Part shown: piece by piece, positions 1-64,000 of the stretch
How positions within the stretch are numbered: position 1 is the first letter of the stretch
Layout of the letters: every line of letters begins with the position of its first letter
DNA from: a virus
DNA length: 64,000 nucleotides
Direction: 5' to 3' (one strand)
Virus record (IMG/VR): IMGVR_UViG_3300044655_002046
Notes under the pieces: generated by a model
Seen by the model: only the letters and a program-made list of their open reading frames with translations
Told to the model about the DNA's origin: nothing
The model's database searches: none
Made by a program: the position numbers and the translations under genes

Positions 1-9088: not shown

Positions 9089-9970
9089 CAAGAGTTAAGA
9101 TTGGCGGGAGCCTTCAGTAAGGATTCTGCTATTACAGAGATTTACGTACTCGAAGATGAGTATCATAGAGGTATACGACCCCTCCCCTTATCACCTGAGG
9201 GTCTAACTTATACTGACCCCAAGGTAGATCAGCACCTAGTCGCCAGTACGTTCCTGAATAAGGATATAGAACAGCGCATGGTGCACGAGCCCTGGACCGT
9301 GAGTGCGGATGACCCTATCATCGCGCCCTGGCGGAAGAAGGGTAAGATTATGAACTTCAAGGTGATATATGGTGGTAGCGCTAGTAGTTTAGCAGCAGAC
9401 CTCAATTGCGATGACAAGGAGGCAGGTCGTCTTCTCAAGCAGTACTTCACAGGTTTCCATGGCCTCTATACTTGGATTGAGATTACGGGGAGCCTATGCT
9501 CTCGTACTCGATGGGTTCGTAGCGCTATGGGCCGCTTCATTAATGTTAACGAGGATAATGCTAAGGGTATAGCTGGTAAGAGCACTACACGGCGAAAGGC
9601 AGTTAATTGTGTTATCCAGAGCTCAGGTAGTGAGATGCTGAAGATATCACTACCTCGAGTAAGACAGGCCTTAGAGGTTATAGATGCAGGAGAACGACGG
9701 GCTAGTATCATTAACGCTACTCACGATGAGATCAATCTATTAGTGCCAGGCTATGTGGCGTGGCAGGTAGTTAACTCTCGAGTAGTACCTATCTTGGATC
9801 AGGACTACTATACTGGTCAGCAACTCGATGAGTTTATGCTGGCACAACGTTATGCTGCTGCTGCATTATATCAGATGGAGAGCGCAGGTAACTATATACT
9901 TAAGGATGTGCTGGGCTCCGAGATACCATGTCGGGCTAAGCCAAATATACACCGCTATTGGTCACATTAA
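9089..9970 (+). CDS. polA: PolA C-terminal part, exon 2 (motifs B and C)
   Basis: QELRLAGAFSKD, RKKGKIMNFKVIYG (motif B), RRKAVNCVIQSSGS, NATHDEI (motif C). Confidence 0.9.
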   Translation, partial: QELRLAGAFSKDSAITEIYVLEDEYHRGIRPLPLSPEGLTYTDPKVDQHLVASTFLNKDIEQRMVHEPWTVSADDPIIAPWRKKGKIMNFKVIYGGSASSLAADLNCDDKEAGRLLKQYFTGFHGLYTWIEITGSLCSRTRWVRSAMGRFINVNEDNAKGIAGKSTTRRKAVNCVIQSSGSEMLKISLPRVRQALEVIDAGERRASIINATHDEINLLVPGYVAWQVVNSRVVPILDQDYYTGQQLDEFMLAQRYAAAALYQMESAGNYILKDVLGSEIPCRAKPNIHRYWSH

Positions 9971-10518
9971 TGAATATACTATTACGATTACTGGGGCTAT
10001 ATAACCCCATGAAGGTCATCGAGGCTTCATTGAGTAACTTCCCACTAACAGATGATTTCGCCCAGCAGGTAGTTATTAATGATAGGAGTTATCTAGATAT
10101 TGTAGGTGATATCGGTGAGTTTCGTTACGAATGGGTACAGTTTGACCCAATGAGTCATGCGGATATGTTGGTTATGTCTCAGCATATGGCCCTAGAGCTG
10201 GACTTTGGTTATCTCTATGCTTATGTAAAACATGACCCAAATGATGCAGCTATAGTCTTAGAGTACCGGGCCGCCTTTAACTACGCTAGGCTAAATAAGG
10301 AGAAGATGGATAAGTTCCTAAGTCGAGTGTGGCGTATTGTGCATGTACTCAATAGCTATACTGAAAGCTACGCAAGAGATAAGAGAAGGGAGGCCATAGA
10401 AGATCTAGTCAATCAGGGCATTACCCTCGACGGTGATAATATGGATGTCCTAGACTTCTCTTCACTCAATACATATCCTAGTGAAGATGACGATGACAGT
10501 ATCGGTAGCCCAATTTAA
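9958..10518 (+). CDS. Hypothetical protein
   Basis: 186-aa ORF overlapping both neighbours in the operon. Confidence 0.7.
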   Translation: MVTLMNILLRLLGLYNPMKVIEASLSNFPLTDDFAQQVVINDRSYLDIVGDIGEFRYEWVQFDPMSHADMLVMSQHMALELDFGYLYAYVKHDPNDAAIVLEYRAAFNYARLNKEKMDKFLSRVWRIVHVLNSYTESYARDKRREAIEDLVNQGITLDGDNMDVLDFSSLNTYPSEDDDDSIGSPI

Positions 10519-11578
10519 TATACCTCAGTACGTAGCCGCATTAAGGGCAGTAGTATCATGTCTAGATAAGGACAGCCCGCGAGCTGACGCATCCTGCGTG
10601 CGTATGACTATAAGTAAGGGACAGCTCCAACTGAGTGGTAATCATCTGGGCTCTCATAGCCTGGTCATGAGACTACCAGTGCAGGCAGATGATGTAGATA
10701 TCCTAGTACCCGGCGGGCCCCTCCTTAACCTAACTTGTCGTATGGGTACGCCCACCTCGCTTGTTATCGATATAGAAGAGGACAAGATAGTCTATAGACT
10801 AGGTACGTATGGCACTAACTCTACTCCTATCTATAGTAGCGCCCCTGCTACTCCTGCGGCATTAGAAAGCGAGGTTATATTAAGGAGTAGCCTGATAGCC
10901 AGTGCTATACGACTCGTAACTGACTATAAGAGTAAGGAGAACTACATACGTCTGGATATCACACCTGATGGTTGCTCTCTTACCCGTCGTGTAGCAGCCA
11001 GCGCCTATGTACAGGTATCGTGGGTCGATAGTCCAGTTGCTCGTTGGTCTGCTAACCTAACCTCCCGTCAGCTTCAGTTAGTATCTTATCTAGATAGTCC
11101 CCTCACCTTATCAGTGGGCCGCGCTCCTCGTCGACTAATATTAGATAGCGCGGGGGGCTCCCTCACTATACTCACCGGTAAGGAAGCAGATAAGATACCT
11201 CACTTCGATAGAGCACCTGATGCTGAGTTCCGTGCATCAACTACAGTTGATACTCGATTACTACTGGGTGCTATCAATTGGCAGAGTACAGGAGCCAGTG
11301 TGGGGCAGGCTATACAACTGCACTTCACTAATAATAATCTATTAGTGCAGGGCGCAGGGGAGCCCGCCTCTATACCGTGCACTATTACTGGTGAGGCCTC
11401 TATTAATCTGCGGGCCTGTGATCTTATAACAGTCCTACGAGGAGAGGGGTCTATCCAACTTACTGTTAGAGTCTTTATAATAGGAGATAAGACTATATCT
11501 ATACTTCTCCTAGAGAAGGAGGTTAATGGTCTATTTACTAGAGCTCTGCTCACTGAGAATGTTACCGTAGTAAGGTAA
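10481..11578 (+). CDS. DNA polymerase III beta-clamp-like protein
   Basis: 365 aa. N-terminus ALRAVVSCL..CVRMTISKGQLQLSGN..DILVPG resembles DnaN; lies in the replication cluster with clamp-loader genes. Confidence 0.6.
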   Translation: MKMTMTVSVAQFNIPQYVAALRAVVSCLDKDSPRADASCVRMTISKGQLQLSGNHLGSHSLVMRLPVQADDVDILVPGGPLLNLTCRMGTPTSLVIDIEEDKIVYRLGTYGTNSTPIYSSAPATPAALESEVILRSSLIASAIRLVTDYKSKENYIRLDITPDGCSLTRRVAASAYVQVSWVDSPVARWSANLTSRQLQLVSYLDSPLTLSVGRAPRRLILDSAGGSLTILTGKEADKIPHFDRAPDAEFRASTTVDTRLLLGAINWQSTGASVGQAIQLHFTNNNLLVQGAGEPASIPCTITGEASINLRACDLITVLRGEGSIQLTVRVFIIGDKTISILLLEKEVNGLFTRALLTENVTVVR

Positions 11579-11669
11579 CAGCCCGGGTTTCTAGTCAACC
11601 CGGTTTAATCAAAACTAGGTTAATGTCAATATCCCCAATCCGTGGGGTCAATTCTCGGAGTTATAATCA

Positions 11670-12044
11670 ATGTCTACTATTCCTACTTTCAATAAATTCG
11701 CTCGTCAAGGTGATGTACTTATTCAACGTATTCCAGAAGACAGCATCGACTTATCGAAAGCTACTCGTGTTGATAATACTGTCTTAGCATACGGTGAAGT
11801 CACTGGCCATAAACATCAGGTTGTTCCTGTTGAAACGGGCAATAACAATGCAATCATCGGTGAAAATAAGGCTGCTGAACTATTCCGTCTTGATGACAGC
11901 GGCACTCTGTACCTCCGCGTAAATGCTAGTACGGCCCGCCTTCAGCACGAAGAACACGGTCCCATTATCTTTAAGCAGGGGCTCTACAAGATCGGTATTC
12001 AGCAAGAGTACACTCCTTCTGGTTTTCGCTCTGTAGCTGATTAG
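11670..12044 (+). CDS. Conserved RQGD/GE.TGH.H/HEEH cupin-like protein (usual partner of DUF6745)
   Basis: RQGDVLI, YGEVTGHKH, LQHEEHGPI, GIQQEY. Confidence 0.8.
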   Translation: MSTIPTFNKFARQGDVLIQRIPEDSIDLSKATRVDNTVLAYGEVTGHKHQVVPVETGNNNAIIGENKAAELFRLDDSGTLYLRVNASTARLQHEEHGPIIFKQGLYKIGIQQEYTPSGFRSVAD

Positions 12045-12069
12045 TGCTAATTACTGTAACTTCTACCGT

Positions 12070-12093
12070 GGCCGGCCTAGTGCCGGCCTTTTT
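12070..12093 (+). terminator. Rho-independent terminator
   Basis: GGCCGGC-ctagt-GCCGGCC followed by TTTTT. Confidence 0.75.
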
Positions 12094-12159
12094 GGCGACA
12101 CTCGGCGGCATAAGTGTGACATAATCACAGTTTCGCATTTAACCTTCATGACCTGAAAT

Positions 12160-12570
12160 ATGAATATCATTGACGATTTAAATCTCATACAACCCCAAGA
12201 TTACCCCTCTAGAGAAGCTTATCAGCAAGACGTTGTCAAAGCGGTACAGGTCTTAATGCGTTTAGGTAATATGGACAATCCCTCGGCCGATTTAACCGCT
12301 TTCCTAAACTCTATCCTCGAAAAATTAAAAGAGGATGAACTGGCTGTCTACAATAGACGCAGTAAACAACAAATTATCGCCGATTTAAAGCAAGTTAATA
12401 GTGAAATTGTTAAACTCGAGCGAGAAATAGTCGACTTAGAATGGCAAATTGCCATCAAAAAGGCTGAAATATCTGTGTGGAAGCAGGAGTTTTGGACAGG
12501 GGCGGAAGGCAACGGAAACTTTGCTCGGCAAGTAGCTGAGCTGAATAAAACCTTTGCAGGAGGTAACTAG
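12160..12570 (+). CDS. Host-like coiled-coil hypothetical protein
   Basis: 136 aa, AT-rich host-like codon use; stop codon lies inside the adjacent IS end. Confidence 0.7.
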   Translation: MNIIDDLNLIQPQDYPSREAYQQDVVKAVQVLMRLGNMDNPSADLTAFLNSILEKLKEDELAVYNRRSKQQIIADLKQVNSEIVKLEREIVDLEWQIAIKKAEISVWKQEFWTGAEGNGNFARQVAELNKTFAGGN

Positions 12571-12805
12571 CCCTGCCCTAAAGCAACAGGGCTTGCCTAA
12601 ATTGGTCTAGGCAACGCAAGTAGAAACTTGGTTATGTTAATGAACAGCTATCTGTAAGCGATACCAGTTGGAGACGATTGGGATAGATAACTGTTAGCAA
12701 GATTCAGTTAATTCGTCGTTCTAGCGTTTTAATTGTTTCTTATTAATTTATGTAAAGCCGCCCTTCACTATCGCTAAGGGGCGGGATTTCAAACCCAATT
12801 TTTCA
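12563..12805 (+). mobile_element. Internally deleted (MITE-like) copy of the isrB element
   Basis: First ~65 nt match 5264-5325; then AACAGCTATCTGTAAGCGATA..GTTTCT matches the isrB 3' end (6472-6570); then the same right-end hairpin. Followed by ATGA. Confidence 0.9.
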
Positions 12806-13888
12806 ATGACTTATCTTGAATTAACTCCGGAACATGAAAAGCTAATCCCTACCTACAAGGAGCGCTGGATCCGTATGGTGGATCGCCCCTTCGATAAAGT
12901 GTTAGCCCGTCAAGCAGTTACTGAACTATATGCCCTACTCAAGAAACACTGTGACTTAGGAGATCTCGACTGTCCACCCACTATCTTCACTAGCTCGCCC
13001 ATCATGGCAGCCAGTATTATTGCTCTTATCACTAAGGCTGAGCAGGAAGAGGAGAGTATTGTTAAGGGTAAGAAGACTAAAACTAAGTTTACTGATACTG
13101 AACTCGCCTTAATCAAGGAGTTCTTTAAGCGTAAGCCCGCTACTCCTAAGAATGAGGCTGTACTGCAGAAACTCTTCGATGCTTATGTTGCAGAGCGGGG
13201 CCCCATTGATCCTATTAAGGATAAGGAGTGCAGCGGTTATATTGCTAATGGTCACTTCTCCTATGAGTGCCGTATGAGCTTTGCTGCATTCGCTAACTTC
13301 AGTGTCGAGGTACTCGGCGTGACTATGGAAGACTACGATAAGTACATGCTCATTGCTGAGAACTTATCGTGGGTATACACCTATGAAGAGTTATGTATTG
13401 TATGTGAGCGGCCCAAGGTACATTATACTCTGGACGGCGATATTCATTGCGATGGTGAGCCCGCGGTTAAATTCTCTGATGGTGTTGAATTATGGTTATG
13501 GCACGGTACTCCATTACCGACTTTCATGCAGTGTCATAGCTCTACCTGGGATCCCAAATGGTTACTAGATGATGAGAAAGGCATGAACTCTGAGCACCGC
13601 CGTATTCTAATCGAGGCGCTGGGCTACGAGAATATCCTATCACGCCTGGATAGTGAGATCATCAGCACCTATAATACTACTAGCTACGTAGGTGACGGTA
13701 ATGAGTATGAGTTACACATTATCCGCGGTGACTTCGGTGGCGAGGACGCGCATATTCTAACTATGCGTTGCCCTAGCACTAATCACTATCATGCAGTACG
13801 TGTTGATCCTAAGCACACCTCAGCCCGCGAAGCTGTAATTGAATTCAATAACGGCATAGATCCCGAGAGCTTCGAAATTCAGACTTAA
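12806..13888 (+). CDS. DUF6745-like protein
   Basis: WVYTYEELCIVCERP..IHCDGEPAVKFSDG..LWHG..P, N.E.RRILIEALGYE, MRCPST. Confidence 0.8.
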   Translation: MTYLELTPEHEKLIPTYKERWIRMVDRPFDKVLARQAVTELYALLKKHCDLGDLDCPPTIFTSSPIMAASIIALITKAEQEEESIVKGKKTKTKFTDTELALIKEFFKRKPATPKNEAVLQKLFDAYVAERGPIDPIKDKECSGYIANGHFSYECRMSFAAFANFSVEVLGVTMEDYDKYMLIAENLSWVYTYEELCIVCERPKVHYTLDGDIHCDGEPAVKFSDGVELWLWHGTPLPTFMQCHSSTWDPKWLLDDEKGMNSEHRRILIEALGYENILSRLDSEIISTYNTTSYVGDGNEYELHIIRGDFGGEDAHILTMRCPSTNHYHAVRVDPKHTSAREAVIEFNNGIDPESFEIQT

Positions 13889-13890
13889 GC

Positions 13891-14646
13891 ATGACAGCGC
13901 TATATCGAGCCGTACAATTCAACCCGCAGTGTGCCGCCTGTAGTCTATCTACTAAACAGGCAGTGAGTGGTCAGTCTGAGAGACCTATTAAGGATGTAAT
14001 ACTAGTAGCCATCTCGGCCTATCCTGGTAAACGGGAGGAGGACGCTAAGATGAGCCTCGCTCCTGGCACTAACAATGAGGATACTAGTGGCGCCGGGGCC
14101 TTCCTCCGGCGTTGCTTATATTGGGCCATAGAATGTGACCCTACGTGGGATGGGCCCCCCATTAACGAGCTAGTATACTTCACTAATGCTATAAAGTGCT
14201 CCCCTCGAGACAAGACCGTTAAAGATATACATCGCTCCCGCTGTCGAGATACCTGGCTATTCCCTGAGCTCACAGCACTACCAACTGGTGTGCCTCTATT
14301 ACTAGCAGGCAGCGAGGCAGTTAAGGCCATACACGGTCTCGATGCCTCTATAGCCAGCTACAGGGGGGCTGTCTATAACTGGCGGGGCCATCCTACTGTA
14401 ACTACGTTTAATCCAATAGAGGTAGAGAGAGGTGTCTTCTATAAGACTATTATAAATGAAGAGGATGTTAAACGTGACCTCGAGGCCCTACTTCGCAGTA
14501 AGAAGGCCCTGCGAGATAGTGACATCGATAAGGTAGTTAAGACTCGTATGTGGAACCCCGTCCCTGTAGGTAGTATGATGTGGTACTTTAGGAAGGATAT
14601 AAATATCATCAAGCAGGAGATACTGAACTATGCAAACACAAAATAA
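13891..14646 (+). CDS. Uracil-DNA glycosylase family 4-like protein (divergent)
   Basis: CAACSL, AYPGKREE, SGAGAFLRRCL, YFTNAIKCSP, RCRDTWLFPEL, TFNP in place of TYHP. Confidence 0.7.
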   Translation: MTALYRAVQFNPQCAACSLSTKQAVSGQSERPIKDVILVAISAYPGKREEDAKMSLAPGTNNEDTSGAGAFLRRCLYWAIECDPTWDGPPINELVYFTNAIKCSPRDKTVKDIHRSRCRDTWLFPELTALPTGVPLLLAGSEAVKAIHGLDASIASYRGAVYNWRGHPTVTTFNPIEVERGVFYKTIINEEDVKRDLEALLRSKKALRDSDIDKVVKTRMWNPVPVGSMMWYFRKDINIIKQEILNYANTK

Positions 14647-14893
14647 ACATGTCACAGAGCGGGCCGCCTTATTCAATAAGTTGCGCCTTCTGGGTATCAA
14701 GAGTATCGTCGTCTACTACTGGCACGATAATCAGCAACCCTGTCTCCTAGCGCCCCTCTATAATTCTGACGTTACTGACACGTACATGATATCCGCTAAC
14801 TTTAATATCGAGGAGACTAAATTGATCTGGAGTATTGCGCGCAATCTACTGCCCGATAATTCTCAAGAAGGACACATCACTATTGTCGTTTAA
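14630..14893 (+). CDS. Hypothetical protein
   Basis: 87-aa ORF overlapping the upstream stop. Confidence 0.6.
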   Translation: MQTQNKHVTERAALFNKLRLLGIKSIVVYYWHDNQQPCLLAPLYNSDVTDTYMISANFNIEETKLIWSIARNLLPDNSQEGHITIVV

Positions 14894-14898
14894 TCCGT

Positions 14899-15069
14899 AT
14901 GAATATTAAGAATCTAGCGTACTGGTACCTATTAATTGGGACCTCCTATGGTCTTACTGAACGTACTATTGACCTCGCTAAACAGGGGTTCACTCCTCTG
15001 GAGATAGGTACAATTGCCGTCATAGTCTTCACTCTAGTATGTATCATCTTCGTGCGTCCCTATGACTAA
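14899..15069 (+). CDS. Small two-helix membrane protein (56 aa, not in ORF track)
   Basis: MNIKNLAYWYLLIGTSYGLT..LEIGTIAVIVFTLVCIIFVRPYD fills the gap and overlaps the next start. Confidence 0.55.
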   Translation: MNIKNLAYWYLLIGTSYGLTERTIDLAKQGFTPLEIGTIAVIVFTLVCIIFVRPYD

Positions 15070-16153
15070 TAGTCTATCTAATGAACATAGGCCCCGCCGA
15101 CTAGCTGACTATGTAGGTGGCGGATTAGCCGTCTCTCTAGTTAAGACTCTTATCAGCAGGAATCTACATAGCTCAGCAGGTAATAATGTTTACTCGGCAG
15201 GGAGTATGTTAATGTGGGGCCCGCCTGGTTGCGGTAAGACTACACTAGCTCTACTATATGCTCGTAGCACTCTCTGTCCTAACCGTGAGTCTGGTAGCTG
15301 GGAGGGCTGCGGTGAGTGCCCTGTATGTCTGGGTACTGATACTACTAACATCTATCACTATACTATCAGTAGCCCCGCTGAGGCCCGGCCTCATATAGAG
15401 CGCTTCTTGGATATAGCCTATGCCAGTCCTGTAATAGTAGGGGATAGAGAGGATCAGTATCGCCAGTTCATCATCCTCGATGAATTCCAGCGTATCAGCC
15501 CTGAGCTGGCATCTCTACTACTAGAGGCCATTGAGTTCGGGCCCAATCATACCAGTTGGATCCTCTGCACTATGGATAAGCAGAAGCTAATGGCCAATAA
15601 GGCGACGAGCCAGGCCATAGAGCGACGTTGCCTAGAGGTGCCACTGTCTAATCCCCCTATTGATGATATGGCAGGGCGTATTTGTGATATAATGCACATA
15701 GAGCTGGAGGCAGCTCAGGCCCTCGTTAAGTTGGCTGGTAGCGCCGGTAGAGCATGGTCTCTCCTGGAACGACTACTACTAGTTAATCCAGTAGAGGACA
15801 TCACCTATGACCTAGTTTATGATGAACTGGCAGGTGGCGCTACTATAGAGGGCCGAGCTGCATTCTGGAGGGCCCTGGCCCTTGGTGATGTGAGAGCTGT
15901 CCGCGCTTATATCAATATGTGGCGACTCGACGTTAATGGAGAGATAATCGCAGGCCTTCTAGTAGAGGATATCATTAATAGAATTACTGGACCTAATCCC
16001 TCTATAGAACGACTACTTGCTGACCTGGCTCGCTGGTGGGGTAATAAGTCATATCCACTGGAGGCCGTTCTACTAGCTCACCTAGGCACTAGTGTGGCGC
16101 GCCCCACACCCCTGTTATTAACTCAAGGTATGGGGCTGGAGTGGCTACAGTGA
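15062..16153 (+). CDS. dnaX: Clamp loader, DNA polymerase III gamma/tau-like AAA+
   Basis: HRPRRLADYVG, GPPGCGKTT, zinc motif C..C/CGECPVC, IILDEFQ, IERRC. Confidence 0.85.
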   Translation: MTNSLSNEHRPRRLADYVGGGLAVSLVKTLISRNLHSSAGNNVYSAGSMLMWGPPGCGKTTLALLYARSTLCPNRESGSWEGCGECPVCLGTDTTNIYHYTISSPAEARPHIERFLDIAYASPVIVGDREDQYRQFIILDEFQRISPELASLLLEAIEFGPNHTSWILCTMDKQKLMANKATSQAIERRCLEVPLSNPPIDDMAGRICDIMHIELEAAQALVKLAGSAGRAWSLLERLLLVNPVEDITYDLVYDELAGGATIEGRAAFWRALALGDVRAVRAYINMWRLDVNGEIIAGLLVEDIINRITGPNPSIERLLADLARWWGNKSYPLEAVLLAHLGTSVARPTPLLLTQGMGLEWLQ

Positions 16154-16827
16154 TATATTTGACTACTACACCTGTCACTCTACTCAACTATCACTTGCAG
16201 CAGCAGGGCATTACCCCTCTAGTAGGGCACGATGCATCCTGTCTCGAGTGGGGTAACTTCCTAGAGCCAGTAGTGGTTATATGGGAGCGGCCCCCCACTA
16301 TTAATCGCGTAACACAGGTAGAGGGTAACACTGCCTATCTCGTCTTCGATAAGATACCGGCTGCATGGGTCGCTCGCGGTACAAGTTATGAGGTAGACCC
16401 CAATCAGTATCAGGCTATCCTGAATAAGGTAGGGGGCGTACTCACACAGCAGGGGCGCCTTAATCTATGGCGGGCCTATCATATGGCCCCTCGTCGCCTG
16501 GGAGCAGAGCTATTAATACTCAGTCTGCTCTATAAGGAGACTGGAAAGCCAGTAGATTGGACCGAGCCTAGCACTCGTAGTAGCCGGGTGCGTCTGGGCA
16601 GCGGGGCCCGTCACCTACCTAACCTAGATAGTGAGGTATATGCAGCACTCATGTCTAATAGCCGCACTGATAGTATCGGCGTCGCTATAGAGAGAGTAGC
16701 TGCCTGTGTTAGAGCAGGAGGTACTCGCTCTACCTGGCTGGCACTAGCACTAGAGGAGTGGATAGCTAGAGTGGGGCCCTCCCCATCAGAAGACGACCTC
16801 GTCTTTCTTGACACATTACTGAACTAG
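16141..16827 (+). CDS. Hypothetical protein (possible clamp-loader delta-like subunit)
   Basis: 228 aa overlapping dnaX. The function is inferred from position only. Confidence 0.5.
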   Translation: MATVIYLTTTPVTLLNYHLQQQGITPLVGHDASCLEWGNFLEPVVVIWERPPTINRVTQVEGNTAYLVFDKIPAAWVARGTSYEVDPNQYQAILNKVGGVLTQQGRLNLWRAYHMAPRRLGAELLILSLLYKETGKPVDWTEPSTRSSRVRLGSGARHLPNLDSEVYAALMSNSRTDSIGVAIERVAACVRAGGTRSTWLALALEEWIARVGPSPSEDDLVFLDTLLN

Positions 16828-16867
16828 GTGAGTCTATCTTACCTAGCGTCTGGACTGCGGCTCGGCC

Positions 16868-18088
16868 GTGTCTATAAGGTTACTGGTTCACCTAAACCAG
16901 ATATACACTACATACAACTACACGAATATGTCTGACTTATTAGTTAATGTCGATAACAGTTATCTTGATTTAGCTAGTGAACTGAATATTGATATCAATA
17001 GCATCACTGATAATATTGATATCAATACGAAGAATAGCCTCAATACGTTTTTTACCTCGTTGCCTAAGGACGTCGTCGTCCGCCGTCTCAATAGCGCTAG
17101 TTATCAAGATAGCCAGGAGTTGCGCTGGCCCTATCCAGGTCAGGATAACCCGAAGTTATTCGAGCAGTTCGAGGGTGTGAATGGTGTGATTGTGCAACTA
17201 CAGGGCGTAATACTACAGCACCAGGCGCAGCTAGACCATAGCTACTGGGATGAAGCTAGTAGTAAATACGTGCGCTTCTGTAATAGTGTGGGATATAAGC
17301 GCACCTACCCGGATGGCGTTAAGCTAATCCAGGGCCTCCCTGAGAACGTGTGTCTCAAGGGCGTAACTGAATACGGAGATCCACCTAATCGTCCTCTACC
17401 TATTATCGATAAGCTAGGCCTAATTGGTAAGAAGGGTATGACCTGCGGTGATTGTATTCGCGCAGGCCTGCACAATCAAGAGGTAGAGGGTAAGGATCGC
17501 CCTGTTACCTGTAGCCCAACGGGCCAGCTTATCTTCTATGTTACAGGCTTCACCACTCGTGTGCTGTCCAATAAGGGTGGTAAGGTTACATCTACCTTCA
17601 TTGATTATACAGTGAAGGAGCTCATGGATGATACTGGCTTTATCTTAATCATTCCCCTCAAGGCGAAGTCTACTCGCCGTGGTATCTGGGATGCCCCATC
17701 TAAACAGTGGACTAGTGTTGGTTATGAGGCTATGGTCAATAATCTCATCTACAAGCATAGCAAGGACTTCGATAATGCCCCTGCGGGCAAGCGCGAGATT
17801 ATTGCAATGAAGATGAGTCCTTATTTTCAGACCATTATCATTAGTATCGTACCGCCTAATCTCGAAGATAAGAATCCCAAGGCATCTCTAAACTTCGCAG
17901 TCAAGGAGGTTCCTGACTTAGGGGCTATTAAGGCAGCGCGCCAGTACTGGCAGCAGATTAACCCTGCTGGTGAGATTAATGTTCTTAATGAGGACAACTT
18001 TCGCAACACAAAGAATACTGATCTCTGTACTGCGCAAATTGTAGAAGAAGAAACAATTGAAATTAATGGGAATCCCTGGGCCGAATGA
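16868..18088 (+). CDS. Hypothetical protein (CxxC/C zinc-like motif, acidic C-terminus; possible ssDNA-binding or annealing protein)
   Basis: TCGDC..VTC motif, tail EEETIEINGNPWAE; likely start ATG 16928. Confidence 0.6.
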   Translation: MSIRLLVHLNQIYTTYNYTNMSDLLVNVDNSYLDLASELNIDINSITDNIDINTKNSLNTFFTSLPKDVVVRRLNSASYQDSQELRWPYPGQDNPKLFEQFEGVNGVIVQLQGVILQHQAQLDHSYWDEASSKYVRFCNSVGYKRTYPDGVKLIQGLPENVCLKGVTEYGDPPNRPLPIIDKLGLIGKKGMTCGDCIRAGLHNQEVEGKDRPVTCSPTGQLIFYVTGFTTRVLSNKGGKVTSTFIDYTVKELMDDTGFILIIPLKAKSTRRGIWDAPSKQWTSVGYEAMVNNLIYKHSKDFDNAPAGKREIIAMKMSPYFQTIIISIVPPNLEDKNPKASLNFAVKEVPDLGAIKAARQYWQQINPAGEINVLNEDNFRNTKNTDLCTAQIVEEETIEINGNPWAE

Positions 18089-19527
18089 TAATACGAGTAG
18101 ATGGTAACTGGGCCTATATACCAGAACTACTGCCAGGCTGTCATAGACATCTCTGTGCAGTGCTAGACGTAGAAGAAGCCCGCTCTATAGCAGGTATTCT
18201 TCCTATTGAACCTCTAGCTATACCCGCCCATTACCCTCTCTACTACCCAGATAGGCAGGGGGGCCGTCGCTTATTGGCGGGCCTCCTCCCCCTCTACATG
18301 GAGTTATTACGTCGGGCCGGCCATACTGCGACTCTAGAGTTACTCTCTCAACCAACGCTACTCGATCCTGATGTAGACGCCAGACTACGCCCCGACCAAC
18401 GAGAGGCAATAGCTAGTATATTATGGGGCTGTCGAGGCTACGTACGGGCTGCTACTGGTTATGGGAAGAGCGCTGTTATAGCTACGCTGATGAAGTACTT
18501 CGAGGCCCGACGACTCATAGTAGTACCCACCGTGCGTCTACTCTACCAGATGGCAGAGGATGTACAGGAGTGGGCGGGCCTCTCACCTGGGCTAGTAGGA
18601 GATGGTAATGATGATATTAGAGCTATGACTATCGCTACCGTAGATACTCTCTATGAGCGCATTAAACGGAGTGATAAGCGCTATATAGAATGGCTCTCTA
18701 GCATTGAGATCGCCGTGTTCGATGAGGCGCATACCTATATGAACGCAAGTGGTATCACTACTGCTCTGTCATTAGACAACGCGCGTTATAAGATTGGCAT
18801 GACTGCCACACCTACAAGCAAAAAGATGATGGAGGCTATATTCGGCCCCCTTCTCGGAGAGTATCAGGAAACTACTCTCATCGAGAGAGGCGTTATCATG
18901 CAGCCTAAGTTCGAGTTCTATCCCGCTCCTCCCGGTGTAGTAACGCGCGGCTCATTTGATAAGCCCTTTACTCCGTGGCTATATAATCAGCTATACGATA
19001 ACGTCATAGTTAATAATAGAGCCCGCAATGCGCTTATAGCGAAGCACGCGCGTCGGTTGATAAGTGAAGGCTATGGGCCTGTGCTTATCCTAGTACGTAA
19101 GGTAGGTACTACTAGTAAGAAGAAGAATCCTACTAGCCAAGCCCTTAATATACTGACTGAGCTAGAGGCGCTGGGTATATCTCTACCTATTATTCATGGT
19201 AAGAGCTCTAACATAACAGACGTACTAGACCAGCTGTCAGCGGGCTCTATATCTGGCGCTATAGCCAGTGAGGGTATCCTGAGCCTAGGTGTGAGTATAC
19301 GCTCTATTGGTAGTATAATCATGGCCGCCGGCGGTAAGGGAGGAGTAGACGGTGTATCTATGATTCAAAAGGTGGGCCGGGCCTTACGCCTTAAAGAGGG
19401 TAAGCGTAACCCACCTATAATTGACTTCGTGGATCCTCAGGGCTGGTTCCACTCTCAGAGTGAGACGCGCATTAGAATAGCGACTGATACATACGGCGGT
19501 GATCACGTTACTGTATTCACTACTTGA
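18085..19527 (+). CDS. SF2 (UvsW-like) DNA helicase
   Basis: LRPDQREA, ATGYGKS, DEAH, GMTAT, IQKVGRALR. Confidence 0.9.
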   Translation: MIIRVDGNWAYIPELLPGCHRHLCAVLDVEEARSIAGILPIEPLAIPAHYPLYYPDRQGGRRLLAGLLPLYMELLRRAGHTATLELLSQPTLLDPDVDARLRPDQREAIASILWGCRGYVRAATGYGKSAVIATLMKYFEARRLIVVPTVRLLYQMAEDVQEWAGLSPGLVGDGNDDIRAMTIATVDTLYERIKRSDKRYIEWLSSIEIAVFDEAHTYMNASGITTALSLDNARYKIGMTATPTSKKMMEAIFGPLLGEYQETTLIERGVIMQPKFEFYPAPPGVVTRGSFDKPFTPWLYNQLYDNVIVNNRARNALIAKHARRLISEGYGPVLILVRKVGTTSKKKNPTSQALNILTELEALGISLPIIHGKSSNITDVLDQLSAGSISGAIASEGILSLGVSIRSIGSIIMAAGGKGGVDGVSMIQKVGRALRLKEGKRNPPIIDFVDPQGWFHSQSETRIRIATDTYGGDHVTVFTT

Positions 19528-19537
19528 TACTAGCTTC

Positions 19538-19801
19538 CTAGCATGCCCATGCCCGGCGGGCCTTACATAAGCGCTTGTTAGGTGTCTTGCGACAGTCTAT
19601 ATCGTGCATATCCGCCTGACCTGCGCTACGCGCACAGAAGCTCTTGCGGCGGGCCGCATCCGCCTTGTTCTTGGGATTAGGAGCAGGGGGCTTCAGGTTA
19701 GAGCCAGTAGCGCGATTATAATCAGCGCGGCCCTTAGCTGTTAGCCCTCCGTCTGGATCCTTGTGCTCTTTCTTAAAAGTGAAGCTCTTCTTCTTAGCCA
19801 T
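19538..19801 (-). CDS. DUF6321-like basic cyanophage protein
   Basis: GGLTAKGR..YNRATGSNLKPP..RRKSFCAR..ARRAWAC. Confidence 0.75.
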   Translation of the reverse strand: MAKKKSFTFKKEHKDPDGGLTAKGRADYNRATGSNLKPPAPNPKNKADAARRKSFCARSAGQADMHDIDCRKTPNKRLCKARRAWAC

Positions 19802-19827
19802 AGTTATTAACAGACATTAGAAATTGT

Positions 19828-19945
19828 GTTAGAATTAATCTCAATCCCTAGTAGGGTTTGAGATTCACCATTATCATACTCAACGTAATTGGTTAATAGT
19901 AGGTGTTATTGTGTATTAGTTTTAAACCCTACTAGAGATTGAAAC
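19828..19945 (+). CRISPR. Degenerate repeat-spacer-repeat mini-array, type I-D-like repeats
   Basis: 37-mers at 19828-19864 and 19909-19945 match the Microcystis I-D repeat as I recall it (GTTCCAATTAATCTTAAACCCTATTAGGGATTGAAAC) at 29/37 and 28/37; 44-nt spacer; no cas genes in the window. Confidence 0.6.
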
Positions 19946-20012
19946 TGATTGAATTATGGTAGATTCCCAATCCGAATATTGATAAGATAACTTTTTATTT
20001 AGGAGACACAAA

Positions 20013-20279
20013 GTGATTACTGCAAAACAATTAAAAGAGTTTTTGGCGACCGTTGAAGACAATGCGCTTATTTTTATAGGGAAAAGCGGAGGGATGTCTT
20101 ATGGTTGCCAAGATTTTATGGTTAAGAAGGAATTGTTTATAGAGAAAGAAGACCAGTTTCTTGATTCTCTAATTTGGGACCACGACTTCGATGACGAAGA
20201 AATTGAAAAGCTTGAGAAGGAAGCTATCGAGCGACAAGCTGTCTATTTACAATACTACCCAGATTGGGGAGAAGATTAA
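20013..20279 (+). CDS. Acidic hypothetical protein between CRISPR-like repeats
   Basis: 88 aa, AGGAG RBS, GTG start, AT-rich island. Confidence 0.7.
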   Translation: MITAKQLKEFLATVEDNALIFIGKSGGMSYGCQDFMVKKELFIEKEDQFLDSLIWDHDFDDEEIEKLEKEAIERQAVYLQYYPDWGED

Positions 20280-20293
20280 ATATTAAGGAAAAA

Positions 20294-20330
20294 GAAACAA
20301 TTAAGTTTAAGCTTTATTAGGGATTGAAAC
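20294..20330 (+). CRISPR. Solitary type I-D-like repeat
   Basis: GAAACAATTAAGTTTAAGCTTTATTAGGGATTGAAAC; 29/37 to the recalled repeat, last 16 nt identical. Confidence 0.6.
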
Positions 20331-20342
20331 TGATACTAAACA

Positions 20343-20648
20343 ATGAATCAAACGCAACTAGATAAAAAGATCGATCAATTTCTAAGAAAGAAATTAACCA
20401 AAGCAGAACTAAAAGAGATGGGAATAAAACCACACTCTTTAATCTTAACAATACGCAATCTTATCGAAAGGTATCTATCTATTATTTGGACTAATCTTAA
20501 AGAAGATGTTCCTTATGGATGGGAGCAATTTTTTGAATGTTTTCGTTTATGGCAAGAATTAATATTTGAGAAAGACTGTACTAATTCTTGCAAAGGAATG
20601 TTTTTCTGGTTTCTTAGTGATAAGCAATGGTATCTTGGCAATGAATAA
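20343..20648 (+). CDS. Hypothetical protein (host-like)
   Basis: 101-aa ORF starting 12 nt after the solitary repeat. Confidence 0.6.
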   Translation: MNQTQLDKKIDQFLRKKLTKAELKEMGIKPHSLILTIRNLIERYLSIIWTNLKEDVPYGWEQFFECFRLWQELIFEKDCTNSCKGMFFWFLSDKQWYLGNE

Positions 20649-20688
20649 ACATTAAAACTTTATATGTAAAATTAATCGGAGTCACGAT

Positions 20689-21210
20689 ATGTTTTATGTA
20701 GAACTGTTAAATTCTTGCTATTCTTACTCTTCTATTCAAGACAGTCAGTCAGAAGAACCTGTTGAAAACTATCCTCAACAGAGTCAAGGACTTTTCAGTG
20801 ATATTAATAAAAACCGTCAAACTCAAAAAGGATTAGAAGGTTATTTACAAACCTTTCTAAATATTTGGAATCGAGAATTAGAGCCTGATGGTGAATTTAG
20901 TTGGCAGATTATTCGGTTTCAGTTTAAAGAAACAAAAAGTTTTATGTTAGCCATTGTTTTCTCTACGCAAGAGTACGGAGAAAAACCTCAACCCGTTTCT
21001 GAACTAGAACAAGAGCAACGAATAGAATCTCTTAATCAACTAATAAAACAGAAAAATGATTTAGTTTGTTCAGTTTCTGATACAGAAATTATCATTATTA
21101 AGCGCAATGAACAAAGACTATGGACTTGTAGTATGGCGCGTAAAGACGCAGGAGAGGCAATGCTTCAACTTCTTAATTTGCAAGAATCTCAAAAGAATCA
21201 AAAACCATGA
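20689..21210 (+). CDS. Host-like protein resembling the C-terminal fragment of a cyanobacterial N-6 DNA methylase
   Basis: SDTEIIIIKRNEQRLWTCSMARKDA motif recalled from such C-termini; no SAM-binding or NPP motifs present. Confidence 0.4.
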   Translation: MFYVELLNSCYSYSSIQDSQSEEPVENYPQQSQGLFSDINKNRQTQKGLEGYLQTFLNIWNRELEPDGEFSWQIIRFQFKETKSFMLAIVFSTQEYGEKPQPVSELEQEQRIESLNQLIKQKNDLVCSVSDTEIIIIKRNEQRLWTCSMARKDAGEAMLQLLNLQESQKNQKP

Positions 21211-21239
21211 TTGACAGGCATTAAGAATTATGGTAAGAT
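21211..21239 (+). promoter_or_regulatory. sigma70-type promoter for tRNA-Tyr
   Basis: TTGACA-17 nt-TAAGAT with extended TG, 12 nt before the tRNA. Confidence 0.8.
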
Positions 21240-21251
21240 AAATCTAAACAA

Positions 21252-21333
21252 GGGTTAGTGGCCGAGTAGTCGAAGGCGACAGACTGTAAATCTGTAGAGT
21301 AATTCCACGCTGGTGCAAATCCAGCCTAACCCA
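21252..21333 (+). tRNA. tRNA-Tyr(GTA)
   Basis: Acceptor GGGTTAG/CTAACCC, anticodon arm ACAGA-CTGTAAA-TCTGT, long variable arm, T arm GCTGG-TGCAAAT-CCAGC; CCA not encoded. Confidence 0.92.
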
Positions 21334-21362
21334 CTAAAAATAATAACCATAGGAGTAAATCA

Positions 21363-21635
21363 ATGGACAAAACAATTACAGTTTATGTCACAAAATACGC
21401 TTTGACAAGTGGCATTATAAAGTGCAATGGAAAAATCTGCCATGGGGTATTTTCCCCGGATAATCCCCGTAAATTTAATATGTTAATGCTAGACGGATTT
21501 ACCTCAAAAGAGTACGTGCTAACGGAAACAGAAGCTCAAAAAGTCTTTGAAGAAAAGAGACTTAAAGCAATTAAACAAACTGAAAGAAAACTTGAAAAAC
21601 TGAAGAATCTAAAAATGCAACTCAATGAGTATTAA
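21363..21635 (+). CDS. Conserved small phage protein
   Basis: GGAG RBS; VYVTKYALTSGI N-terminus and C-terminal coiled coil. Confidence 0.7.
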   Translation: MDKTITVYVTKYALTSGIIKCNGKICHGVFSPDNPRKFNMLMLDGFTSKEYVLTETEAQKVFEEKRLKAIKQTERKLEKLKNLKMQLNEY

Positions 21636-21674
21636 ATGAATTTATTAACTCGTGACTGGTGGCATAATTTAATA

Positions 21675-21874
21675 GGTACTAGAGACGGGAATTGAACCCG
21701 CAAAACTTAATTAAATCTACTCCTGACGAAACGCCCTTCCCTCACTCAATCTTTGCCAAGTTCGGTGGATTCGCAAATTTCAGTTTTGAAACAAAAAACA
21801 AAGGTATTTTTTGCATTAAGTCCCTTTTCGGTTGAAGGCTACGTTTCAGCCTTTAGCTACCAAGCTACTCTAGT
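21675..21874 (-). ncRNA. tRNA-shaped ~200-nt structured RNA with large internal insertion
   Basis: Acceptor ACTAGAG/CTCTAGT+A,CC; canonical T arm GCGGG-TTCAATT-CCCGT; long-range GAAACG/CGTTTC pairing; own promoter. Confidence 0.7.
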
Positions 21875-21880
21875 ATTTCA

Positions 21881-21909
21881 ATTTTATCAGAGACTTCTAA
21901 AATTGTCAA
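21881..21909 (-). promoter_or_regulatory. Near-consensus sigma70 promoter for the tRNA-like RNA
   Basis: Minus strand TTGACA (21909-21904), 17 nt, TAAAAT (21886-21881) with extended TG. Predicted +1 falls at 21874, the first acceptor base. Confidence 0.8.
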
Positions 21910-21926
21910 TCCTTGCATGACTACTT

Positions 21927-22514
21927 ATGTTCTTTATTATTATTCATGGTCTAAGTGGCTCAGGTAAGACTGAAGCCTCTAAGTGTTTATCTGAGTTACT
22001 GGGGGTTGAAGAGATACATCCTATAGCCCCGTGGAAGCGCTTCACAGAGAAGTACTATGAATTGCCAGAGGGGGCCCTTGATACAACAGAATACAAGGAG
22101 TATACGCCCAATGGTATGAATATAACCATGAATCAGTTTATGGTTAACCTCTATCACTTCATGAGAGAGAACGACCCCTACTTCTCTAGTCGCATGATGC
22201 GGACTGAGATACGGCGCCATATCAGCAAGGGTATACCTACTCTTCTATTGTCCCTACGCAACCTAGAGGAGGTAGAGGTAATAGAGAGTATGCTATCTAC
22301 ATTGATTAATAGATGTTGTATAGTAATCAATATAAGCCGCTCGTCTGAGCAGGTACTGAGTAGTGATGTTAACTATCAGGCTATTAAAGACCGTCTGGCT
22401 CGCCTTAATGGGGCGGGCGTTCATTATATAGACATAGTTAATGACTACCGCAGAGTATCAGACTTGAAGAAGGCACTAGAGAGATTGCTTAAGATTTATG
22501 TCAATACTAGATAA
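21927..22514 (+). CDS. P-loop nucleotide (dNMP) kinase-like protein
   Basis: N-terminal IIHGLSGSGKT; ~195 aa. Confidence 0.7.
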   Translation: MFFIIIHGLSGSGKTEASKCLSELLGVEEIHPIAPWKRFTEKYYELPEGALDTTEYKEYTPNGMNITMNQFMVNLYHFMRENDPYFSSRMMRTEIRRHISKGIPTLLLSLRNLEEVEVIESMLSTLINRCCIVINISRSSEQVLSSDVNYQAIKDRLARLNGAGVHYIDIVNDYRRVSDLKKALERLLKIYVNTR

Positions 22515-22953
22515 TAGGCCGTGGTACTACGTTATATATAAGGGCCCCGATTCTTATATAGGTGTGACTGATTATCTCGCGGCCGTGGCGTATGATAATC
22601 GGACTAGTCTAAGTTTTATGACGCAGCGGAGTAGATTACTCAACTACTTGAAGAAGGGTCGCGCAGATTACAAGACCAGTATTCGCCTAGCCCTCGCTAT
22701 CAAGCCCGCCAGTGTGGCAGGTTATGGTAACTATCTAGTAAGACAGAGGGGACACCTATCAGTTATTGAGCGGTGTGATGTTAGTACTCCTCATAGTCAT
22801 AAGCATTTGAAGTCCGCGCGGATCGAGCTGATTAGCTACCTCGAGGGCGAGATGAACCGATGGAGTAAAACAATTAGGACTATACGGAGATTAGATGCAG
22901 ATAACATTCAACGGCCCCTACCAGATGCTACTGGGCCCGGCAGGGAGTGGTAA
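22498..22953 (+). CDS. Hypothetical protein
   Basis: 151-aa ORF overlapping both neighbours. Confidence 0.65.
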   Translation: MSILDNRPWYYVIYKGPDSYIGVTDYLAAVAYDNRTSLSFMTQRSRLLNYLKKGRADYKTSIRLALAIKPASVAGYGNYLVRQRGHLSVIERCDVSTPHSHKHLKSARIELISYLEGEMNRWSKTIRTIRRLDADNIQRPLPDATGPGREW

Positions 22954-24073
22954 GACAACATACATACAGAGTTTGAGTAAGGCCCTCATTACTAGTAGTA
23001 CTGGCGTGAGCGCTATTAATGCAGGCGGTACTACCATTCACGCAGCCCTCCAGTTCTTCGACACTACTAGTCTATTACGCTCCGCTTCTGCTGGGACGCT
23101 GGCTACTAAGCTACGGGCTATATCTAATCTCTTCGATACCCTAGTCATAGATGAGATCAGCATGCTGCATGGCCCGCAGCTATCTATTATTCATTACGTA
23201 ATGGAGAAGAATAACATAAATATGAATCTCCTACTTGTGGGGGACTTCTGTCAGTTACCGCTAGTACCAGATAGGAAGGTTACTAGCACGCCGGTATATC
23301 AAACAGAATGCCTGCAGAACTTCGATATACAGTATTTACGGGAGGTCAGGCGTCAAAGCGACCCAGGCTTCATACAAGCACTGACTAGCGTAAGAGAAAG
23401 ACGGCCTCACGAAGCAGTAGATTGGTTCATGGATAATGTAGAGTTTGTCAATCAGATCGATAATAACTACGCGGGTACTACTATCCTGACTACTAATGAT
23501 AGTGTAGATAGATATAACGCCCTGCACCTAGCGCAACTAGAGGGGCCTAGTCGTCTCTACGCTAAGAATTATGTTATACCGAAGGGGGGCAGGGCCGCTC
23601 CTGAGTGGGGCCAAATACCTGAATCAGTAGAGCTAAGGAAAGGTGCCCGCGTTATTATACTTCGTAATAGGCTGCCTACATACGCTAATGGTGATATCGC
23701 TGTAGTCAAGGAGCTCATGACTGATACTATACTGGTGACAGTAGAACGTACCGGTCAGGAGACTATCATTGAATACGTGACACGAGATAATAAAGAGCTC
23801 GGCACTAACAAACTATTGGGGCGCTGCCACTACTTACCCGTTAGACTCGGTTATGCTCTCACTGTTCATCGTAGTCAGGGACTCACGCTTAATAACGTAC
23901 AGGCCCGTCTCAGTAATTTACGTTGGCTCAGCGGGGGCCTCTATACTATTCTTAGTCGTGTACGTCACTATAGCGGCCTCCGCCTGATAGGTACACGATC
24001 CACCTTCTGTGATAGTTGCTATATAGAGCCCTCTATTCTTAAATTCTATAATCAGTTAGGTACTAAATCATAA
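22895..24073 (+). CDS. SF1B (PIF1/RecD-like) helicase
   Basis: GPAGSGKT, IDEISM, GDFCQLP, VRRQSD, ALTVHRSQG, LSRV. Confidence 0.92.
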   Translation: MQITFNGPYQMLLGPAGSGKTTYIQSLSKALITSSTGVSAINAGGTTIHAALQFFDTTSLLRSASAGTLATKLRAISNLFDTLVIDEISMLHGPQLSIIHYVMEKNNINMNLLLVGDFCQLPLVPDRKVTSTPVYQTECLQNFDIQYLREVRRQSDPGFIQALTSVRERRPHEAVDWFMDNVEFVNQIDNNYAGTTILTTNDSVDRYNALHLAQLEGPSRLYAKNYVIPKGGRAAPEWGQIPESVELRKGARVIILRNRLPTYANGDIAVVKELMTDTILVTVERTGQETIIEYVTRDNKELGTNKLLGRCHYLPVRLGYALTVHRSQGLTLNNVQARLSNLRWLSGGLYTILSRVRHYSGLRLIGTRSTFCDSCYIEPSILKFYNQLGTKS

Positions 24074-24354
24074 TGCTGGATTTACTTAAATACTTGCGGG
24101 GGCGTATATCTGACTTCCGCGAACCATATCAATCTCGTACAGCCAAGGACGACGAGATCTTATGCTGGTTTCATGGCAACCGCCGTCTCGCGTGTGTTAG
24201 ATGGATTAAGGGTGGTTATTGTATTATCCCTAACTACCACCCTAATTTATTGAGCATCTTATCTACATTCAAGACAGCTCAACATTACAGTGACGAAGAA
24301 GCACCTGATGCCGTATACGAGGCTTACAGAAACCTATTTGATAACAATGGGTGA
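24073..24354 (+). CDS. Hypothetical protein
   Basis: 93 aa, start overlaps the upstream stop (TAATG). Confidence 0.6.
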   Translation: MLDLLKYLRGRISDFREPYQSRTAKDDEILCWFHGNRRLACVRWIKGGYCIIPNYHPNLLSILSTFKTAQHYSDEEAPDAVYEAYRNLFDNNG

Positions 24355-24506
24355 ACTACTGTGATGTAGAATCTTTCATCAATTAATTGTCGTTAGGAAC
24401 TAGCGATACTGCCTATAGAGGGGATGTAAAAAAGTTGGGCGTAAGTCCGTCTTGAGGCAATCCCCCGTGAAATAGGAAGCTCTCAACAGAGTTGAGAGTA
24501 GTTCAC
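24351..24506 (+). mobile_element. IS605/tnpB 3'-end relic (putative stand-alone TnpB omegaRNA)
   Basis: Encodes GTSDTAYRGDVKKLGVSPS*, similar to cyanobacterial TnpB C-termini. Then AATCCCCCGTGAAATAGGAAGCTCTC hairpin ending GAGTAGTTCAC; bounded by 10-bp inverted repeats. Confidence 0.6.
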
Positions 24507-24536
24507 ACCTAATTGTTAATCTAAGGGAAAGATGAA

Positions 24537-24863
24537 ATGCATCGAAATATAAGCACCGATGAAGCTATCAAGCTACTCAAAGAGGACGATAATGCCGATT
24601 GGTCGTGGTCGAGCGCTCGGGCCCTAGTAGAATACATTGAAGATATGGAAAGTGATGAGAATATACGTATTGAATTTGATAGGGTAGCTTTTAGATGCGA
24701 ATTCTCAGAGTATTCTAGCGCTTTAGAAGCAGCCCAAGATTACGGCTTTATACCAGAAGAAGAAGATGATGAGGATGATATCGAGTCATCTGCTATTACT
24801 TATCTAGAAGACAAAACAACAGTAATTAAATTTGAGGGGGGCGTTATTATTCAACAATTTTAA
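24537..24863 (+). CDS. Acidic host-like hypothetical protein
   Basis: 108 aa, AT-rich island. Confidence 0.7.
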   Translation: MHRNISTDEAIKLLKEDDNADWSWSSARALVEYIEDMESDENIRIEFDRVAFRCEFSEYSSALEAAQDYGFIPEEEDDEDDIESSAITYLEDKTTVIKFEGGVIIQQF

Positions 24864-24877
24864 TTAATTAGTTAGAT

Positions 24878-24936
24878 TTGACATCCTCACCACGCCACTT
24901 TTTAAGGGTGGGCGCTGAATGGGGTTGACGCTTCAC
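24878..24936 (+). mobile_element. Short IS200/IS605-like end fragment
   Basis: TTGACATCCTCACCAC..GGTGGG..GCTTCAC resembles cyanobacterial IS605-family ends; degenerate. Confidence 0.35.
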
Positions 24937-24964
24937 AATATTGTCATCTATACAGAGAGTATAA

Positions 24965-25351
24965 ATGCTTACTGAATTTTTGCATGATTGGGTCAAGTCT
25001 GAGCCTCACATTTGTGGGTATGGGTTGGGTACTTTTCGGAATACCTTTTTTATCGAACTATCTTGGGGTGATTGGATTTCTATCTCTACCTCTGGTCCTA
25101 ATCCCTTTTTGTTAGATAGAGGGTCGCTTGCTAAGTTGATCTATTTTTTTCAAATGCGACTAGATAGCTTTGGCTATGGCTGGGTTATTCAACGATTACC
25201 TAATAGTTATACTGTGACAGTTACCGTGAACCCCAATATTTACGAGACTTCACGTTGTTTTGTCTCTCGGCAAGAGTCTCTCATTGAGGCTCTGCTAGAG
25301 GTGTATTTAGAGGCGGTTGCTTATAAGAAAAAGTCGCTTTACGTTCAGTAA
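24965..25351 (+). CDS. Hypothetical protein
   Basis: 128-aa ORF immediately upstream of the array. Confidence 0.65.
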   Translation: MLTEFLHDWVKSEPHICGYGLGTFRNTFFIELSWGDWISISTSGPNPFLLDRGSLAKLIYFFQMRLDSFGYGWVIQRLPNSYTVTVTVNPNIYETSRCFVSRQESLIEALLEVYLEAVAYKKKSLYVQ

Positions 25352-25364
25352 AAGAAGGCATCTA

Positions 25365-25586
25365 ATGAAAGAGATTAGTACAAATTATTGGGCGCCCCAT
25401 AATGATTATGGGGCGCCTCATAATGATTATCTATGGGACGCACCTATACCTATTACTAACCCGCCAATAGCAAACGGTGATACTTTATACTATAGCTTCT
25501 ACGTTTATAATGCTGGGGGGCCCGCCAAGTTTTACGATAGACTGACAGGAAATGTTGAGGACGGTTATTTCGATGAAGATGATTAA
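25365..25586 (+). CDS. Array unit
   Basis: MKEISTNYWAPHN...GYFDEDD. Confidence 0.6.
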   Translation: MKEISTNYWAPHNDYGAPHNDYLWDAPIPITNPPIANGDTLYYSFYVYNAGGPAKFYDRLTGNVEDGYFDEDD

Positions 25587-25770
25587 TTCTGACAATTGGG
25601 CCCCTCGTAATAGAAGAGCCCCGCATGCGTGGCTATATACTAAACCTATTACTGACCCGCCTGTTGACCAACAAGTGTATTTTGCTTATAGTCGAGAAGT
25701 CGCCTGGTTTTATTATAGACTAGGAGAATTTGCGTTATATGGCTTTTATGGGGGGCGATTACTTCAATGA
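25573..25770 (+). CDS. Array unit
   Basis: MKMINSDNWAPRN...GGRLLQ. Confidence 0.6.
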   Translation: MKMINSDNWAPRNRRAPHAWLYTKPITDPPVDQQVYFAYSREVAWFYYRLGEFALYGFYGGRLLQ

Positions 25771-25976
25771 GAGCGATTAGCTGTAATAAGCTTAATTACT
25801 TGTTTTATTATTATGAGGATGTGACCGTCGAGAGTCATATTCCTGAATTAAGCAGGTGCTCTATCGCCTATCATTACTACTATGAAAGCATGGGTGTCGA
25901 GGTTTATATCCTTGAACTGAACAAGTTACATGTTCCTATCCACCTGTTTTATCATAGATTAGGACATGTGTTATAA
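25767..25976 (+). CDS. Array unit
   Basis: MRAISCNKLNY...FYHRLGHVL. Confidence 0.6.
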   Translation: MRAISCNKLNYLFYYYEDVTVESHIPELSRCSIAYHYYYESMGVEVYILELNKLHVPIHLFYHRLGHVL

Positions 25977-26005
25977 TAACATTCTAGATAAGGACGGTTA
26001 TTTCT

Positions 26006-26188
26006 ATGAAGATGATTAATTGTAATGATTGGGCCCCTCGTAATAGAAGGGCTGCGCATATACGGGATATACCTGTACCTACTACTAACCCGTTGATAGC
26101 AAACCGGAATAATTTATACTATAACTTTCATACTTATAGTGCCGGAGGAGTCGCTTGCGTTTACCGTAACCTATCATTATTTCTATGA
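26006..26188 (+). CDS. Array unit
   Basis: MKMINCNDWAPRN... Confidence 0.6.
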   Translation: MKMINCNDWAPRNRRAAHIRDIPVPTTNPLIANRNNLYYNFHTYSAGGVACVYRNLSLFL

Positions 26189-26400
26189 AGAAGATTAATT
26201 GTAATGGTTGGGCTCCGCGTAATAAGCCGGTTCCGTATGAGTGGAGCGCACCCATACCTATTACTAACCCGTTGATAGCAAACGGTGATAGTTTATACTA
26301 TACTAACTTTCATACTTATAGTGCCGGAGGAGTCGCTTGCGTTTACCGTAACCTATCTGAGCCTACTATAACCTACCATTATTTCTATGAAGAAGATTAA
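26185..26400 (+). CDS. Array unit
   Basis: MKKINCNGWAPRN...YFYEED. Confidence 0.6.
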   Translation: MKKINCNGWAPRNKPVPYEWSAPIPITNPLIANGDSLYYTNFHTYSAGGVACVYRNLSEPTITYHYFYEED

Positions 26401-26593
26401 TTGTAATGATTGGGCCCCACGTAATAAGCTGTTTCCATATAAGTGGGGCACCGCACCTATACCTATTACTAATCCGTTGATAGCACACCATAGTAGTTTA
26501 TACTATAACTTTTATGTCGGAGGAGTCGCTTGGGCTTACCATAACCTATCTGAGCCTACTATAACCTACCATTATTTCTATGAAGAAGATTAA
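26387..26593 (+). CDS. Array unit
   Basis: MKKINCNDWAPRN...YFYEED. Confidence 0.6.
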   Translation: MKKINCNDWAPRNKLFPYKWGTAPIPITNPLIAHHSSLYYNFYVGGVAWAYHNLSEPTITYHYFYEED

Positions 26594-26780
26594 TTGTAAT
26601 GATTGGGCTCCGCGTAATCAGGTTCCAGATGACTGGGCCGCACCCATACCTATTACTAACCCGTTAATGTTGATAGTAACCCGTAATTATTTATACTACA
26701 GCTTTCATACTTATAGTGCCGGAGGAGTCGCTTGCGTTTATCATAATATAACCTATCTTAAATGGGCTTCGTATGAATGA
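26580..26780 (+). CDS. Array unit
   Basis: MKKINCNDWAPRN...WASYE. Confidence 0.6.
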   Translation: MKKINCNDWAPRNQVPDDWAAPIPITNPLMLIVTRNYLYYSFHTYSAGGVACVYHNITYLKWASYE

Positions 26781-26920
26781 AGTGTACCTGTACCTACTAC
26801 TGTTCCTCCAATAGCAGATGGTTATAGTTTATACTATAACTTTCATACTTATGGTGCCAGAGGAGTCGCTTGCGTTTACCGTAACCTATCATTATTTCTA
26901 TGTAACCTATCATTATTTTT

Positions 26921-27115
26921 ATGAAGATAATTAATCCTAACGGTTGGGCTCCTCGTGATATTAAATGGGTTTCGTATGCATGGAATGCACCTGTACCCAT
27001 TACTAACCCTCTGATAGCAGATAATAAGTTATTCTATAACTTCTATTTTTATGGTTCTAGAGGAGGGCCTGCTTGGTTTTACTATGGATTGTTATATTTC
27101 GATGAAGATGATTAA
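26921..27115 (+). CDS. Array unit
   Basis: MKIINPNGWAPRD...YFDEDD. Confidence 0.6.
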   Translation: MKIINPNGWAPRDIKWVSYAWNAPVPITNPLIADNKLFYNFYFYGSRGGPAWFYYGLLYFDEDD

Positions 27116-27320
27116 CGGTTGGTCTTCACGTAGTAAACTGAATACATATATCACTGACCCGTCGATTTTAGCAGACAGTGATAGTTTATACTACAGTTTC
27201 TATAACTATAACTTTCATACTTATAACGCTGGGGGGCCCGCCAGGTTTTACCATAGACTAGTGGGAGTAGCGTTGTATAGCATTCTAGATGAAGATAATT
27301 ATTTCGATGAGGATGATTGA
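27102..27320 (+). CDS. Array unit
   Basis: MKMINGWSSRS...YFDEDD. Confidence 0.6.
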   Translation: MKMINGWSSRSKLNTYITDPSILADSDSLYYSFYNYNFHTYNAGGPARFYHRLVGVALYSILDEDNYFDEDD

Positions 27321-27492
27321 TTGTAATAATTGGGCCCCGCATAATAAGTCAAATATACCTATACTTATTACTGATCTGCTTATTAATGCAAACGGCTTAT
27401 TCGTATTTTTCGCCTGGTTTTATTATAGATTGGGAGCATCAGTGATATATCACTTTCTGAATAAGGATGGTTATTTCCATGAAGATAATTAA
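27307..27492 (+). CDS. Array unit
   Basis: MRMIDCNNWAPHN...YFHEDN. Confidence 0.6.
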   Translation: MRMIDCNNWAPHNKSNIPILITDLLINANGLFVFFAWFYYRLGASVIYHFLNKDGYFHEDN

Positions 27493-27676
27493 TTCTAACG
27501 GTTGGGCTCCGCGTAATGTTAAATGGGCTTCGTATCATGAATGGAGCGGGCCTGTGCCTATTACTAGCCAGTCTATACTAAGTGATGGTAATTTATACCA
27601 TAGCTTCTATGTTTATAGGGAGGCAGGGGGGCTCGCTAAGTTTTACTATACATACCTATCACTAATCCGCCTCTAG
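27479..27676 (+). CDS. Array unit
   Basis: MKIINSNGWAPRN... Confidence 0.6.
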   Translation: MKIINSNGWAPRNVKWASYHEWSGPVPITSQSILSDGNLYHSFYVYREAGGLAKFYYTYLSLIRL

Positions 27677-27797
27677 TGAACGTTGATAATTTATACGATA
27701 GCTTTTATGTTTATGATGATGATGAAGAGGCTCGCTATATCTTATTATAGATTGGGAGCAGTGATATATCACTTTCTAAATAAGGATGGTTATTTCA

Positions 27798-28010
27798 ATG
27801 AAGATAATTAATTGTAATGGTTGGGCTCCTCGTAATAATCCGGTTCTGTATGAGTGGAGCGCACCCATACCTATTACTAACCCGTTGATAGCAAACGGTG
27901 ATAGTTTATACCCTAGCTTTTATGATTATAATGCTGGAGGAGTCGCTTGGGTTTACTATAACCTATTTGGGCCTACTATAACCTATCATTACTTCTATGC
28001 AGATAATTAA
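27798..28010 (+). CDS. Array unit
   Basis: MKIINCNGWAPRN...YFYADN. Confidence 0.6.
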   Translation: MKIINCNGWAPRNNPVLYEWSAPIPITNPLIANGDSLYPSFYDYNAGGVAWVYYNLFGPTITYHYFYADN

Positions 28011-28206
28011 TTGTAACGACTGGACCCCACGTCATAAGTTAAATCTACCTATGCCTGTTAGGATTTATCTTAGGATTTATTATTGCGATGGCGCGGGTGT
28101 CCCAATCTATCTACCTGAATTAAATATTGACCAGTTTTATTATAGGTTGGTAAGCGTGTTATATAACATTCTAGATGAGGACAGTTATTTCAATGAAGAA
28201 GATTAA
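27997..28206 (+). CDS. Array unit
   Basis: MQIINCNDWTPRH...YFNEED. Confidence 0.6.
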   Translation: MQIINCNDWTPRHKLNLPMPVRIYLRIYYCDGAGVPIYLPELNIDQFYYRLVSVLYNILDEDSYFNEED

Positions 28207-28354
28207 TTCTTACTATTGGGCCCCGCTTAATATAAGACTTAAGACTGAGTGGACTCCATACACACCTGATGTGGAGCTTGATATGTTTTATTATGTACTG
28301 GCAAGAGTAGTATCCATTTTAGATGAAGACAATTGCTTCTATGAAGATGATTAA
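28193..28354 (+). CDS. Array unit (53 aa, not in track)
   Basis: MKKINSYYWAPLN...CFYEDD. Confidence 0.55.
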   Translation: MKKINSYYWAPLNIRLKTEWTPYTPDVELDMFYYVLARVVSILDEDNCFYEDD

Positions 28355-28502
28355 TTATGAGTGGGACGCACCCATACCTATTACTAACCCGTTGATAGTA
28401 AACCGTAATTATTTATACTATAACTTTCATACTTATAGTGCCGGAGTAGTCGCTTGGGTTTACTATAACTTATCATGGATCATTACCACTACGAAAGTAT
28501 GA
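28341..28502 (+). CDS. Array unit (53 aa, not in track)
   Basis: MKMINYEWDAPIPITNP... Confidence 0.55.
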   Translation: MKMINYEWDAPIPITNPLIVNRNYLYYNFHTYSAGVVAWVYYNLSWIITTTKV

Positions 28503-28601
28503 GTGTGGGTCTCTGGGTTTATCTACCTGAATTAGATAAGTTTTATGCTTCTATCAAGTTGTTTTATTATAGACTGACACTGTTCGCTAAGGACAATTTC
28601 T

Positions 28602-28784
28602 ATGAAGATAGTTGATAGTGACAAATGGGCCCCACGTGATAAGTTGAATCTACCTATGTCTATTAGAGTTTATTATTACGATAACACAGGTCTTGTAAAT
28701 ATCGACCGGTTTTATTATAGACTGGTAAGCGTGTTTTATTATAACATTCTAAATGAAAACGGTTATTTCGATGAAGATGATTAA
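28602..28784 (+). CDS. Array unit
   Basis: MKIVDSDKWAPRD...YFDEDD. Confidence 0.6.
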   Translation: MKIVDSDKWAPRDKLNLPMSIRVYYYDNTGLVNIDRFYYRLVSVFYYNILNENGYFDEDD

Positions 28785-28953
28785 TTGTAACAATTGGGCC
28801 CCGCATAATAGATTAAATATACCTATTACTGACCCGTCTGTTGACCTGCAGGTGTATTTTGCTTATAGTCCTGGAAGACTCTCCTGGTTTTATTATAGAC
28901 TGGGAGAATTTGGGACATATGGCTTTCTGAATGGGGGGCAGTTACTTCAATGA
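28771..28953 (+). CDS. Array unit
   Basis: MKMINCNNWAPHN...GGQLLQ. Confidence 0.6.
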   Translation: MKMINCNNWAPHNRLNIPITDPSVDLQVYFAYSPGRLSWFYYRLGEFGTYGFLNGGQLLQ

Positions 28954-29122
28954 GAATAATTAGTTGTAACAAGCTTAATTACTTTTTTATTATTGTGAGC
29001 GCGTGGGTCTCGATACCTATACTCCTGAATTAAGGTTTTATGCTGTCGACCGATGTTACTATAGACTGGTAGCTGTGATATACGACATAGTAGATAAGCG
29101 TACATTTTATGAAGATGATTAA
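28950..29122 (+). pseudogene. Array unit frameshifted in a T6 run
   Basis: One base shorter than paralog 25767 at TAC-TTTTTT-ATTATT; restoring it gives ...CYYRLVAVIYDIVDKRTFYEDD. Confidence 0.6.
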
Positions 29123-29282
29123 TTGTAACGTTTTCAAACTTGCTTTGTTTTACGACTGGACTATCAAGAATAAGCTAAAGGCCCATACACTTATTACCTC
29201 TGTCGACAGGTTTTACTATAGACTAGTGGCTTTTATATATAACGCTCTATATGAGGATGATTATTTTGATGAAGAAGATTAA
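29109..29282 (+). CDS. Array unit (57 aa, not in track)
   Basis: MKMINCNVFKL...YFDEED. Confidence 0.55.
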   Translation: MKMINCNVFKLALFYDWTIKNKLKAHTLITSVDRFYYRLVAFIYNALYEDDYFDEED

Positions 29283-29454
29283 ATCTCACAATTGGGCTCC
29301 TCGTTATGCGTGGACTCCATACATACCTACCACTAATCCGCCTCTAGTGAGCATTGATAATTTATACGATAGCTTTTATGTTTATAATGATGCTGGGGGG
29401 CTTGCTATGTTTTATTATATACTGGCATCACTTTCTGATAACAGATGGTTATAG
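29269..29454 (+). CDS. Array unit
   Basis: MKKIKSHNWAPRY... Confidence 0.6.
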   Translation: MKKIKSHNWAPRYAWTPYIPTTNPPLVSIDNLYDSFYVYNDAGGLAMFYYILASLSDNRWL

Positions 29455-29592
29455 TATAAACTATAACTTTCATGCTTATAATAATCAAGGGCTTGCTTGG
29501 TTTTACTGTAACCTATCATTAAGGGCTCGCTATATTTTATTATAGATTGGGAGCAGTGATATATCACTTTCTGAATAAGGATGGTTATTTCA

Positions 29593-29796
29593 ATGAAAAA
29601 GATTAATTGTAACAATTGGGCCCCTCGTAATGTTGATTGGGCTTCGCATTATGAATGGAGCGGGCCTGTGCCTATTACTAGCCCGCTTATACTAAGTGAT
29701 GATATTTTATACTATAGCTTCTATGCTTATAATACTGGGGGGCCCGCTAAGTTTTACTATTTACTGATCCGCCCGTTAACCTACACGGATTATTAA
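29593..29796 (+). CDS. Array unit
   Basis: MKKINCNNWAPRN...; near copy of 27479. Confidence 0.6.
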   Translation: MKKINCNNWAPRNVDWASHYEWSGPVPITSPLILSDDILYYSFYAYNTGGPAKFYYLLIRPLTYTDY

Positions 29797-29901
29797 GCAA
29801 ATTGTATTTTGCTTATAGTCTTGGGAGACTTGCTTGGTTTTATTATAAATTAGGAGAACTTGTAATATATAGCTTTCTTAATGAAGAGGACGATTACTTC
29901 A

Positions 29902-30129
29902 ATGAGACTAATTAACTGTGACGAGCACATTGACGAGCACATTCAGATAAGTGACTTATTAGTTAAGCTCGATTATTATATTGCCTTGTTTTATTATGAG
30001 AACATGGGCCTCGATACCTATACTTTTGAATTAAGTAAGTTCTCTGGCTCTATCAACTTGTTTTATCATAGATTAGAACATTTACATAACACTCTAGATG
30101 AGAACAATTATTTCTATGAAGTTGATTAA
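29902..30129 (+). CDS. Array unit
   Basis: MRLINCDEH...YFYEVD. Confidence 0.6.
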   Translation: MRLINCDEHIDEHIQISDLLVKLDYYIALFYYENMGLDTYTFELSKFSGSINLFYHRLEHLHNTLDENNYFYEVD

Positions 30130-30289
30130 TTGTGACGCCCTGTTTTATTGTATGAGGGTATGTGTTTTTACAACTCCTGTACCTGAATTAGTCAGGTTCC
30201 ATGGTTCTATCAACCTATTTTATCATAGATTAGGAGATGTGTTATGTAGCATTCTAGATAAGGACGGTTATTTTGATGAAGATGATTAA
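30116..30289 (+). CDS. Array unit
   Basis: MKLINCDALF...YFDEDD. Confidence 0.6.
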   Translation: MKLINCDALFYCMRVCVFTTPVPELVRFHGSINLFYHRLGDVLCSILDKDGYFDEDD

Positions 30290-30554
30290 TTGTAACAATT
30301 GGGCTAATAACGATTGGACTCTACGTAATAAGTCGAATATACCTATACTTATTACTAACCCGCCGATTTTACTAAATGGTGATAATCTATACTATCTATG
30401 GGTCTATCGTTACTATCATAAAAGCATGGGTCTCGGGGCTTATATCCCTGAATTGGACAAGTTATATGATTCTATCGACTTGTTTTATTATAAACTATCA
30501 AATTTGTTATATGACTTTCTAGGGGAGGGGGATTATTTTTATGAAGAGGATTGA
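30276..30554 (+). CDS. Array unit (chimeric, long)
   Basis: MKMINCNNWAN...PILITNP...MGLGAYIPEL...YFYEED. Confidence 0.6.
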   Translation: MKMINCNNWANNDWTLRNKSNIPILITNPPILLNGDNLYYLWVYRYYHKSMGLGAYIPELDKLYDSIDLFYYKLSNLLYDFLGEGDYFYEED

Positions 30555-30732
30555 TGACTGGGCTCCGCGTATGCCTATATCTATTACTGATCTGCCCGTT
30601 GACCTAGACAGATCATTAACCAAATTGTATTTTGCTTATAGTCCTAGAAACCTTGTTTATTATAGATTAGTAGTTCTTGTAATATATAGCTTTCTTAATA
30701 GAGAGAACGATTACTTCAATGAGAGTGATTAA
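30541..30732 (+). CDS. Array unit
   Basis: MKRIDDWAPRM...YFNESD. Confidence 0.6.
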   Translation: MKRIDDWAPRMPISITDLPVDLDRSLTKLYFAYSPRNLVYYRLVVLVIYSFLNRENDYFNESD

Positions 30733-30892
30733 CTGTGACGCCCTGTTTTATTGTATAAGGGTATGTGTCTTTACAACTCATGTACCTGAATTAGTCAGGT
30801 TCCATGGTTCTATCAACCTGTTTTATCATAGATTAGGAGATGAGTTATATAACATTCTAGATGAGAACAGTTATTTCGATGAAGATGCTTAA
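30719..30892 (+). CDS. Array unit (57 aa, not in track)
   Basis: MRVINCDALF...YFDEDA; near copy of 30116. Confidence 0.55.
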   Translation: MRVINCDALFYCIRVCVFTTHVPELVRFHGSINLFYHRLGDELYNILDENSYFDEDA

Positions 30893-31058
30893 TTGGGACG
30901 CCCCGTTTTATTATCATGAGGGTATGTGGCTTATAACTTATATACCTGAATTAGACAGGTACCATGGTTCTATTTCTATCAACCCGTTTTATTATAGATT
31001 AGGAGATGAGTTATATAACATTTTATATGAAGACGGTTATTTCGATGAAGATGATTAA
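30879..31058 (+). CDS. Array unit
   Basis: MKMLNWDAPF...YFDEDD. Confidence 0.6.
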   Translation: MKMLNWDAPFYYHEGMWLITYIPELDRYHGSISINPFYYRLGDELYNILYEDGYFDEDD

Positions 31059-31245
31059 ACGTAACAATTGGGCTCAGCGTAATAGATTAAATATATCTAT
31101 ACCTATTACTGATTCGCCCATTGACCTACACGAATTAATAGCTTATAGTCCTGGGAAACTTTCTTGGTTTTATTATAGATTAGGAGAACTTGTAATATAT
31201 AGCTTTCTTAATAGAGAGGACGATTACTTTAATGAGAGCGATTAG
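31045..31245 (+). CDS. Array unit
   Basis: MKMIKRNNWAQRN...YFNESD. Confidence 0.6.
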   Translation: MKMIKRNNWAQRNRLNISIPITDSPIDLHELIAYSPGKLSWFYYRLGELVIYSFLNREDDYFNESD

Positions 31246-31405
31246 TTGTAATAAGCTTAATTACTTATTTTATTATTATGAGGATGTGACCCTCGAGAGT
31301 CATATTCCTAAATTAAGCAAGTGCTCTATCAACCGGTTTTATTATAGACTGGTAGCTGTAATACACAACATACTATATAAGTATACATTCTATGAAGATG
31401 ATTGA
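31232..31405 (+). CDS. Array unit (57 aa, not in track)
   Basis: MRAISCNKLNY...FYEDD; paralog of 25767. Confidence 0.55.
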   Translation: MRAISCNKLNYLFYYYEDVTLESHIPKLSKCSINRFYYRLVAVIHNILYKYTFYEDD

Positions 31406-31550
31406 TAACGATCTCGGGCTTGCTTTGTTTTACAACTTGATTCTGTACAATTGGAATGTGTATAATAAGCTGAAGGGGGCCTCTATACCTGTTAACGCTG
31501 TCAACCTGTTTTATTATAGACTGGTAAATGTATTGGATAACACATTTTAG
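31392..31550 (+). CDS. Array unit (52 aa, not in track)
   Basis: MKMIDNDLGL...LFYYRLVNVLDNTF. Confidence 0.5.
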   Translation: MKMIDNDLGLALFYNLILYNWNVYNKLKGASIPVNAVNLFYYRLVNVLDNTF

Positions 31551-31596
31551 ATGAGAATGAATAAAGATGACATTATACATAAGGACGGTTATTCTG

Positions 31597-31791
31597 GTGA
31601 AGACTATTATATGTGACGAGTTAACTCTACACAATAAACTTAGAGCCTCTATGCTTATTGAGCCTTCCGTTAGGGCAACCGGCTTAGTGTCTAGGTTTTA
31701 TTTAATGAGCAGGTATTACATTGGTTCGTTTTACTCTAGATTATATAGCGCTCTAGATGAGAGTGATTACTTCAATGAAGAATATTTCTAA
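31597..31791 (+). CDS. Array unit (GTG start)
   Basis: VKTIICDELTLHNK...YFNEEYF. Confidence 0.5.
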   Translation: MKTIICDELTLHNKLRASMLIEPSVRATGLVSRFYLMSRYYIGSFYSRLYSALDESDYFNEEYF

Positions 31792-32038
31792 CGATTGTCT
31801 GTTATCTTGGACTTTGAATAATGATTATCTCAATGCTTTGCGCTTGTTTCATTATTATGAAGTGATGGGTTTCGAGATCTATACTCCTAAACTAAGCGAG
31901 TGTTGCGGCTCTATCTTCCGGTTTTACTGTAGATTGATAAATATGTTAGAAATCATCCTAGATGAAGATGATATTTTAGATGAGGGCGATTATTTCGATG
32001 ACTATTATGAGGATAGCTATTTCGATGAAGACTATTAA
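31775..32038 (+). CDS. Array unit
   Basis: MKNISND...YFDEDY. Confidence 0.55.
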   Translation: MKNISNDCLLSWTLNNDYLNALRLFHYYEVMGFEIYTPKLSECCGSIFRFYCRLINMLEIILDEDDILDEGDYFDDYYEDSYFDEDY

Positions 32039-32234
32039 TCATAACGATTGGTCTCTGCTCAATAAGCTTAAGACCTCTATGCTTATTGAGCCTTCCGTTG
32101 GTGAGCTACAGGTGTATTTGTATTTTTTTTATTTTGTTTGTAGTCCTGAGAGAGTCAACCGGTTTTATTATAGGCTGGTAAGCGTGTTATATAACATTCT
32201 AGATGAGGACGGTTATTTCAGTGAAGACTGTTAA
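32025..32234 (+). CDS. Array unit
   Basis: MKTINHNDWSL...YFSEDC. Confidence 0.55.
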   Translation: MKTINHNDWSLLNKLKTSMLIEPSVGELQVYLYFFYFVCSPERVNRFYYRLVSVLYNILDEDGYFSEDC

Positions 32235-32391
32235 TTGTGAGATTTGGCCTTTACACAATAAGCTGGAGGCCTCTATGTTTATACCTGAATCCCCCATTGA
32301 GACAGATGGCTTAATACGCAAGTTTTATAATTGTGATTCTTTTGAACTTGCCTTGTTTTATTACAGATTGGAAGTATGCAATTTATATTAG
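32221..32391 (+). CDS. Array unit (terminal, GTG start)
   Basis: VKTVNCEIWPLHNK...FYYRL. Confidence 0.5.
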   Translation: MKTVNCEIWPLHNKLEASMFIPESPIETDGLIRKFYNCDSFELALFYYRLEVCNLY

Positions 32392-32677
32392 AGGGCGATA
32401 TGTGGCGCGATAGACGAGATATAAATATATGGCCTGAACCGTGTCGAAGGTATCTCTTGAGAACGGTAATATGGATGACATGGGGTGGCCCTAGACGCCG
32501 GCGGTAATAGTATATTGAGGTGCCTGTTGAAAAAACTATCCGAGATATTCTTATGGAACGGGCCACGGGTAAGTGACATCACTTATCTCGAACATCTTGC
32601 CATTAACAGGCAATATGTATTAATGTTTAAGTTTAAGCTTAGTTATTATAGGGCATTCATACAATATACGGAGAGCG

Positions 32678-33871
32678 GTGACGAGAGAGAATGAACAACT
32701 GATAATGGAGCGGCTAACTATACCAGAGCTATTAAATCTACGGCACGGTACTAATGATTGCCCTGCTTGTGGAGGCCGCGGTAAGCTGAGTGTATATCCA
32801 CACTATATGAAGTGCTGGAGGACTAGTTGTGAGTTGAATACAGGGATGGGCCTGATTAATGCCTGGCGTTGGCATACTAAGCTTGATTATGCTGGCGCTA
32901 TGCGGCAGTTAGAGGCCCGCGCTGGTATACGTCAGGCCCGCGAGGTTATGGATGCTCGCAGTATGATATTAGAGAGCGCTCTAGAGGCCTATCATTATTA
33001 TCTTGATGCTACGCCTGCTGCTCAGGACTATATACTGCGGCGAGGCTGGTCTCTTGATCTAGCTCATAGTATTGGTATAGGGTATGCCCCTCCTGGTGGG
33101 TTACGTCAATTCGATATAGATCATGAGGCATTAGCCCGCGAGGGTCTCATTCAGGAGGACGGTGAGGATTACTATAGGGAACGCATTATATTCCCTATAC
33201 GAGATATACGAGGTCATCTAGTTCATATGGTTGGCCGCTATATAGGTAATAGTGAGAGGGCCCCCCGCTATAAGGATACACGGGCTGTTATTAATAGTAA
33301 GCGCTATGTCTATCTAGAACACTGTCTTAAGGAGTATGCTAGTCATCCATCTCGCGAGTTGTATATAGTTGAGGGCCCGCCTGATGCCACATCACTGGTA
33401 GGTCGTAGTTTACCTGTAGTGGGGCTATTGGGTCTGGAGTATCTATTATGTCACACCAGTAAGTTCAAGCCCTTCCGCCGTATCACGTTTATATTCGACT
33501 CAGATAAGTATAGCGATGACCACCCTACTCATGCCGGTGTATATAAGAGCTGGGTACGTATCATACCTCAGCTAGTTCAGCTGCAGGTTAACTTACCATT
33601 AGTTGAGTTCATGACGTATATGGTTGCTGATTATAAGGACATTAATGAGTGGTTGGTGGCAGAGCCTCGTGTTAATGCTGCTGATACTATTAATGCTAAC
33701 CGTATACCATTCATAGATGATTTACTAGCCCAATGGGGGCCCGACATTAATCATCACGTAGATATACTGCGGGTATTGACTGCCACTCATTCTTCTCTAG
33801 GGCTACTGTCCCCTTATGTAGATAATAAATTAGGGCCCCTTGAATATGCCTCTCTACTATTCGGATCGTGA
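32678..33871 (+). CDS. dnaG: DnaG-type DNA primase
   Basis: Zinc finger CPAC..C..C, YRERIIFPI..GR, TOPRIM YIVEGPPD and FDSD. Confidence 0.88.
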   Translation: MTRENEQLIMERLTIPELLNLRHGTNDCPACGGRGKLSVYPHYMKCWRTSCELNTGMGLINAWRWHTKLDYAGAMRQLEARAGIRQAREVMDARSMILESALEAYHYYLDATPAAQDYILRRGWSLDLAHSIGIGYAPPGGLRQFDIDHEALAREGLIQEDGEDYYRERIIFPIRDIRGHLVHMVGRYIGNSERAPRYKDTRAVINSKRYVYLEHCLKEYASHPSRELYIVEGPPDATSLVGRSLPVVGLLGLEYLLCHTSKFKPFRRITFIFDSDKYSDDHPTHAGVYKSWVRIIPQLVQLQVNLPLVEFMTYMVADYKDINEWLVAEPRVNAADTINANRIPFIDDLLAQWGPDINHHVDILRVLTATHSSLGLLSPYVDNKLGPLEYASLLFGS

Positions 33872-34368
33872 TGACTAATTATCATGTGAGCATACCTGCT
33901 CGCGATTGTATGATATACCCCTATTATGTGGGGCGTTACGCTGATGGCCGCTATAGCGCTGTTACTATAACACTACGGTCGGGCTGGGCTCAGGAGTGGC
34001 GTATGTATCGACGTGCCATAGAGTATCTATGTGAAGATAATGAGGGCCCGCCAATTATAACAGGCTACCTACCTGGTATGGAGCGGCCGCGTTCTGGTGC
34101 CGCCTGGCATTGTCTGGATACTACTGAGTATCTGCATGGCTATAACCTAAATATATATCACGAGCGCTACCCTACTCTAGGTATACTAGATCATAGGGGT
34201 ATAGCTACGCCTCAGCATATAGAGGCATTAGCTCAACTAGAGTTCTTACCCTACTTCTATCATCCTCTTATCGCAGCGCGGGCCTGTTATCTTATAGAGC
34301 CCCGCCCTGTCTGGTTAGAGGCTTTCCTATCATCTGATATTAACAGGAGATTATTCAATGTCTGCTAA
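33868..34368 (+). CDS. Hypothetical protein
   Basis: 166 aa, overlaps the primase stop. Confidence 0.65.
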   Translation: MMTNYHVSIPARDCMIYPYYVGRYADGRYSAVTITLRSGWAQEWRMYRRAIEYLCEDNEGPPIITGYLPGMERPRSGAAWHCLDTTEYLHGYNLNIYHERYPTLGILDHRGIATPQHIEALAQLEFLPYFYHPLIAARACYLIEPRPVWLEAFLSSDINRRLFNVC

Positions 34369-34699
34369 CCTATCTACGCTTATTAGTCTCAGTCTAGAGT
34401 ATCTGATGAAAGAGTACCCTGATAAGCCATTCCATGTGTATCTCTGTCAGATAGATGCATCTCTATGTGAGAGAGTAATCGAGGGTGAGCCGCCCCCCGC
34501 TTTATTTGAATTGCTTCCGCGTATCTTCATGGAGATCAACGACCTATTATCTCCTAACTTTATAGATAAGGATGTGCGCTTCTTTGACAATGTCAAGGTA
34601 GAAAGGGTGCTCGGAGCACACCCTAGCTCTGTAATTCAATTTTGTGAGGGCCGCCTTGCGTATTATCAAGAAAGAAACGTTCTATTAATTAAGGAATAA
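34358..34699 (+). CDS. Hypothetical protein
   Basis: 113 aa, GGAG RBS. Confidence 0.65.
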   Translation: MSANLSTLISLSLEYLMKEYPDKPFHVYLCQIDASLCERVIEGEPPPALFELLPRIFMEINDLLSPNFIDKDVRFFDNVKVERVLGAHPSSVIQFCEGRLAYYQERNVLLIKE

Positions 34700-34717
34700 C
34701 ACTAAAATTAGCTAAAT

Positions 34718-34963
34718 GTGATGAACAGCGACCATTTGCCCAATATCCACCCCGGTGAAATCCTCAAGTTAGATTTTCTGGAACCGCTCAATATTACCCC
34801 CTACAGACTGAGTAAAGATTTAGGCGTAGCTCAAACTCGTATCGGTGAGATTTTAGCGGGTAAGCGTAGTATCACTGCAGATACAGCTTTGCGTCTGTCA
34901 CGATATTTCGGTAACAGTCCTCAGTTTTGGCTAAATCTTCAAACAGGCTACAATCTCCGCTAA
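34718..34963 (+). CDS. higA: HigA-family antitoxin (HTH), orphan, apparently truncated
   Basis: IHPGEILK..FL..LAK.LGV..TRIGEIL.GKRSITADTALRLSRYFG.SPQFWLNLQ; plausible tail continues to 35029 after an in-frame TAA. Confidence 0.85.
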   Translation: MMNSDHLPNIHPGEILKLDFLEPLNITPYRLSKDLGVAQTRIGEILAGKRSITADTALRLSRYFGNSPQFWLNLQTGYNLR

Positions 34964-35209
34964 GCTCAGGCAAAGAATGCCGAGGTTTATAACCAAATTC
35001 CCGTCACTCTATTTGCAGATGTAGATTAGGGGACTAATTTTATCTGGGAGGGGGAACAGGATTAGTGGGGAGGGTGGGACTGAGAAAAGCGGCAGGAATG
35101 GGTGGATTTTCGGGTTTACGGACTTGGGGGACTGGTAACAGAAAAAAAAGTAGGGCCTAGTATGTATTAACTACGCGGAACCTAACGTATGTTGTAGAGT
35201 AGAGGATAA

Positions 35210-36010
35210 ATGTTTACTATTAATTACTGCTATCTAGCAGAAGCGCAGGAGTACTATAAACAGAAGGGCTATAGAGTAGTCGATCTAAAATGGGTCGTGC
35301 CCCGCAGGATTGGCTCTATAACCTCACCAGAGCCTAATAGTCAGGCCTCTTATAACTGTTACGACACTCTTGTGCTGGTAGGTAGCGCAGAACAGGCCTT
35401 TATCAATAAAGCAATAGATGGACATTATCAGGCAGGCGACGCACTGCAAGCTATTACGCCGTGCTTTCGTCCACTAGATAATGATGATTATAGCTATCCT
35501 TACTTCATGAAGCTAGAGTTATTTGTGTATAAGGGTATGCCTGGTATGACTAAAGATACTATTTGTACTGATGCATATCAGTGGATGCTACATTACATTA
35601 ATCCACATAATCTCAATATCGTGCATTGTGACAATGAGGCAGATATAATCTATACCCCATTGAATCTAGAGCTGGGTTCTTATGGTAAGCGCTCTTATGA
35701 AGACCACTGGTGGTATTACGGCACCGGTATAGCTGAGCCCCGCTTCAGTACAGCAGTTAATGACTCCTTCCAGCCGGGCTATCACTCTAGTCCTATCCCT
35801 AAATATTTTCCTAATACGCTGGATAAGATATACGAGGAGTTGCTCGAGTGTCGCGAGGCCACTAATTCATTATTGAGGCAGTGCAAGTTAGCTGATATAC
35901 TACTCGCTGTTGAGCAATATGCTGTATCTCAATATGGTGAGGCAGGATGGGATGCTATTAGGGATATGGCTAAGTTAACACAACGCGCCTTCGCCGCAGA
36001 TAAACGATAG
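35210..36010 (+). CDS. Class II aminoacyl-tRNA synthetase-like catalytic domain fused to a MazG-like helical domain
   Basis: LVGSAEQAF, TPCFR (motif 2), FMKLELF, LELGSYG, YGTGIAEPRF (motif 3); C-terminal KIYEELLEC..LADILLA. Confidence 0.7.
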   Translation: MFTINYCYLAEAQEYYKQKGYRVVDLKWVVPRRIGSITSPEPNSQASYNCYDTLVLVGSAEQAFINKAIDGHYQAGDALQAITPCFRPLDNDDYSYPYFMKLELFVYKGMPGMTKDTICTDAYQWMLHYINPHNLNIVHCDNEADIIYTPLNLELGSYGKRSYEDHWWYYGTGIAEPRFSTAVNDSFQPGYHSSPIPKYFPNTLDKIYEELLECREATNSLLRQCKLADILLAVEQYAVSQYGEAGWDAIRDMAKLTQRAFAADKR

Positions 36011-36063
36011 CGCTCCCCGTTCCACTAGAGTCAAATTACTATTAATAATCCTGAGAGGTTAAG

Positions 36064-36144
36064 ATGGATAATGCACCGTTAGTTATAGGGCTGGCTCTCG
36101 CTCTTATTACAATAATTGGCTTATTGTTTAATGACTTAACTTGA
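36064..36144 (+). CDS. Hydrophobic micro-protein A (26 aa)
   Basis: GAGG RBS; MDNAPLVIGLALALITIIGLLFNDLT. Confidence 0.45.
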   Translation: MDNAPLVIGLALALITIIGLLFNDLT

Positions 36145-36309
36145 TAGCCCTCACTGTCGTGCCGCTGTTGTCTAGGGTAGCCGTAGTCAATGTTTAGACC
36201 AATAAAGCTGCTAGAGAATAATGCAATAGCGGCACATATGCAATGGCTATGACTATACTCGCTCTTTCTTTTATCGTCAAATTACTATTTACAATCGTCA
36301 GAGGTTACA

Positions 36310-36426
36310 ATGGATAATGCAGCATGTGATTATTATGCACCGTTAGTTATATGGGATTATTGTGTATGGTTAGGTATGTGGCTGGCTCTCTTTCTTATTA
36401 CATGGCTGTTGTCAAGGGTAGTCTAG
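36310..36426 (+). CDS. Hydrophobic micro-protein B (38 aa), paralog of A
   Basis: GAGG RBS; MDNAACDYYAPLVIWDYCVWLGMWLALFLITWLLSRVV. Confidence 0.45.
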   Translation: MDNAACDYYAPLVIWDYCVWLGMWLALFLITWLLSRVV

Positions 36427-36471
36427 TGATAACCCGTCGTAAGTAGATCTACAATTTCTTAAGAGGTTTCT

Positions 36472-36969
36472 ATGCTTAGCATTCAAGTTCGTCAGGGTGT
36501 ATTTGAAACTAATAGTTCGAGCACCCATAGTATATCTATTCCGCGTCAGACCAGCCTTACTATCCCTGAATCAATACACTTCGAGATTGGCCAATTTGGT
36601 TCTGAAAATAGTATCCTGAGTTCCATAGCAGCCAAGGCCAGTTATTTATACACTGGCTTCGCTGCTAACGATAGGATGAAGGATGCTTATGACATGATAT
36701 TCCATCTGTTATCAGAGGGTATTGCTGTAACTACCGAGGATGTAGTATATGACGAATATCGCACTATGCTTAATGATGGCTACATGGATCACGCCAACGA
36801 GTTGAACGGCTTCCTCGATGCTATTGTAGCTAATAAGGATATGATGATGCGTTATCTATTCTCGCCCTATAGCTTTATCCTAACCGGTAGTGATAATGAC
36901 TACAGTTATCTGATTGATAATAAGAAAGTGATGAAGTATGCTAGTGACTTCTTTTACAAGGGCAATTAG
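36472..36969 (+). CDS. FETNSSS-motif protein (partner of radical SAM gene)
   Basis: QVRQGVFETNSSSTHSISI, GYMDH. Confidence 0.75.
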   Translation: MLSIQVRQGVFETNSSSTHSISIPRQTSLTIPESIHFEIGQFGSENSILSSIAAKASYLYTGFAANDRMKDAYDMIFHLLSEGIAVTTEDVVYDEYRTMLNDGYMDHANELNGFLDAIVANKDMMMRYLFSPYSFILTGSDNDYSYLIDNKKVMKYASDFFYKGN

Positions 36970-37906
36970 ATATCACTACCCCCGTCTTATGAATAAGTTT
37001 AATGAATTGACAACCTTAGCGCATTATATTAACGGTGACTATGAGTGTACTCTATATGCTGATGGTACCCTGGTCCGTACTACAAGTGTGGTTGGGGCCC
37101 GCCCTGCCTATCCCTGCTCTATAGATATTAAGATCACTGACTACTGTGATATGGGATGTAAGTATTGTCATGAGAGTTCTACTCGTAATGGTGAGCACGC
37201 TGATCTAACACAGTTACTGAATGTCCTTAGTGATATACCTGCTGGGGTCGAGTTAGCAAACGGAGGGGGTAATCCATTATCTCATCCTGATATAATGGAT
37301 TACCTAATAGAACTTAAGGCCCGCGGGCTTATAGCTAACATTACTGTTAATCAGGGTCACCTGCATCGCTATGCTGCTCTAATAGAGGATATCGTAAGTC
37401 AGGAGTTAGTGCGGGGCCTCGGCATCTCAATCACTAATAGTAACTATAGTAGTCTGATACCAGTACTGCATCTCTCAGATAACATCGTGTATCACCTCAT
37501 CGCCGGTATTCATTCCGTTAGTATAATCGATGAGTTGGTTAGCCTCAGTACTGCAGCCAGTAAGGTACTCGTCCTAGGCTATAAGAACTTCGGCTTCGGT
37601 ATAGACTACCATAGCCCTGAGGTAGATGCAGGCATAGCGCAGTGGCGGCGCCTCTTACCATTTCTTATAGGTAAGTGTAATCTCTCCTTCGATAATCTGG
37701 CTATCGAGCAACTAGAGCTCAGACGTTTATTCACTGATGAGGGGTGGGCCCGCTTCTATATGGGCGATGACTTCCAGTTTACTATGTATATTGATGCGGT
37801 TAAGCAGCAGTATGCTCCTACTAGTCGTAGTTATAACCGTACGTCATTCGACTCTACTTCACTAATCGATTACTTCCAGGCAGGCTTCCCATGCACATCA
37901 AGCTAG
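36938..37906 (+). CDS. Radical SAM protein
   Basis: DIKITDYCDMGCKYCHESS (CxxxCxxC), GGGNPL; start may be the internal ATG (MNKF). Confidence 0.9.
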   Translation: MLVTSFTRAIRYHYPRLMNKFNELTTLAHYINGDYECTLYADGTLVRTTSVVGARPAYPCSIDIKITDYCDMGCKYCHESSTRNGEHADLTQLLNVLSDIPAGVELANGGGNPLSHPDIMDYLIELKARGLIANITVNQGHLHRYAALIEDIVSQELVRGLGISITNSNYSSLIPVLHLSDNIVYHLIAGIHSVSIIDELVSLSTAASKVLVLGYKNFGFGIDYHSPEVDAGIAQWRRLLPFLIGKCNLSFDNLAIEQLELRRLFTDEGWARFYMGDDFQFTMYIDAVKQQYAPTSRSYNRTSFDSTSLIDYFQAGFPCTSS

Positions 37907-38088
37907 GCGATGAGATTAATAATAGGATAGTTACTAATATAACATATCAATCAATGTATCCTAGGTCAGCGGGTTATAGTTACAATACGAAGGGTAACTG
38001 CTACGCTGGTCATAATAACAGAGTGGTTGTCACGTTAGATGATAATACTGAACTAACCTGGAATCCCCAGTTGTTCCAATTCGATTAG
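37891..38088 (+). CDS. Hypothetical protein
   Basis: 65 aa overlapping the upstream gene. Confidence 0.5.
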   Translation: MHIKLGDEINNRIVTNITYQSMYPRSAGYSYNTKGNCYAGHNNRVVVTLDDNTELTWNPQLFQFD

Positions 38089-38136
38089 TTATTCTCAGTG
38101 TAGCAGGCGTTATGTGCTATAATGATAATATACTAA

Positions 38137-38682
38137 TTGGTGATTATCTTGGATAAATTTATATGTGGGATAGACCCAGGTTTAACTGGGGGGCTTTGTA
38201 TACTACAAAAGGGTAATATCCATAATGTAGTTGATGCTAGAATCATGCCAATCTCTGATAAGGATATAAACATGGGGGTAATTAAAAATTACCTGTCTTA
38301 TTATAAACCTTATCTTACTATTATTGAACGCCAGATAGTAGTCCGGCCCAAGATGGTTGAGGGAAAGGAGCAGCGCCAGGGTCTGGGTTCTGCTGCTAAG
38401 ACTATGCTTAACTATGGGAAACTAATTGGCCTATTGATTGGTATAGGTCTGAATTATGTAGTAGTAGATTCCCGTGAGTGGCAATCGCACTATGCCGATA
38501 TGACCCCGCCTATTAAATGGACCTATAATAAACCTACTAAGACGCGCAGTGTATCTATTGCTGTGAGCCTCTATCCTACTGTTAATTTATTCAGGACTCC
38601 TCTCTGCCACAAGCCCCATGATGGTATGGCTGAGGCAGTATTATTAGCTCATTATGGCGCAGAGGTTATCGATGACCTCTAA
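38137..38682 (+). CDS. RuvC-like Holliday junction resolvase
   Basis: CGIDPGLTGG, IIERQ, HDGMAEAVLLA. Confidence 0.85.
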   Translation: MVIILDKFICGIDPGLTGGLCILQKGNIHNVVDARIMPISDKDINMGVIKNYLSYYKPYLTIIERQIVVRPKMVEGKEQRQGLGSAAKTMLNYGKLIGLLIGIGLNYVVVDSREWQSHYADMTPPIKWTYNKPTKTRSVSIAVSLYPTVNLFRTPLCHKPHDGMAEAVLLAHYGAEVIDDL

Positions 38683-39796
38683 TATTATTACTAGTCGATC
38701 TGTAGCAGAACGCCCGCCCTATTACTCTGTTAGTGCACTGCGTGTATATCGTCGCTGTGGGATGGAGTTCTATCATAAGTATGTTGATCTTAATAGGAAG
38801 GGAGGGGCTACGCGCTCTACTCTACTCGGTAATCTGGTGCATGAGGCCCTCGAGTTATACTATGATCCTGGAGTAGAACACGACTTTAATCTAGAGCGGT
38901 GCCTCGAGGAGACCTACATGAGCACGCTTATGGCCGCCGGTGTCATTGTATCTAATACGCCTGCGTCGGATCAGGCTACTATCTCTAGTTACCTGATGGG
39001 CCTAGTAGATGGTTATGTGGCATTGCATAACAGAGCCCGTGCTGATTATAAGGGTGCCGATGCCATACGCACTGCTGCCGGTAAGGTGAGTAGTGCTTAT
39101 CAGTCTACTACTGCATGGAAGCAGGCAGAGGAGCCCCTCCTCGCTCTACGTCATGCAGCTAATGAATATATGCTTATGCTTAATCCTGAATTGGATACTG
39201 AGCTTGATGTTATTGGCGCACTGACTGACGCGTTTAACTTATGTCGGGCCTTTATTCCTCCTAAAGAGTTTAAGCGCACCATCTATGTTGAGTTACCCAT
39301 CAGTGAGTATAATGACGGCACTATAATCAATGAGGTGCCCATGCCATCTGATTGCGGCGGTGATGCCGGTATCAATCTCCTGGGCTTCATTGACTGGGTG
39401 GGAATTACTTCTCATGGTCTAACTATAGTTGATTATAAGACCAGTAAGTCTGCTTATACTACAGATAAGCTGGCGTATAATCCTCAGCTCTGTGCCTATG
39501 CCTATGCCTACGAGAAATTGACGGGCACTAGCGTTGATGCTATGGGTATCTATAACGTCAGGGAGGGTAGTCTGGTACTAGCGCCTATTGACCGCGGCAT
39601 TATGAATCGAGTATTAACCTCATTCTTTGGCACGCACAAGTTAATCACGGCGGGCTTCTATCCTCGCCACTACCCTGAGGATAACTATAGCCCCTGTCTC
39701 GATTCCTTTGGTAAGCCTTGTCCCTATCTCCATGATTGCTACCCTGAGCTCGCAGAGGAACAGGGTCTACTCGATCTCTATAGATTATTGAATTGA
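38654..39796 (+). CDS. PD-(D/E)XK (RecB/Cas4-like) exonuclease
   Basis: SVSAL..YRRC, GNLVHEALE, GFIDWV, IVDYKT, QLCAY, C-terminal cysteines. Confidence 0.85.
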   Translation: MAQRLSMTSNIITSRSVAERPPYYSVSALRVYRRCGMEFYHKYVDLNRKGGATRSTLLGNLVHEALELYYDPGVEHDFNLERCLEETYMSTLMAAGVIVSNTPASDQATISSYLMGLVDGYVALHNRARADYKGADAIRTAAGKVSSAYQSTTAWKQAEEPLLALRHAANEYMLMLNPELDTELDVIGALTDAFNLCRAFIPPKEFKRTIYVELPISEYNDGTIINEVPMPSDCGGDAGINLLGFIDWVGITSHGLTIVDYKTSKSAYTTDKLAYNPQLCAYAYAYEKLTGTSVDAMGIYNVREGSLVLAPIDRGIMNRVLTSFFGTHKLITAGFYPRHYPEDNYSPCLDSFGKPCPYLHDCYPELAEEQGLLDLYRLLN

Positions 39797-39822
39797 CATA
39801 CTGGTATTTAGTACGATAAGAT
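39793..39822 (+). promoter_or_regulatory. sigma70-type promoter
   Basis: TTGACA-18 nt-TAAGAT upstream of 39846. Confidence 0.6.
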
Positions 39823-39845
39823 TAATGGGTATATAGAGGATATGT

Positions 39846-40292
39846 ATGCCCAAACCTAACCCCTGGCTTGATGAAGTAAAGTATTACCTGCGTAAGAAGT
39901 TCTATCAGCAGATTGATTTCGAGTCTGCTTGTTACAATCAAACATTCTCATATGAAGCAGTGCGTAAGTGCATGTACTTAATAATGAGAACTAGCCCGGA
40001 TATATACAGACATGCTGCCTGGCTCTGGGCTACGCAGCGCAGTCGCAATGACATCGCGGGCGGTCTTAATGTAGATAGTAGTACTATTAAGCGTAAGTTT
40101 GATGCCTTTGCTATCCAATTACTTAATTATCTGATTCATCCTGATATCATGCCTGTATTAGGCCCCATCGATATTCGTACGCAGATGGAGGAGGAGGATA
40201 AGCACATCAGGATCCCTGAGATCATCGATGGTAATGTGTATACGGCTGCTGATTATTTAAATAGCGTGGTAAATGATGGCAGACTACACTAA
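39846..40292 (+). CDS. Hypothetical protein (possible HTH)
   Basis: GAGGA RBS; SRNDIAGGLNVDSSTIKR resembles an HTH. Confidence 0.65.
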   Translation: MPKPNPWLDEVKYYLRKKFYQQIDFESACYNQTFSYEAVRKCMYLIMRTSPDIYRHAAWLWATQRSRNDIAGGLNVDSSTIKRKFDAFAIQLLNYLIHPDIMPVLGPIDIRTQMEEEDKHIRIPEIIDGNVYTAADYLNSVVNDGRLH

Positions 40293-40983
40293 TATACTGC
40301 AGGAGCTGCGGGACTGGAAGGATGACTTTGGTAGTCTACTCGATAATAAGCAGCTTATAGGGACTATTGAATGGCAGCCCCTCTGGGAACGGCTAGTAGC
40401 TCTAGAGAGATTATTCAATGACCCTATAATATCTGAACCACTGGATAACTATAAGGTGGCTCTGCGCCATCCTATTGATGCCTGTGGGATGACAGAATTT
40501 GTTGTACAGTTAGTAGAGAAGGGCTCCAGTGAGAATGATATATCCCGCGCCTTATCTATGCAGGGTGTTGATCTTACAGCGCGCCAGGTAGGTGAATGGA
40601 TAACGTCCTATAAAGGCGCGCCCATAATGGATAGAGTAGAGTATCCCTATGGCTCTGTGTTTGATACTCAGGCGCAGCTACAGAGTATATTTAATGATCT
40701 TAAGGCGGGTATTATCGCTCTCAAGTCGGCCGATGATGAACCATTTATTAAGGCTAGGAGAGTCAAGGAGGAAGTATGGATTCAGTTTATGCAGGAACAG
40801 CGCCAACTACTAAAAGATGCGCGTGCTCTGATGGAGACTGTCAAGCAATTCGAGGCCATAGACCGATTCAAGCAAATTGTAATAGAGGAGGTGAACAAGG
40901 AGAATCCAGTTATAGCGAGTCGCATCTACCGACGTATACAATTGGCCAAGACACTCCTCAATACGCTGGAACCTTCCGCATAG
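40273..40983 (+). CDS. Hypothetical coiled-coil protein
   Basis: 236 aa overlapping the upstream gene. Confidence 0.7.
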   Translation: MMADYTNILQELRDWKDDFGSLLDNKQLIGTIEWQPLWERLVALERLFNDPIISEPLDNYKVALRHPIDACGMTEFVVQLVEKGSSENDISRALSMQGVDLTARQVGEWITSYKGAPIMDRVEYPYGSVFDTQAQLQSIFNDLKAGIIALKSADDEPFIKARRVKEEVWIQFMQEQRQLLKDARALMETVKQFEAIDRFKQIVIEEVNKENPVIASRIYRRIQLAKTLLNTLEPSA

Positions 40984-41199
40984 CGACATCACAGTATAGC
41001 GCGCATATACTAGATGAATACTTTCTTTATAATAGCCTCAATGTATTCATCGGTACATTTATATTTGGCCTAGGTGGTAGTATTAATTATGATAGATGTG
41101 GTTATACCTTCTATCAGGACATTCGAATAGGCTTTATCTATTGCGCTATTATCTGGTCTAGTCAACGCCCATTTCATCTGAAAGTCAGAGGTAAGCTCA

Positions 41200-41394
41200 T
41201 TGAAAACAAACTATCACGGCAGAAAGTATCTCAGATGGAACAATAGAGTGCTTGAGGTAGACGATGGCGATGGTGCGTGGAAGCACTATAAACATAGCCT
41301 ATTCGCTACTGCTGATATACCTAATGGTAGTGATGGATTCGCTACTGCTCAGGTGTGCCTCAAGAATGGTTATACCTATCGCTTCCCGTCTTGA
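41200..41394 (+). CDS. Hypothetical protein
   Basis: GAGG RBS, TTG start, 64 aa. Confidence 0.5.
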   Translation: MKTNYHGRKYLRWNNRVLEVDDGDGAWKHYKHSLFATADIPNGSDGFATAQVCLKNGYTYRFPS

Positions 41395-41434
41395 TTATCT
41401 GTTGAGAGGGCTAATCCCAATAATGCAAAGCTAG

Positions 41435-41470
41435 AAAAGAGCCAGTACCCTTGCGGGTGCTGGCTTTTTG
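41435..41470. terminator. Bidirectional terminator between convergent arms
   Basis: AAAAG-AGCCAGTACCC-ttgc-GGGTGCTGGCT-TTTT at the strand switch. Confidence 0.8.
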
Positions 41471-41551
41471 ATCATCCATGTCCTTCTCATCTTAGCTTAT
41501 TAGGGTAGATTGAGTCAAGCTAATAATGTTGGGGATTCTTGACACGAGGGC

Positions 41552-44500
41552 TTAGCCCATGCGCAGCATTACCTCTCTATCAAGTCTACCATCTAGCCTA
41601 TTGACCCAGAGACTATTATCGTCACTGGGTCTTGTTGTGACTGTTACTGTATTGCCGTTCTGCTCGGCGCTGGTCTCCTGAGATATTAGTGCTATATGGC
41701 CCCGGCGTGCCGCCTCCTCTGTTATCTCCTTCAACTCGGGGCTGAAGTTACCATTATTGCTTATGATGGCTCGAGACTGAGTGGCTGGTGCAGGCCCGCC
41801 TACTGTCTTACTAACGGCTAGGGCTAGCCGGGCCACCTCTGTATTATAGGGGGTAGCTGACTGGGCTAGTCTATTCATAGTATCTGACACAGTAGCGCGA
41901 ATAGCCGCTATGTTGTTCTTATACTGGCCTAGCAACTGTTGCTTAGCGTATACTTTTATGGAGCCCCAGTCACTACTGGCCCGCGCTGACTTGACCCAGC
42001 TGGTCTGCCCGAATATCTCTACGTTGAATAGGCGGGCCCGTCGTGCTATCTCCCTTTCTGTGAATGGATCTAGTAGTTGTATGTTACTATCTCCTCCAGC
42101 AGGTGTTGGTAGTAGCATAGCTGCCGTTCTACTACCTGAGGAGTCCTTGCTAGCGTCAGCCCATCTATCCGCGTTGTATTGGAAGGCCCGCCCTGGCATA
42201 GCTAGTGTCATGCCGCCTGGCCCCTGCTTATAGCGCGCTAGTAGATAATCTGTTGGCGTGACAAATATATTCAGCCCTGTTATCTTACCCATACCCTCTA
42301 CTGCAGCGCTACTACCGCGGGCCAGCGTCTCGTGTATACCTGGGGCGGAAGTTATAACTGCCCCTCCTAGGAGGCCTACTGCACCTGATTTAGCTATTAG
42401 ACCCCAGCCCGCGCCCTTGAACCAGCTTGCGGCCGCCCCAACTAGAGACATCGCACCTAGAGCCATACCTATGGCTGATGTGATGACGCCCTTGACTTGA
42501 TTGTTACCGAATGATAGAAGACTGGGTATCTTATCTCCTATTATGTCGCCTATACCTCTATCTACACCAGCCCAGAACCTCTCACTAGCCTCACTGAAGT
42601 CCTGCCAGGCATCGCCCTTAGTGACTGCCTCTAGGTGCTTATAGCCCCATGCAAATAGTCCTGTTGCTATACCTACGCCTATTGCTACCGCTCCTATTGC
42701 TGCTACTACGGGGGCAGCTACGGGGGCGGCTGCGACTGCCGCACCTAGAGCTCCTATCGCCTTAGCAGCTATTAGACCTGTGACTATACCAGTTATAGAG
42801 TTACGCACTGTCATACCAGCGTGCTCCTCGAGTAATTGTCTCTCTGCCTCAGTGTATAACTCATCCCGTTGAGATCGGCCGAGTCTCACGAATGCGCTAC
42901 CTATATCTAGACTCTCTATGCCCCCCCAGGCTGTCATAATGCCGCCGCCTAATGCCTGAAGCGATGCCCGTGCGCTGAGCCGCGCCTTAAAAAATGGGTA
43001 GACTTTTATCTCTGAGGGGTCAGCTATAGGAGCCTTACCGCTATCCCAGTGGAATATACGTTTCCATTGAGGGGCCTTCTTCCGCTCTATATCTATAATG
43101 CCGCCCTGCTTATTGGCCCAGTCCTCTACTCTCTGATTGCGACTACGCAATACTTCTATATCAGTAGTGGCCCCAGCCATTATCAATGCCTTCTCCTTGA
43201 TGTCCTTGAATAGGAAGCCTAGTTCATTTAGTACGCTAGCGCTTATGATACGTATCTGTTCGTCTGATGTCAGACCACGGAAGCGCGATGATATCATAAA
43301 GGCATCGCCAGGGCTGGGGTTAAGGGATATCTTACGTATAACCTCGCGCTCTATCGTCTCCTTGATGACCTCGCGTATACGACGTCTTAGGAATGAGTCA
43401 GCATCTCCATACTGTATCTTGAATGTCTCCTCGCTTAATCCTAATAGTGAGTAGGCCTTCTGTGAGAAGGGGGCGGGCCCGTTATTAATTGATATATCGC
43501 TATCTAGTAGGTTTAGTATCTTAGTCAGGAAGCTATCGGGCCCGCGGCTTATAGTGTCATCTAGACTATCTACTAATTTACGTACTAGATCGTCCCTATC
43601 AGTTATACTGCGTACAGTACTCTCGTTTATAATAGGGGCATCGTATACGTGCGCCATTAGAGTATCCATCCCGTCATTTGCAGTCATACTCATGAAGCTA
43701 TTGAGGAAATGACCTATTCTCTTCCCTACCTCTCCGCCCATGCCGTCAGGTGGACTAGCGTGTAGCGTATAGGTGAAGCGGCCCCGCTTCACCTCATACT
43801 TCATGCGGTTCTCTCCTAGGGGGCTCTTAGCCTGAGGTGCCGTTATAATAAAATACTCTGCCCTCTCACCGGCCCATAGAACACGCAGCTCAGTCATAAC
43901 GTTATCAATAGCTCGTGCTTGCTTACCTCCCTCTAGTACGCCAAATAAACTCATCATCGCGCCTATCGCGCCTGCAATCATAGTGGCTGCAACACCCCCA
44001 GCTAGACTCGTCATAATGGGTGTGTTGATTAGTGGTATCTTACCCCAGAAGTTAACTAAGAAGGATCCCATCATCCCCAGGATATTGCCCTCCTCTGTCC
44101 TCATTGATCTAGGCGCGCCCATCTCCAGCCAGTCTCCATCTGCAGCGTATATATCTACCTGTCTACCTCCTGTACGTCGTTCCGACGAGTACTTAATGAA
44201 GTTCTCGTATTGCACGAAGTTGAGAGGGTTAGCTACTCTGGATACCAGGCCAGGGAATGCAGTCTCTGCTAGTAATCGCATGTCCCCCTTACTCAGCGAT
44301 GCGATTAGCGTGTCTAGATATGACTTGGGTTTCTTACTATCCCGGGGATTCATATTATCAGGATTACCTAGATTAGTCATCTCAGATACTAGTGACTCTG
44401 GCCGCTGATATGCGAAGTTGCGTATTACTTGCAGACGACTACTCAGTGCTATGTTCATCAATGGATCCGCTCTATAGAGGGCCAGGCTGGCTCTATTGAA

Positions 44501-47500
44501 TGGGTTAGTTACGCGCCGGCGGTTCCTATCAGTCAGTGGGTCTAATCGTGCCGTTAGACTGACTATACTGATGGCCATAAACTTGCGCTGATCCTCTGAT
44601 AAGTTATTCATCGAGGCATCAGTTATATTGGCCTTACGGTAGTCGCGCGCGTATAATTGGCCCATGGCCCCTGCCTTGACCATCTTGAACATGTAGGCCG
44701 GTGCCGTAGAATATACTGCCGTACTGATGTCCTGGTTAGTGGACTGCAGCTGCATGTAGAAGGTCTGGCGCGAGCCTAGCTCTCCCTCTCGCACACTAGT
44801 ACCGAATACTAGGACACTCATGAATGGGTTACTGGCATTTAGCACAAAGCTGCTGCGTAGGTTATCTATTGCAGTACTCATACGCCCTACGCTGCTCTCT
44901 ATGGGGTTGATTAAGCGCACGCCGCGCTTACGTTTATAGGCGCCATCCGCCATTACAACCAGAGGCTCCAGGGGATCCGGCGCCACGACTATATCCCGTC
45001 GTGTGACTAGGCGGAATGCATTAGACACGAACTCCAGCGGTGTGCCGTCCATGGCGTTATAGAAGCCTGCTGTTGCTTCTTCTTGATTACCTGAGCCAGA
45101 TAATACAATACCTACACCTAGTAGAAGAGCAGTAGCGGCTATGTTCACGGTGCCTAGTGCCGCTGCAGAACGCAATAGCCTATTACCGCCGGGCCCCAGT
45201 ATTCTGGCGTTTCTATACTTGAGGTAGTCTCTACTATCCACTAGGGTGCGTAGGTTCTCGCCGTAATCCGTTAATCTATAGTTACCTGCCTCGTCTATAA
45301 TGTCCCGTACCTGGAAGTTAGATGGGCGCCGGCCGTGTTCATTCATAGCATTATGGTATGCCGTGCCATGAACTGTCTTCAGATGTTCATCTAGTAAATC
45401 GAAGCTATGGTAGCCTCGTCGATTATTACGATAGTCTGATAGGTAGGTCTCTACAGTATTGAAATCAGACCGTATGTCCCTCTCAAGAGAGGCTAGACGT
45501 AGCCGCCGCCACATACCTAGTGGGTTCAGTGGATGCATCTTACCTACCTTGGCCCTCATTCTACGATACCGCTCTATAGTAGCGCCTGGGTCGAGCCCGA
45601 GATCTCCTAGTTCTACTACTGCCATAGCGTTTACGCCGGCATAGAGCCCTACTGTGGCTAGTCGAGTCATGACATTGTCGTCCATGCCCTCACTTATATT
45701 CCACCCAGTCTTAGTCTGGAATAGAGCTGCTACAGTGCCAAGAAGTAATGGCATGCGATAGGCCCGCCATCTGCGTAGACCCGTGTGCATACCGCGGCTT
45801 ATCCTAATGTCATTCATACCTGTTACTCTCGCTACACGAGATTGTAACGCTGCTACCTTCTTACGCCATGGATCGTGCTTCATAGCGAAGGAATACGCGA
45901 AGGCCAGAGAAGTACCTACAAGTAGAGAACTTGTTAGTGGACTCGTGCCCGTTAATCCAAATAATACGCCGAGCACAGGGGGTACAATAAAGTTACTCAG
46001 GGCTACTACCTTAGCTAGTCTTCTATCTAGCTTCTCGAATCCCTGTAGTGCCCCGTAGCTGAACCCCGCCATTGTGTCTATTACCTTACCTGAGTAATGC
46101 CAGAAGGAACCAACTGCAGTTCGCGCACCTGCTATGGGTATATTCATAACTCGGCCGCCCCAGTCATCTACTAGTACTGCTAGGTTAGTCATCTTATTAC
46201 TGAGGTCCTTCGCACCTGCGCCTATCGCGGGGTCGCGTAGTATCTTAGAGCGCGCGTACTCTGGTAGTATAGCAGACAGGCTGACTAGGCCCGCCGTTAA
46301 TGATACTGCTAGTGATATATTACCAGCGCTCTGTATGTAATTGATGACATTATCCTTCTCCTGGTTATATATGAAGGCCTCAGCATAAGGCTTATTAGCG
46401 TCAAAGGCCAGGGGGGCTGACACGCTCATAGAGATACCCAGTACAGGTGCTGATTGTACCCCCATACTGTAGCTGTATACACCCTTATCCATCTCAGAAC
46501 TACGGCGCCGTGACTCCGCTATGAAGAACTGGATGTAGGACGTGGGGGCCTGACTAGCGTATACCTCTATAGTTCTGGCCCGTCGACTTATAGCTGCTAC
46601 TGGTGTGTGGGCACTAACTCGTCCTGCCACGAATGCAGACCATGCCTCTAAAGTCCTCTCAGTTCTATTGCCAACTAGCCCGCCTGTGTTAACCCTATTG
46701 AGTACTGATTGTTTCCATGCCTGGAGACTACCTACTGTTGCGTAATTCTCGTCTAGTACCTGCCCCTCTTGTCCTGTCATCCGGTTGAAGGTATTCATTA
46801 TGAAGTTACCTACACCGGTTATGATGCGGGGGGCCCATAGTAGCGCTGCTGTAGTTAGGCCCCACGTCATGAATCTATTACCCTTCTTGATTAGAGTGCC
46901 TCGCTTCAGTACTTCCTCCGCCTCTGCAGATATTAGACGACTGTTACCACTGGCATATAGCTCATCGCTGAGACTATACCGGTTAATGGCCATACTACCG
47001 AATACCTCACTACCTACATAACCACCGGCTACTGCTAGTGCTGTATAGGCAGCCCCCATGACGGGCCCCTCGAGTACTAGATTGCGGTTATTGTAGCGCA
47101 CCTCCTCTACGTCGACAGCGCCGAACTGTAGGTTAATAGAACGCAGGAAGCTAGGCCCACTTGCATCTAGTATATTAGCTAGGCCGGCCTGCACGTTCAT
47201 AAGGGCTAATACAGAGGCACCTATAACGCCCTTATTGCGGAAGAATGATGAAGTCAGAAAGCGACTATTACGCGCTGATATTAACCTGAATAGATCTTCT
47301 TGAGCTGCCGTGGCCCCCGCTGCCCGTTGTACTGCCTGCTGATAGTGGGGGCTACTCTGTATGGCCTGATTGTAGACTATCAGCTGATCTACAAACTTAG
47401 CAACTAACTTACGCTGTTCTAGAGTTTGCACATTACCTATCTGACGACTACCTTGTCCGTTAATGCCTACCTCCCATGTCAGAAGGTTCTCCACTAGCAT

Positions 47501-50260
47501 CTGTCTCTCTAGCCTCATGAGTTGCTTATACTCTACAGCTAGATTACTAGTTGCTATGGGTCCTATACCCATGAATAAGTTATTACCCTGGAGGCGCGCC
47601 TTAGTAGAACGCATTACTCCTCCTAGCATAGCCCCGCCTCGCATGAGAATGCCCTTCATACCGCTGGCGTTATTCTCGCTACTACTGACTATGTAATTGA
47701 GACTCTGGCTTCCAGTACCTAATATTCTATGGAAGGTTTCTGCCATCTCATTAAAGCTGAATACCTCTGCCATACTCACGAAGGAGCGGCTGTCTTCCTT
47801 GCCATCTCCCCAACCCCAGCGCCAGGGTGCAACCGGTATACTAGCCCCTACCTCGTCAATTAATATTGCTAACTCTCGTTGTCTCTCGAAGCCTATGTTA
47901 GTGGCCTTGAGCGATACTAGGAATGGTTCTACCTCACCTGAGACTGGATTATACCTCTCTTCAAAAGTAGTCTCTAGACCAATAGGGCGCCGTAATGAAT
48001 CATGGAAGGCATCCACAGAGCGCCTTAACTTAATGTCCTCTGCGCTCCCTCTCTCATAGGGATTTATGACATCTAGTATGAAGGGCTTAGTTATATATTC
48101 GAAGAAGGTAGATCCCCTCTCTCTATAAAATAGATTATTGAGAGCGGGCAGCGTATTTATACGGTCAGTATAGTAGTTGTCGAGGGTACCCCCGCTAAGC
48201 CTCTGAACTTCTTGCATGTACTTAGCTAACTCAAAATTATCGACGGGGGCGAAGTCTAGTATAGGCATGTGCTGAGGATATCTTTTTCCTCTTGTCTTCT
48301 GTACTGCGCCATCGATAGTGCCCTGAACCATCGATTTATTTAATTCTGCAGTTATGTAGCCTAGGGGTATACCCACACTGAAATATAACCCCATACTGGC
48401 CGCCGTAGTCATTACAAAGCTACTGGCAAATGTGAGCGCATTCTCATATACACCGGCTACTGGTACCATGCTATCGCGAGTCTCATCGTAGTCGAAGAAC
48501 GTGCCGTAGTATGTCAGTGTTCTATCTAGTACTGCGCCGAAGGCGCCTGCTATACTAGGTAGGGCCCCCACCTCATCTTTATATAATCTGCCAAAGCCGG
48601 CCATGATAGTATACTCATTGATGAGAGAGCCCAGGCCCGGCGATAGTAGGGCCTTATCGTAGTCGCGGACCTGCTCTGGTACAGTACTGGGGGCTCCACT
48701 TAGCGCAGCGCGCGCTAGGTAGTTCTGTGTGGCTATACCGGGCCTATTAGTGTAGGACTCTAGTGATTCTCTCCAGTCTAGGTGTCCGCTTACTCGAGCG
48801 CGGGCTGCGTTATTAATAGCCACCTCATAGAAGTGGGAGGCCCCCAGGAAGCTGGGTAGTTGAGACGCAGTAGTACCAGTAGTAGCACGTATAAATGACT
48901 TATTGGTATAACCCATCTGCGTCATCTCTATATCAGAGACGTTGAACTTATTATCAGACAATAACATGCCCTTATAATACGCGAAGGCAGCGGGGTCATC
49001 CTCGCTAGTTAGCCGTATCATGATCTCTCTATTATGCTGAGCACTGAAGCGCCGGGTGCCCATATAGAGTACATCGGTGCCCTTCTCGTCTATGTTCTCA
49101 AATAGGTGTTTATTATAATGAGTGCCTACGTTAGAGCCCACTATAACGCCGGCCTGCTGTAGACGATTACGTATGCTGGAATCTAGCTGGCCACTAGTAG
49201 CCATTAGTACTGGTATGTCGGAGGCCCGTTCTACTATAGTGTTCTCGAAGTTCTCTAGTCTGGCGTAGTGAGTCCTATCTAAATTATTATCTCGACTGAT
49301 GATATTTCCATCATCATCTCTTGCTTGAGCTAGGCTCCAGCTTGCTGGGCTCAGCACTATGCCATTGGCCCTCTGCGCGTCGCGGGTCATAGCTAATATA
49401 GCCTCTGACTCACCTAAGATGAATCTATTGCGAGAAGTATCTAGCTCCCTGCCCTCTGCTAGGGAACGCATATAGGTGCGGAGTTCAGTAACAAACTTAG
49501 GGTTAGTGGTTTCGTAGAATACATCCTTTTTATTAGACTTAAGGCCTATGTCAAGGAGACTACTATTAGTATTCCTGAGCATTACACCAGCACCCATGAG
49601 TAGAGGGGCGGCTATAGCTCCTACTATACCTAGTCGCGGGGCCCTGCCTGATATTATAGCGCCGGCCCCTGCAATACCTGATACTACCGCTCCTACCTCG
49701 AGGGCATTAGTTCCATACTCGGTTATATAAGGAGCCGTGTGTACTCTACCTACATCAATACCGTCCTCTCTGGTAATCAACTCGAGCTTAGAGTGCATCA
49801 GCGTAGTACCCTGGCCCTTATTAGCGGTATAGGGTATGACATTTAGATTATTAGATGCCGCCTCTAGTGCCTGTGATTCTCTCTTAGATATAGTCATGTC
49901 GACTACAACGGTACCACCTACCTCATCGTATAGATCCATCTCATTGGTAAATATACCCTCTGCCATTTTTATATATGGCTTCATGCTCTGATAGAATTTA
50001 TCCTGTCTCTCCTGACCTATTGCTCTGAAGCTCTCTTTATTAAAAGTATCGTGTAATAACTCTAGGGTGAAATCCGAGTGGAACCTACTGTGCGAAAACA
50101 AAGCTGCTTCTAGGCTATTGGGGCGCGCATCTCTTAGAAAACGCTGAGTCTCATTAAAAGATGACACACCAAATCGGCTAGAGTAATTCTCTAGTGAACC
50201 AGTACCAGCCGATGGGTACTTACCGGCCGCCTCTATTTGTCTTAGTAGATCCGATTCCAC
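41552..50260 (-). CDS. Giant virion protein (tape-measure-like), 2902 aa
   Basis: Size, many Gly/Ala-rich hydrophobic helices, position in the structural module. Confidence 0.6.
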   Translation of the reverse strand: MESDLLRQIEAAGKYPSAGTGSLENYSSRFGVSSFNETQRFLRDARPNSLEAALFSHSRFHSDFTLELLHDTFNKESFRAIGQERQDKFYQSMKPYIKMAEGIFTNEMDLYDEVGGTVVVDMTISKRESQALEAASNNLNVIPYTANKGQGTTLMHSKLELITREDGIDVGRVHTAPYITEYGTNALEVGAVVSGIAGAGAIISGRAPRLGIVGAIAAPLLMGAGVMLRNTNSSLLDIGLKSNKKDVFYETTNPKFVTELRTYMRSLAEGRELDTSRNRFILGESEAILAMTRDAQRANGIVLSPASWSLAQARDDDGNIISRDNNLDRTHYARLENFENTIVERASDIPVLMATSGQLDSSIRNRLQQAGVIVGSNVGTHYNKHLFENIDEKGTDVLYMGTRRFSAQHNREIMIRLTSEDDPAAFAYYKGMLLSDNKFNVSDIEMTQMGYTNKSFIRATTGTTASQLPSFLGASHFYEVAINNAARARVSGHLDWRESLESYTNRPGIATQNYLARAALSGAPSTVPEQVRDYDKALLSPGLGSLINEYTIMAGFGRLYKDEVGALPSIAGAFGAVLDRTLTYYGTFFDYDETRDSMVPVAGVYENALTFASSFVMTTAASMGLYFSVGIPLGYITAELNKSMVQGTIDGAVQKTRGKRYPQHMPILDFAPVDNFELAKYMQEVQRLSGGTLDNYYTDRINTLPALNNLFYRERGSTFFEYITKPFILDVINPYERGSAEDIKLRRSVDAFHDSLRRPIGLETTFEERYNPVSGEVEPFLVSLKATNIGFERQRELAILIDEVGASIPVAPWRWGWGDGKEDSRSFVSMAEVFSFNEMAETFHRILGTGSQSLNYIVSSSENNASGMKGILMRGGAMLGGVMRSTKARLQGNNLFMGIGPIATSNLAVEYKQLMRLERQMLVENLLTWEVGINGQGSRQIGNVQTLEQRKLVAKFVDQLIVYNQAIQSSPHYQQAVQRAAGATAAQEDLFRLISARNSRFLTSSFFRNKGVIGASVLALMNVQAGLANILDASGPSFLRSINLQFGAVDVEEVRYNNRNLVLEGPVMGAAYTALAVAGGYVGSEVFGSMAINRYSLSDELYASGNSRLISAEAEEVLKRGTLIKKGNRFMTWGLTTAALLWAPRIITGVGNFIMNTFNRMTGQEGQVLDENYATVGSLQAWKQSVLNRVNTGGLVGNRTERTLEAWSAFVAGRVSAHTPVAAISRRARTIEVYASQAPTSYIQFFIAESRRRSSEMDKGVYSYSMGVQSAPVLGISMSVSAPLAFDANKPYAEAFIYNQEKDNVINYIQSAGNISLAVSLTAGLVSLSAILPEYARSKILRDPAIGAGAKDLSNKMTNLAVLVDDWGGRVMNIPIAGARTAVGSFWHYSGKVIDTMAGFSYGALQGFEKLDRRLAKVVALSNFIVPPVLGVLFGLTGTSPLTSSLLVGTSLAFAYSFAMKHDPWRKKVAALQSRVARVTGMNDIRISRGMHTGLRRWRAYRMPLLLGTVAALFQTKTGWNISEGMDDNVMTRLATVGLYAGVNAMAVVELGDLGLDPGATIERYRRMRAKVGKMHPLNPLGMWRRLRLASLERDIRSDFNTVETYLSDYRNNRRGYHSFDLLDEHLKTVHGTAYHNAMNEHGRRPSNFQVRDIIDEAGNYRLTDYGENLRTLVDSRDYLKYRNARILGPGGNRLLRSAAALGTVNIAATALLLGVGIVLSGSGNQEEATAGFYNAMDGTPLEFVSNAFRLVTRRDIVVAPDPLEPLVVMADGAYKRKRGVRLINPIESSVGRMSTAIDNLRSSFVLNASNPFMSVLVFGTSVREGELGSRQTFYMQLQSTNQDISTAVYSTAPAYMFKMVKAGAMGQLYARDYRKANITDASMNNLSEDQRKFMAISIVSLTARLDPLTDRNRRRVTNPFNRASLALYRADPLMNIALSSRLQVIRNFAYQRPESLVSEMTNLGNPDNMNPRDSKKPKSYLDTLIASLSKGDMRLLAETAFPGLVSRVANPLNFVQYENFIKYSSERRTGGRQVDIYAADGDWLEMGAPRSMRTEEGNILGMMGSFLVNFWGKIPLINTPIMTSLAGGVAATMIAGAIGAMMSLFGVLEGGKQARAIDNVMTELRVLWAGERAEYFIITAPQAKSPLGENRMKYEVKRGRFTYTLHASPPDGMGGEVGKRIGHFLNSFMSMTANDGMDTLMAHVYDAPIINESTVRSITDRDDLVRKLVDSLDDTISRGPDSFLTKILNLLDSDISINNGPAPFSQKAYSLLGLSEETFKIQYGDADSFLRRRIREVIKETIEREVIRKISLNPSPGDAFMISSRFRGLTSDEQIRIISASVLNELGFLFKDIKEKALIMAGATTDIEVLRSRNQRVEDWANKQGGIIDIERKKAPQWKRIFHWDSGKAPIADPSEIKVYPFFKARLSARASLQALGGGIMTAWGGIESLDIGSAFVRLGRSQRDELYTEAERQLLEEHAGMTVRNSITGIVTGLIAAKAIGALGAAVAAAPVAAPVVAAIGAVAIGVGIATGLFAWGYKHLEAVTKGDAWQDFSEASERFWAGVDRGIGDIIGDKIPSLLSFGNNQVKGVITSAIGMALGAMSLVGAAASWFKGAGWGLIAKSGAVGLLGGAVITSAPGIHETLARGSSAAVEGMGKITGLNIFVTPTDYLLARYKQGPGGMTLAMPGRAFQYNADRWADASKDSSGSRTAAMLLPTPAGGDSNIQLLDPFTEREIARRARLFNVEIFGQTSWVKSARASSDWGSIKVYAKQQLLGQYKNNIAAIRATVSDTMNRLAQSATPYNTEVARLALAVSKTVGGPAPATQSRAIISNNGNFSPELKEITEEAARRGHIALISQETSAEQNGNTVTVTTRPSDDNSLWVNRLDGRLDREVMLRMG

Positions 50261-50871
50261 TGTTCATTGACCTCTATATTATCTGTATAGGAGACCTCTA
50301 TCGGCGCTACCGGTGTATCGTATTCTATTACTACGGGGTCATTATTAGGTAATTGTATCTCTGCCTTGAAGCGTCCTGCTCGGCTAGTGCTCTGGTCCTT
50401 GATGGTGTAATCTACACTGGCACCCAGTGTATCTTTAATAGTAATACCTGTTAGTATATCGGGGTAATCGAGTAGACTAATTATGTTCTCTACCGGTGTT
50501 ATCTCTATACGCTCACGACCAGTAGACACACCTATCCACCAGTATCGTGTGTCTATTAGTGATTCCTGATAATCCGGGGCTACGCGCCCCGGAGGTTGTT
50601 GTTTCCATCTCCATATCTCTACCTTATACGCATTCTCTAGTCTGAGTGCCTCGCCGGCCCGTGGTGTGCTGTACTGGGGATAGGCCAACGGCATATACTC
50701 TGGCTCGCAGGGGGCCAGCAATAAGCGTAGGGGTATAGTCGGCTGGAGATGTATTCTCTGACTGGTGCCTGGTATGACCTCACGAAGAGAACGCGGTGGC
50801 GTGATGTAGAGGTAGTACCGCCACGAGTCGAATAATTCCTGGAACTTAAATACAACTGGAGATAATTTCAT
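50242..50871 (-). CDS. Hypothetical virion-module protein
   Basis: 209 aa overlapping the giant gene start. Confidence 0.65.
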   Translation of the reverse strand: MKLSPVVFKFQELFDSWRYYLYITPPRSLREVIPGTSQRIHLQPTIPLRLLLAPCEPEYMPLAYPQYSTPRAGEALRLENAYKVEIWRWKQQPPGRVAPDYQESLIDTRYWWIGVSTGRERIEITPVENIISLLDYPDILTGITIKDTLGASVDYTIKDQSTSRAGRFKAEIQLPNNDPVVIEYDTPVAPIEVSYTDNIEVNEQWNRIY

Positions 50872-50982
50872 TATGGTTATAGCGCGCCTGGAGACAGCTT
50901 CTAAAACATCATGTATAAGATGTGCTTATCTATAGTGGGGACTAATTTGGCATTCTCGACCTCCGTTATTGATAATGAGAGC

Positions 50983-52761
50983 TTAGATTGAGGGCCGCCG
51001 CTTACGCGCTGCTAGTAGTAACCCCTTACCGCGAGCTGTAGTTAGTTCTCTATTCTTCTTGAGCGTCTTGCTACTGATACTCTTAATGCCGCTAGAGCTC
51101 ATACTGAATCCCATGAGAGTACTGTCCTCCTTAACGCAGTTGAATACAGCGTTAACTACAGCATCTATTATGTCCTTACCACTGGCCCGCTCGTTGTGAG
51201 TTATCTTACCACTAGCTAGTTGTAATATACCGCCCATCTCAGCCATCAGACTATGCGTCCAGGTACTATCGCGAGGTAGTATCAACCGCCCCTCATTGAG
51301 TAGTTGTCGCGTTAGGTTATAGTAACTCAGCTGCGCTGTATTAGTGGTACTCATCTCAGTAGAGCGTATGCCGTGAGCGTGTAGTCGCTGTATAGTGGAC
51401 TGAGATTGATAGGAGTCAAATGAGCAGAGACTAATATGGCGGGCCTGACATATCTGCACTAACTTCTCCTCTATATCTAGGTAGGAGACTATACGCTGTA
51501 TGCCCCTCCCCTTATCATCTCTATCACTATAAGGCTTCCATACTAATAGACCATCTACTATGACGCCCCATCTACCATCCTCTAGCTTAGTGCTCCTTAC
51601 GAAGGCAATAGCGGCGCTATCCTTCTTGAGCCCGTAGTCTACGTGTAGATAGGAGCGGCCTTCACTGAGTCTCTCTAGTCTATTTATCTGCAGTGATACG
51701 TAATGGCGTATATCATCCCCATTGGTTATATCCAGTGGTATAGAACGCGCATCCAGACAAGAGAGACCCTTAACTGCCTCCTCTATATACTCCTTCTGGA
51801 AGAAGGAGCCGTGCTTACTAGAGCGTATGCCCTCATACTCCAGAGCTGCTGTCACGGGATCGCGTATGTAGTCCTCACTATTCTTGAGGCTATACTCACT
51901 GACCTCTGGTCGTAGATTGATATCCCAGGTGCGTAGGCGGAATGCCACCATGCGCGCATCGCGTGTCGCTACCTTATAGAGATTCTGTATGTAGTCCCCC
52001 TCACCCCAAGCAGAACTGATGGCTATCTTCTTACCTTTATCACCGAAGGTACTCAGCCCCTTAGCTACGTTACTCCATATATCATCTGCCTTCGATTCCC
52101 CTAGCTCGTTATACTCGAAGCGGGCCGCCTCATCTAGAACCAACATTTTAAGAGAATAACCTACTAGGGACTGCGAGTTAGTGTGTTTAGCGTAGATGGC
52201 TATATTCTTAGCCGGGCAACGTATCTCCTGCGTGAGTATCTCTATTTGACCACTGTTCTCTAGCCCCTTGAAGTACGCGCTCTGGCTGGCGTAGCCTCTG
52301 ATAGCGCCGAATAGCGTCTCATTGACCTGGGCCCCGCTTCGCGCTATAACAAATATAGCTATGGGGGATCCACTCAATAGACCATAGTGCTTAGCTGGGT
52401 TATCTAGGTTGATAAGGCAGTAGAATTCATAGAGCACGCATATACTCGCTAGCACACTCTTACCTCCTCGTCGCCCGCACTCTAGTACCATGTTGACGTA
52501 GGAGCGGTCTGGTACCCAGGTGGTTAGATCCTGCTCAACCCATCGCTGTAGTATAGTCAGCTCGTCTGGCGGTAGAGGCTCATTATAGAGAGCGCGTAGT
52601 ATGGCCCTCTGAGGCGGGAATAATGTCTCGCCGGGGGCCAGTAGATATTGCTCTGCAAATTCAACTATACCTATAACGTGACCAGTCCTAACCTGAGCTA
52701 GGCCCTCATATACTAGCTCATCGAATAGCTCTATTGGATCCAACTTACGTTTACGCGCCAA
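50983..52761 (-). CDS. terL: Terminase large subunit
   Basis: GRRGGKS Walker A, VLDEAA Walker B, nuclease HVDYGLKKDSAAI and KDIIDAV. Confidence 0.9.
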   Translation of the reverse strand: MARKRKLDPIELFDELVYEGLAQVRTGHVIGIVEFAEQYLLAPGETLFPPQRAILRALYNEPLPPDELTILQRWVEQDLTTWVPDRSYVNMVLECGRRGGKSVLASICVLYEFYCLINLDNPAKHYGLLSGSPIAIFVIARSGAQVNETLFGAIRGYASQSAYFKGLENSGQIEILTQEIRCPAKNIAIYAKHTNSQSLVGYSLKMLVLDEAARFEYNELGESKADDIWSNVAKGLSTFGDKGKKIAISSAWGEGDYIQNLYKVATRDARMVAFRLRTWDINLRPEVSEYSLKNSEDYIRDPVTAALEYEGIRSSKHGSFFQKEYIEEAVKGLSCLDARSIPLDITNGDDIRHYVSLQINRLERLSEGRSYLHVDYGLKKDSAAIAFVRSTKLEDGRWGVIVDGLLVWKPYSDRDDKGRGIQRIVSYLDIEEKLVQICQARHISLCSFDSYQSQSTIQRLHAHGIRSTEMSTTNTAQLSYYNLTRQLLNEGRLILPRDSTWTHSLMAEMGGILQLASGKITHNERASGKDIIDAVVNAVFNCVKEDSTLMGFSMSSSGIKSISSKTLKKNRELTTARGKGLLLAARKRRPSI

Positions 52762-53539
52762 GTGTCACCTCCATATACATATTCTTAGTCTCTATGTATT
52801 CTGTTATGCCTATGTTAGGTTGTATGGCCTTGATTAAATTAGGATCCTCGTTTATAGCAACGTAAAATACGTCATCTTGAGGTATCATGTGTATTGCCGC
52901 AGGGCCCGATATTGTGTTTACTGGTAGTGATGGATCTAAGTATATAGATGATATGGTACTCATAATATAGGGGCCCGCGTCTATCTCTAGCTCTATGTAC
53001 TCGTCTGATATCGGTACCTCTAAGCGGGGGTGTGATTCTATATAGCGTAGTGTCCAGGGCACAGTTGAATTGAAGCGGATAGTCGTTACCCTTGTATTCT
53101 GCGGGGCCTCTAATTGTACCTCCTGATCTAGACTATTGTCTCGAGAGAAGGCAGTGTAGACTATAATGGTACTAGAGCTACCTGACCGCAGTACGTATGC
53201 GCTTATACTACCCTCCTCCTTAGTAGAGAGGAGGGCTCTCTGCAGTGGTTCTAGACCCCAGCTATCTAATTCTGAGCGCATGATAAAATTACCCCTACTA
53301 TCTATCATGTCGTAGGGGCCGGGCACTCTAACAGAATGTATATCCTTATTGAGGACTACGACGGGGTAATCAGTACTACTGAGTAATTGTATTATCCACC
53401 AATCTAATAGCGGCAGTGCGCCTAATAGTGCAGGGGCCCGTGTTCTAATTAATGACTCGAGGTTAATCACAATGAATAATGACTTTAGACGGCGACGCCT
53501 TAGTATTATGCCCCTCACTATATGGTCAATAGCAGGCAC
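52751..53539 (-). CDS. Hypothetical protein
   Basis: 262 aa, overlaps terL. Confidence 0.6.
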   Translation of the reverse strand: MPAIDHIVRGIILRRRRLKSLFIVINLESLIRTRAPALLGALPLLDWWIIQLLSSTDYPVVVLNKDIHSVRVPGPYDMIDSRGNFIMRSELDSWGLEPLQRALLSTKEEGSISAYVLRSGSSSTIIVYTAFSRDNSLDQEVQLEAPQNTRVTTIRFNSTVPWTLRYIESHPRLEVPISDEYIELEIDAGPYIMSTISSIYLDPSLPVNTISGPAAIHMIPQDDVFYVAINEDPNLIKAIQPNIGITEYIETKNMYMEVTLGA

Positions 53540-53622
53540 CGCGCATGTACTTGACTCTAGATTTGAAGGGCTATAACATAATTCGTGTAGTAGGTGACGC
53601 TGTGCTTAGTACTAGGTGGGAA

Positions 53623-54093
53623 TCACGCCTGCTCGTTGAGCAGTAAATTGATAGTGTAATTGTATACTGCAGGTGGTGCTACTGAGAGGGGCGCGTTAAC
53701 TACGGTTTCTATGTGCACTACAGTACCCACGTTACTGCCGCGGTTATTACCATTAGAGGGACTGGCACCAGTTAGGTCAGCCCCTCGCACTACCAACGCA
53801 TGAGTGAAGGGTCCTATAGGCCCCCCTGATGGTGTGAATGTGGCAGTAGCAATTAGACTAGCAGTGGGCGTTGTACGCGTTGGGATAGTGATAATTGGGG
53901 TAGTGATAATGAATCTACTATAGCCGCTAATCTCCCAGAGGGCTGCTTCAGCCATAGTGATATTCAGGCGGGCATCTATCTCATTGGGGGTTAATACAGT
54001 ACCGATACCCAATTGGGGCCGGTTGATTAGAATGACTACTAGATTAGTATTAATCTGAGATAGTAGGAAGGAGTATAGTGCTCTTGGGTACAT
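53623..54093 (-). CDS. Tail/baseplate-associated protein
   Basis: ATFTPSGGPIGPFTHALVV motif; structural operon. Confidence 0.5.
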   Translation of the reverse strand: MYPRALYSFLLSQINTNLVVILINRPQLGIGTVLTPNEIDARLNITMAEAALWEISGYSRFIITTPIITIPTRTTPTASLIATATFTPSGGPIGPFTHALVVRGADLTGASPSNGNNRGSNVGTVVHIETVVNAPLSVAPPAVYNYTINLLLNEQA

Positions 54094-54094
54094 G

Positions 54095-54463
54095 TTAAGG
54101 TAGTGTTATATTAAGGCGGCTCTCTACGACGCCGTCGATGATCCTATATACTATATCATTATCTAGGGGGTCATATAGCTCTATATCATAGAACCATGTC
54201 TGGCGGAGTGCTGTAGTAGGTATGTTTCTAGTGCGTGTGGCCCCCAGATAGGGCTTAATACGTGTGTAAGTCACTCCATCTCTAACTACTGTAGTCAGGG
54301 GCTCAAACTCAAAGTTAGCGAATAACTCACCATCCTCCTCATCTCGTATCTGGCCCCGGCACTGCATTGCTGTTAGGTCTCCCTGACGTAGTATAGTCAG
54401 TAGATCCCAGAGGGCCCCCCGTATAATAGCTCTATCCTTAACTAGATCTAGCTTAGTTACCAT
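54095..54463 (-). CDS. Baseplate-associated (BppU-like) protein
   Basis: DL.KDR..IRG..QCRGQIR..WFYDIEL..RIIDGVV pattern. Confidence 0.5.
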   Translation of the reverse strand: MVTKLDLVKDRAIIRGALWDLLTILRQGDLTAMQCRGQIRDEEDGELFANFEFEPLTTVVRDGVTYTRIKPYLGATRTRNIPTTALRQTWFYDIELYDPLDNDIVYRIIDGVVESRLNITLP

Positions 54464-55302
54464 AATATCAATGTTGCTGTTACTGACTGCTGTATGGTTA
54501 CGCCCTGTATAATACTATGACTGAGGCGCACCCTATCAACTAACCACTGCTGTTTATATAGAATACTATCTAATAGTGGGGGGCTATCTAGTAGGAATAA
54601 CTCCTGAGTCTGTGCTCTATATTGATATAGCGTCGTCCCCTCACCATAATTAATAGTAGACCAGCCCGTATATGTTCCTATCCAGGGTTCCTCTAATCTA
54701 GTGGGTAACTCACCTACTAGATTAGGTAGTGTACGTGTCATCTGCTCTACTCTTGGTGGGCCAAGGGGATCTAGTAGATTAGTAGGTCTTAACTTACTCC
54801 ACTGGAGAGTATCAGGCGGCGCTATGTCACCTGATACGTGTTGATATTCATAGTAAGGCCATATCACTCGCCCCGTCCATACCCAGCCGGGTAATAGGGG
54901 GTGTATACCCTGGCTATTTAACAACACCACCCTACCACTGAATATAGGTACTAGATCGTCCGCCGAGGGATAGCGTAGCGTGTAACCATTATCTACCATT
55001 GGTATATATGGTAGTAGATGCTCTACTAAATCTACTGGTAAGTAGATATATCGTCTATTGGGCCATCTCTGACCATCTATTCTTACAAATACGGCTATCT
55101 CCTGCCAGCCGCGACGGCCCCATAGATCACCACCCAGCCACTGAATTCCTACCCATGTGTAACTCTCTACCTCTTTGACTAGTGCATCTAGGCCCCTATA
55201 CTCAAATAGACCTGCCTGTGGCTGATAGGGCCGCGTGGGGTTGAGCTGTCGCTGTTCTGTTACTAGTTCTTGCCATGGTTTAATAGTACTCAATTCGGCC
55301 AA
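54457..55302 (-). CDS. Hypothetical virion protein
   Basis: 281 aa in the tail operon. Confidence 0.6.
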   Translation of the reverse strand: MAELSTIKPWQELVTEQRQLNPTRPYQPQAGLFEYRGLDALVKEVESYTWVGIQWLGGDLWGRRGWQEIAVFVRIDGQRWPNRRYIYLPVDLVEHLLPYIPMVDNGYTLRYPSADDLVPIFSGRVVLLNSQGIHPLLPGWVWTGRVIWPYYEYQHVSGDIAPPDTLQWSKLRPTNLLDPLGPPRVEQMTRTLPNLVGELPTRLEEPWIGTYTGWSTINYGEGTTLYQYRAQTQELFLLDSPPLLDSILYKQQWLVDRVRLSHSIIQGVTIQQSVTATLILW

Positions 55303-56428
55303 TCTCCTCTTTAGCTACTAGGTAATTATCATTCTCGTATGTAGCAAGAATGAATATATTACTCCATTCTCTTATAGATAAGAAGAATATGGGCTTATAA
55401 TCGCCCTCTCTATATATTATGCCTATCGATGATTGTATAGGCACAGTACGGGCCTGCGGAGTAGACCTGCCCAGCGGTATAAGCGTATTAACTGATAGAC
55501 CAGAGAACATAGTAGCCGTCAGTAACCTTACATCTCTTACACTGACCCACCAGCTCTCTGGTCCATTTGCTAATACTATGCAGCCATCTTGTAAATACAT
55601 GGCCCGGCTATTTATACGAGTACCATCTATTAGATACATCTCGTATAACTCTGCCCCTATAGTCTCATTTATTGTATAGTTTCGTATAAACCTAGTAGCA
55701 GCGCGGAGTAGGCCTAGGTCACGAATTATGGGCCCCCGCGGCGGCCGGGCATTAAACCACGCCTTATCGCCTTGTCTTACACTCTCTACTGTCTCTATTG
55801 GCATCGTTACAGTTATATCCCCTAGTCTACCTACTATCTGACGACCCCGACTAGTATAGACTGTATCTGCCTCTATCGTTGTGGCGTCTCCTATTCTATC
55901 TATGTAGAAACGACCTGAGCCCAGAGATTCTAACCATACCTGCAGGTCTATTATACTGTCACTCCATCGAGATGGAACCCCAGTAGTAATCTGAAGTATT
56001 TCATTGACTGGCGTTCTTACGTCTCCTGCTGCTGTCTCTAATATGAGATCATTATCAATTAATCTAACTGCCTCTACTATGATGCTATCTATGTATGTGA
56101 CTAGCGCAGTACGGCGTACGAGCTGTACCTCTGGTGCTATACCCTGTTCTAGGTACTCTATCACAGCCGCCTCTGCGTCAGCGGCCTGACTAAACGGACG
56201 TGTTAGTGTCTGCGCCACTGGGGCGTTATAGGTCGGCGTGCCATCTGGTCTAGTGTAAATAGTATTATTGCCTTGTATTATAGACAGTACATCTCGTAGG
56301 TTAGAGCGGGCGGGCCCCACTGTCACTATCTTATCAGTGATAGATAGAGTACCCGTCACCTGAGACTCTATCTTACCTACTAGATATCTCATAGTCACAG
56401 ACTGACCTATGTGTATCAATAATCTCAT
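55280..56428 (-). CDS. Hypothetical virion protein
   Basis: 382 aa in the tail operon. Confidence 0.6.
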   Translation of the reverse strand: MRLLIHIGQSVTMRYLVGKIESQVTGTLSITDKIVTVGPARSNLRDVLSIIQGNNTIYTRPDGTPTYNAPVAQTLTRPFSQAADAEAAVIEYLEQGIAPEVQLVRRTALVTYIDSIIVEAVRLIDNDLILETAAGDVRTPVNEILQITTGVPSRWSDSIIDLQVWLESLGSGRFYIDRIGDATTIEADTVYTSRGRQIVGRLGDITVTMPIETVESVRQGDKAWFNARPPRGPIIRDLGLLRAATRFIRNYTINETIGAELYEMYLIDGTRINSRAMYLQDGCIVLANGPESWWVSVRDVRLLTATMFSGLSVNTLIPLGRSTPQARTVPIQSSIGIIYREGDYKPIFFLSIREWSNIFILATYENDNYLVAKEEIGRIEYY

Positions 56429-56439
56429 TAGACCCTCCC

Positions 56440-58425
56440 TTATTTCAGAACCTTTATATAATTACGTATAGAAGTAGCAAATGGATCTCTGTTAAAATCT
56501 ACCGCAAAGGCTACATCAACAAGAGCGAGTATCTGACTATTAGATAGCGTATCAGGATTTATGTCGGGATTAACATTTAATATTGCTTGTGCCTGATTCT
56601 TTGCTATTTGTTCTACTTGTATAGGCGAAGTAAAATGGTTAATAATAGCCTGGCCAGTTGTAGCATCTGGGGCCTGTCCTACCACTTGATTAGTAGGCGA
56701 ACCCAGCTCATCAGGTAGTTGCTCTACTATATCCTGTATATCACTTGTATTAGCTACTCTAGGTACTACTGGAGACCCAGGATTAATCTTTTGCTTGACT
56801 AGATTTAATATGCTTTCTATCTGACTATCTTCAACTATTGCCTGCTTATTCTCTAGATTGACCCTTATTGTCTCTCTAAGTACTGAATCCGTTATCGGGT
56901 AGTCTCTTATCTCTGCAGTAAGCTGGTTAGCAACTGCTTCTTCTGATATGGCGCCCCCTCCCGTAATAGAAATAATCTTATTAGCTGGAGAGGCCGGCGC
57001 AGATACAGGCGTGTTACCAGCACCTGTATTAGTTTGTAATGTATTGTGGGGTGATCCTACTGGTACAGCTGGCGCGATTAATGTATTCGTAGGTATAGGT
57101 ACTATAGAATCAATAGTATCGAATGTATAGTCTATAGTAATAATAGGTTCATCATCAATAGAGTCTACAGTAGGGCTTGAGGTAATTGGGGTACCGTCAG
57201 GATTAAGTGGAAGAGGTACTTCCTCTTCTGGAGGTTTTACTGAAGTAATTCTTATATTACCAATTAATCGTTGATCTAGTATCTCGTTAAGTATTCTGAG
57301 AGCTCTCTTTTTATCAGATATATCTTTAAGAGCCTTGAGCTTCTGGGTCTCAGTGGCGCCTGGGCGTAGAGTATTAGCAATCTTTATAATGTCATTGTAT
57401 ACACCCTCATCAGTTATAGCTCTGGGATACTTCTCATTATATTCACTGAGTACCTGATACCTTAAACTAGTCGCAACGTTGTCAGATACGCCGGGCCTAG
57501 CATTCTTAATATAATTAACTAATTCAGCCGGGTTCATGTCCTGCGGTCTATAACCTTCTCTGTACATAGTAGTGGTTAACGAAGCAGGATCATCTTCTAT
57601 TGGAAAATCAATATTATTACGTATAATTTGTCTAGCACGGAGTACTTCTTCAACATCAGCACTTGGGTAATTATCCGCTATCCATCTAGACGCATCACCT
57701 ATAGATACATTCTCATTACGCATTTGGATGGCTATGTCGCCGCTTTCTTGACTTACCTTATCTATATTAGGAATATCCCTTCTTGTTAAGGTTGACCGCG
57801 TAGCGTTTGTATTATTAACAATACTATTAATTTGAGAAGCACTAGCTATATTACTAGTCGCACCTAGGCCAGGAGTTATAAACCTAGTGAACCTAGCCGC
57901 GACGTTACTACTACTGAGATAATTCGAGGGAGGTTGTAGTATGCCGGGAGTGACGCGCTCTGTAAAGTTTACTGCGCTACTCTTAGCCTTATTAGCAGTA
58001 GAGAGAATGGCGCTACGAACACCTCGAGTAGACTGAGCCAGGCTACCAGTTATCTTAGCACCTGGCCCAGTACTTAATATACCAGTCTTTGATATAACCT
58101 TACCCGCGAGTCTTGCTGGGACAGATGCAACCTTAGTACCAACACCAACTACCTTGCCGAGCGCTGCAGTTTCTATTTTAGTAGGAGCCAGTATAGTTAC
58201 TGCGTCTCTGGCTGCCTCAACAGGTGTGTATTGCCTGCTATCTCCATTAGCAACTGTATTAATAACATCACCCGCAGCAACCCTGTCACCTGAGGCAAAT
58301 GCTGCTGTTACTACTCCTTCTACAATGGCAATAGTCGTAGGTATGGAGCCCGCGGCTACAGTAACGGCCTGCACCATAGCCTCAATACTTGCTTCAGTAT
58401 GTATAAGTTTACTGTATTTTATCAT
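56440..58425 (-). CDS. Hypothetical virion protein
   Basis: 661 aa with low-complexity P/T/N-rich linkers. Confidence 0.65.
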   Translation of the reverse strand: MIKYSKLIHTEASIEAMVQAVTVAAGSIPTTIAIVEGVVTAAFASGDRVAAGDVINTVANGDSRQYTPVEAARDAVTILAPTKIETAALGKVVGVGTKVASVPARLAGKVISKTGILSTGPGAKITGSLAQSTRGVRSAILSTANKAKSSAVNFTERVTPGILQPPSNYLSSSNVAARFTRFITPGLGATSNIASASQINSIVNNTNATRSTLTRRDIPNIDKVSQESGDIAIQMRNENVSIGDASRWIADNYPSADVEEVLRARQIIRNNIDFPIEDDPASLTTTMYREGYRPQDMNPAELVNYIKNARPGVSDNVATSLRYQVLSEYNEKYPRAITDEGVYNDIIKIANTLRPGATETQKLKALKDISDKKRALRILNEILDQRLIGNIRITSVKPPEEEVPLPLNPDGTPITSSPTVDSIDDEPIITIDYTFDTIDSIVPIPTNTLIAPAVPVGSPHNTLQTNTGAGNTPVSAPASPANKIISITGGGAISEEAVANQLTAEIRDYPITDSVLRETIRVNLENKQAIVEDSQIESILNLVKQKINPGSPVVPRVANTSDIQDIVEQLPDELGSPTNQVVGQAPDATTGQAIINHFTSPIQVEQIAKNQAQAILNVNPDINPDTLSNSQILALVDVAFAVDFNRDPFATSIRNYIKVLK

Positions 58426-59971
58426 TCTTGAGATTATCTATTGCTTCTTTATCAGTTACTTCAAATAATTGTCCTACAGTGAAGACGTAATATCTGCACG
58501 TCCCATTTTTATCACATACCTCACTTAAGCGAACGCCCAGACCGGTCTCCCATTCAGATAGCGTTTTGCCATCGGTTCCCTCCCTAGCCATATTAATATC
58601 ATCAGTTATAGCCCTGTCGTCCGCCGCACTGGCCTGCTCTTCTACTGTAGTCCGGCTTATAGCCTCTTTGAGACTAGCAGGTATGTGCTCTATCTTAGTT
58701 ATCTCACACTTATCCTCCGTTAGAGAGCGCGTCTCGAATTGTAGCGTATAGTATGTTCTATCGCTACGCGCATGCGCTACCTCGAGTAGTGATAGATGCC
58801 CGCGGAAGCGGGGATTACCTGTCTTAGCTGAACGTATCACCCCCTCCTCTACGTCGAAGGCCTGGTAGCGTGCCATGTTGATCTCTACGTCTAGATCAGC
58901 TCCACTCAGGTATGCGTGCTCGTAGAAGCTCTGCATAGCGCCATAAGTATCTAGCTTAGCCATAAGAGTCCCGACATTATCTTTACCAGTAGCATGAGAT
59001 AGATAAGTAGCCGGGCTCGGTTTATCGCCGTCCACTCCAGTGAACATCCCTACTACAGTTACCATCACACTATCTATCCCCATGTGCTGGTAGATAGGTG
59101 TGCTGCCTGGTACCCGCAACTTAGCGATATTAGCCTTAACTCGTATGTGTAGCCCTGGCAGTGCGTTGGGTACATCCTTACTCGCTGTCATAGGTATGAC
59201 TGAGTCCATGGCCGGCAATAAACTGAAGAAATAACTCTTATTAGTGTCTACTTGTGTAACCCTCATACCCCAGTCTGCCGCAGGTGGATACGTTATAGTC
59301 GGCTCCTGCTTAGTTGTTAATTTGCTAGCATCCCCCTTAGAAGTATCTACTTCACCACCTGCAGGTATGCCTGTACTACGCGGAGTGGCAAGTCCTGCTA
59401 TATACGCACTGGCCTTGTCTTTTCCTTCCTGGGTGAGGCTCGTACTAATAGGCAATGTAGGAATTGTTCTGAGGTACTTTATAGCCTCTCTTCTGGCTTC
59501 ATCATTTAATTGGTCATTATCTAGTAGTTTTATAATAAGATCTATATCGCTATCGTAGTAAGGAGGATTAACATAGAAGTTAACGTCATACTCCCTACCT
59601 GGTACTATATCATTCAACCCCAGCTTAGTGTTAACTGTTGTACCAGGTGCGGCGGCCGGTACTCGTGAGAGAGTATCGTCTATCACCACCTGCATAGCTG
59701 GAACATTAGGATTATTACCAGATATTGCAATTGTTCTTTTTACTTTGTTTACTACTTCGTTGTTTAAGGGACCATTCGCTGCTACTAATAATTGAGATAG
59801 GAGCTCTATATAAGAATCACTAAAGCTACTAGGTACCTCTCTTAATTTAGAAATAACATCATTAACCGGTAGTGGCGCATTAAAGTCCTCTTGACCTAAT
59901 AATTCAAAGTACGCATCTCTAACGGGATGACCCGATGGTATAGCGCCATTTAAAGATAAGGTATTACTCAC
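58409..59971 (-). CDS. Hypothetical virion (tail) protein
   Basis: 520 aa in the tail operon. Confidence 0.65.
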   Translation of the reverse strand: MSNTLSLNGAIPSGHPVRDAYFELLGQEDFNAPLPVNDVISKLREVPSSFSDSYIELLSQLLVAANGPLNNEVVNKVKRTIAISGNNPNVPAMQVVIDDTLSRVPAAAPGTTVNTKLGLNDIVPGREYDVNFYVNPPYYDSDIDLIIKLLDNDQLNDEARREAIKYLRTIPTLPISTSLTQEGKDKASAYIAGLATPRSTGIPAGGEVDTSKGDASKLTTKQEPTITYPPAADWGMRVTQVDTNKSYFFSLLPAMDSVIPMTASKDVPNALPGLHIRVKANIAKLRVPGSTPIYQHMGIDSVMVTVVGMFTGVDGDKPSPATYLSHATGKDNVGTLMAKLDTYGAMQSFYEHAYLSGADLDVEINMARYQAFDVEEGVIRSAKTGNPRFRGHLSLLEVAHARSDRTYYTLQFETRSLTEDKCEITKIEHIPASLKEAISRTTVEEQASAADDRAITDDINMAREGTDGKTLSEWETGLGVRLSEVCDKNGTCRYYVFTVGQLFEVTDKEAIDNLKNDKIQ

Positions 59972-60299
59972 GCAGGCTCTCCGCTATTACTAGGAATTGG
60001 GCTATGGTGTGGTCAGATAGATAAGAGGGTATATGAATATACTGCCCGCGGTAATACAGTTCTCTATACGTATTAGTCATACCTGCCGTTAGGAGGCCTA
60101 GTGGTAGCGATGTTAGGTAATCGAGCTCCTCATCTGTGAAGTCAGCTATAGGGAGGCCTTGTAATAATAGGGCCAGTCTATTATCGTAGCCCCGCGCTGT
60201 CAACTGCGGTACGGTACGACGATATAGTGCCCCTGTGATGAGGGGCACAGCGTGATTAACTGGTATACGCGCTACTATACTCTCTAATACGTCAGACAC
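59964..60299 (-). CDS. Hypothetical protein
   Basis: 111 aa overlapping both neighbours. Confidence 0.6.
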   Translation of the reverse strand: MSDVLESIVARIPVNHAVPLITGALYRRTVPQLTARGYDNRLALLLQGLPIADFTDEELDYLTSLPLGLLTAGMTNTYRELYYRGQYIHIPSYLSDHTIAQFLVIAESLRE

Positions 60300-62806
60300 T
60301 GCAGGCTCGAGACATAGGGTAATCTAGTTATGGTGCCGCTTACGATTATTTGTAATCTAATGCGTATGCGATTTCTGGCCAATGGTACATCATTATCACC
60401 CTGACGCACTAATACAGTGGGAGTAAGGCCAGACAATGTAGTCTCATTCTCAATGAGGGGTATATTACCATCTACCAGTGTAGTAGTAGGAGTAGGCATT
60501 TCAGTCCAGGTCTGGCCCCCATTGGAGCTGGCGCTGGCTACTAAACGACTACCCTGCGGTAGGAAGGCGCGGTATATAACCTTAACGTTAGTGTAGTCGC
60601 GCGTAGGATAATCTATGCTGATCCAGGTGGCCTTAGAACGGGCCCGCCCTATAATCAGCATACTCCTATTGAGGTAGATTATGGGTGTCGTACCTGTAGT
60701 GAATAGCACTAACCTCATCTCTAGATTATCTGGCAGTTCTGTAGCTCGCTCAGGTAAGGGCACTAGCTCCTGCCCCTCCTTATAAAAGGTAGAGAATGAG
60801 CCCCCCTGACCTAGGTTATAACTCCAGAGGCTATTAAGTTGTGTTAGGTCTATCTGAGTGTCCGCCTCAGGCGCCGGACTATAGGTGAAGTCTATGTAGC
60901 CTGTCGAACCTAGACTCCCTCCTATTAGCTGGTATGTTAGATCATCATTGACCTGTGGTTGCCAGCTACTACCACTGCGTGTCAGGAGGTAGCCAGGTAC
61001 GGTGGGTCCGCCTTGGTATCGGGATATAGCGGGCCGCGCGTTTGTATTGATATGCATAGAGCCCGGGCTAGTAGCGCTAATGACTACACAGTAATTACCT
61101 GCTACTAGGTTAATGGGCGGGTCGAAGGTCAATTCTACTGGTGTGTCAGGACTACCAGTCGTTACCTGCAGGCGGACCCGTCCTAGCTCCCTCTCCTCTG
61201 GTATATTATTGGGTGCTGCTACTAGACTCACCCAAGCGCTTATGGCCCCCGCAGGATATACGCGTATACCCGTTATAGTATTAGCTGTTGATAGAGTAAG
61301 TAACTGTGCCATGCCCTCCCTGACTTGCACTATAGCTGGTGCAGGGGCTCCAGTAGAACCGAACTCCAGGCACTGCCCTATTGTCCATCCATTTCCTATT
61401 GCTGTTATAGGTAGTGCTGCGCTACTAGAAGGGGCCGCTATATTCGCTACTAGTATGCCACTGGCATCAGCCCTATAGCGCCCGTCTTCTATGGAGCCTC
61501 GTGTTATTGTAGCCTGGGGAGTCCGCCCGTCTATCTGCAATACTATACCGCTCTCTAGAGATAACAGACCTTCTATAGTGATTGTGACTTGCACCGCCTC
61601 AGTGGCTATAGTGAGACGCCCTACCTGATACTCGATGCGCCTTGCATCGGGCGCTACTACTGGTGGGTTGAGTGTCATACGCACATCTCGTGTCTGGGCC
61701 GCTAGTCTTAGACTGCCTGTAGCGCGTCGTTGATCAATTATGAGACCAGGGGCGGGGCGCAGATACGCCGTCTGTAGACTCCCTCCAGACTCTGTTATGG
61801 TTACATTACTACTACCGCTTATGGTTAGGTTATCGGGCCTGATTGTGTTGTACGAAGTAGGTAATGTCATGTACCCCGTCATAGCACAGTCAAAGCCAGG
61901 AGCTGTGATGTCAGTCCCCAGTGTATTCTGGAAGGATTCTACAAAGCCGCTCTCTAGTATGCGCGGGGCCCCCGAGTAGAAGTTAAGTCGTTCTAGGGCT
62001 ATATCTATAGCCTCCTCTCGTAGTGTGTTTAGCTTAACCTGTAGATCTCGCAGTAGGCCGGGCTCTACCCATCTATTATCACTGGCTATTAGCTCACTAT
62101 TATGTATACGTGCTAGCGTGAGGGGCCCCGTGCCTATTCTCACTTCACCTCTCTTATCTATAACGACCTCACCACTAGTCACCATGGGTAGATAGACAGG
62201 CTCGTATAGATTCACTATCTTACCATCTATGAAGGCCCGGCCGGGCTGGACGGCCAGGCGCTGAATAGGTTGGTTCCGTGTTAGGTCTATCTCTACTGCA
62301 TTATCGAAGCGTAGGCCCAATACCTCTAGGCCGCGCTGGATGTAGTTGCCGTATACCTCCTTGTCTACTAACTCTATGGCCTCCTCGAGTGATGCTACTT
62401 TACTGCGCGGGGCTCGACTGAATCGCTTACCATCGTATACGAGTATCTGGCCCCCCGATATCTGCAGGAATGGGTAGCCATCCTGTCCTATTACTGGTTC
62501 AGGAAATAGGACACTGCGCCCCTCGTAGTCTACCCGGTATATGCGGAGTGTAACATTGGCGTTACCGGTTATAGTTAGTTGGGCTGGATTAATACGATAC
62601 CAGCCCTCCTCCTCTATATATATCAGACCACCTCGTACTGTTAGGTTGGGGGGCGCCCATATTATATCTACCTCCGCTAGGTAATAGACATCGTATAGAC
62701 TGCGGCTCATCTCCTCTACATGCAAGTGTAAGATATCCTGCATCTCTATGAGCTCTCGTGCCTGTAGGGGCCGGCCATTCGTGAATAGTAGCTTAGTTCG
62801 TTCCAT
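60284..62806 (-). CDS. DUF4815-like tail/baseplate protein
   Basis: GRPLQARELIEMQDILH, VQPGRAFIDG, GFVESF motifs. Confidence 0.7.
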   Translation of the reverse strand: MERTKLLFTNGRPLQARELIEMQDILHLHVEEMSRSLYDVYYLAEVDIIWAPPNLTVRGGLIYIEEEGWYRINPAQLTITGNANVTLRIYRVDYEGRSVLFPEPVIGQDGYPFLQISGGQILVYDGKRFSRAPRSKVASLEEAIELVDKEVYGNYIQRGLEVLGLRFDNAVEIDLTRNQPIQRLAVQPGRAFIDGKIVNLYEPVYLPMVTSGEVVIDKRGEVRIGTGPLTLARIHNSELIASDNRWVEPGLLRDLQVKLNTLREEAIDIALERLNFYSGAPRILESGFVESFQNTLGTDITAPGFDCAMTGYMTLPTSYNTIRPDNLTISGSSNVTITESGGSLQTAYLRPAPGLIIDQRRATGSLRLAAQTRDVRMTLNPPVVAPDARRIEYQVGRLTIATEAVQVTITIEGLLSLESGIVLQIDGRTPQATITRGSIEDGRYRADASGILVANIAAPSSSAALPITAIGNGWTIGQCLEFGSTGAPAPAIVQVREGMAQLLTLSTANTITGIRVYPAGAISAWVSLVAAPNNIPEERELGRVRLQVTTGSPDTPVELTFDPPINLVAGNYCVVISATSPGSMHINTNARPAISRYQGGPTVPGYLLTRSGSSWQPQVNDDLTYQLIGGSLGSTGYIDFTYSPAPEADTQIDLTQLNSLWSYNLGQGGSFSTFYKEGQELVPLPERATELPDNLEMRLVLFTTGTTPIIYLNRSMLIIGRARSKATWISIDYPTRDYTNVKVIYRAFLPQGSRLVASASSNGGQTWTEMPTPTTTLVDGNIPLIENETTLSGLTPTVLVRQGDNDVPLARNRIRIRLQIIVSGTITRLPYVSSLQCLTY

Positions 62807-64000
62807 ATACCACTACCTCCATTATAGATGGCACGTCTGTTGTCGAGATTCCAAATGCCTCTATAGACCACTTCAGCTCTCCACTACGCGGGCCGGGAGA
62901 TACATATACATAAGTTAGGCGAGATAGTCCTAGTCCTGCATCTAGTATGACTGTGGTTGGGTTGCTTAAGGTGTGCCAGCCCCCTGTGCTGAACTGTATC
63001 CTTACTTGTAGCGTACTCGATGGCGGCATTAGTGCTGTTATGGCTACTGTAAATCGTGTACTCGTCTGCAGGATAGGCTGCCAGTTAGATATATGCTGCG
63101 TGGGTGACAGGTTACGATAGAGGGATACTGTCCCTATTTCTATGATGGGAGTTAGGGCTGCCGTACCTGTGGATACTGCACGTAGAAGGAGTATAGATTC
63201 TACTCTATCTAGACATACAGGCGTATTGGGTGTTATGGATATCCAGTTAGTATTCACGCCCGTCTTGTACTGATAATCTATTGTGCAGCCTGCTGGTACT
63301 ATGTCTCGTACATTGAGGGCGAAGGCCGTCATACTGGAAGAGTAGCTACCTAGGTCTGTACTAATCGGAGTCGTCGGGAATACAGCGCGGTAGAGGCGCA
63401 TACTGATATCTTCTCTCTCGTGGTTAGAGATGATAGTACCATCACTGGACCAGAGATTACCATTTATGCCTAGCTGCTGTCCTATTAGTAGCCCCGCATC
63501 TAATATATCGGCCTCTCCTATCTCACTAGTGAATACGCTCCAGTCTCCCTCTGTACTGCGGAAGCCTAGTGTATAATACTGATCCTCCTTGAGATAGATG
63601 GGAGTAGGGAATACGTATTTAGTCCAGAGCCGCCCCTGTATGTCAGGCAATACGGCTCCACTGACAAGGGCCTCTCCTAGTAGTATCTGCCCTGGTGTAG
63701 TAGCTGTGCCATCCCGTAGTGATATAATTAGGGCCCCTGATGCCGGCGCCGATGCTATCCTTATATCAAGGCCGCTCAGGTACATATCAGAGGGTGCCTG
63801 AAATGTCTGCATCAGGGGGTCGAAGCCTACTCTCGGCATCAGGGGTAAGGGCTGAGTATCTATTGAGGATGATGGTAAACCCCAGGAGGCCGCCCCGCCT
63901 AGCGCTACGTGGGTCAGGTTATTATTGAATATCGATATCGTATTACTTACACTCAGTGTATCAGACTGTAGCACTACGGCATGGACACCGGGGGGCAGTG
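62793..64000 (-). CDS. DUF4815-like tail protein, C-terminal part (5'-partial)
   Basis: FDPLMQTFQ, YVFPTPIYLKEDQYY, EDISMRLYRAVF; frame stays open to the window end. Confidence 0.7.
   Translation of the reverse strand, partial: LPPGVHAVVLQSDTLSVSNTISIFNNNLTHVALGGAASWGLPSSSIDTQPLPLMPRVGFDPLMQTFQAPSDMYLSGLDIRIASAPASGALIISLRDGTATTPGQILLGEALVSGAVLPDIQGRLWTKYVFPTPIYLKEDQYYTLGFRSTEGDWSVFTSEIGEADILDAGLLIGQQLGINGNLWSSDGTIISNHEREDISMRLYRAVFPTTPISTDLGSYSSSMTAFALNVRDIVPAGCTIDYQYKTGVNTNWISITPNTPVCLDRVESILLLRAVSTGTAALTPIIEIGTVSLYRNLSPTQHISNWQPILQTSTRFTVAITALMPPSSTLQVRIQFSTGGWHTLSNPTTVILDAGLGLSRLTYVYVSPGPRSGELKWSIEAFGISTTDVPSIMEVVVYGTN

Follow-up and report, generated by a model that had tools for sequence, protein, structure and literature searches.

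Viral solitary repeats (SRUs) and RNA anti-CRISPRs (Faure et al. 2019; Camara-Wilpert et al. 2023, PMC10651486) are among the described elements closest to the locus analysed here, and they share with it cas-less, host-type repeats in intergenic phage DNA, a predicted promoter ahead of the repeats and small ORFs adjoining them; SRUs of the I-D type have already been listed for viral contigs. Viral mini-arrays, which turn the Cas proteins of the host on related viruses (Medvedeva et al. 2019; reviewed in PMC11656645), have in common with it the order repeat-spacer-repeat and a "spacer" that matches related viruses. Cyanophage vB_AphaS-CL131 carries a type V-U2 (C2c8) CRISPR-Cas system (PMC6293099) and Nostoc phage N-1 a cas-less array (PMC4916379). 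Solitary repeats and mini-arrays have been described before, as has a V-U2 system in a cyanophage; our literature search found no report of any of them in Microcystis phages.

The locus lies in a 64-kb stretch of viral DNA (the window) and departs from each of these systems. Compared with SRUs and RNA anti-CRISPRs, its three repeat units are degenerate (copies 1 and 2 are 78% identical to the host repeat), clustered and drawn from two types of repeat, a stable hairpin is predicted for only one of the three, and copy 3 has the ancestry of an array's trailer repeat. The repeat strings of the locus do not occur in the supplements of the RNA anti-CRISPR paper (PMC10651486), insofar as these were accessible. 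Compared with viral mini-arrays, the window lacks the defining identity to the host repeat, and its "spacer" is backbone sequence at a homologous site, whereas a textbook mini-array is found in the same phage family at another locus. Unlike CL131 and N-1, the window has neither effector nor array but single decayed units only; phage contigs described below (L159-L163 and L170, L numbers denoting retrieved loci) are of the same kind as those two phages, with a C2c8/TnpB-like effector and an array.

Results

Positions 18000-24000 of the window are 92-94% identical (megablast) to Ma-LMM01, MaMV-DC and MaMV-DH01, DL01, DL02, CH01 and CH02, all of them Fukuivirus phages whose host is Microcystis aeruginosa, and by this match the window is from a Ma-LMM01-like phage (Fukuivirus). 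An earlier note on this DNA had described three 37-mers as degenerate host type I-D repeats, and these are present on the plus strand (Table 1), with 44 nt between copies 1 and 2 and 348 nt, containing ORF88, between copies 2 and 3; solitary repeats are defined as having no other repeat-like unit within ~100 bp, a distance that copies 1 and 2 fall short of and copy 3 exceeds. The match to the Microcystis I-D repeat that the note gives (28-29 of 37 positions) is confirmed by the published DR1 and DR1b, 37-mers ending in ATTGAAAC that are tied to M. aeruginosa subtype I-D (PMC4428289, Table 3). DR1 accompanies 200 spacers in FACHB-524, the laboratory host of the MaMV phages (PMC11855584). Elsewhere in the 64-kb window the best match to DR1/DR1b is 22/37, and the maximum in 200 shuffles was 26. 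The attribution of all three units to type I-D holds for copies 1 and 2, which are nearer to DR1/DR1b, but not for copy 3, which is nearer to the repeat of C2c8 (type V-U2) arrays and of their trailer type. A plasmid search with the module gave 23 matches in M. aeruginosa NIES-2481 plasmid p1; they form an array that immediately follows a gene whose product is annotated as type V protein C2c8, and copy 3 agrees with this array's repeat at 34 of 37 positions.

Table 1. Features of the locus between the DUF6321 gene and tRNA-Tyr (positions in the window)
Feature	Positions	Strand	Description
DUF6321 gene (Ma-LMM01 gp164 homologue)	19538-19801	-	Pfam PF19846, E 2e-26; left conserved border
Predicted sigma-70 promoter P+	19807-19835	+	TTAACA-17-TAGAAT with TG; consensus scan
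Copy 1	19828-19864	+	I-D-like unit, 29/37 to DR1, reshaped into palindrome
S1 block	19865-19908		44 nt between copies 1 and 2; backbone sequence
Copy 2	19909-19945	+	I-D (DR1b)-like unit, 28-29/37; retains ATTGAAAC; stem broken (C20.A28)
Extended -10-like TGATAAGAT	19980-19988	+	Upstream of ORF88; read from sequence
ORF88	20013-20279	+	88-aa small acidic protein
Copy 3	20294-20330	+	C2c8-array-type repeat, 34/37; 28-29/37 to DR1/DR1b
ORF101	20343-20648	+	Family is first gene after C2c8 arrays in other phage contigs
ORF173 (Ma-LMM01 gp163-like)	20689-21210	+	PHROG 36071, E 3e-108; last cassette gene
Second promoter-like site	21211-21239	+	Consensus scan
tRNA-Tyr	21252-21333	+	Right conserved border of variable locus

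The DR1 family is marked by a length of 37 nt, a CCC...GGG stem and the 3' handle ATTGAAAC. The handle-type end that had been noted for all three units is intact in copies 2 and 3 but lost in copy 1, which ends GAGAT and has no GAAAC; of the stems, that of copy 1 is present, that of copy 3 relies on wobble pairing and that of copy 2 is broken. The TGAT seen after copies 2 and 3 is there in the window but is not kept in relatives, which have TAAT or TGAC instead. Where a mini-array would have repeats near-identical to the host's and to each other, copies 1 and 2 are 69% alike. Rfam gave CRISPR-DR2 on the minus strand of copy 2 at 21.7 bits, against a threshold of 37, and no other CRISPR-DR in the whole window. 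Across the wider repeat family the 3-bp stem pairs are CCC/GGG, CCT/GGG, CCT/AGG, CTT/GGG, CTT/AGG and CTT/AAG, and a copy 3 variant in L175/L179 has CTT/GAG. The 3-bp stem of copy 3 is held by a G-U wobble, for which a natural variant has a compensated U-A pair; the stem changes are all C>T or G>A, and A+T drift alone could yield them. As the earlier note supposed, the three units, which are intergenic and downstream of a predicted sigma-70 promoter, stem from the host repeat family: they are genuine, decayed descendants of the Microcystis CRISPR repeat, in its I-D DR1 form for copies 1 and 2 and in its C2c8/V-U2 variant for copy 3.

The repeat found in the C2c8 arrays of Microcystis is a variant form of the host's I-D repeat. 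On one Microcystis chromosome (L140; genome G497, contig C81, positions 1-1900) a C2c8-like gene is accompanied by a leader and a C2c8-type first repeat, which is joined directly to a long I-D DR1 array via one hybrid repeat. A C2c8-type repeat that runs into a DR1 array makes the two repeat variants one interchangeable family, and C2c8 may share I-D arrays or have invaded them.

Complete C2c8 effectors of two kinds, with arrays, are also found on contigs of uncultured Microcystis tailed phages (L159-L163, L170, L144-L149). One kind is a 627-aa protein that scores 471 bits against NCBIfam NF038192 (C2c8; cut-off 350) and is 90% identical to the plasmid C2c8; on these metagenome contigs an array of 7-10 C2c8-type repeats lies downstream of it, and the first gene after the array is of the ORF101 family. 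The other kind, of 558-567 aa (369 bits against the NF038192 cut-off of 350), is followed by its own 36-nt repeats, then by one or two I-D-like units and then by an ORF101-type gene, a hybrid array. The C2c8 contigs further encode a very long tape-measure gene, NlpC/P60, an Rcc01698_C tail protein and Gp3-like genes, and match no phage record except for a gp163-like gene and tRNA-Tyr, which have 90% nucleotide identity to Fukuiviruses. Inner repeats of their arrays begin GAAG and trailer-end repeats begin GAAACAATTAAG, as copy 3 does; the G4>A change is common to copy 3, which ends 12 nt upstream of the ORF101 start codon, and to the trailer-end repeats directly before ORF101-family genes (L144-L148, L159-L163). 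Because both the start of the repeat and its position before an ORF101-family gene are shared, copy 3 is the counterpart of an array trailer repeat. The terminal repeats of C2c8 phages are decayed at the handle, whereas copies 2 and 3 retain the 8-nt ATTGAAAC.

In a type V-U2 locus the effector gene adjoins the array, and no such gene adjoins the units here. The reported absence of cas genes from the window stands for C2c8, the cas gene screened for (tblastn of the two C2c8 types, best E 0.011 over 31 aa). None of the 55 unique spacers of the phage and plasmid C2c8 arrays matched the window, and array-wide searches against phages matched only repeat-like sites.

The DUF6321 gene is present in all relatives, and between it and tRNA-Tyr they carry from none (L181 and L183-L185) to eight (L150 and L155) small genes. 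All three units are missing from Ma-LMM01 and MaMV-DC; these two, CH02 and L157 have a G+C hairpin allele in place of copies 1 and 2, and the Ma-LMM01/L157 allele diverges at TTAATC within copy 1. Several relatives that are otherwise similar lack copy 3, and an intergenic allele without a repeat alternates with it. L155, L158 and L174 have a third unit, which keeps to the 81-nt period, and other solitary units stand at ORF borders: they flank ORF123 in L149, follow ORF95 in L146 and precede ORF62 in L155. Divergence from L150, L154 and L173 is ~2-3% in DUF6321, copy 1, S1 and copy 2 and 8-10% directly after copy 2, where backbone that has diverged by 2% gives way to cassette DNA that has diverged by 8-10%. 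Mosaic breakpoints and repeat units coincide, as judged by inspection of a small set of close relatives. Among seven close variants, the pi of copy 3 is 0.039 and that at third codon positions 0.019-0.022, and a value above that of third positions gives no sign of special constraint.

Other traces of rearrangement were seen in the same region. Ma-LMM01 gp163 (208 aa; L001 3013-3105, compared with 20600-20700 of the window) opens with residues encoded by the 3' end of an ORF101-type gene (FLSDKQWYLGN), to which the 173-aa protein is joined in frame, a scar of a deletion that removed the module. In L149 (2795-3166) an ORF of 123 aa, whose HNH region resembles that of IscB (NCBIfam guided_IscB, 31 bits, below the cut-off), is flanked on both sides by solitary C2c8/I-D-like units.

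The repeat-44 nt-repeat arrangement, which the earlier note had offered as a possible mini-array, is not convincing as one when set beside its counterparts in relatives. In the repeat-less loci L180-L185, S1 lies beside DUF6321 in the same orientation, identical at 42-43 of 44 positions (95-100%). Conservation of S1 at this level between units that are only 69% alike argues against spacer acquisition with repeat duplication, and S1 looks like backbone bracketed by imported units rather than an acquired spacer; it may hold the DUF6321 promoter (TATGAT, minus strand). S1 is preceded by GTT in L180 and by ATT in L181-L185, and GTT fits the M. aeruginosa I-D PAM, GTH (PMC7648086). Its length of 44 nt is at the extreme of the 33-44 nt of host spacers (PMC4428289). 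The targets that the note had suggested looking for did not emerge: neither S1 nor the 44-nt stretches that follow copies 2 and 3 matched anything beyond homologous positions in the phage and plasmid collections, 17 Microcystis genomes and the retrieved loci.

Copy 1 is a near-perfect palindrome with 14-bp arms (19837-19850 and 19852-19865, 13/14 paired), and its hairpin has a predicted energy of -12.8 kcal/mol (z -3.8) on either strand, compared with -5.3 for the host repeat; three of its departures from DR1 each make a Watson-Crick pair, giving a 14-bp stem. Copy 2, with a C.A stem mismatch in every variant, folds at -2.1 kcal/mol and copy 3 at -1.4, and such weak folds beside that of the host repeat make the proposed cutting of a transcript by host Cas6 doubtful. 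Pairing between copies 1 and 2 is possible (-38 kcal/mol over 144 nt, z -4.25). In natural relatives the core of copy 1 is found in both orientations, with changes at 19845, 19851 and 19857, which suits a symmetric role more than it suits recognition by Cas6. Within the promoter of the second CRISPR locus described below, a 12-nt palindrome likewise occurs in both orientations (L188 ~650-665 versus L186 ~938-950). Near-palindromes in both orientations among close relatives suggest frequent hairpin-mediated flipping.

The -10 of P+ overlaps the first 8 nt of copy 1, and the predicted transcription start, at ~19842, would fall inside this unit. In the minimal relatives L181 and L183-L185, P+ drives tRNA-Tyr directly, and Ma-LMM01 genes have been reported to use host-type promoters. 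Upstream of ORF88, TGATAAGAT resembles the tRNA promoter's -10 region (82%) and is kept before ORF88 in L157, a relative without copies 1 and 2; it probably gives ORF88 its own promoter, which travels with the gene in relatives. A candidate sigma-70 promoter directly after copy 2 (TTGAAA-15-TAGATT) was dropped for its wrong spacing and was not reported by the scan. Contigs from four RNA libraries of one study span the whole module; being assembled contigs, they are silent on strand, ends and RNA nature. The same libraries contain short contigs in which a C2c8-type repeat is joined to an unrelated spacer, and C2c8-type arrays may be expressed in the waters of that study.

The proposal that the small ORFs are Acr candidates found no backing. 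No Pfam or PHROG family matched ORF88 or ORF101, neither was found at the DNA level in the 17 Microcystis genomes, their AF2 models were poor (pLDDT 57 and 64, respectively) and had no Foldseek match in the PDB at E<=0.001, and with no Acr or other family detected they are candidates on size and position only. ORF101 has more than 100 relatives, and a homologue of ORF88 lies just upstream of the C2c8-like gene in L149. The stretch 20338-20371, comprising 5 nt before the ORF101/ORF95 start and the first 29 nt of the gene, is ~97% identical across two unrelated phage backbones (L144-L163), the ORF101/ORF95 proteins overall being ~65% identical; it could be a recombination junction or an RNA-level signal.

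A second CRISPR locus lies outside the window in relatives. Ma-LMM01 has three units that match DR1 at 36/37 (NC_008562.1, 35,763-35,945; L186 964-1183) and are labelled in GenBank as "56 bp repeat unit" only; MaMV-DL01, DL02, CH01 and CH02 match this locus and MaMV-DC is without it. In MaMV-DL01, the relative whose locus was read (PP681323.1 ~44,281-44,393; L188 682-794), two perfect 37/37 I-D repeats enclose a 39-nt spacer behind a consensus promoter, TTGACA-17-TATAAT. The spacer matches Ma-LMM01 at 39/39 beside a GTT (I-D) PAM, and DL01's own copy of the target site has four seed-position differences. At the studied locus the DL01 module is 99.5% identical to that of the window. The second locus makes a much stronger candidate for a mini-array or SRU than the studied one does, and the idea that these phages exploit host I-D repeats, put forward for the window, is borne out there: a perfect I-D mini-array in relatives means that the lineage engages the host I-D system, an interaction that is clearly selected.

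Discussion

The reading that we favor, at a probability of roughly 0.5, is that the units are array-derived relics at recombination joints in a cassette region that these phages share with others, copy 1 having been put to new use as a palindrome at the promoter. Ma-LMM01-like myophages would exchange the DUF6321-tRNA-Tyr region by recombination with uncultured Microcystis tailed phages, which have a complete C2c8 effector and array ahead of the same cassette genes. We envision that the units, as portable patches of homology and as hairpins, persist and promote the exchange of cassettes, and that copy 1 has been reshaped for a regulatory or 5'-hairpin role at the start of divergent transcripts; the units would form no working mini-array, and a decoy effect on Cas proteins, if any, would be secondary. 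In its favor are the units' ancestry, the syntenic position of copy 3 and of trailer repeats, breakpoints that coincide with the units, the variable gene content of the locus, the backbone nature of S1, the lack of special constraint on copy 3, the weak hairpins of copies 2 and 3 and the over-stabilised, handle-less palindrome of copy 1. Against it are the intact ATTGAAAC of copies 2 and 3, the family's perfect I-D mini-array elsewhere, the GTT before S1 in L180 and the wobble-paired or compensated stem of copy 3, which hints at constraint at the RNA level although drift can mimic it. Promoter-stem-loop (PeSL) elements, reported by Arbiol and colleagues in 2010, reportedly flank shuffled small ORFs in the hyperplastic regions of T4-type phages. 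The likeness lies in short promoter and hairpin elements at accessory-ORF borders that serve as homology for cassette exchange; unlike PeSL, the hairpin elements of the window derive from CRISPR repeats, and exchange is here inferred from sequence comparison.

The intact handle in repeats of the host family, a stem held by wobble or compensation and a predicted promoter upstream would also suit an RNA anti-CRISPR, in which copies 2 and 3, mimicking in the transcript the I-D repeat and the C2c8-array repeat, respectively, bind and divert Cas6d, Cas5d/Cas7d or C2c8, with ORF88 and/or ORF101 as protein partners (Acr or Aca-like). Moreover, copy 3 is 34/37 to a C2c8-type repeat present in RNA-library contigs, I-D SRUs are catalogued in viral contigs, a Racr-Acr bicistron is known, and host I-D is the main system holding spacers against known phages and plasmids. 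We nevertheless consider this reading less likely than the first, as copies 1 and 2 are only 78% like the host repeat and, being 44 nt apart, would be discarded by the published SRU pipeline; the stem of copy 2 is broken in every variant, and copies 2 and 3 fold at -2.1 and -1.4 kcal/mol; copy 3 is without excess conservation and absent from several similar relatives, and Ma-LMM01 and MaMV-DC lack all three units. Operators of the divergent promoters had been the earlier note's fallback, and for copy 1 this does at least as well as the note's main proposal. The units, copy 1 foremost, would then be bound as operators or regulatory palindromes by a phage regulator (for example of the ORF101 family) that controls the divergent promoters. 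Copy 1 is far more palindromic than the host repeat, three of its changes each add a Watson-Crick pair, and it overlaps the predicted +1 of P+, is equal on both strands and tolerates flipping. ORF101-family genes always adjoin such repeats, and the conserved N-terminus of ORF101 is helix-turn-helix-like by eye. However, ORF101 yielded no DNA-binding family or fold, the palindromes of copies 2 and 3 are poor, and trailer-repeat ancestry accounts for the position of copy 3 without an operator role, all of which makes operators an improbable explanation of the locus.

We regard as very improbable a mini-array, working now or until recently, that borrows host I-D Cas proteins, in which copy 1-S1-copy 2 would yield a crRNA against phages with S1 beside DUF6321 and thereby act in inter-phage competition. 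S1 does match related phage contigs at 42-43/44, in a shared block that ends within a few bases of the repeat frames; GTT, which conforms to the I-D PAM GTH, precedes it in L180; three relatives (L155/L158/L174) have the third unit at the 81-nt period; and a perfect example exists at another locus, its spacer matching Ma-LMM01 at 39/39 beside GTT. Yet the repeats are 69% alike and 78% like the host's, the upstream unit would yield the handle UUUGAGAU rather than AUUGAAAC, the downstream unit has no Cas6 hairpin, S1 is at the 44-nt extreme of the host range (33-44 nt), and L181-L185 have ATT in place of GTH. The "protospacer" moreover sits at the homologous place and in the homologous orientation, as a shared backbone predicts, and a pristine spacer between heavily decayed repeats is contrary to acquisition. 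More speculatively, the cassette region could be a CRISPR-array-derived platform with genes in spacer positions, whose repeats would serve both as joints for accessory-gene swaps between unrelated Microcystis phages and, in the transcript, as Cas6d/C2c8 sites that release or regulate single mRNAs and titrate the host I-D and V-U2 machinery; we hold this to be a long shot.

An arms race shapes the blooms of Microcystis, and I-D CRISPR is the main holder of anti-phage spacers in it. The Ma-LMM01-type phages, the reference Microcystis phages, carry elements derived from CRISPR repeats and share a cassette region with phages that encode a whole C2c8 CRISPR-Cas system, which links solitary repeats, mini-arrays and phage-borne type V systems in one host-phage community. 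Material for experiments is at hand, since the M. aeruginosa I-D system works in E. coli and MaMV-DL01 and DH01 are in culture with their host FACHB-524. Even if the units are mere relics of arrays, they still record the decay of arrays and the seeding of recombination in phage genomes. Elsewhere in this phage group, MaMV-DH01 (L002 2066-3238) carries an inserted "transposase" gene (390 aa) that separates the helicase from the gp165 homologue and is absent from the window.

Follow-up and report, generated by a model that had tools for sequence, protein, structure and literature searches.

At positions 21,675 to 21,909 of the stretch of virus DNA analysed here (64,000 nucleotides, referred to below as the window), a promoter on the minus strand leads into a sequence whose two ends have the form of a tRNA and whose anticodon-loop position is occupied by an insert of about 103 nt. 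The locus raises the question of whether a functional RNA is specified there and, if so, whether it works as a tmRNA, as a tRNA or in some other way. As judged from the comparison of relatives, it is a strongly conserved RNA gene of Microcystis phages that has moved between unrelated phages.

Promoter and tRNA-like Frame

The RNA gene comprises 198 nt on the minus strand (21677..21874), from the predicted +1 at 21874 to a discriminator A at 21677; RNA position p corresponds to window coordinate 21875-p, and all features of the gene lie on this strand. It is preceded by a sigma-70-type promoter (21881..21909) with a TTGACA -35 hexamer (21909-21904), a spacer of 17 nt and a TAAAAT -10 hexamer (21886-21881), which scores 11 of 12 consensus matches and carries a TG upstream of the -10. 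The distance from the -10 to the first acceptor base (21874) is 7 nt, and the claim of a preliminary description of this DNA, that the promoter is aimed at base 1 of an acceptor stem, has been confirmed. Both hexamers are kept in every variant among the relatives, with the spacer sequence varying. All expression classes of the phage Ma-LMM01 have been reported to be driven by host SigA-type promoters (PMC5780444). No terminator was found downstream of the RNA gene.

The acceptor stem has 7 bp, with ACUAGAG (p1-7, 21868..21874) pairing with CUCUAGU (p191-197, 21678-21684), which is followed by the discriminator A (p198; strand and discriminator together 21677..21684). In relatives, pair 1:72 occurs as A-U or G.U, pair 5:68 as G-C or G.U and pair 6:67 as A-U, G.U or G-C, and these pairing-preserving changes bear out the stem as it had been described. 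The T arm (p174-190, 21685..21701), GCGGG-UUCAAUU-CCCGU, is likewise canonical as claimed; its loop keeps U54, U55, C56, R57 and A58, and varies between A and G at position 57 alone. The D region (p8-26, 21849..21867), with U8 and A9 and an invariant GG at p14-15, can form either of two stems. One is the GCTT/AGGC stem that had been proposed, with 3-4 bp and a GG-containing loop, whose two variable pairs change only to U.G; the other is a 4-bp AGCU/AGCU stem with a UGGU loop, which fits equally well, and the proposed stem is therefore possible, with an alternative no worse. At the 3' end, which had been described as A-C-C, the discriminator A is conserved in 30 of 32 variants, but the CC is not (CT, TT and TC are seen in relatives), so that CCA is not encoded.

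When introns are allowed, ARAGORN at its default threshold calls a class-II-like tRNA of 97 nt with a 103-nt insert. Only two calls are made in this mode across the window, the tRNA-Tyr gene and the RNA gene, and none in 20 shuffled windows; the tRNA frame of the RNA gene exceeds chance. ARAGORN without introns and Rfam at gathering thresholds detected the neighbouring tRNA-Tyr only. The RNA gene gave no match to the Rfam tRNA model (RF00005), and at E values up to 10 the Rfam output was limited to chance matches and to 15 nt of the T arm aligned to tmRNA. Compensatory changes are present in acceptor, hairpin and long-helix pairs, with 99.4% of alignment cells paired. A single clade (L054, L056, L058, L059, L063 and L040) departs from this pattern, its 3' acceptor strand having been replaced (CTCTAGTA -> CTGGGGAC); in these L063-type copies either the acceptor stem is dispensable or the copy is dead. 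One phage record of this clade is estimated to be complete.

Distribution and Mobility

The homologues comprise 33 distinct variants from about 70 loci, obtained by scanning IMG/VR with three exact patterns and by one scan each of metagenomes and genomes; all are at least 93% identical, with RNA identities of 93-99.5%. A blastn search with the region as query, run on 50,697 phage records, returned nine records of the Ma-LMM01 group and nothing else, and further locus look-ups added zero new variable sites. Two matches in 'bacterial MAGs' were rejected as mis-binned phage contigs, and a third match was an ordinary tRNA-Thr. Synteny through the protein encoded at 21927-22514 yielded no distant homologues because this protein occurs only in close relatives. 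Synteny through ORF67, the reading frame next to the RNA gene in a second phage lineage, led to a 66%-identical homologue (L069) with no RNA in the 159 nt of upstream sequence available.

About half of the loci lie in this second backbone, that of 83-88-kb phages, which lack neighbours of the Ma-LMM01 type (counterparts of gp160-gp162 in the window); the sequence common to the two backbones amounts to about 308 nt only. An empty site is preserved in sister phages (L070-L075), in which the stop of the primase gene and the start of ORF67 overlap, and ORF67 homologues of 90% identity mark empty sites with no RNA. In the second lineage the insertion measures 243 nt and is flanked by a 7-nt repeat, AGTACCT, of which the AGTA at the RNA 3' end forms part. 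Taken together, these sequences indicate that a cassette of about 243 nt moved into the 83-88-kb phage lineage, and that an onward transfer to the Ma-LMM01 group carried scraps of that lineage's flanking genes with it.

The RNA gene is situated among replication genes in both lineages. In the Ma-LMM01 group it lies on the opposite strand to an adjacent tRNA-Tyr. The phages of the second lineage carry 2-3 tRNA genes, the nearest to the RNA gene in G002 being about 15 kb away, and the 7-15-kb loci around the RNA gene contain no tRNA gene except a tRNA-Met about 12 kb away in L014.

Selection on the RNA

Compared with the third codon positions of neighbouring genes, which are 89-92% identical among relatives, the RNA gene shows identities of 94-99.5%. 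In the stretch that both backbones have in common, the RNA carries 7 differences in 198 nt and the flanks 19 in 105 (Fisher 4e-5), which corresponds to identities of 96.5% for the RNA and 80-84% for the flanks. Relative to its co-transferred flanks and to the synonymous sites of its neighbours, the RNA has evolved 4-6 times more slowly, and the pattern points to purifying selection on the tRNA-like RNA gene. Its neighbour ORF67 has decayed to 18-31 codons in the Ma-LMM01 group (18 codons in Ma-LMM01 itself) and is absent from the window, whereas the RNA and promoter are kept at 96-99%. In one case, in spite of a 1.2-kb insertion beside the RNA gene, a complete copy and its promoter have been retained.

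These data support the view that a real, promoter-driven RNA gene with a tRNA frame is present (the transcript being predicted), distinct from standard tmRNA. The fallback reading that had been offered in its place, a decayed tRNA with an insertion, is opposed by the conservation and by the compensatory changes. A functionless pseudogene of this kind, or a tRNA with a small insertion, would account for an RNA that does not decode, that no tRNA or tmRNA model accepts and whose acceptor stem is broken in one clade; nonetheless, the slow rate of change, a consensus promoter in every variant, and the acquisition and retention of the cassette in two unrelated backbones make it a very improbable explanation.

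Structure of the Insert

The insert would be closed by a long helix, in which GAAACG (p28-33) and, after an internal loop, CCUUC (p37-41; 5' strand 21834..21847) pair with GAAGG, G and CGUUUC (p136-147; 3' strand 21728..21739). The helix that had been described between GAAACG and CGTTTC is present and pair 28:147 changes among relatives (G-C in 29 variants, A.C in 2 and A-U in 1), but RNAalifold prefers a competing fold, and pair 41:136 is C-G or U.G. A local hairpin, AGGCU/AGCCU, could compete with the long helix, and the two mutually exclusive models of the insert fit the alignment equally well (99.4% of cells paired in each) and lie 4.6 kcal/mol apart, all homologues used in this comparison being at least 93% identical.

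Inside the helix there is an A/U-rich hairpin with a variable tetraloop (p61-84, 21791..21814). The hairpin in the insert had been noted before, and it is well supported by pair 69:76, which is found as U.G, U-A or C-G, and by 1-nt deletions matched on both strands; four tetraloop sequences occur, and the folding energy lies at z = -4.0 relative to shuffles. Between the long helix and the T arm, a variable region of 26 nt (p148-173, 21702..21727) could form a weak 6-bp hairpin (p157-172) or a pseudoknot with p54-60. The possible long-range pairing of p54-60 with p164-170 never varies, no covariation in the alignment chooses between hairpin and pseudoknot, and this 'variable arm' shows no convincing stem (z = +0.9).

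Internal Reading Frames

The hairpin is followed by a highly conserved, weakly structured segment (p85-135, 21740..21790), free of indels and variable at five of its 51 nt; its folding energy is no better than that of shuffles (z = -0.33). It is presumed to be the working part of the RNA. The preliminary description had placed a tmRNA-like resume site here, opening a tag that begins AKNTFVF and ends in KD before a stop. This frame is present in the window, but it is not conserved: its GCA becomes ACA in 6 of 32 variants, 1-nt indels break it in Ma-LMM01, MaMV-DH01 and L036, G103U gives a UAA within it, and two other changes are missense (E>K and G>S).

A different frame without a start codon, the candidate ANPPNLAKIE-stop (p101-133, 21742..21774; GCG AAU CCA CCG AAC UUG GCA AAG AUU GAG UGA), is open in all variants, and all four of its variable sites are silent (GCG>GCU, CCG>CCA, UUG>UUA and UGA>UAA). 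The probability of such a pattern is 0.0066 for one frame, about 0.02 if three frames are allowed and 0.053 when the null confines mutation to G sites. The silent-only variation is suggestive of coding, and no firmer than that; translation accounts for it better than a sponge role does, and the fold preferred by RNAalifold also accommodates all four changes. The idea of a tmRNA mimic therefore survives in an altered form, through this different ten-codon frame and with weak statistics, and not through the resume site and tag as they had been described.

Comparison With tmRNA and Other Known RNAs

As in tmRNA (SsrA, RF00023), the ends of the RNA would form an acceptor stem and T arm with a discriminator A, and the middle part would be closed by a long helix and contain a start-less internal frame whose first codon is Ala and which ends at a stop. 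The differences are considerable. The lack of the G3.U70 alanine determinant has been verified, position 3:70 being U-A in 30 of 32 variants and U.G only in the clade with the replaced 3' strand, and with 198 nt the RNA has about half the size of tmRNA, as had been estimated. With the Rfam tmRNA model the RNA scores 13.3 bits, the gathering threshold being 47, and the match covers the T arm only; the tmRNA search of ARAGORN reported nothing even at relaxed thresholds. One hairpin stands at the place of PK1 instead of the four pseudoknots PK1-PK4. The tRNA-like domain of tmRNA lacks a paired D region, whereas the D region is paired here and the T arm is preceded by a linker of 26 nt. As a tag, ANPPNLAKIE would end in KIE and would carry no hydrophobic degron. 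No SmpB gene was found in the phages, no protein of the AlaRS family in Ma-LMM01, MaMV-DH01 and two 83-88-kb phage records, and no aminoacyl-tRNA-synthetase Pfam family among 20 ORFs of the window that were scanned. On these grounds the predicted product is not a canonical tmRNA.

The closest known systems appear, by analogy of architecture, to be the tRNA-like stable RNAs of phages T5 (RNA1 and RNA2) and T4 (RNAC and RNAD). All of these, like the RNA gene described here, are phage-encoded and non-decoding, with a tRNA acceptor and T-arm frame and an insert at the anticodon loop. In the T5 record AY543070, RNA1 and RNA2 are annotated as misc_RNA at 30501-30644 and 32959-33083, as 'tRNA-like stable RNA with unknown functions', and ARAGORN with introns reads T5 RNA1 as a Leu frame with a 40-nt insert, the same type of call as for the present RNA. 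Both T4 RNAs are expressed, their function being unknown (PMC3014915, PMC9697503). In contrast to the T5 and T4 RNAs, which are made within a tRNA-cluster transcript, the RNA gene has its own consensus promoter and forms a solitary mobile cassette. It shares no sequence similarity with them (blastn, 50,697 phage records), its insert is larger (103 nt) with a conserved unstructured segment and a possible frame, and its D region is not Leu-like.

Likenesses also exist to class II tRNAs (Leu, Ser and bacterial Tyr), including the 7-bp acceptor stem, a D stem of 3-4 bp whose loop contains GG, a T stem of 5 bp closing a canonical T loop, a lengthy stretch from the anticodon stem to the T arm and a discriminator A; the RNA differs from them in having no usable anticodon loop, in the GG at the start of the D loop and in the lack of an Rfam tRNA match. 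YrlA-type Y RNAs (RF02553) are similarly modular, with a tRNA-like domain and a second domain. In YrlA, however, the Ro-binding stem is built from the two ends of the RNA and the tRNA-like module lies inside, whereas here the ends form the acceptor stem, and no Rfam match to this family was seen at E values up to 10. A Ro60/TROVE or RtcB gene was found in none of Ma-LMM01, MaMV-DH01 and the two 83-88-kb phage records.

Alternative Explanations

The likeness to tmRNA admits a stripped-down, non-canonical tmRNA that is charged by an anticodon-blind synthetase, enters stalled ribosomes, moves translation to the start-less internal frame and adds ANPPNLAKIE, a non-degron tag; this would let the phage keep ribosomes active despite the many mRNA-cutting toxins of its host. 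Many tmRNA tags begin with Ala-Asn, as does ANPPNLAKIE. The tRNA-like ends around an mRNA-like middle, the closing helix, the hairpin at the PK1 place and the largely unstructured segment agree with such a role, as do the four silent changes, the stop among them, the invariance of the 16 nt preceding GCG (C87U lies further upstream) and the fact that the frame has no conserved start codon, the upstream AUG being replaced by AUA in 6 variants and shifted to another frame in 3. Against this stand the differences from tmRNA set out above, together with the small number of informative sites (four), the P of 0.053 if only G sites mutate, the RNAalifold fold that accommodates the changes, and a natural clade with a broken acceptor stem; the explanation is unlikely. 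The more specific proposal of a new kind of minimal RNA for trans-translation, which at about half the tmRNA size would do without PK2-PK4, add a non-degron ANPPNLAKIE tag and have spread among unrelated Microcystis phages as a 243-nt cassette, has to be regarded as rather unlikely. Since the alanine G3.U70 pair is missing, charging would on that proposal fall to another anticodon-blind synthetase, and phage proteins made from toxin-cut mRNAs would be released instead of destroyed. The same frame has a conventional reading, in which an AAGGGA Shine-Dalgarno sequence and an AUG at p59-61 start a micro-protein of 24 codons that ends in ANPPNLAKIE. In the window and in most variants this AUG shares the reading frame of the silent-only changes, and AAGGGA-CUUA precedes it; nonetheless, its loss to AUA in 6 of 32 variants, the indels that shift it out of frame in Ma-LMM01, MaMV-DH01 and L036, the free variation of the N-terminal half (tetraloop changes, C87U) and its position at the base of a stable hairpin render this improbable.

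Group I introns occur in tRNA genes of cyanobacteria, and precisely such a model is built by ARAGORN when introns are allowed, with a spliced class-II-like tRNA of about 97 nt labelled 'Pro, AGG' that would decode. This tRNA with a novel intron, which had also been put forward, is opposed by the would-be U33, where just 5 of 32 variants have a U, against 21 with G and 6 with A, by a loop region that accepts 1-2-nt insertions and whose residues are not conserved, and by an insert that is more conserved than the putative anticodon loop. At 103 nt the insert lies far under group I size, no intron or ribozyme family matches at E values up to 10, and no RtcB-type ligase is found in the phages, and there is very little reason to favour splicing. 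The remaining account concerns an element acting in cis, either a processing or stabilising leader for the 67-aa ORF67 or a promoter-plus-AT-rich origin element. In the 83-88-kb phages, ORF67 starts 3 nt past the discriminator with neither promoter nor Shine-Dalgarno sequence of its own, so that cleavage at the 3' end of the tRNA-like part would yield a near-leaderless mRNA, CCU-AUG; the missing terminator after the RNA and the replication-gene neighbourhood in both lineages are also compatible with action in cis. Conversely, ORF67 is decayed or lost in the Ma-LMM01 group where RNA and promoter persist, sister phages would express it with no RNA by way of the overlap with the primase stop, and a DNA element would not be expected to have a tRNA elbow, a canonical T loop or compensatory pairing at the RNA level. 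A cis role consequently carries a low probability.

Probable Role and Significance

Taking into account the evidence above, the best explanation is a non-decoding, tRNA-framed stable RNA specified by a self-contained, horizontally mobile gene and working in trans as a tRNA mimic, a statement to which, as a whole, a probability of roughly one half is assigned. That the locus is a functional, trans-acting RNA gene of T5/T4-like architecture is very probable, while the mimic or sponge mechanism itself is less likely than not. Host RNA polymerase would start at or beside the mature 5' end, and host tRNA enzymes would be expected to recognise the tRNA shell, trimming the 3' end, adding CCA and excising the RNA from longer transcripts. 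The shell may also confer stability and access to tRNA-handling proteins, and the extended anticodon-stem-like helix would present a sequence-conserved, poorly structured strand of about 50 nt, which may act in trans during infection. The best guess is tRNA mimicry with cargo, by which a host factor could be bound or titrated in a phage-host conflict, the host being unusually rich in toxin-antitoxin and other defence genes. A search for RNA targets within the window gave only chance-level complementary 11-mers, and no binding partner was found. A decoy for SmpB/EF-Tu or for anticodon nucleases, which had also been put forward, is neither favoured nor contradicted by these data.

Phage tRNA-like stable RNAs have been known since the T4/T5 era, with none having an assigned function. 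The present case offers unusually clean evolutionary evidence for selection on such an RNA itself, given the mobility of the promoter and RNA as a cassette and the near-invariance of the RNA while its neighbour decays. Ma-LMM01 grows in culture on Microcystis aeruginosa NIES-298, and public RNA-seq of this infection is available (DRR101368-DRR101375, PMC5780444), from libraries of double-stranded cDNA; the region of interest there is NC_008562 144,700-145,200. A mobile, selected RNA in a cultured system makes the function of phage tRNA-like RNAs directly testable. If the silent-only frame were real, this would be the first departure of a tmRNA-like RNA from the alanine/SmpB design. Microcystis forms toxic blooms and has exceptionally many toxin-antitoxin genes, and a phage RNA that targets translation or a tRNA-directed defence in such a host would therefore bear on bloom control.

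Other Features of the Window

CRISPR-like repeats at 19840-20333 were compared with 21668-21695, to which they are 71% alike; the likeness derives from a 9-nt seed at chance level and was rejected. Elsewhere in the window, a protein with an RRXRR domain (PF14239), encoded at 5427-6575, leads to loci in Microcystis and Gloeothece chromosomes.

Genomic context and tRNA frame

The window comes from a virus related to the Microcystis phage Ma-LMM01 (genus Fukuivirus), and around the element it shares ~93% identity with Ma-LMM01, MaMV-DC, MaMV-DH01 and the MaMV-CH/DL isolates, whose records hold no annotation at this place. The element, a predicted 198-nt tRNA-shaped RNA (21874-21677; RNA position p is window coordinate 21875-p), occupies the minus strand of a gap (21636-21926) in a region whose genes are on the plus strand. 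On one side lie tRNA-Tyr (21252-21334, plus) and a 90-aa ORF without a Pfam family (21363-21635, plus), the latter being found in the window's subgroup and absent from Ma-LMM01 and MaMV-DH01; on the other, counterparts of Ma-LMM01 gp162 (a P-loop protein; 21927-22514, plus), gp161 and gp160 (a helicase) follow one another. As the preliminary description had it, a promoter composed of TTGACA (21909-21904), a 17-nt spacer and TAAAAT (21886-21881), with 11/12 matches and a TG upstream, is aimed at the first acceptor base, 21874, 7 nt past the -10. The sequence itself shows an acceptor stem of 7 bp and a T arm (GCGGG-UUCAAUU-CCCGU), as well as the discriminator A, the A/U hairpin and a CGUUUC complementary to the far-off GAAACG.

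Standard ARAGORN and Rfam searches did not detect the element. With introns allowed and the default threshold, ARAGORN called a 97-nt class-II-like frame with a 103-nt insert after position 34, exactly the layout first described. Since this search returned only tRNA-Tyr and the element in the whole 64-kb window, and zero calls on 20 shuffled windows, the tRNA frame is not a chance pattern. The tRNA-Tyr has its own promoter (TTGACA-17-TAAGAT, 21211-21239, plus), and the two form convergent units with separate promoters. CRISPR-like repeats at 19840-20333 have a 9-nt seed, TACTAGAGA, in common with the element's 3' end (21668-21695; 71% of 28 nt alike); as chance alone would give about ten such seeds over this 2.3-kb stretch, the likeness was set aside as coincidence.

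Conservation and fold

IMG/VR, metagenomes and genomes were scanned for exact patterns and further loci were looked up via neighbouring proteins, which together gave ~70 loci with 33 distinct sequences, all 93-99.5% identical to the window copy. Element identity is 94-99.5%, as against 89-92% at third codon positions of adjacent genes, and both promoter hexamers are conserved while spacer and flanks drift. Across 32 distinct sequences, 99.4% of cells in the pair counts are paired. Covariation among homologues, proposed earlier as a check, was observed as two-sided changes at acceptor pair 6:67 (A-U, G.U, G-C), hairpin pair 69:76 (U.G, U-A, C-G) and long-helix pair 28:147 (G-C, A.C, A-U); in Ma-LMM01 and MaMV-DH01 the hairpin has undergone a paired deletion, an A being missing from one strand and a U from the other.

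Two mutually exclusive folds of the middle, 4.6 kcal/mol apart, fit the alignment equally. The one first described has a D stem and a long helix with bulges, in which GAAACG-UAG-CCUUC pairs with GAAGG-G-CGUUUC, and optionally a pseudoknot of p54-60 and p164-170; the other combines two hairpins, a short D hairpin and an anticodon-like one (AGGCU-GAAACGU-AGCCU), with a giant variable arm that ACUUAAU/AUUAAGU closes. Pair 28:147 favours the former via one sequence (locus L062), but that change could also be accommodated in a small local hairpin. One clade of six contigs (L054, L056, L058, L059, L063 and L040; e.g. L054:7562-7759), among them a phage record estimated to be complete, carries CTGGGGAC in place of the 3' acceptor strand CTCTAGTA, which breaks the stem and leaves the remaining RNA unchanged; either the acceptor stem would be dispensable or these would be fresh null alleles.

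A mobile cassette

Roughly half the loci lack every one of the window's neighbours (counterparts of gp160-gp162 and a 173-aa ORF upstream of tRNA-Tyr), and in these the RNA comes after a 965-aa primase/helicase-like gene. The contigs of this second lineage measure 83-88 kb, one being estimated complete, and no relative in culture was identified. When a 12.6-kb stretch of one such contig was compared by megablast with all phage records, Ma-LMM01 matched over 308 nt only, comprising promoter, RNA and ~60 nt downstream (84%, 96.5% and 80% identity, respectively), outside which the two backbones are unrelated. Within the block, 7 differences fall in the 198 nt of RNA versus 19 in 105 nt of flanks (Fisher 4e-5).

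A 67-aa ORF, here ORF67 (MIGQYIPSRYPEKVYRVNSYG...; L018:11092-11295, plus, on a second-lineage contig), encodes a conserved protein without a Pfam match; it starts 3 nt past the discriminator in the second lineage, with 88-100% amino-acid identity, is reduced to 18-31 codons in the Ma-LMM01 group and is wholly replaced in the window's subgroup. Sister phages (L070-L075) have an empty site, where the primase stop overlaps the ORF67 start (TAATG; e.g. L071:1501-1704) with no RNA gene between; by comparison, the insert is 243 nt flanked on both sides by the direct repeat AGTACCT. Because the Ma-LMM01 block holds scraps of both second-lineage flanks, the path likely led from an unknown donor to the 83-88-kb lineage and then to Fukuivirus, after which the RNA alone was kept. 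In the window, the 90-aa ORF sits where Ma-LMM01 and MaMV-DH01 keep the decayed ORF67 remnant, indicating that the RNA gene has here had its 3' flank replaced.

Given the 3-nt distance, tRNA-type 3' processing of the cassette transcript would leave a nearly leaderless ORF67 mRNA. In the broken-acceptor clade a G-rich patch ending 3 nt upstream of the ORF67 AUG is a possible ribosome-binding site. The cassette with ORF67 also occurs in two contigs (L035, L036) from MAGs of Crocinitomicaceae and 'Acidimicrobium', which appear to be phage contigs wrongly binned with bacterial genomes. In five loci (L039, L052, L055, L057, L060) a 1.2-kb insertion adjoins the gene, and a truncated duplicate, consisting of the RNA promoter and first ~35 nt followed by a strong bidirectional terminator, accompanies the intact copy. 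The insertion (L039:1000-2400) separates the RNA gene from the gp162-like gene by small plus-strand ORFs, with the duplicate on the far side; the intact gene retains its own promoter. A second block common to the 83-88-kb lineage and the Ma-LMM01 group (L018:3789-4646, two tandem genes of PHROG 23556, ~80% identical to MaMV-DC 31446-32303) indicates that DNA was exchanged more than once between them.

Reading frames in the insert

The tmRNA-like frame proposed initially (GCA AAA AAU...GAU UGA) is open in the window but lacks conservation: six variants have ACA for GCA, hairpin indels break the frame in Ma-LMM01, MaMV-DH01 and L036, G103U creates UAA, and G112A and G118A change E to K and G to S. 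Its resume codon falls within the stem of the best-supported hairpin. Downstream, p85-135 is almost invariant, with zero indels, and its predicted fold is no more stable than those of shuffled sequence (z = -0.33). Another frame there, GCG AAU CCA CCG AAC UUG GCA AAG AUU GAG UGA (21774-21742; ANPPNLAKIE-stop), has silent changes at all four of its variable sites (GCG>GCU, CCG>CCA, UUG>UUA, UGA>UAA), which are nonsense or missense in both other frames. Such a pattern would arise by chance with P = 0.0066 for one frame under the observed mix of transitions and transversions, ~0.02 allowing for three, and 0.053 if only G positions can change; RNAalifold also fits all four changes, as loops or as G.U to A-U. 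The frame counts only as a lead. In six variants the upstream AUG reads AUA and in three it is out of frame, and C87U is missense upstream; lacking a conserved start, the frame, if read at all, would have to be translated in the manner of tmRNA, without initiation. A conventional micro-ORF is accordingly very improbable.

Identity of the RNA

Conservation, fold and transfer point to a functional RNA gene, tRNA-framed and non-decoding, which acts in trans and has spread horizontally (probability about 0.85). A canonical tmRNA was rejected: pair 3:70 is U-A, so the preliminary description was right that G3.U70 is missing, there are no PK2-PK4, the Rfam tmRNA model scores 13.3 bits (threshold 47) from the T arm alone, ARAGORN's tmRNA search found none, and the phages carry neither SmpB nor AlaRS. 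The silent-only frame would suit a non-canonical mini-tmRNA, which is nonetheless unlikely. The ARAGORN layout is that of a tRNA with an intron, as had also been suggested, but the would-be U33 is U in only 5/32 variants, the loop region takes 1-2-nt insertions, Rfam matched the insert to no intron or ribozyme family and RtcB is absent from the phages, leaving splicing with very little credibility. A Y RNA was dismissed, as Rfam returned no match and the phages have no gene for Ro60/TROVE. A decayed tRNA with an insertion, the alternative raised at the outset, and a purely cis-acting leader are both contradicted by selection, promoter upkeep, paired changes and cassette transfer taken together, the RNA having outlasted its flanks after transfer; pseudogene and cis element are each highly improbable.

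For the trans-acting RNA, a tentative, though possible, role is that of a mimic or sponge in phage-host conflict: the tRNA shell would provide maturation, stability and access to tRNA-handling proteins, and the conserved single-stranded insert segment would be the working part. The closest known systems are RNA1 and RNA2 of phage T5, labelled in its record as 'tRNA-like stable RNA with unknown functions'. Intron-allowed ARAGORN interprets RNA1 as a Leu frame whose anticodon loop holds a 40-nt insert, and RNA2 similarly at a relaxed threshold; the present RNA differs from both in sequence, cluster context and size, but has the same architecture.

Follow-up and report, generated by a model that had tools for sequence, protein, structure and literature searches.

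A putative tandem multigene family of overlapping micro-genes between the helicase and primase genes of a relative of Microcystis phage Ma-LMM01

Introduction

The viral sequence IMGVR_UViG_3300044655_002046, analysed here as a 64-kb window, carries at 25365-32391 (+ strand) a long run of short, related open reading frames, and the question raised by this locus is whether these frames are genes at all and, if so, what a phage could do with dozens of them. A first-pass annotation, made from the sequence alone, described the run as a candidate new phage system of about 33 coupled micro-genes of 52-92 aa, supposed to form a recombination-diversified repertoire of, for instance, decoys or inhibitors of host defence or receptor proteins.

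Results

Organization of the array

The presence of the array was confirmed, while the number of intact units was corrected to 34 and the measured range of their length to 46-93 aa. The 34 units, each about 200 bp in length and rich in Tyr, Asn and aromatic residues, could be aligned as one family and cover 90% of the array (Table 1). Using a profile of the units, we detected no further copy elsewhere in the 64-kb window, and the gaps of this tiling yielded about 7 unit fragments, either partial or frameshifted. In agreement with the first description, no two of the 34 units are identical, the GC content of the array is low (34-40%, compared with 45-47% for the flanks), and no gene for reverse transcriptase, integrase or Cas was found among the open reading frames of at least 100 aa within about 10 kb of the array. 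The genes in its neighbourhood encode a clamp loader, two helicases, a primase, a generic radical SAM protein and a PD-(D/E)XK nuclease. A diversity-generating retroelement was considered and rejected, on the grounds that the same set of open reading frames includes no reverse transcriptase domain and that the variation takes the form of whole-unit or block exchange, not of adenine-specific substitution.

All the sequence blocks originally named are present in the units, including the MK.INC..WAPRN start, PIPITNP, a Tyr-rich block ending in AGG, YYYE.MG..IPEL, FYYRL and the acidic tail LDED.YFDEDD. Since these blocks occur in differing combinations, the units are modular; the constant parts are the start (MK.IN..W), the core from FYYRL to L and, usually, an acidic Y-F-D/E tail, which is absent from several units. 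At 21 of the 33 junctions the neighbouring units overlap by exactly 14 nt, and the sequence of the junction is conserved; the shared bases belong both to the acidic tail and stop codon of the upstream unit and to the MK.IN start of the downstream one. The ATG is located 11 nt before the preceding stop, and the conserved junction extends over about 28 nt. An SD-like element was found upstream of only 14 of the 34 starts. Overlaps of the same kind, about 14 and 32 nt long, are found in the CDS annotation of both Ma-LMM01 and MaMV-CH01. This chaining of the junctions suggests that most units are probably translated by termination-reinitiation, and a single conserved sequence would then combine the roles of protein end and protein start with those of coupling signal and recombination homology.

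Table 1. Location of the array, its units and its conserved anchors within the window
Feature	Position	Strand	Remarks
RecD-like helicase, Ma-LMM01 gp160 homologue	22895..24073	+	conserved upstream anchor of array
Whole array	25365..32391	+	34 intact units and ~7 decayed fragments, PHROG 4393
U01, type A	25365..25586	+	in-frame 21-nt internal duplication
U02	25573..25770	+	
U03	25767..25976	+	two IPEL-type blocks, no tail; truncated by 1,793-bp segment
1,793-bp segment, U04-U11 and fragments	25972..27764	+	absent from near-identical phages, three metagenome studies
U04, type A	26006..26188	+	
U05, type A	26185..26400	+	
U06, type A	26387..26593	+	
U07, type A, aberrant tail	26580..26780	+	
Decayed unit fragment	26781..26921	+	profile positions 23-63
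U08	26921..27115	+	
U09	27102..27320	+	93-94% nt identity to units of Ma-LMM01, MaMV-CH01, MaMV-DC
U10	27307..27492	+	
U11	27479..27676	+	
Decayed fragments	27640..27811	+	27680-27811, detached tail completing U03 in shorter haplotype
U12	27798..28010	+	
U13	27997..28206	+	
U14	28193..28354	+	
U15	28341..28502	+	
U16	28475..28615	+	shortest unit, 46 aa; no MK.IN start
U17	28602..28784	+	
U18	28771..28953	+	6- and 15-nt in-frame insertions in one metagenome strain
Decayed fragments	28899..29119	+	profile search
U19	29109..29282	+	
U20	29269..29454	+	
Decayed or frameshifted fragments	29351..29603	+	profile search
U21	29593..29796	+	
Decayed fragment	29751..29912	+	profile positions 27-74
U22, type B	29902..30129	+	
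U23, type B	30116..30289	+	
U24	30276..30554	+	92 aa, all blocks present; used for fold prediction
U25	30541..30732	+	
U26, type B	30719..30892	+	
U27, type B	30879..31058	+	
U28	31045..31245	+	
U29	31232..31405	+	
U30	31392..31550	+	
U31	31567..31791	+	
U32, extended acidic tail	31775..32038	+	
U33	32025..32234	+	
U34, last unit, no tail	32203..32391	+	
DNA primase, gp134 homologue	32678..33871	+	conserved downstream anchor of array

Coding status and selection

The statement that most frames stay open was borne out: only 4 stops were found in 3,913 aligned orthologous codons, against 60.7 ± 7.9 in simulations under neutral substitution (about 15-fold avoidance). The invariant Tyr is encoded by either TAC or TAT and the near-invariant Leu by four codons; the small indels inside the array between near-identical strains (3, 9, 6 and 15 nt) are all multiples of 3, and the sole 1-nt indel between such strains is intergenic. 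The level of constraint differs along the unit, with a pN/pS of 0.16 (CI 0.12-0.22) for about 14 anchor residues, 0.17 for the inner anchors outside the overlap zones and 1.02 (0.86-1.22) for the variable columns, in good agreement with the proposed constant core and tail and variable middles. The array as a whole has a pN/pS of 0.68-0.80 at the same pS as the flanks, and the flanking helicase and primase have a pN/pS of 0.09-0.16, similar to that of the anchors. The anchors are under purifying selection and the remaining positions evolve nearly freely; a ratio of about 1, not above 1, at the variable sites fits relaxed constraint equally well as positive selection. The strongest constraint within the unit was found for the Y-F-D/E tail (pN/pS 0.28-0.40), its conservation being forced in part by the overlapping start of the next unit. 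The presence of about 7 decayed units indicates that individual units are dispensable.

Family, relatives and turnover

The phage is a relative of Microcystis phage Ma-LMM01, and the units are homologues of its gp137-gp157. PHROG 4393 was the best or only family for all 9 units tested (E 5e-8 to 1.9e-25 for 7 units; 0.013 and 0.21 for two divergent ones); its members are annotated merely as hypothetical proteins, and the family is distributed in Fukuivirus records and similar metagenome contigs only. Both gp137-gp157 and the ORF runs of MaMV-DC, MaMV-DH01 and MaMV-CH/DL agree with the array in family, position, strand and chained layout. Since the same array is present in every sequenced Fukuivirus (in Ma-LMM01 since 2008, and in the MaMV phages) and is already covered by PHROG 4393, to call it a new phage system was an overstatement. 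The family itself is already in public genomes as uncharacterised hypothetical proteins; in the searchable literature we found no paper treating gp137-gp157-type genes as a family.

The location between helicase and primase on the same strand is shared by the window, 5 isolate loci and all metagenome loci with enough flanking sequence. In the isolates about 18-26 full units occupy 4.0-5.5 kb, whereas the array of the window has 34 intact units over 7.0 kb and differs from theirs in unit content, number and order; the best-match nucleotide identity to isolate units is 70-94%, compared with 93% in the flanks. Among relatives with 92-100% identical helicases the arrays range from 4.0 to 11.9 kb and from 18 to 46 full units, the order of which is shuffled; none of the isolates, and none of the metagenome relatives with enough flank, has fewer than 18. 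A set of ten arrays gave 53 shared clusters plus 68 singletons at 85% nucleotide identity, again in shuffled order, and chimeric units are present among the arrays. In three independent metagenome studies we identified a near-identical phage without 1,793 bp (U04-U11 plus fragments), represented by contigs joining 25971 to 27765. This join rebuilds a complete unit with canonical tail and coupled junction, which indicates in-register exchange between paralogues, and the event corresponds to the in-register gain or loss of about 9 units. Comparison across relatives, as the first-pass annotation had suggested, upheld its view of a repertoire diversified by recombination, in that close relatives differ in how many units they carry, in how these are ordered and in how blocks are combined within them.

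Expression and structure

By RNA-seq of Ma-LMM01 (strandedness unchecked), gp137-gp157 are class B5 middle genes whose log2 FPKM rises from 0 at 0 h to about 7.3-9.8 at 3-6 h, and the helicase and primase genes of this phage fall into the same middle expression class (PMC5780444 Table S3). The earlier impression that the units carry no known domain was sustained: Pfam gave no family at E up to 1 except chance-level matches, PDB gave no match, and the PADLOC-DB defence profiles matched one of 34 units at chance level (E 0.005). The recommended profile search and structure prediction yielded PHROG 4393 only and no confident fold by AlphaFold2 (pLDDT 48-53; U24 among the units folded), and the peptides are predicted to be mostly unstructured.

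Discussion

Judging from the sequence, the array is a tandem multigene family of small phage proteins and not a satellite, and this family is very probably translated, recombining and fast-evolving. Most units would be expressed by termination-reinitiation along a few long middle-phase transcripts, and the conserved junction and core provide the homology for in-register unequal recombination and gene conversion, by which units are added, removed, reordered and chimerised, leaving each strain with a different selection from a large pool. As the most likely function we propose that the units form a repertoire of micro-proteins interacting with the host, for example in counter-defence or takeover, in which the conserved anchors may form a common binding scaffold and the variable stretches may confer specificity. 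The explanation as a whole, a chained recombining family serving as host-interaction repertoire, is the one we favour with moderate confidence, and counter-defence in particular is possible rather than probable. More tentative still is a candidate reading of the array as a recombination-shuffled library of micro-protein inhibitors or decoys against the Microcystis defence and toxin-antitoxin arsenal, each unit type being tuned to a different member and content and dosage being set by in-register recombination; such a library would be the viral counterpart of a pan-immune system.

We consider it improbable that the peptides are instead replication accessory factors, the acidic aromatic tails of which dock on replisome or recombination proteins in an SSB-like manner, even though the array is flanked in all relatives by helicase and primase genes of the same orientation, shares their middle expression class and has its most constrained part in the tail. 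Replication accessory proteins are normally single-copy and conserved, whereas here the copy number varies 2.5-fold, the order is shuffled and units decay. Moreover, several units lack the tail, the overlap accounts for part of its conservation, and it does not carry the terminal hydrophobic residue by which SSB tails are defined. Likewise we give little credence to a largely neutral, self-propagating expansion, in which unequal recombination makes the units, most peptides are inert, and selection only keeps ribosomes moving along the long transcript or only a few units are functional. The pN/pS of about 1 at variable sites, the decayed units and the large copy-number differences between otherwise near-identical strains agree with such an expansion, but the inner anchors outside the overlap zones are kept through synonymous change, stops are avoided over all units compared, and no relative with enough flank has fewer than 18 full units.

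That the units are RiPP precursors, comparable to Nif11/NHLP-leader peptides, with ends recognised and variable middles processed as cores by the phage radical SAM protein or by host enzymes, is very unlikely. Microcystis makes many ribosomal post-translationally modified peptides, the units are short, predicted to be unstructured and conserved at the ends with variable middles, and a radical SAM gene is located 4.5 kb downstream of the array. However, Pfam (E up to 1) detected no known leader family, and the radical SAM protein matches the generic core alone, scoring 29 bits where the family cut-offs lie at 131-650, and neither a SPASM nor a peptide-recognition domain was detected in it; the primase and other genes lie between its gene and the array, leaving no adjacent maturase, and the C-terminus of the units is conserved, not hypervariable, with Cys, Ser and Thr not enriched. 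The prochlorosins of Prochlorococcus, a multi-copy precursor-peptide family, are similar to the array in that both comprise numerous short paralogues with conserved as well as hypervariable stretches and occur in a cyanobacterial context, but the array differs in its leader, maturase and C-terminus as described and in being carried by a phage. A non-coding AT-rich satellite or iteron-type replication origin with incidental open frames is hardly tenable, since, despite AT-rich repeats between replication genes and an enrichment of promoter-like sites in the array region (65 against 35.7 ± 5.7), stops are avoided, conserved residues use synonymous codons, indels are in-frame, all frames are on one strand with the longest minus-strand frame not conserved, GC skew shows no inflection at the array, and, of the dN/dS near 1 and random stops that had been named as marks of a satellite, the former is confined to variable sites and the latter do not accumulate.

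The array also resembles other known systems in part. In poxvirus 'genomic accordions' a host-antagonist gene is reportedly amplified in tandem and then diversified; in both cases repeat recombination alters tandem copy number, copies diverge and strains differ in length, and accordion-type change between tandem paralogues is apparent here in the 1,793-bp event and in the range of full units. Unlike the accordions, which are transient amplifications of one known antagonist gene, the array is a standing set of dozens of old, diverged and chimeric units with overlapping reading frames. Overlapping gene pairs coupled by termination-reinitiation have, as in the array, the start codon a few bases upstream of the preceding stop on the same strand; in the array, by contrast, the same 14-nt dual-coding overlap is repeated 21 times and also constitutes conserved protein ends and recombination homology. 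The hyperplastic small-ORF regions and anti-defence islands known from large lytic phages are likewise clusters of small, fast-evolving and strain-variable genes, with counter-defence or undescribed functions, but they consist of unrelated genes, whereas the array is a tandem run of a single paralogous family, with middle-phase rather than early expression (Ma-LMM01 homologues).

Microcystis possesses one of the largest known antiviral gene sets, and Ma-LMM01-type phages are the main cultured lytic phages of its bloom-forming strains. The array makes up 3-6% of the genome, and all relatives retain it. A standing, expressed and fast-turnover set of 18-46 micro-genes that is kept everywhere is the most obvious candidate for a strain-specific determinant of host interaction. 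It represents a clean natural case of birth-and-death evolution in a phage. If the units are inhibitors, many new small anti-defence proteins could be drawn from the array, which would also serve as a marker for matching phage to host in the control of blooms; if the units are inert, the array would show the reach of selfish tandem expansion under a size-limited capsid.

Organization of the micro-gene array

The window stretch is part of a Ma-LMM01-type Microcystis myophage, genus Fukuivirus, and the array, for which the first-pass annotation gave about 33 units of 52-92 aa, proved to be real, with the count of intact units revised to 34 (U01-U34, all on the + strand) and their length to 46-93 aa. 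These ORFs cover 90% of the array, and a profile of the 34 units detected about 7 partial or frameshifted units in the tiling gaps and no copy outside the array on either strand of the 64-kb window. All 34 units can be aligned as a single family of modular build, in agreement with the shuffled blocks described at first sight: the MK.INC..W start and the FYYRL core with the short hydrophobic stretch behind it are constant; the PIPITNP block, a Tyr-rich block ending in AGG, and YYYE.MG..IPEL in one or two copies are optional and vary between units; and an acidic Y-F-D/E tail closes most units. Tyr makes up 11% of the residues, and Y+F+W+H together about 21%. The DNA is AT-rich and unlike its flanks, as had been noted, with a GC content of 34-40% vs 45-47% and a difference at all three codon positions. 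In U01, an in-frame 21-nt tandem duplication is visible as a repeated seven-residue motif, and the copies make up an inverted repeat of 20 nt with the centre GGGCGCCCC. The longest minus-strand open frame, of 122 codons, was rejected as a gene, as the frame is not kept open in relatives.

At 21 of the 33 junctions the units overlap by exactly 14 nt: the downstream unit starts at an ATG 11 nt ahead of its predecessor's stop, and the overlap lies within some 28 nt of conserved sequence. The same bases thus encode the acidic tail and its stop in one frame and the MK.IN start in another. The longer MRTVIS starts are upstream in-frame ATGs. The columns of these starts are nearly neutral (pN/pS 0.84), in contrast to those of the overlapping tail, which are under constraint (0.28-0.40); selection there thus acts on the tail frame. 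SD-like sequences (GAGGA or AAGGA) were found upstream of only 14 of the 34 starts, and termination-reinitiation would translate most units.

Features of the array and its surroundings (window coordinates unless a related locus is named)
Feature	Position	Strand	Remark
Degenerate CRISPR repeat copies (three)	19834-20334		5 kb upstream of array; handle from 20300-20334
Helicase (gp160 counterpart)	22895-24073	+	upstream flank of array
1-nt indel between near-identical strains	24899		intergenic
ORF of 128 aa	24965-25351		ends 13 nt 5' of U01
Micro-gene array	25365-32391	+	U01-U34
U01 tandem duplication	25384-25430		21 nt
Segment absent from some contigs	25972-27764		1,793 bp, U04-U11
Promoter-like site in type-A units	26093-26120, 26272-26299, 26477-26504, 26670-26697, 28392-28419		TTGATA, 16 nt, TATACT
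Detached tail fragment	27680-27811
Rejected open frame	31697-31329	-	122 codons
Last unit-to-primase gap	32392-32677		about 290 bp
Primase (gp134 counterpart)	32678-33871	+	downstream flank of array
Radical SAM protein	36938-37906
Last unit-to-primase gap in Ma-LMM01, with two transposase genes	L001:7420-9178
Last unit-to-primase gap in MaMV-CH01, with three additional genes	L002:7853-9163
ORF with UbiD/UbiD_N Pfam hits, 192-kb contig	L029:12717-13139	-	140 aa; near array 3' end, opposite strand

The array region is 81-84% identical to the Ma-LMM01, MaMV-DC, MaMV-DH01 and MaMV-CH/DL phages over a coverage of only 32-54%, and in the Ma-LMM01/MaMV records the matching DNA carries consecutive small genes annotated as hypothetical proteins, for example Ma-LMM01 gp137-gp157, flanked by the helicase (gp160) and the primase (gp134). 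The 128-aa ORF in front of U01 gave no match in Pfam, PHROG or NCBIfam; in MaMV-CH01, MaMV-DC and MaMV-DH01, ORFs of 131-138 aa are annotated immediately before the first unit, a 128-aa gene lies there in one metagenome relative, and the same position in Ma-LMM01 is without an annotated CDS. Across relatives, the gap that separates the primase from the last unit is a hot spot for insertions. Among the three cyanobacterial CRISPR repeat copies, the handle ATTAGGGATTGAAAC is exact in the third and carries one mismatch in the second; among the matches listed for this 15-mer in repeat spacing, Nostocales and other cyanobacteria are common and Microcystis records are absent.

Coding capacity and selection

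Four independent lines of evidence show that the array is protein-coding. The invariant Tyr is encoded by TAC (n=13) as well as TAT (n=21), the Leu conserved in 32 of the 34 units uses CTG, CTA, TTA and TTG, and three or four codons occur at the Ala, Pro and Gly anchors. In blastn alignments of the units with their top matches in four other arrays, 4 stops were counted in 3,913 codons of the annotated frame, vs 60.7 ± 7.9 expected by simulation with the observed substitution spectrum, and the other two frames contained 226 and 575; the frames are thus open, as had been claimed. Small indels in the array among near-identical metagenome strains are of 3, 9, 6 and 15 nt, the sole 1-nt indel between such strains being intergenic, and 59% of the gap runs in more distant alignments are multiples of three. 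At fourteen anchor columns pN/pS is 0.16 (bootstrap CI 0.12-0.22), and it is 0.17 at the eight of these anchors that lie beyond the overlap zones. With stops avoided, synonymous variation present and indels in frame, the reading of the array as a satellite or origin was rejected, and the pattern of a non-coding satellite, namely dN/dS near 1 with random stops, was not what we found.

The units and their best counterparts show a pS of about 0.18, on par with that of the helicase and primase (0.18-0.23); their pN is about five times higher (0.12-0.14 vs 0.02-0.03), giving a pN/pS of 0.68-0.80 vs 0.09-0.16. Of the proposed constant core with variable middles, the core is borne out by the constrained anchors, and the variable columns, with a pN/pS of 1.02 (0.86-1.22), are unconstrained or under mixed selection, these values stopping short of demonstrating positive selection.

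Turnover and exchange of units

The array is located between helicase and primase, and on their strand, in 25 of 25 related loci, and its span ranges from 4.0 kb, with 18 full units in MaMV-DC, up to 8.4 kb; the longest array, on a 192-kb metagenome contig, measures 11.9 kb, comprises 46 full units and gave 62 profile hits. The helicase proteins across the related loci are 92-100% identical. Clustered at 85% nucleotide identity, the 309 units of ten arrays fell into 53 shared clusters and 68 singletons; short cluster runs are common to arrays, with order and copy number differing, and the units at the array ends are the most stable. Among 242 unit pairs with C-terminal halves at least 92% identical, 26 have N-terminal halves of at most 60% identity and thus include chimeric units, and the converse chimerism (N-terminal halves alike, C-terminal halves divergent) was found in 5 of 164 pairs. 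In the nearest record (G001), U10-U17 and U19-U21 are 98-100% identical to the window, U18 matches solely a paralogous unit, at 82%, and the other units are 70-94% identical and rearranged. The comparison of unit number and order across relatives, with 18-46 full units, shuffled and chimeric, upholds the earlier proposal of a recombination-diversified repertoire.

In contigs of three metagenome studies that are near-identical to the window in both array flanks, position 25971 is joined straight to 27765, the 1,793-bp segment being absent. The translated join is a complete unit: U03, which has no tail in the window, reads in frame across it into the detached tail fragment, and the joined unit ends in a canonical acidic tail that overlaps the U12 start in the usual manner. 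The breakpoints thus fall at corresponding sites in a pair of paralogous units, as in-register unequal exchange would predict; the shorter haplotype may be ancestral or derived. Joints found in one run with short flanks were excluded from this analysis.

Expression

In the published infection transcriptome of Ma-LMM01, gp137-gp157 all belong to middle class B5: their log2 FPKM is 0 at 0 h, between 0 and 2.8 after 1 h and about 7.3-9.8 in the 3-h and 6-h samples, and the helicase and primase reach up to about 10-11; several units have BPROM-type promoters called upstream (PMC5780444 Table S3). In the window array we counted 65 sigma-70-like sites vs 35.7 ± 5.7, many of them one site multiplied by paralogy. 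The TTGATA/TATACT site recurring in type-A units could be an internal transcription start or one chance match copied by paralogy. No RNA run is listed among the public runs carrying the window stretch.

Homology, fold and distribution

As the first-pass annotation had claimed, the units resemble no known domain: Pfam and the PADLOC defence library gave chance-level matches only, the profile search of PDB sequences no match below E 0.1, and the ESM Atlas no usable neighbour. In the structure prediction suggested as a check, AlphaFold2 with family alignments returned a mean pLDDT of 53 (U24) and 48 (U01) and no confident fold, and supported, weakly, the helix from FYYRL to L at the C-terminus alone. 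When 1.84 billion representatives (50% identity) were searched exhaustively with the profile, 81 proteins were found, all small members of the same family but one, a 792-aa low-complexity repeat ORF judged to be spurious. A word-indexed search gave 192 clusters at 90% identity, every one unnamed or hypothetical and from phage-sized or short metagenome contigs. Among 50,697 phage records the family is confined to Fukuivirus, and a search of 185,579 species, one genome each, with one unit found no relative.

Discussion

The locus is already known: it has been part of GenBank genomes since 2008 and is represented in PHROGs, annotated solely as hypothetical proteins. Our search of the open literature, the original Ma-LMM01 genome paper lying outside it, found the array nowhere described as a family; the keyword matches in the MaMV-DH01 paper held no mention of a repeat family, and those in the FACHB-524 CRISPR paper and the ISME J 2025 paper nothing about the array. 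The present analysis adds selection figures by site class, a simulation of stop avoidance, in-frame indels at the population level and the reconstruction of an in-register exchange at the array.

The neighbourhood of the array is a replication module, including a clamp loader, UvsW-like and RecD-like helicases, the primase and a PD-(D/E)XK nuclease, and a rival explanation takes the units as replication accessory peptides. Another supposes a mostly neutral, self-propagating expansion, to be weighed with both the free variable columns and the constrained anchors. A third regards the units as RiPP-like precursors; the radical SAM gene, kept in relatives next to the PD-(D/E)XK nuclease gene, encodes a protein that matches the generic core alone (Pfam 32.8 bits) and scores far under every NCBIfam family cut-off. 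Non-coding DNA is disfavoured, the coding evidence speaking against it.

The data show a standing, protein-coding multigene family, expressed as judged from the Ma-LMM01 homologues, which undergoes birth, death and in-register recombination and consists of a small constrained scaffold and a free-evolving remainder. The Microcystis host possesses an unusually large defence arsenal. Because of this arsenal, the pattern of evolution and the restriction to one phage lineage, we tentatively consider a host-interaction or counter-defence repertoire the likeliest candidate function of the family.
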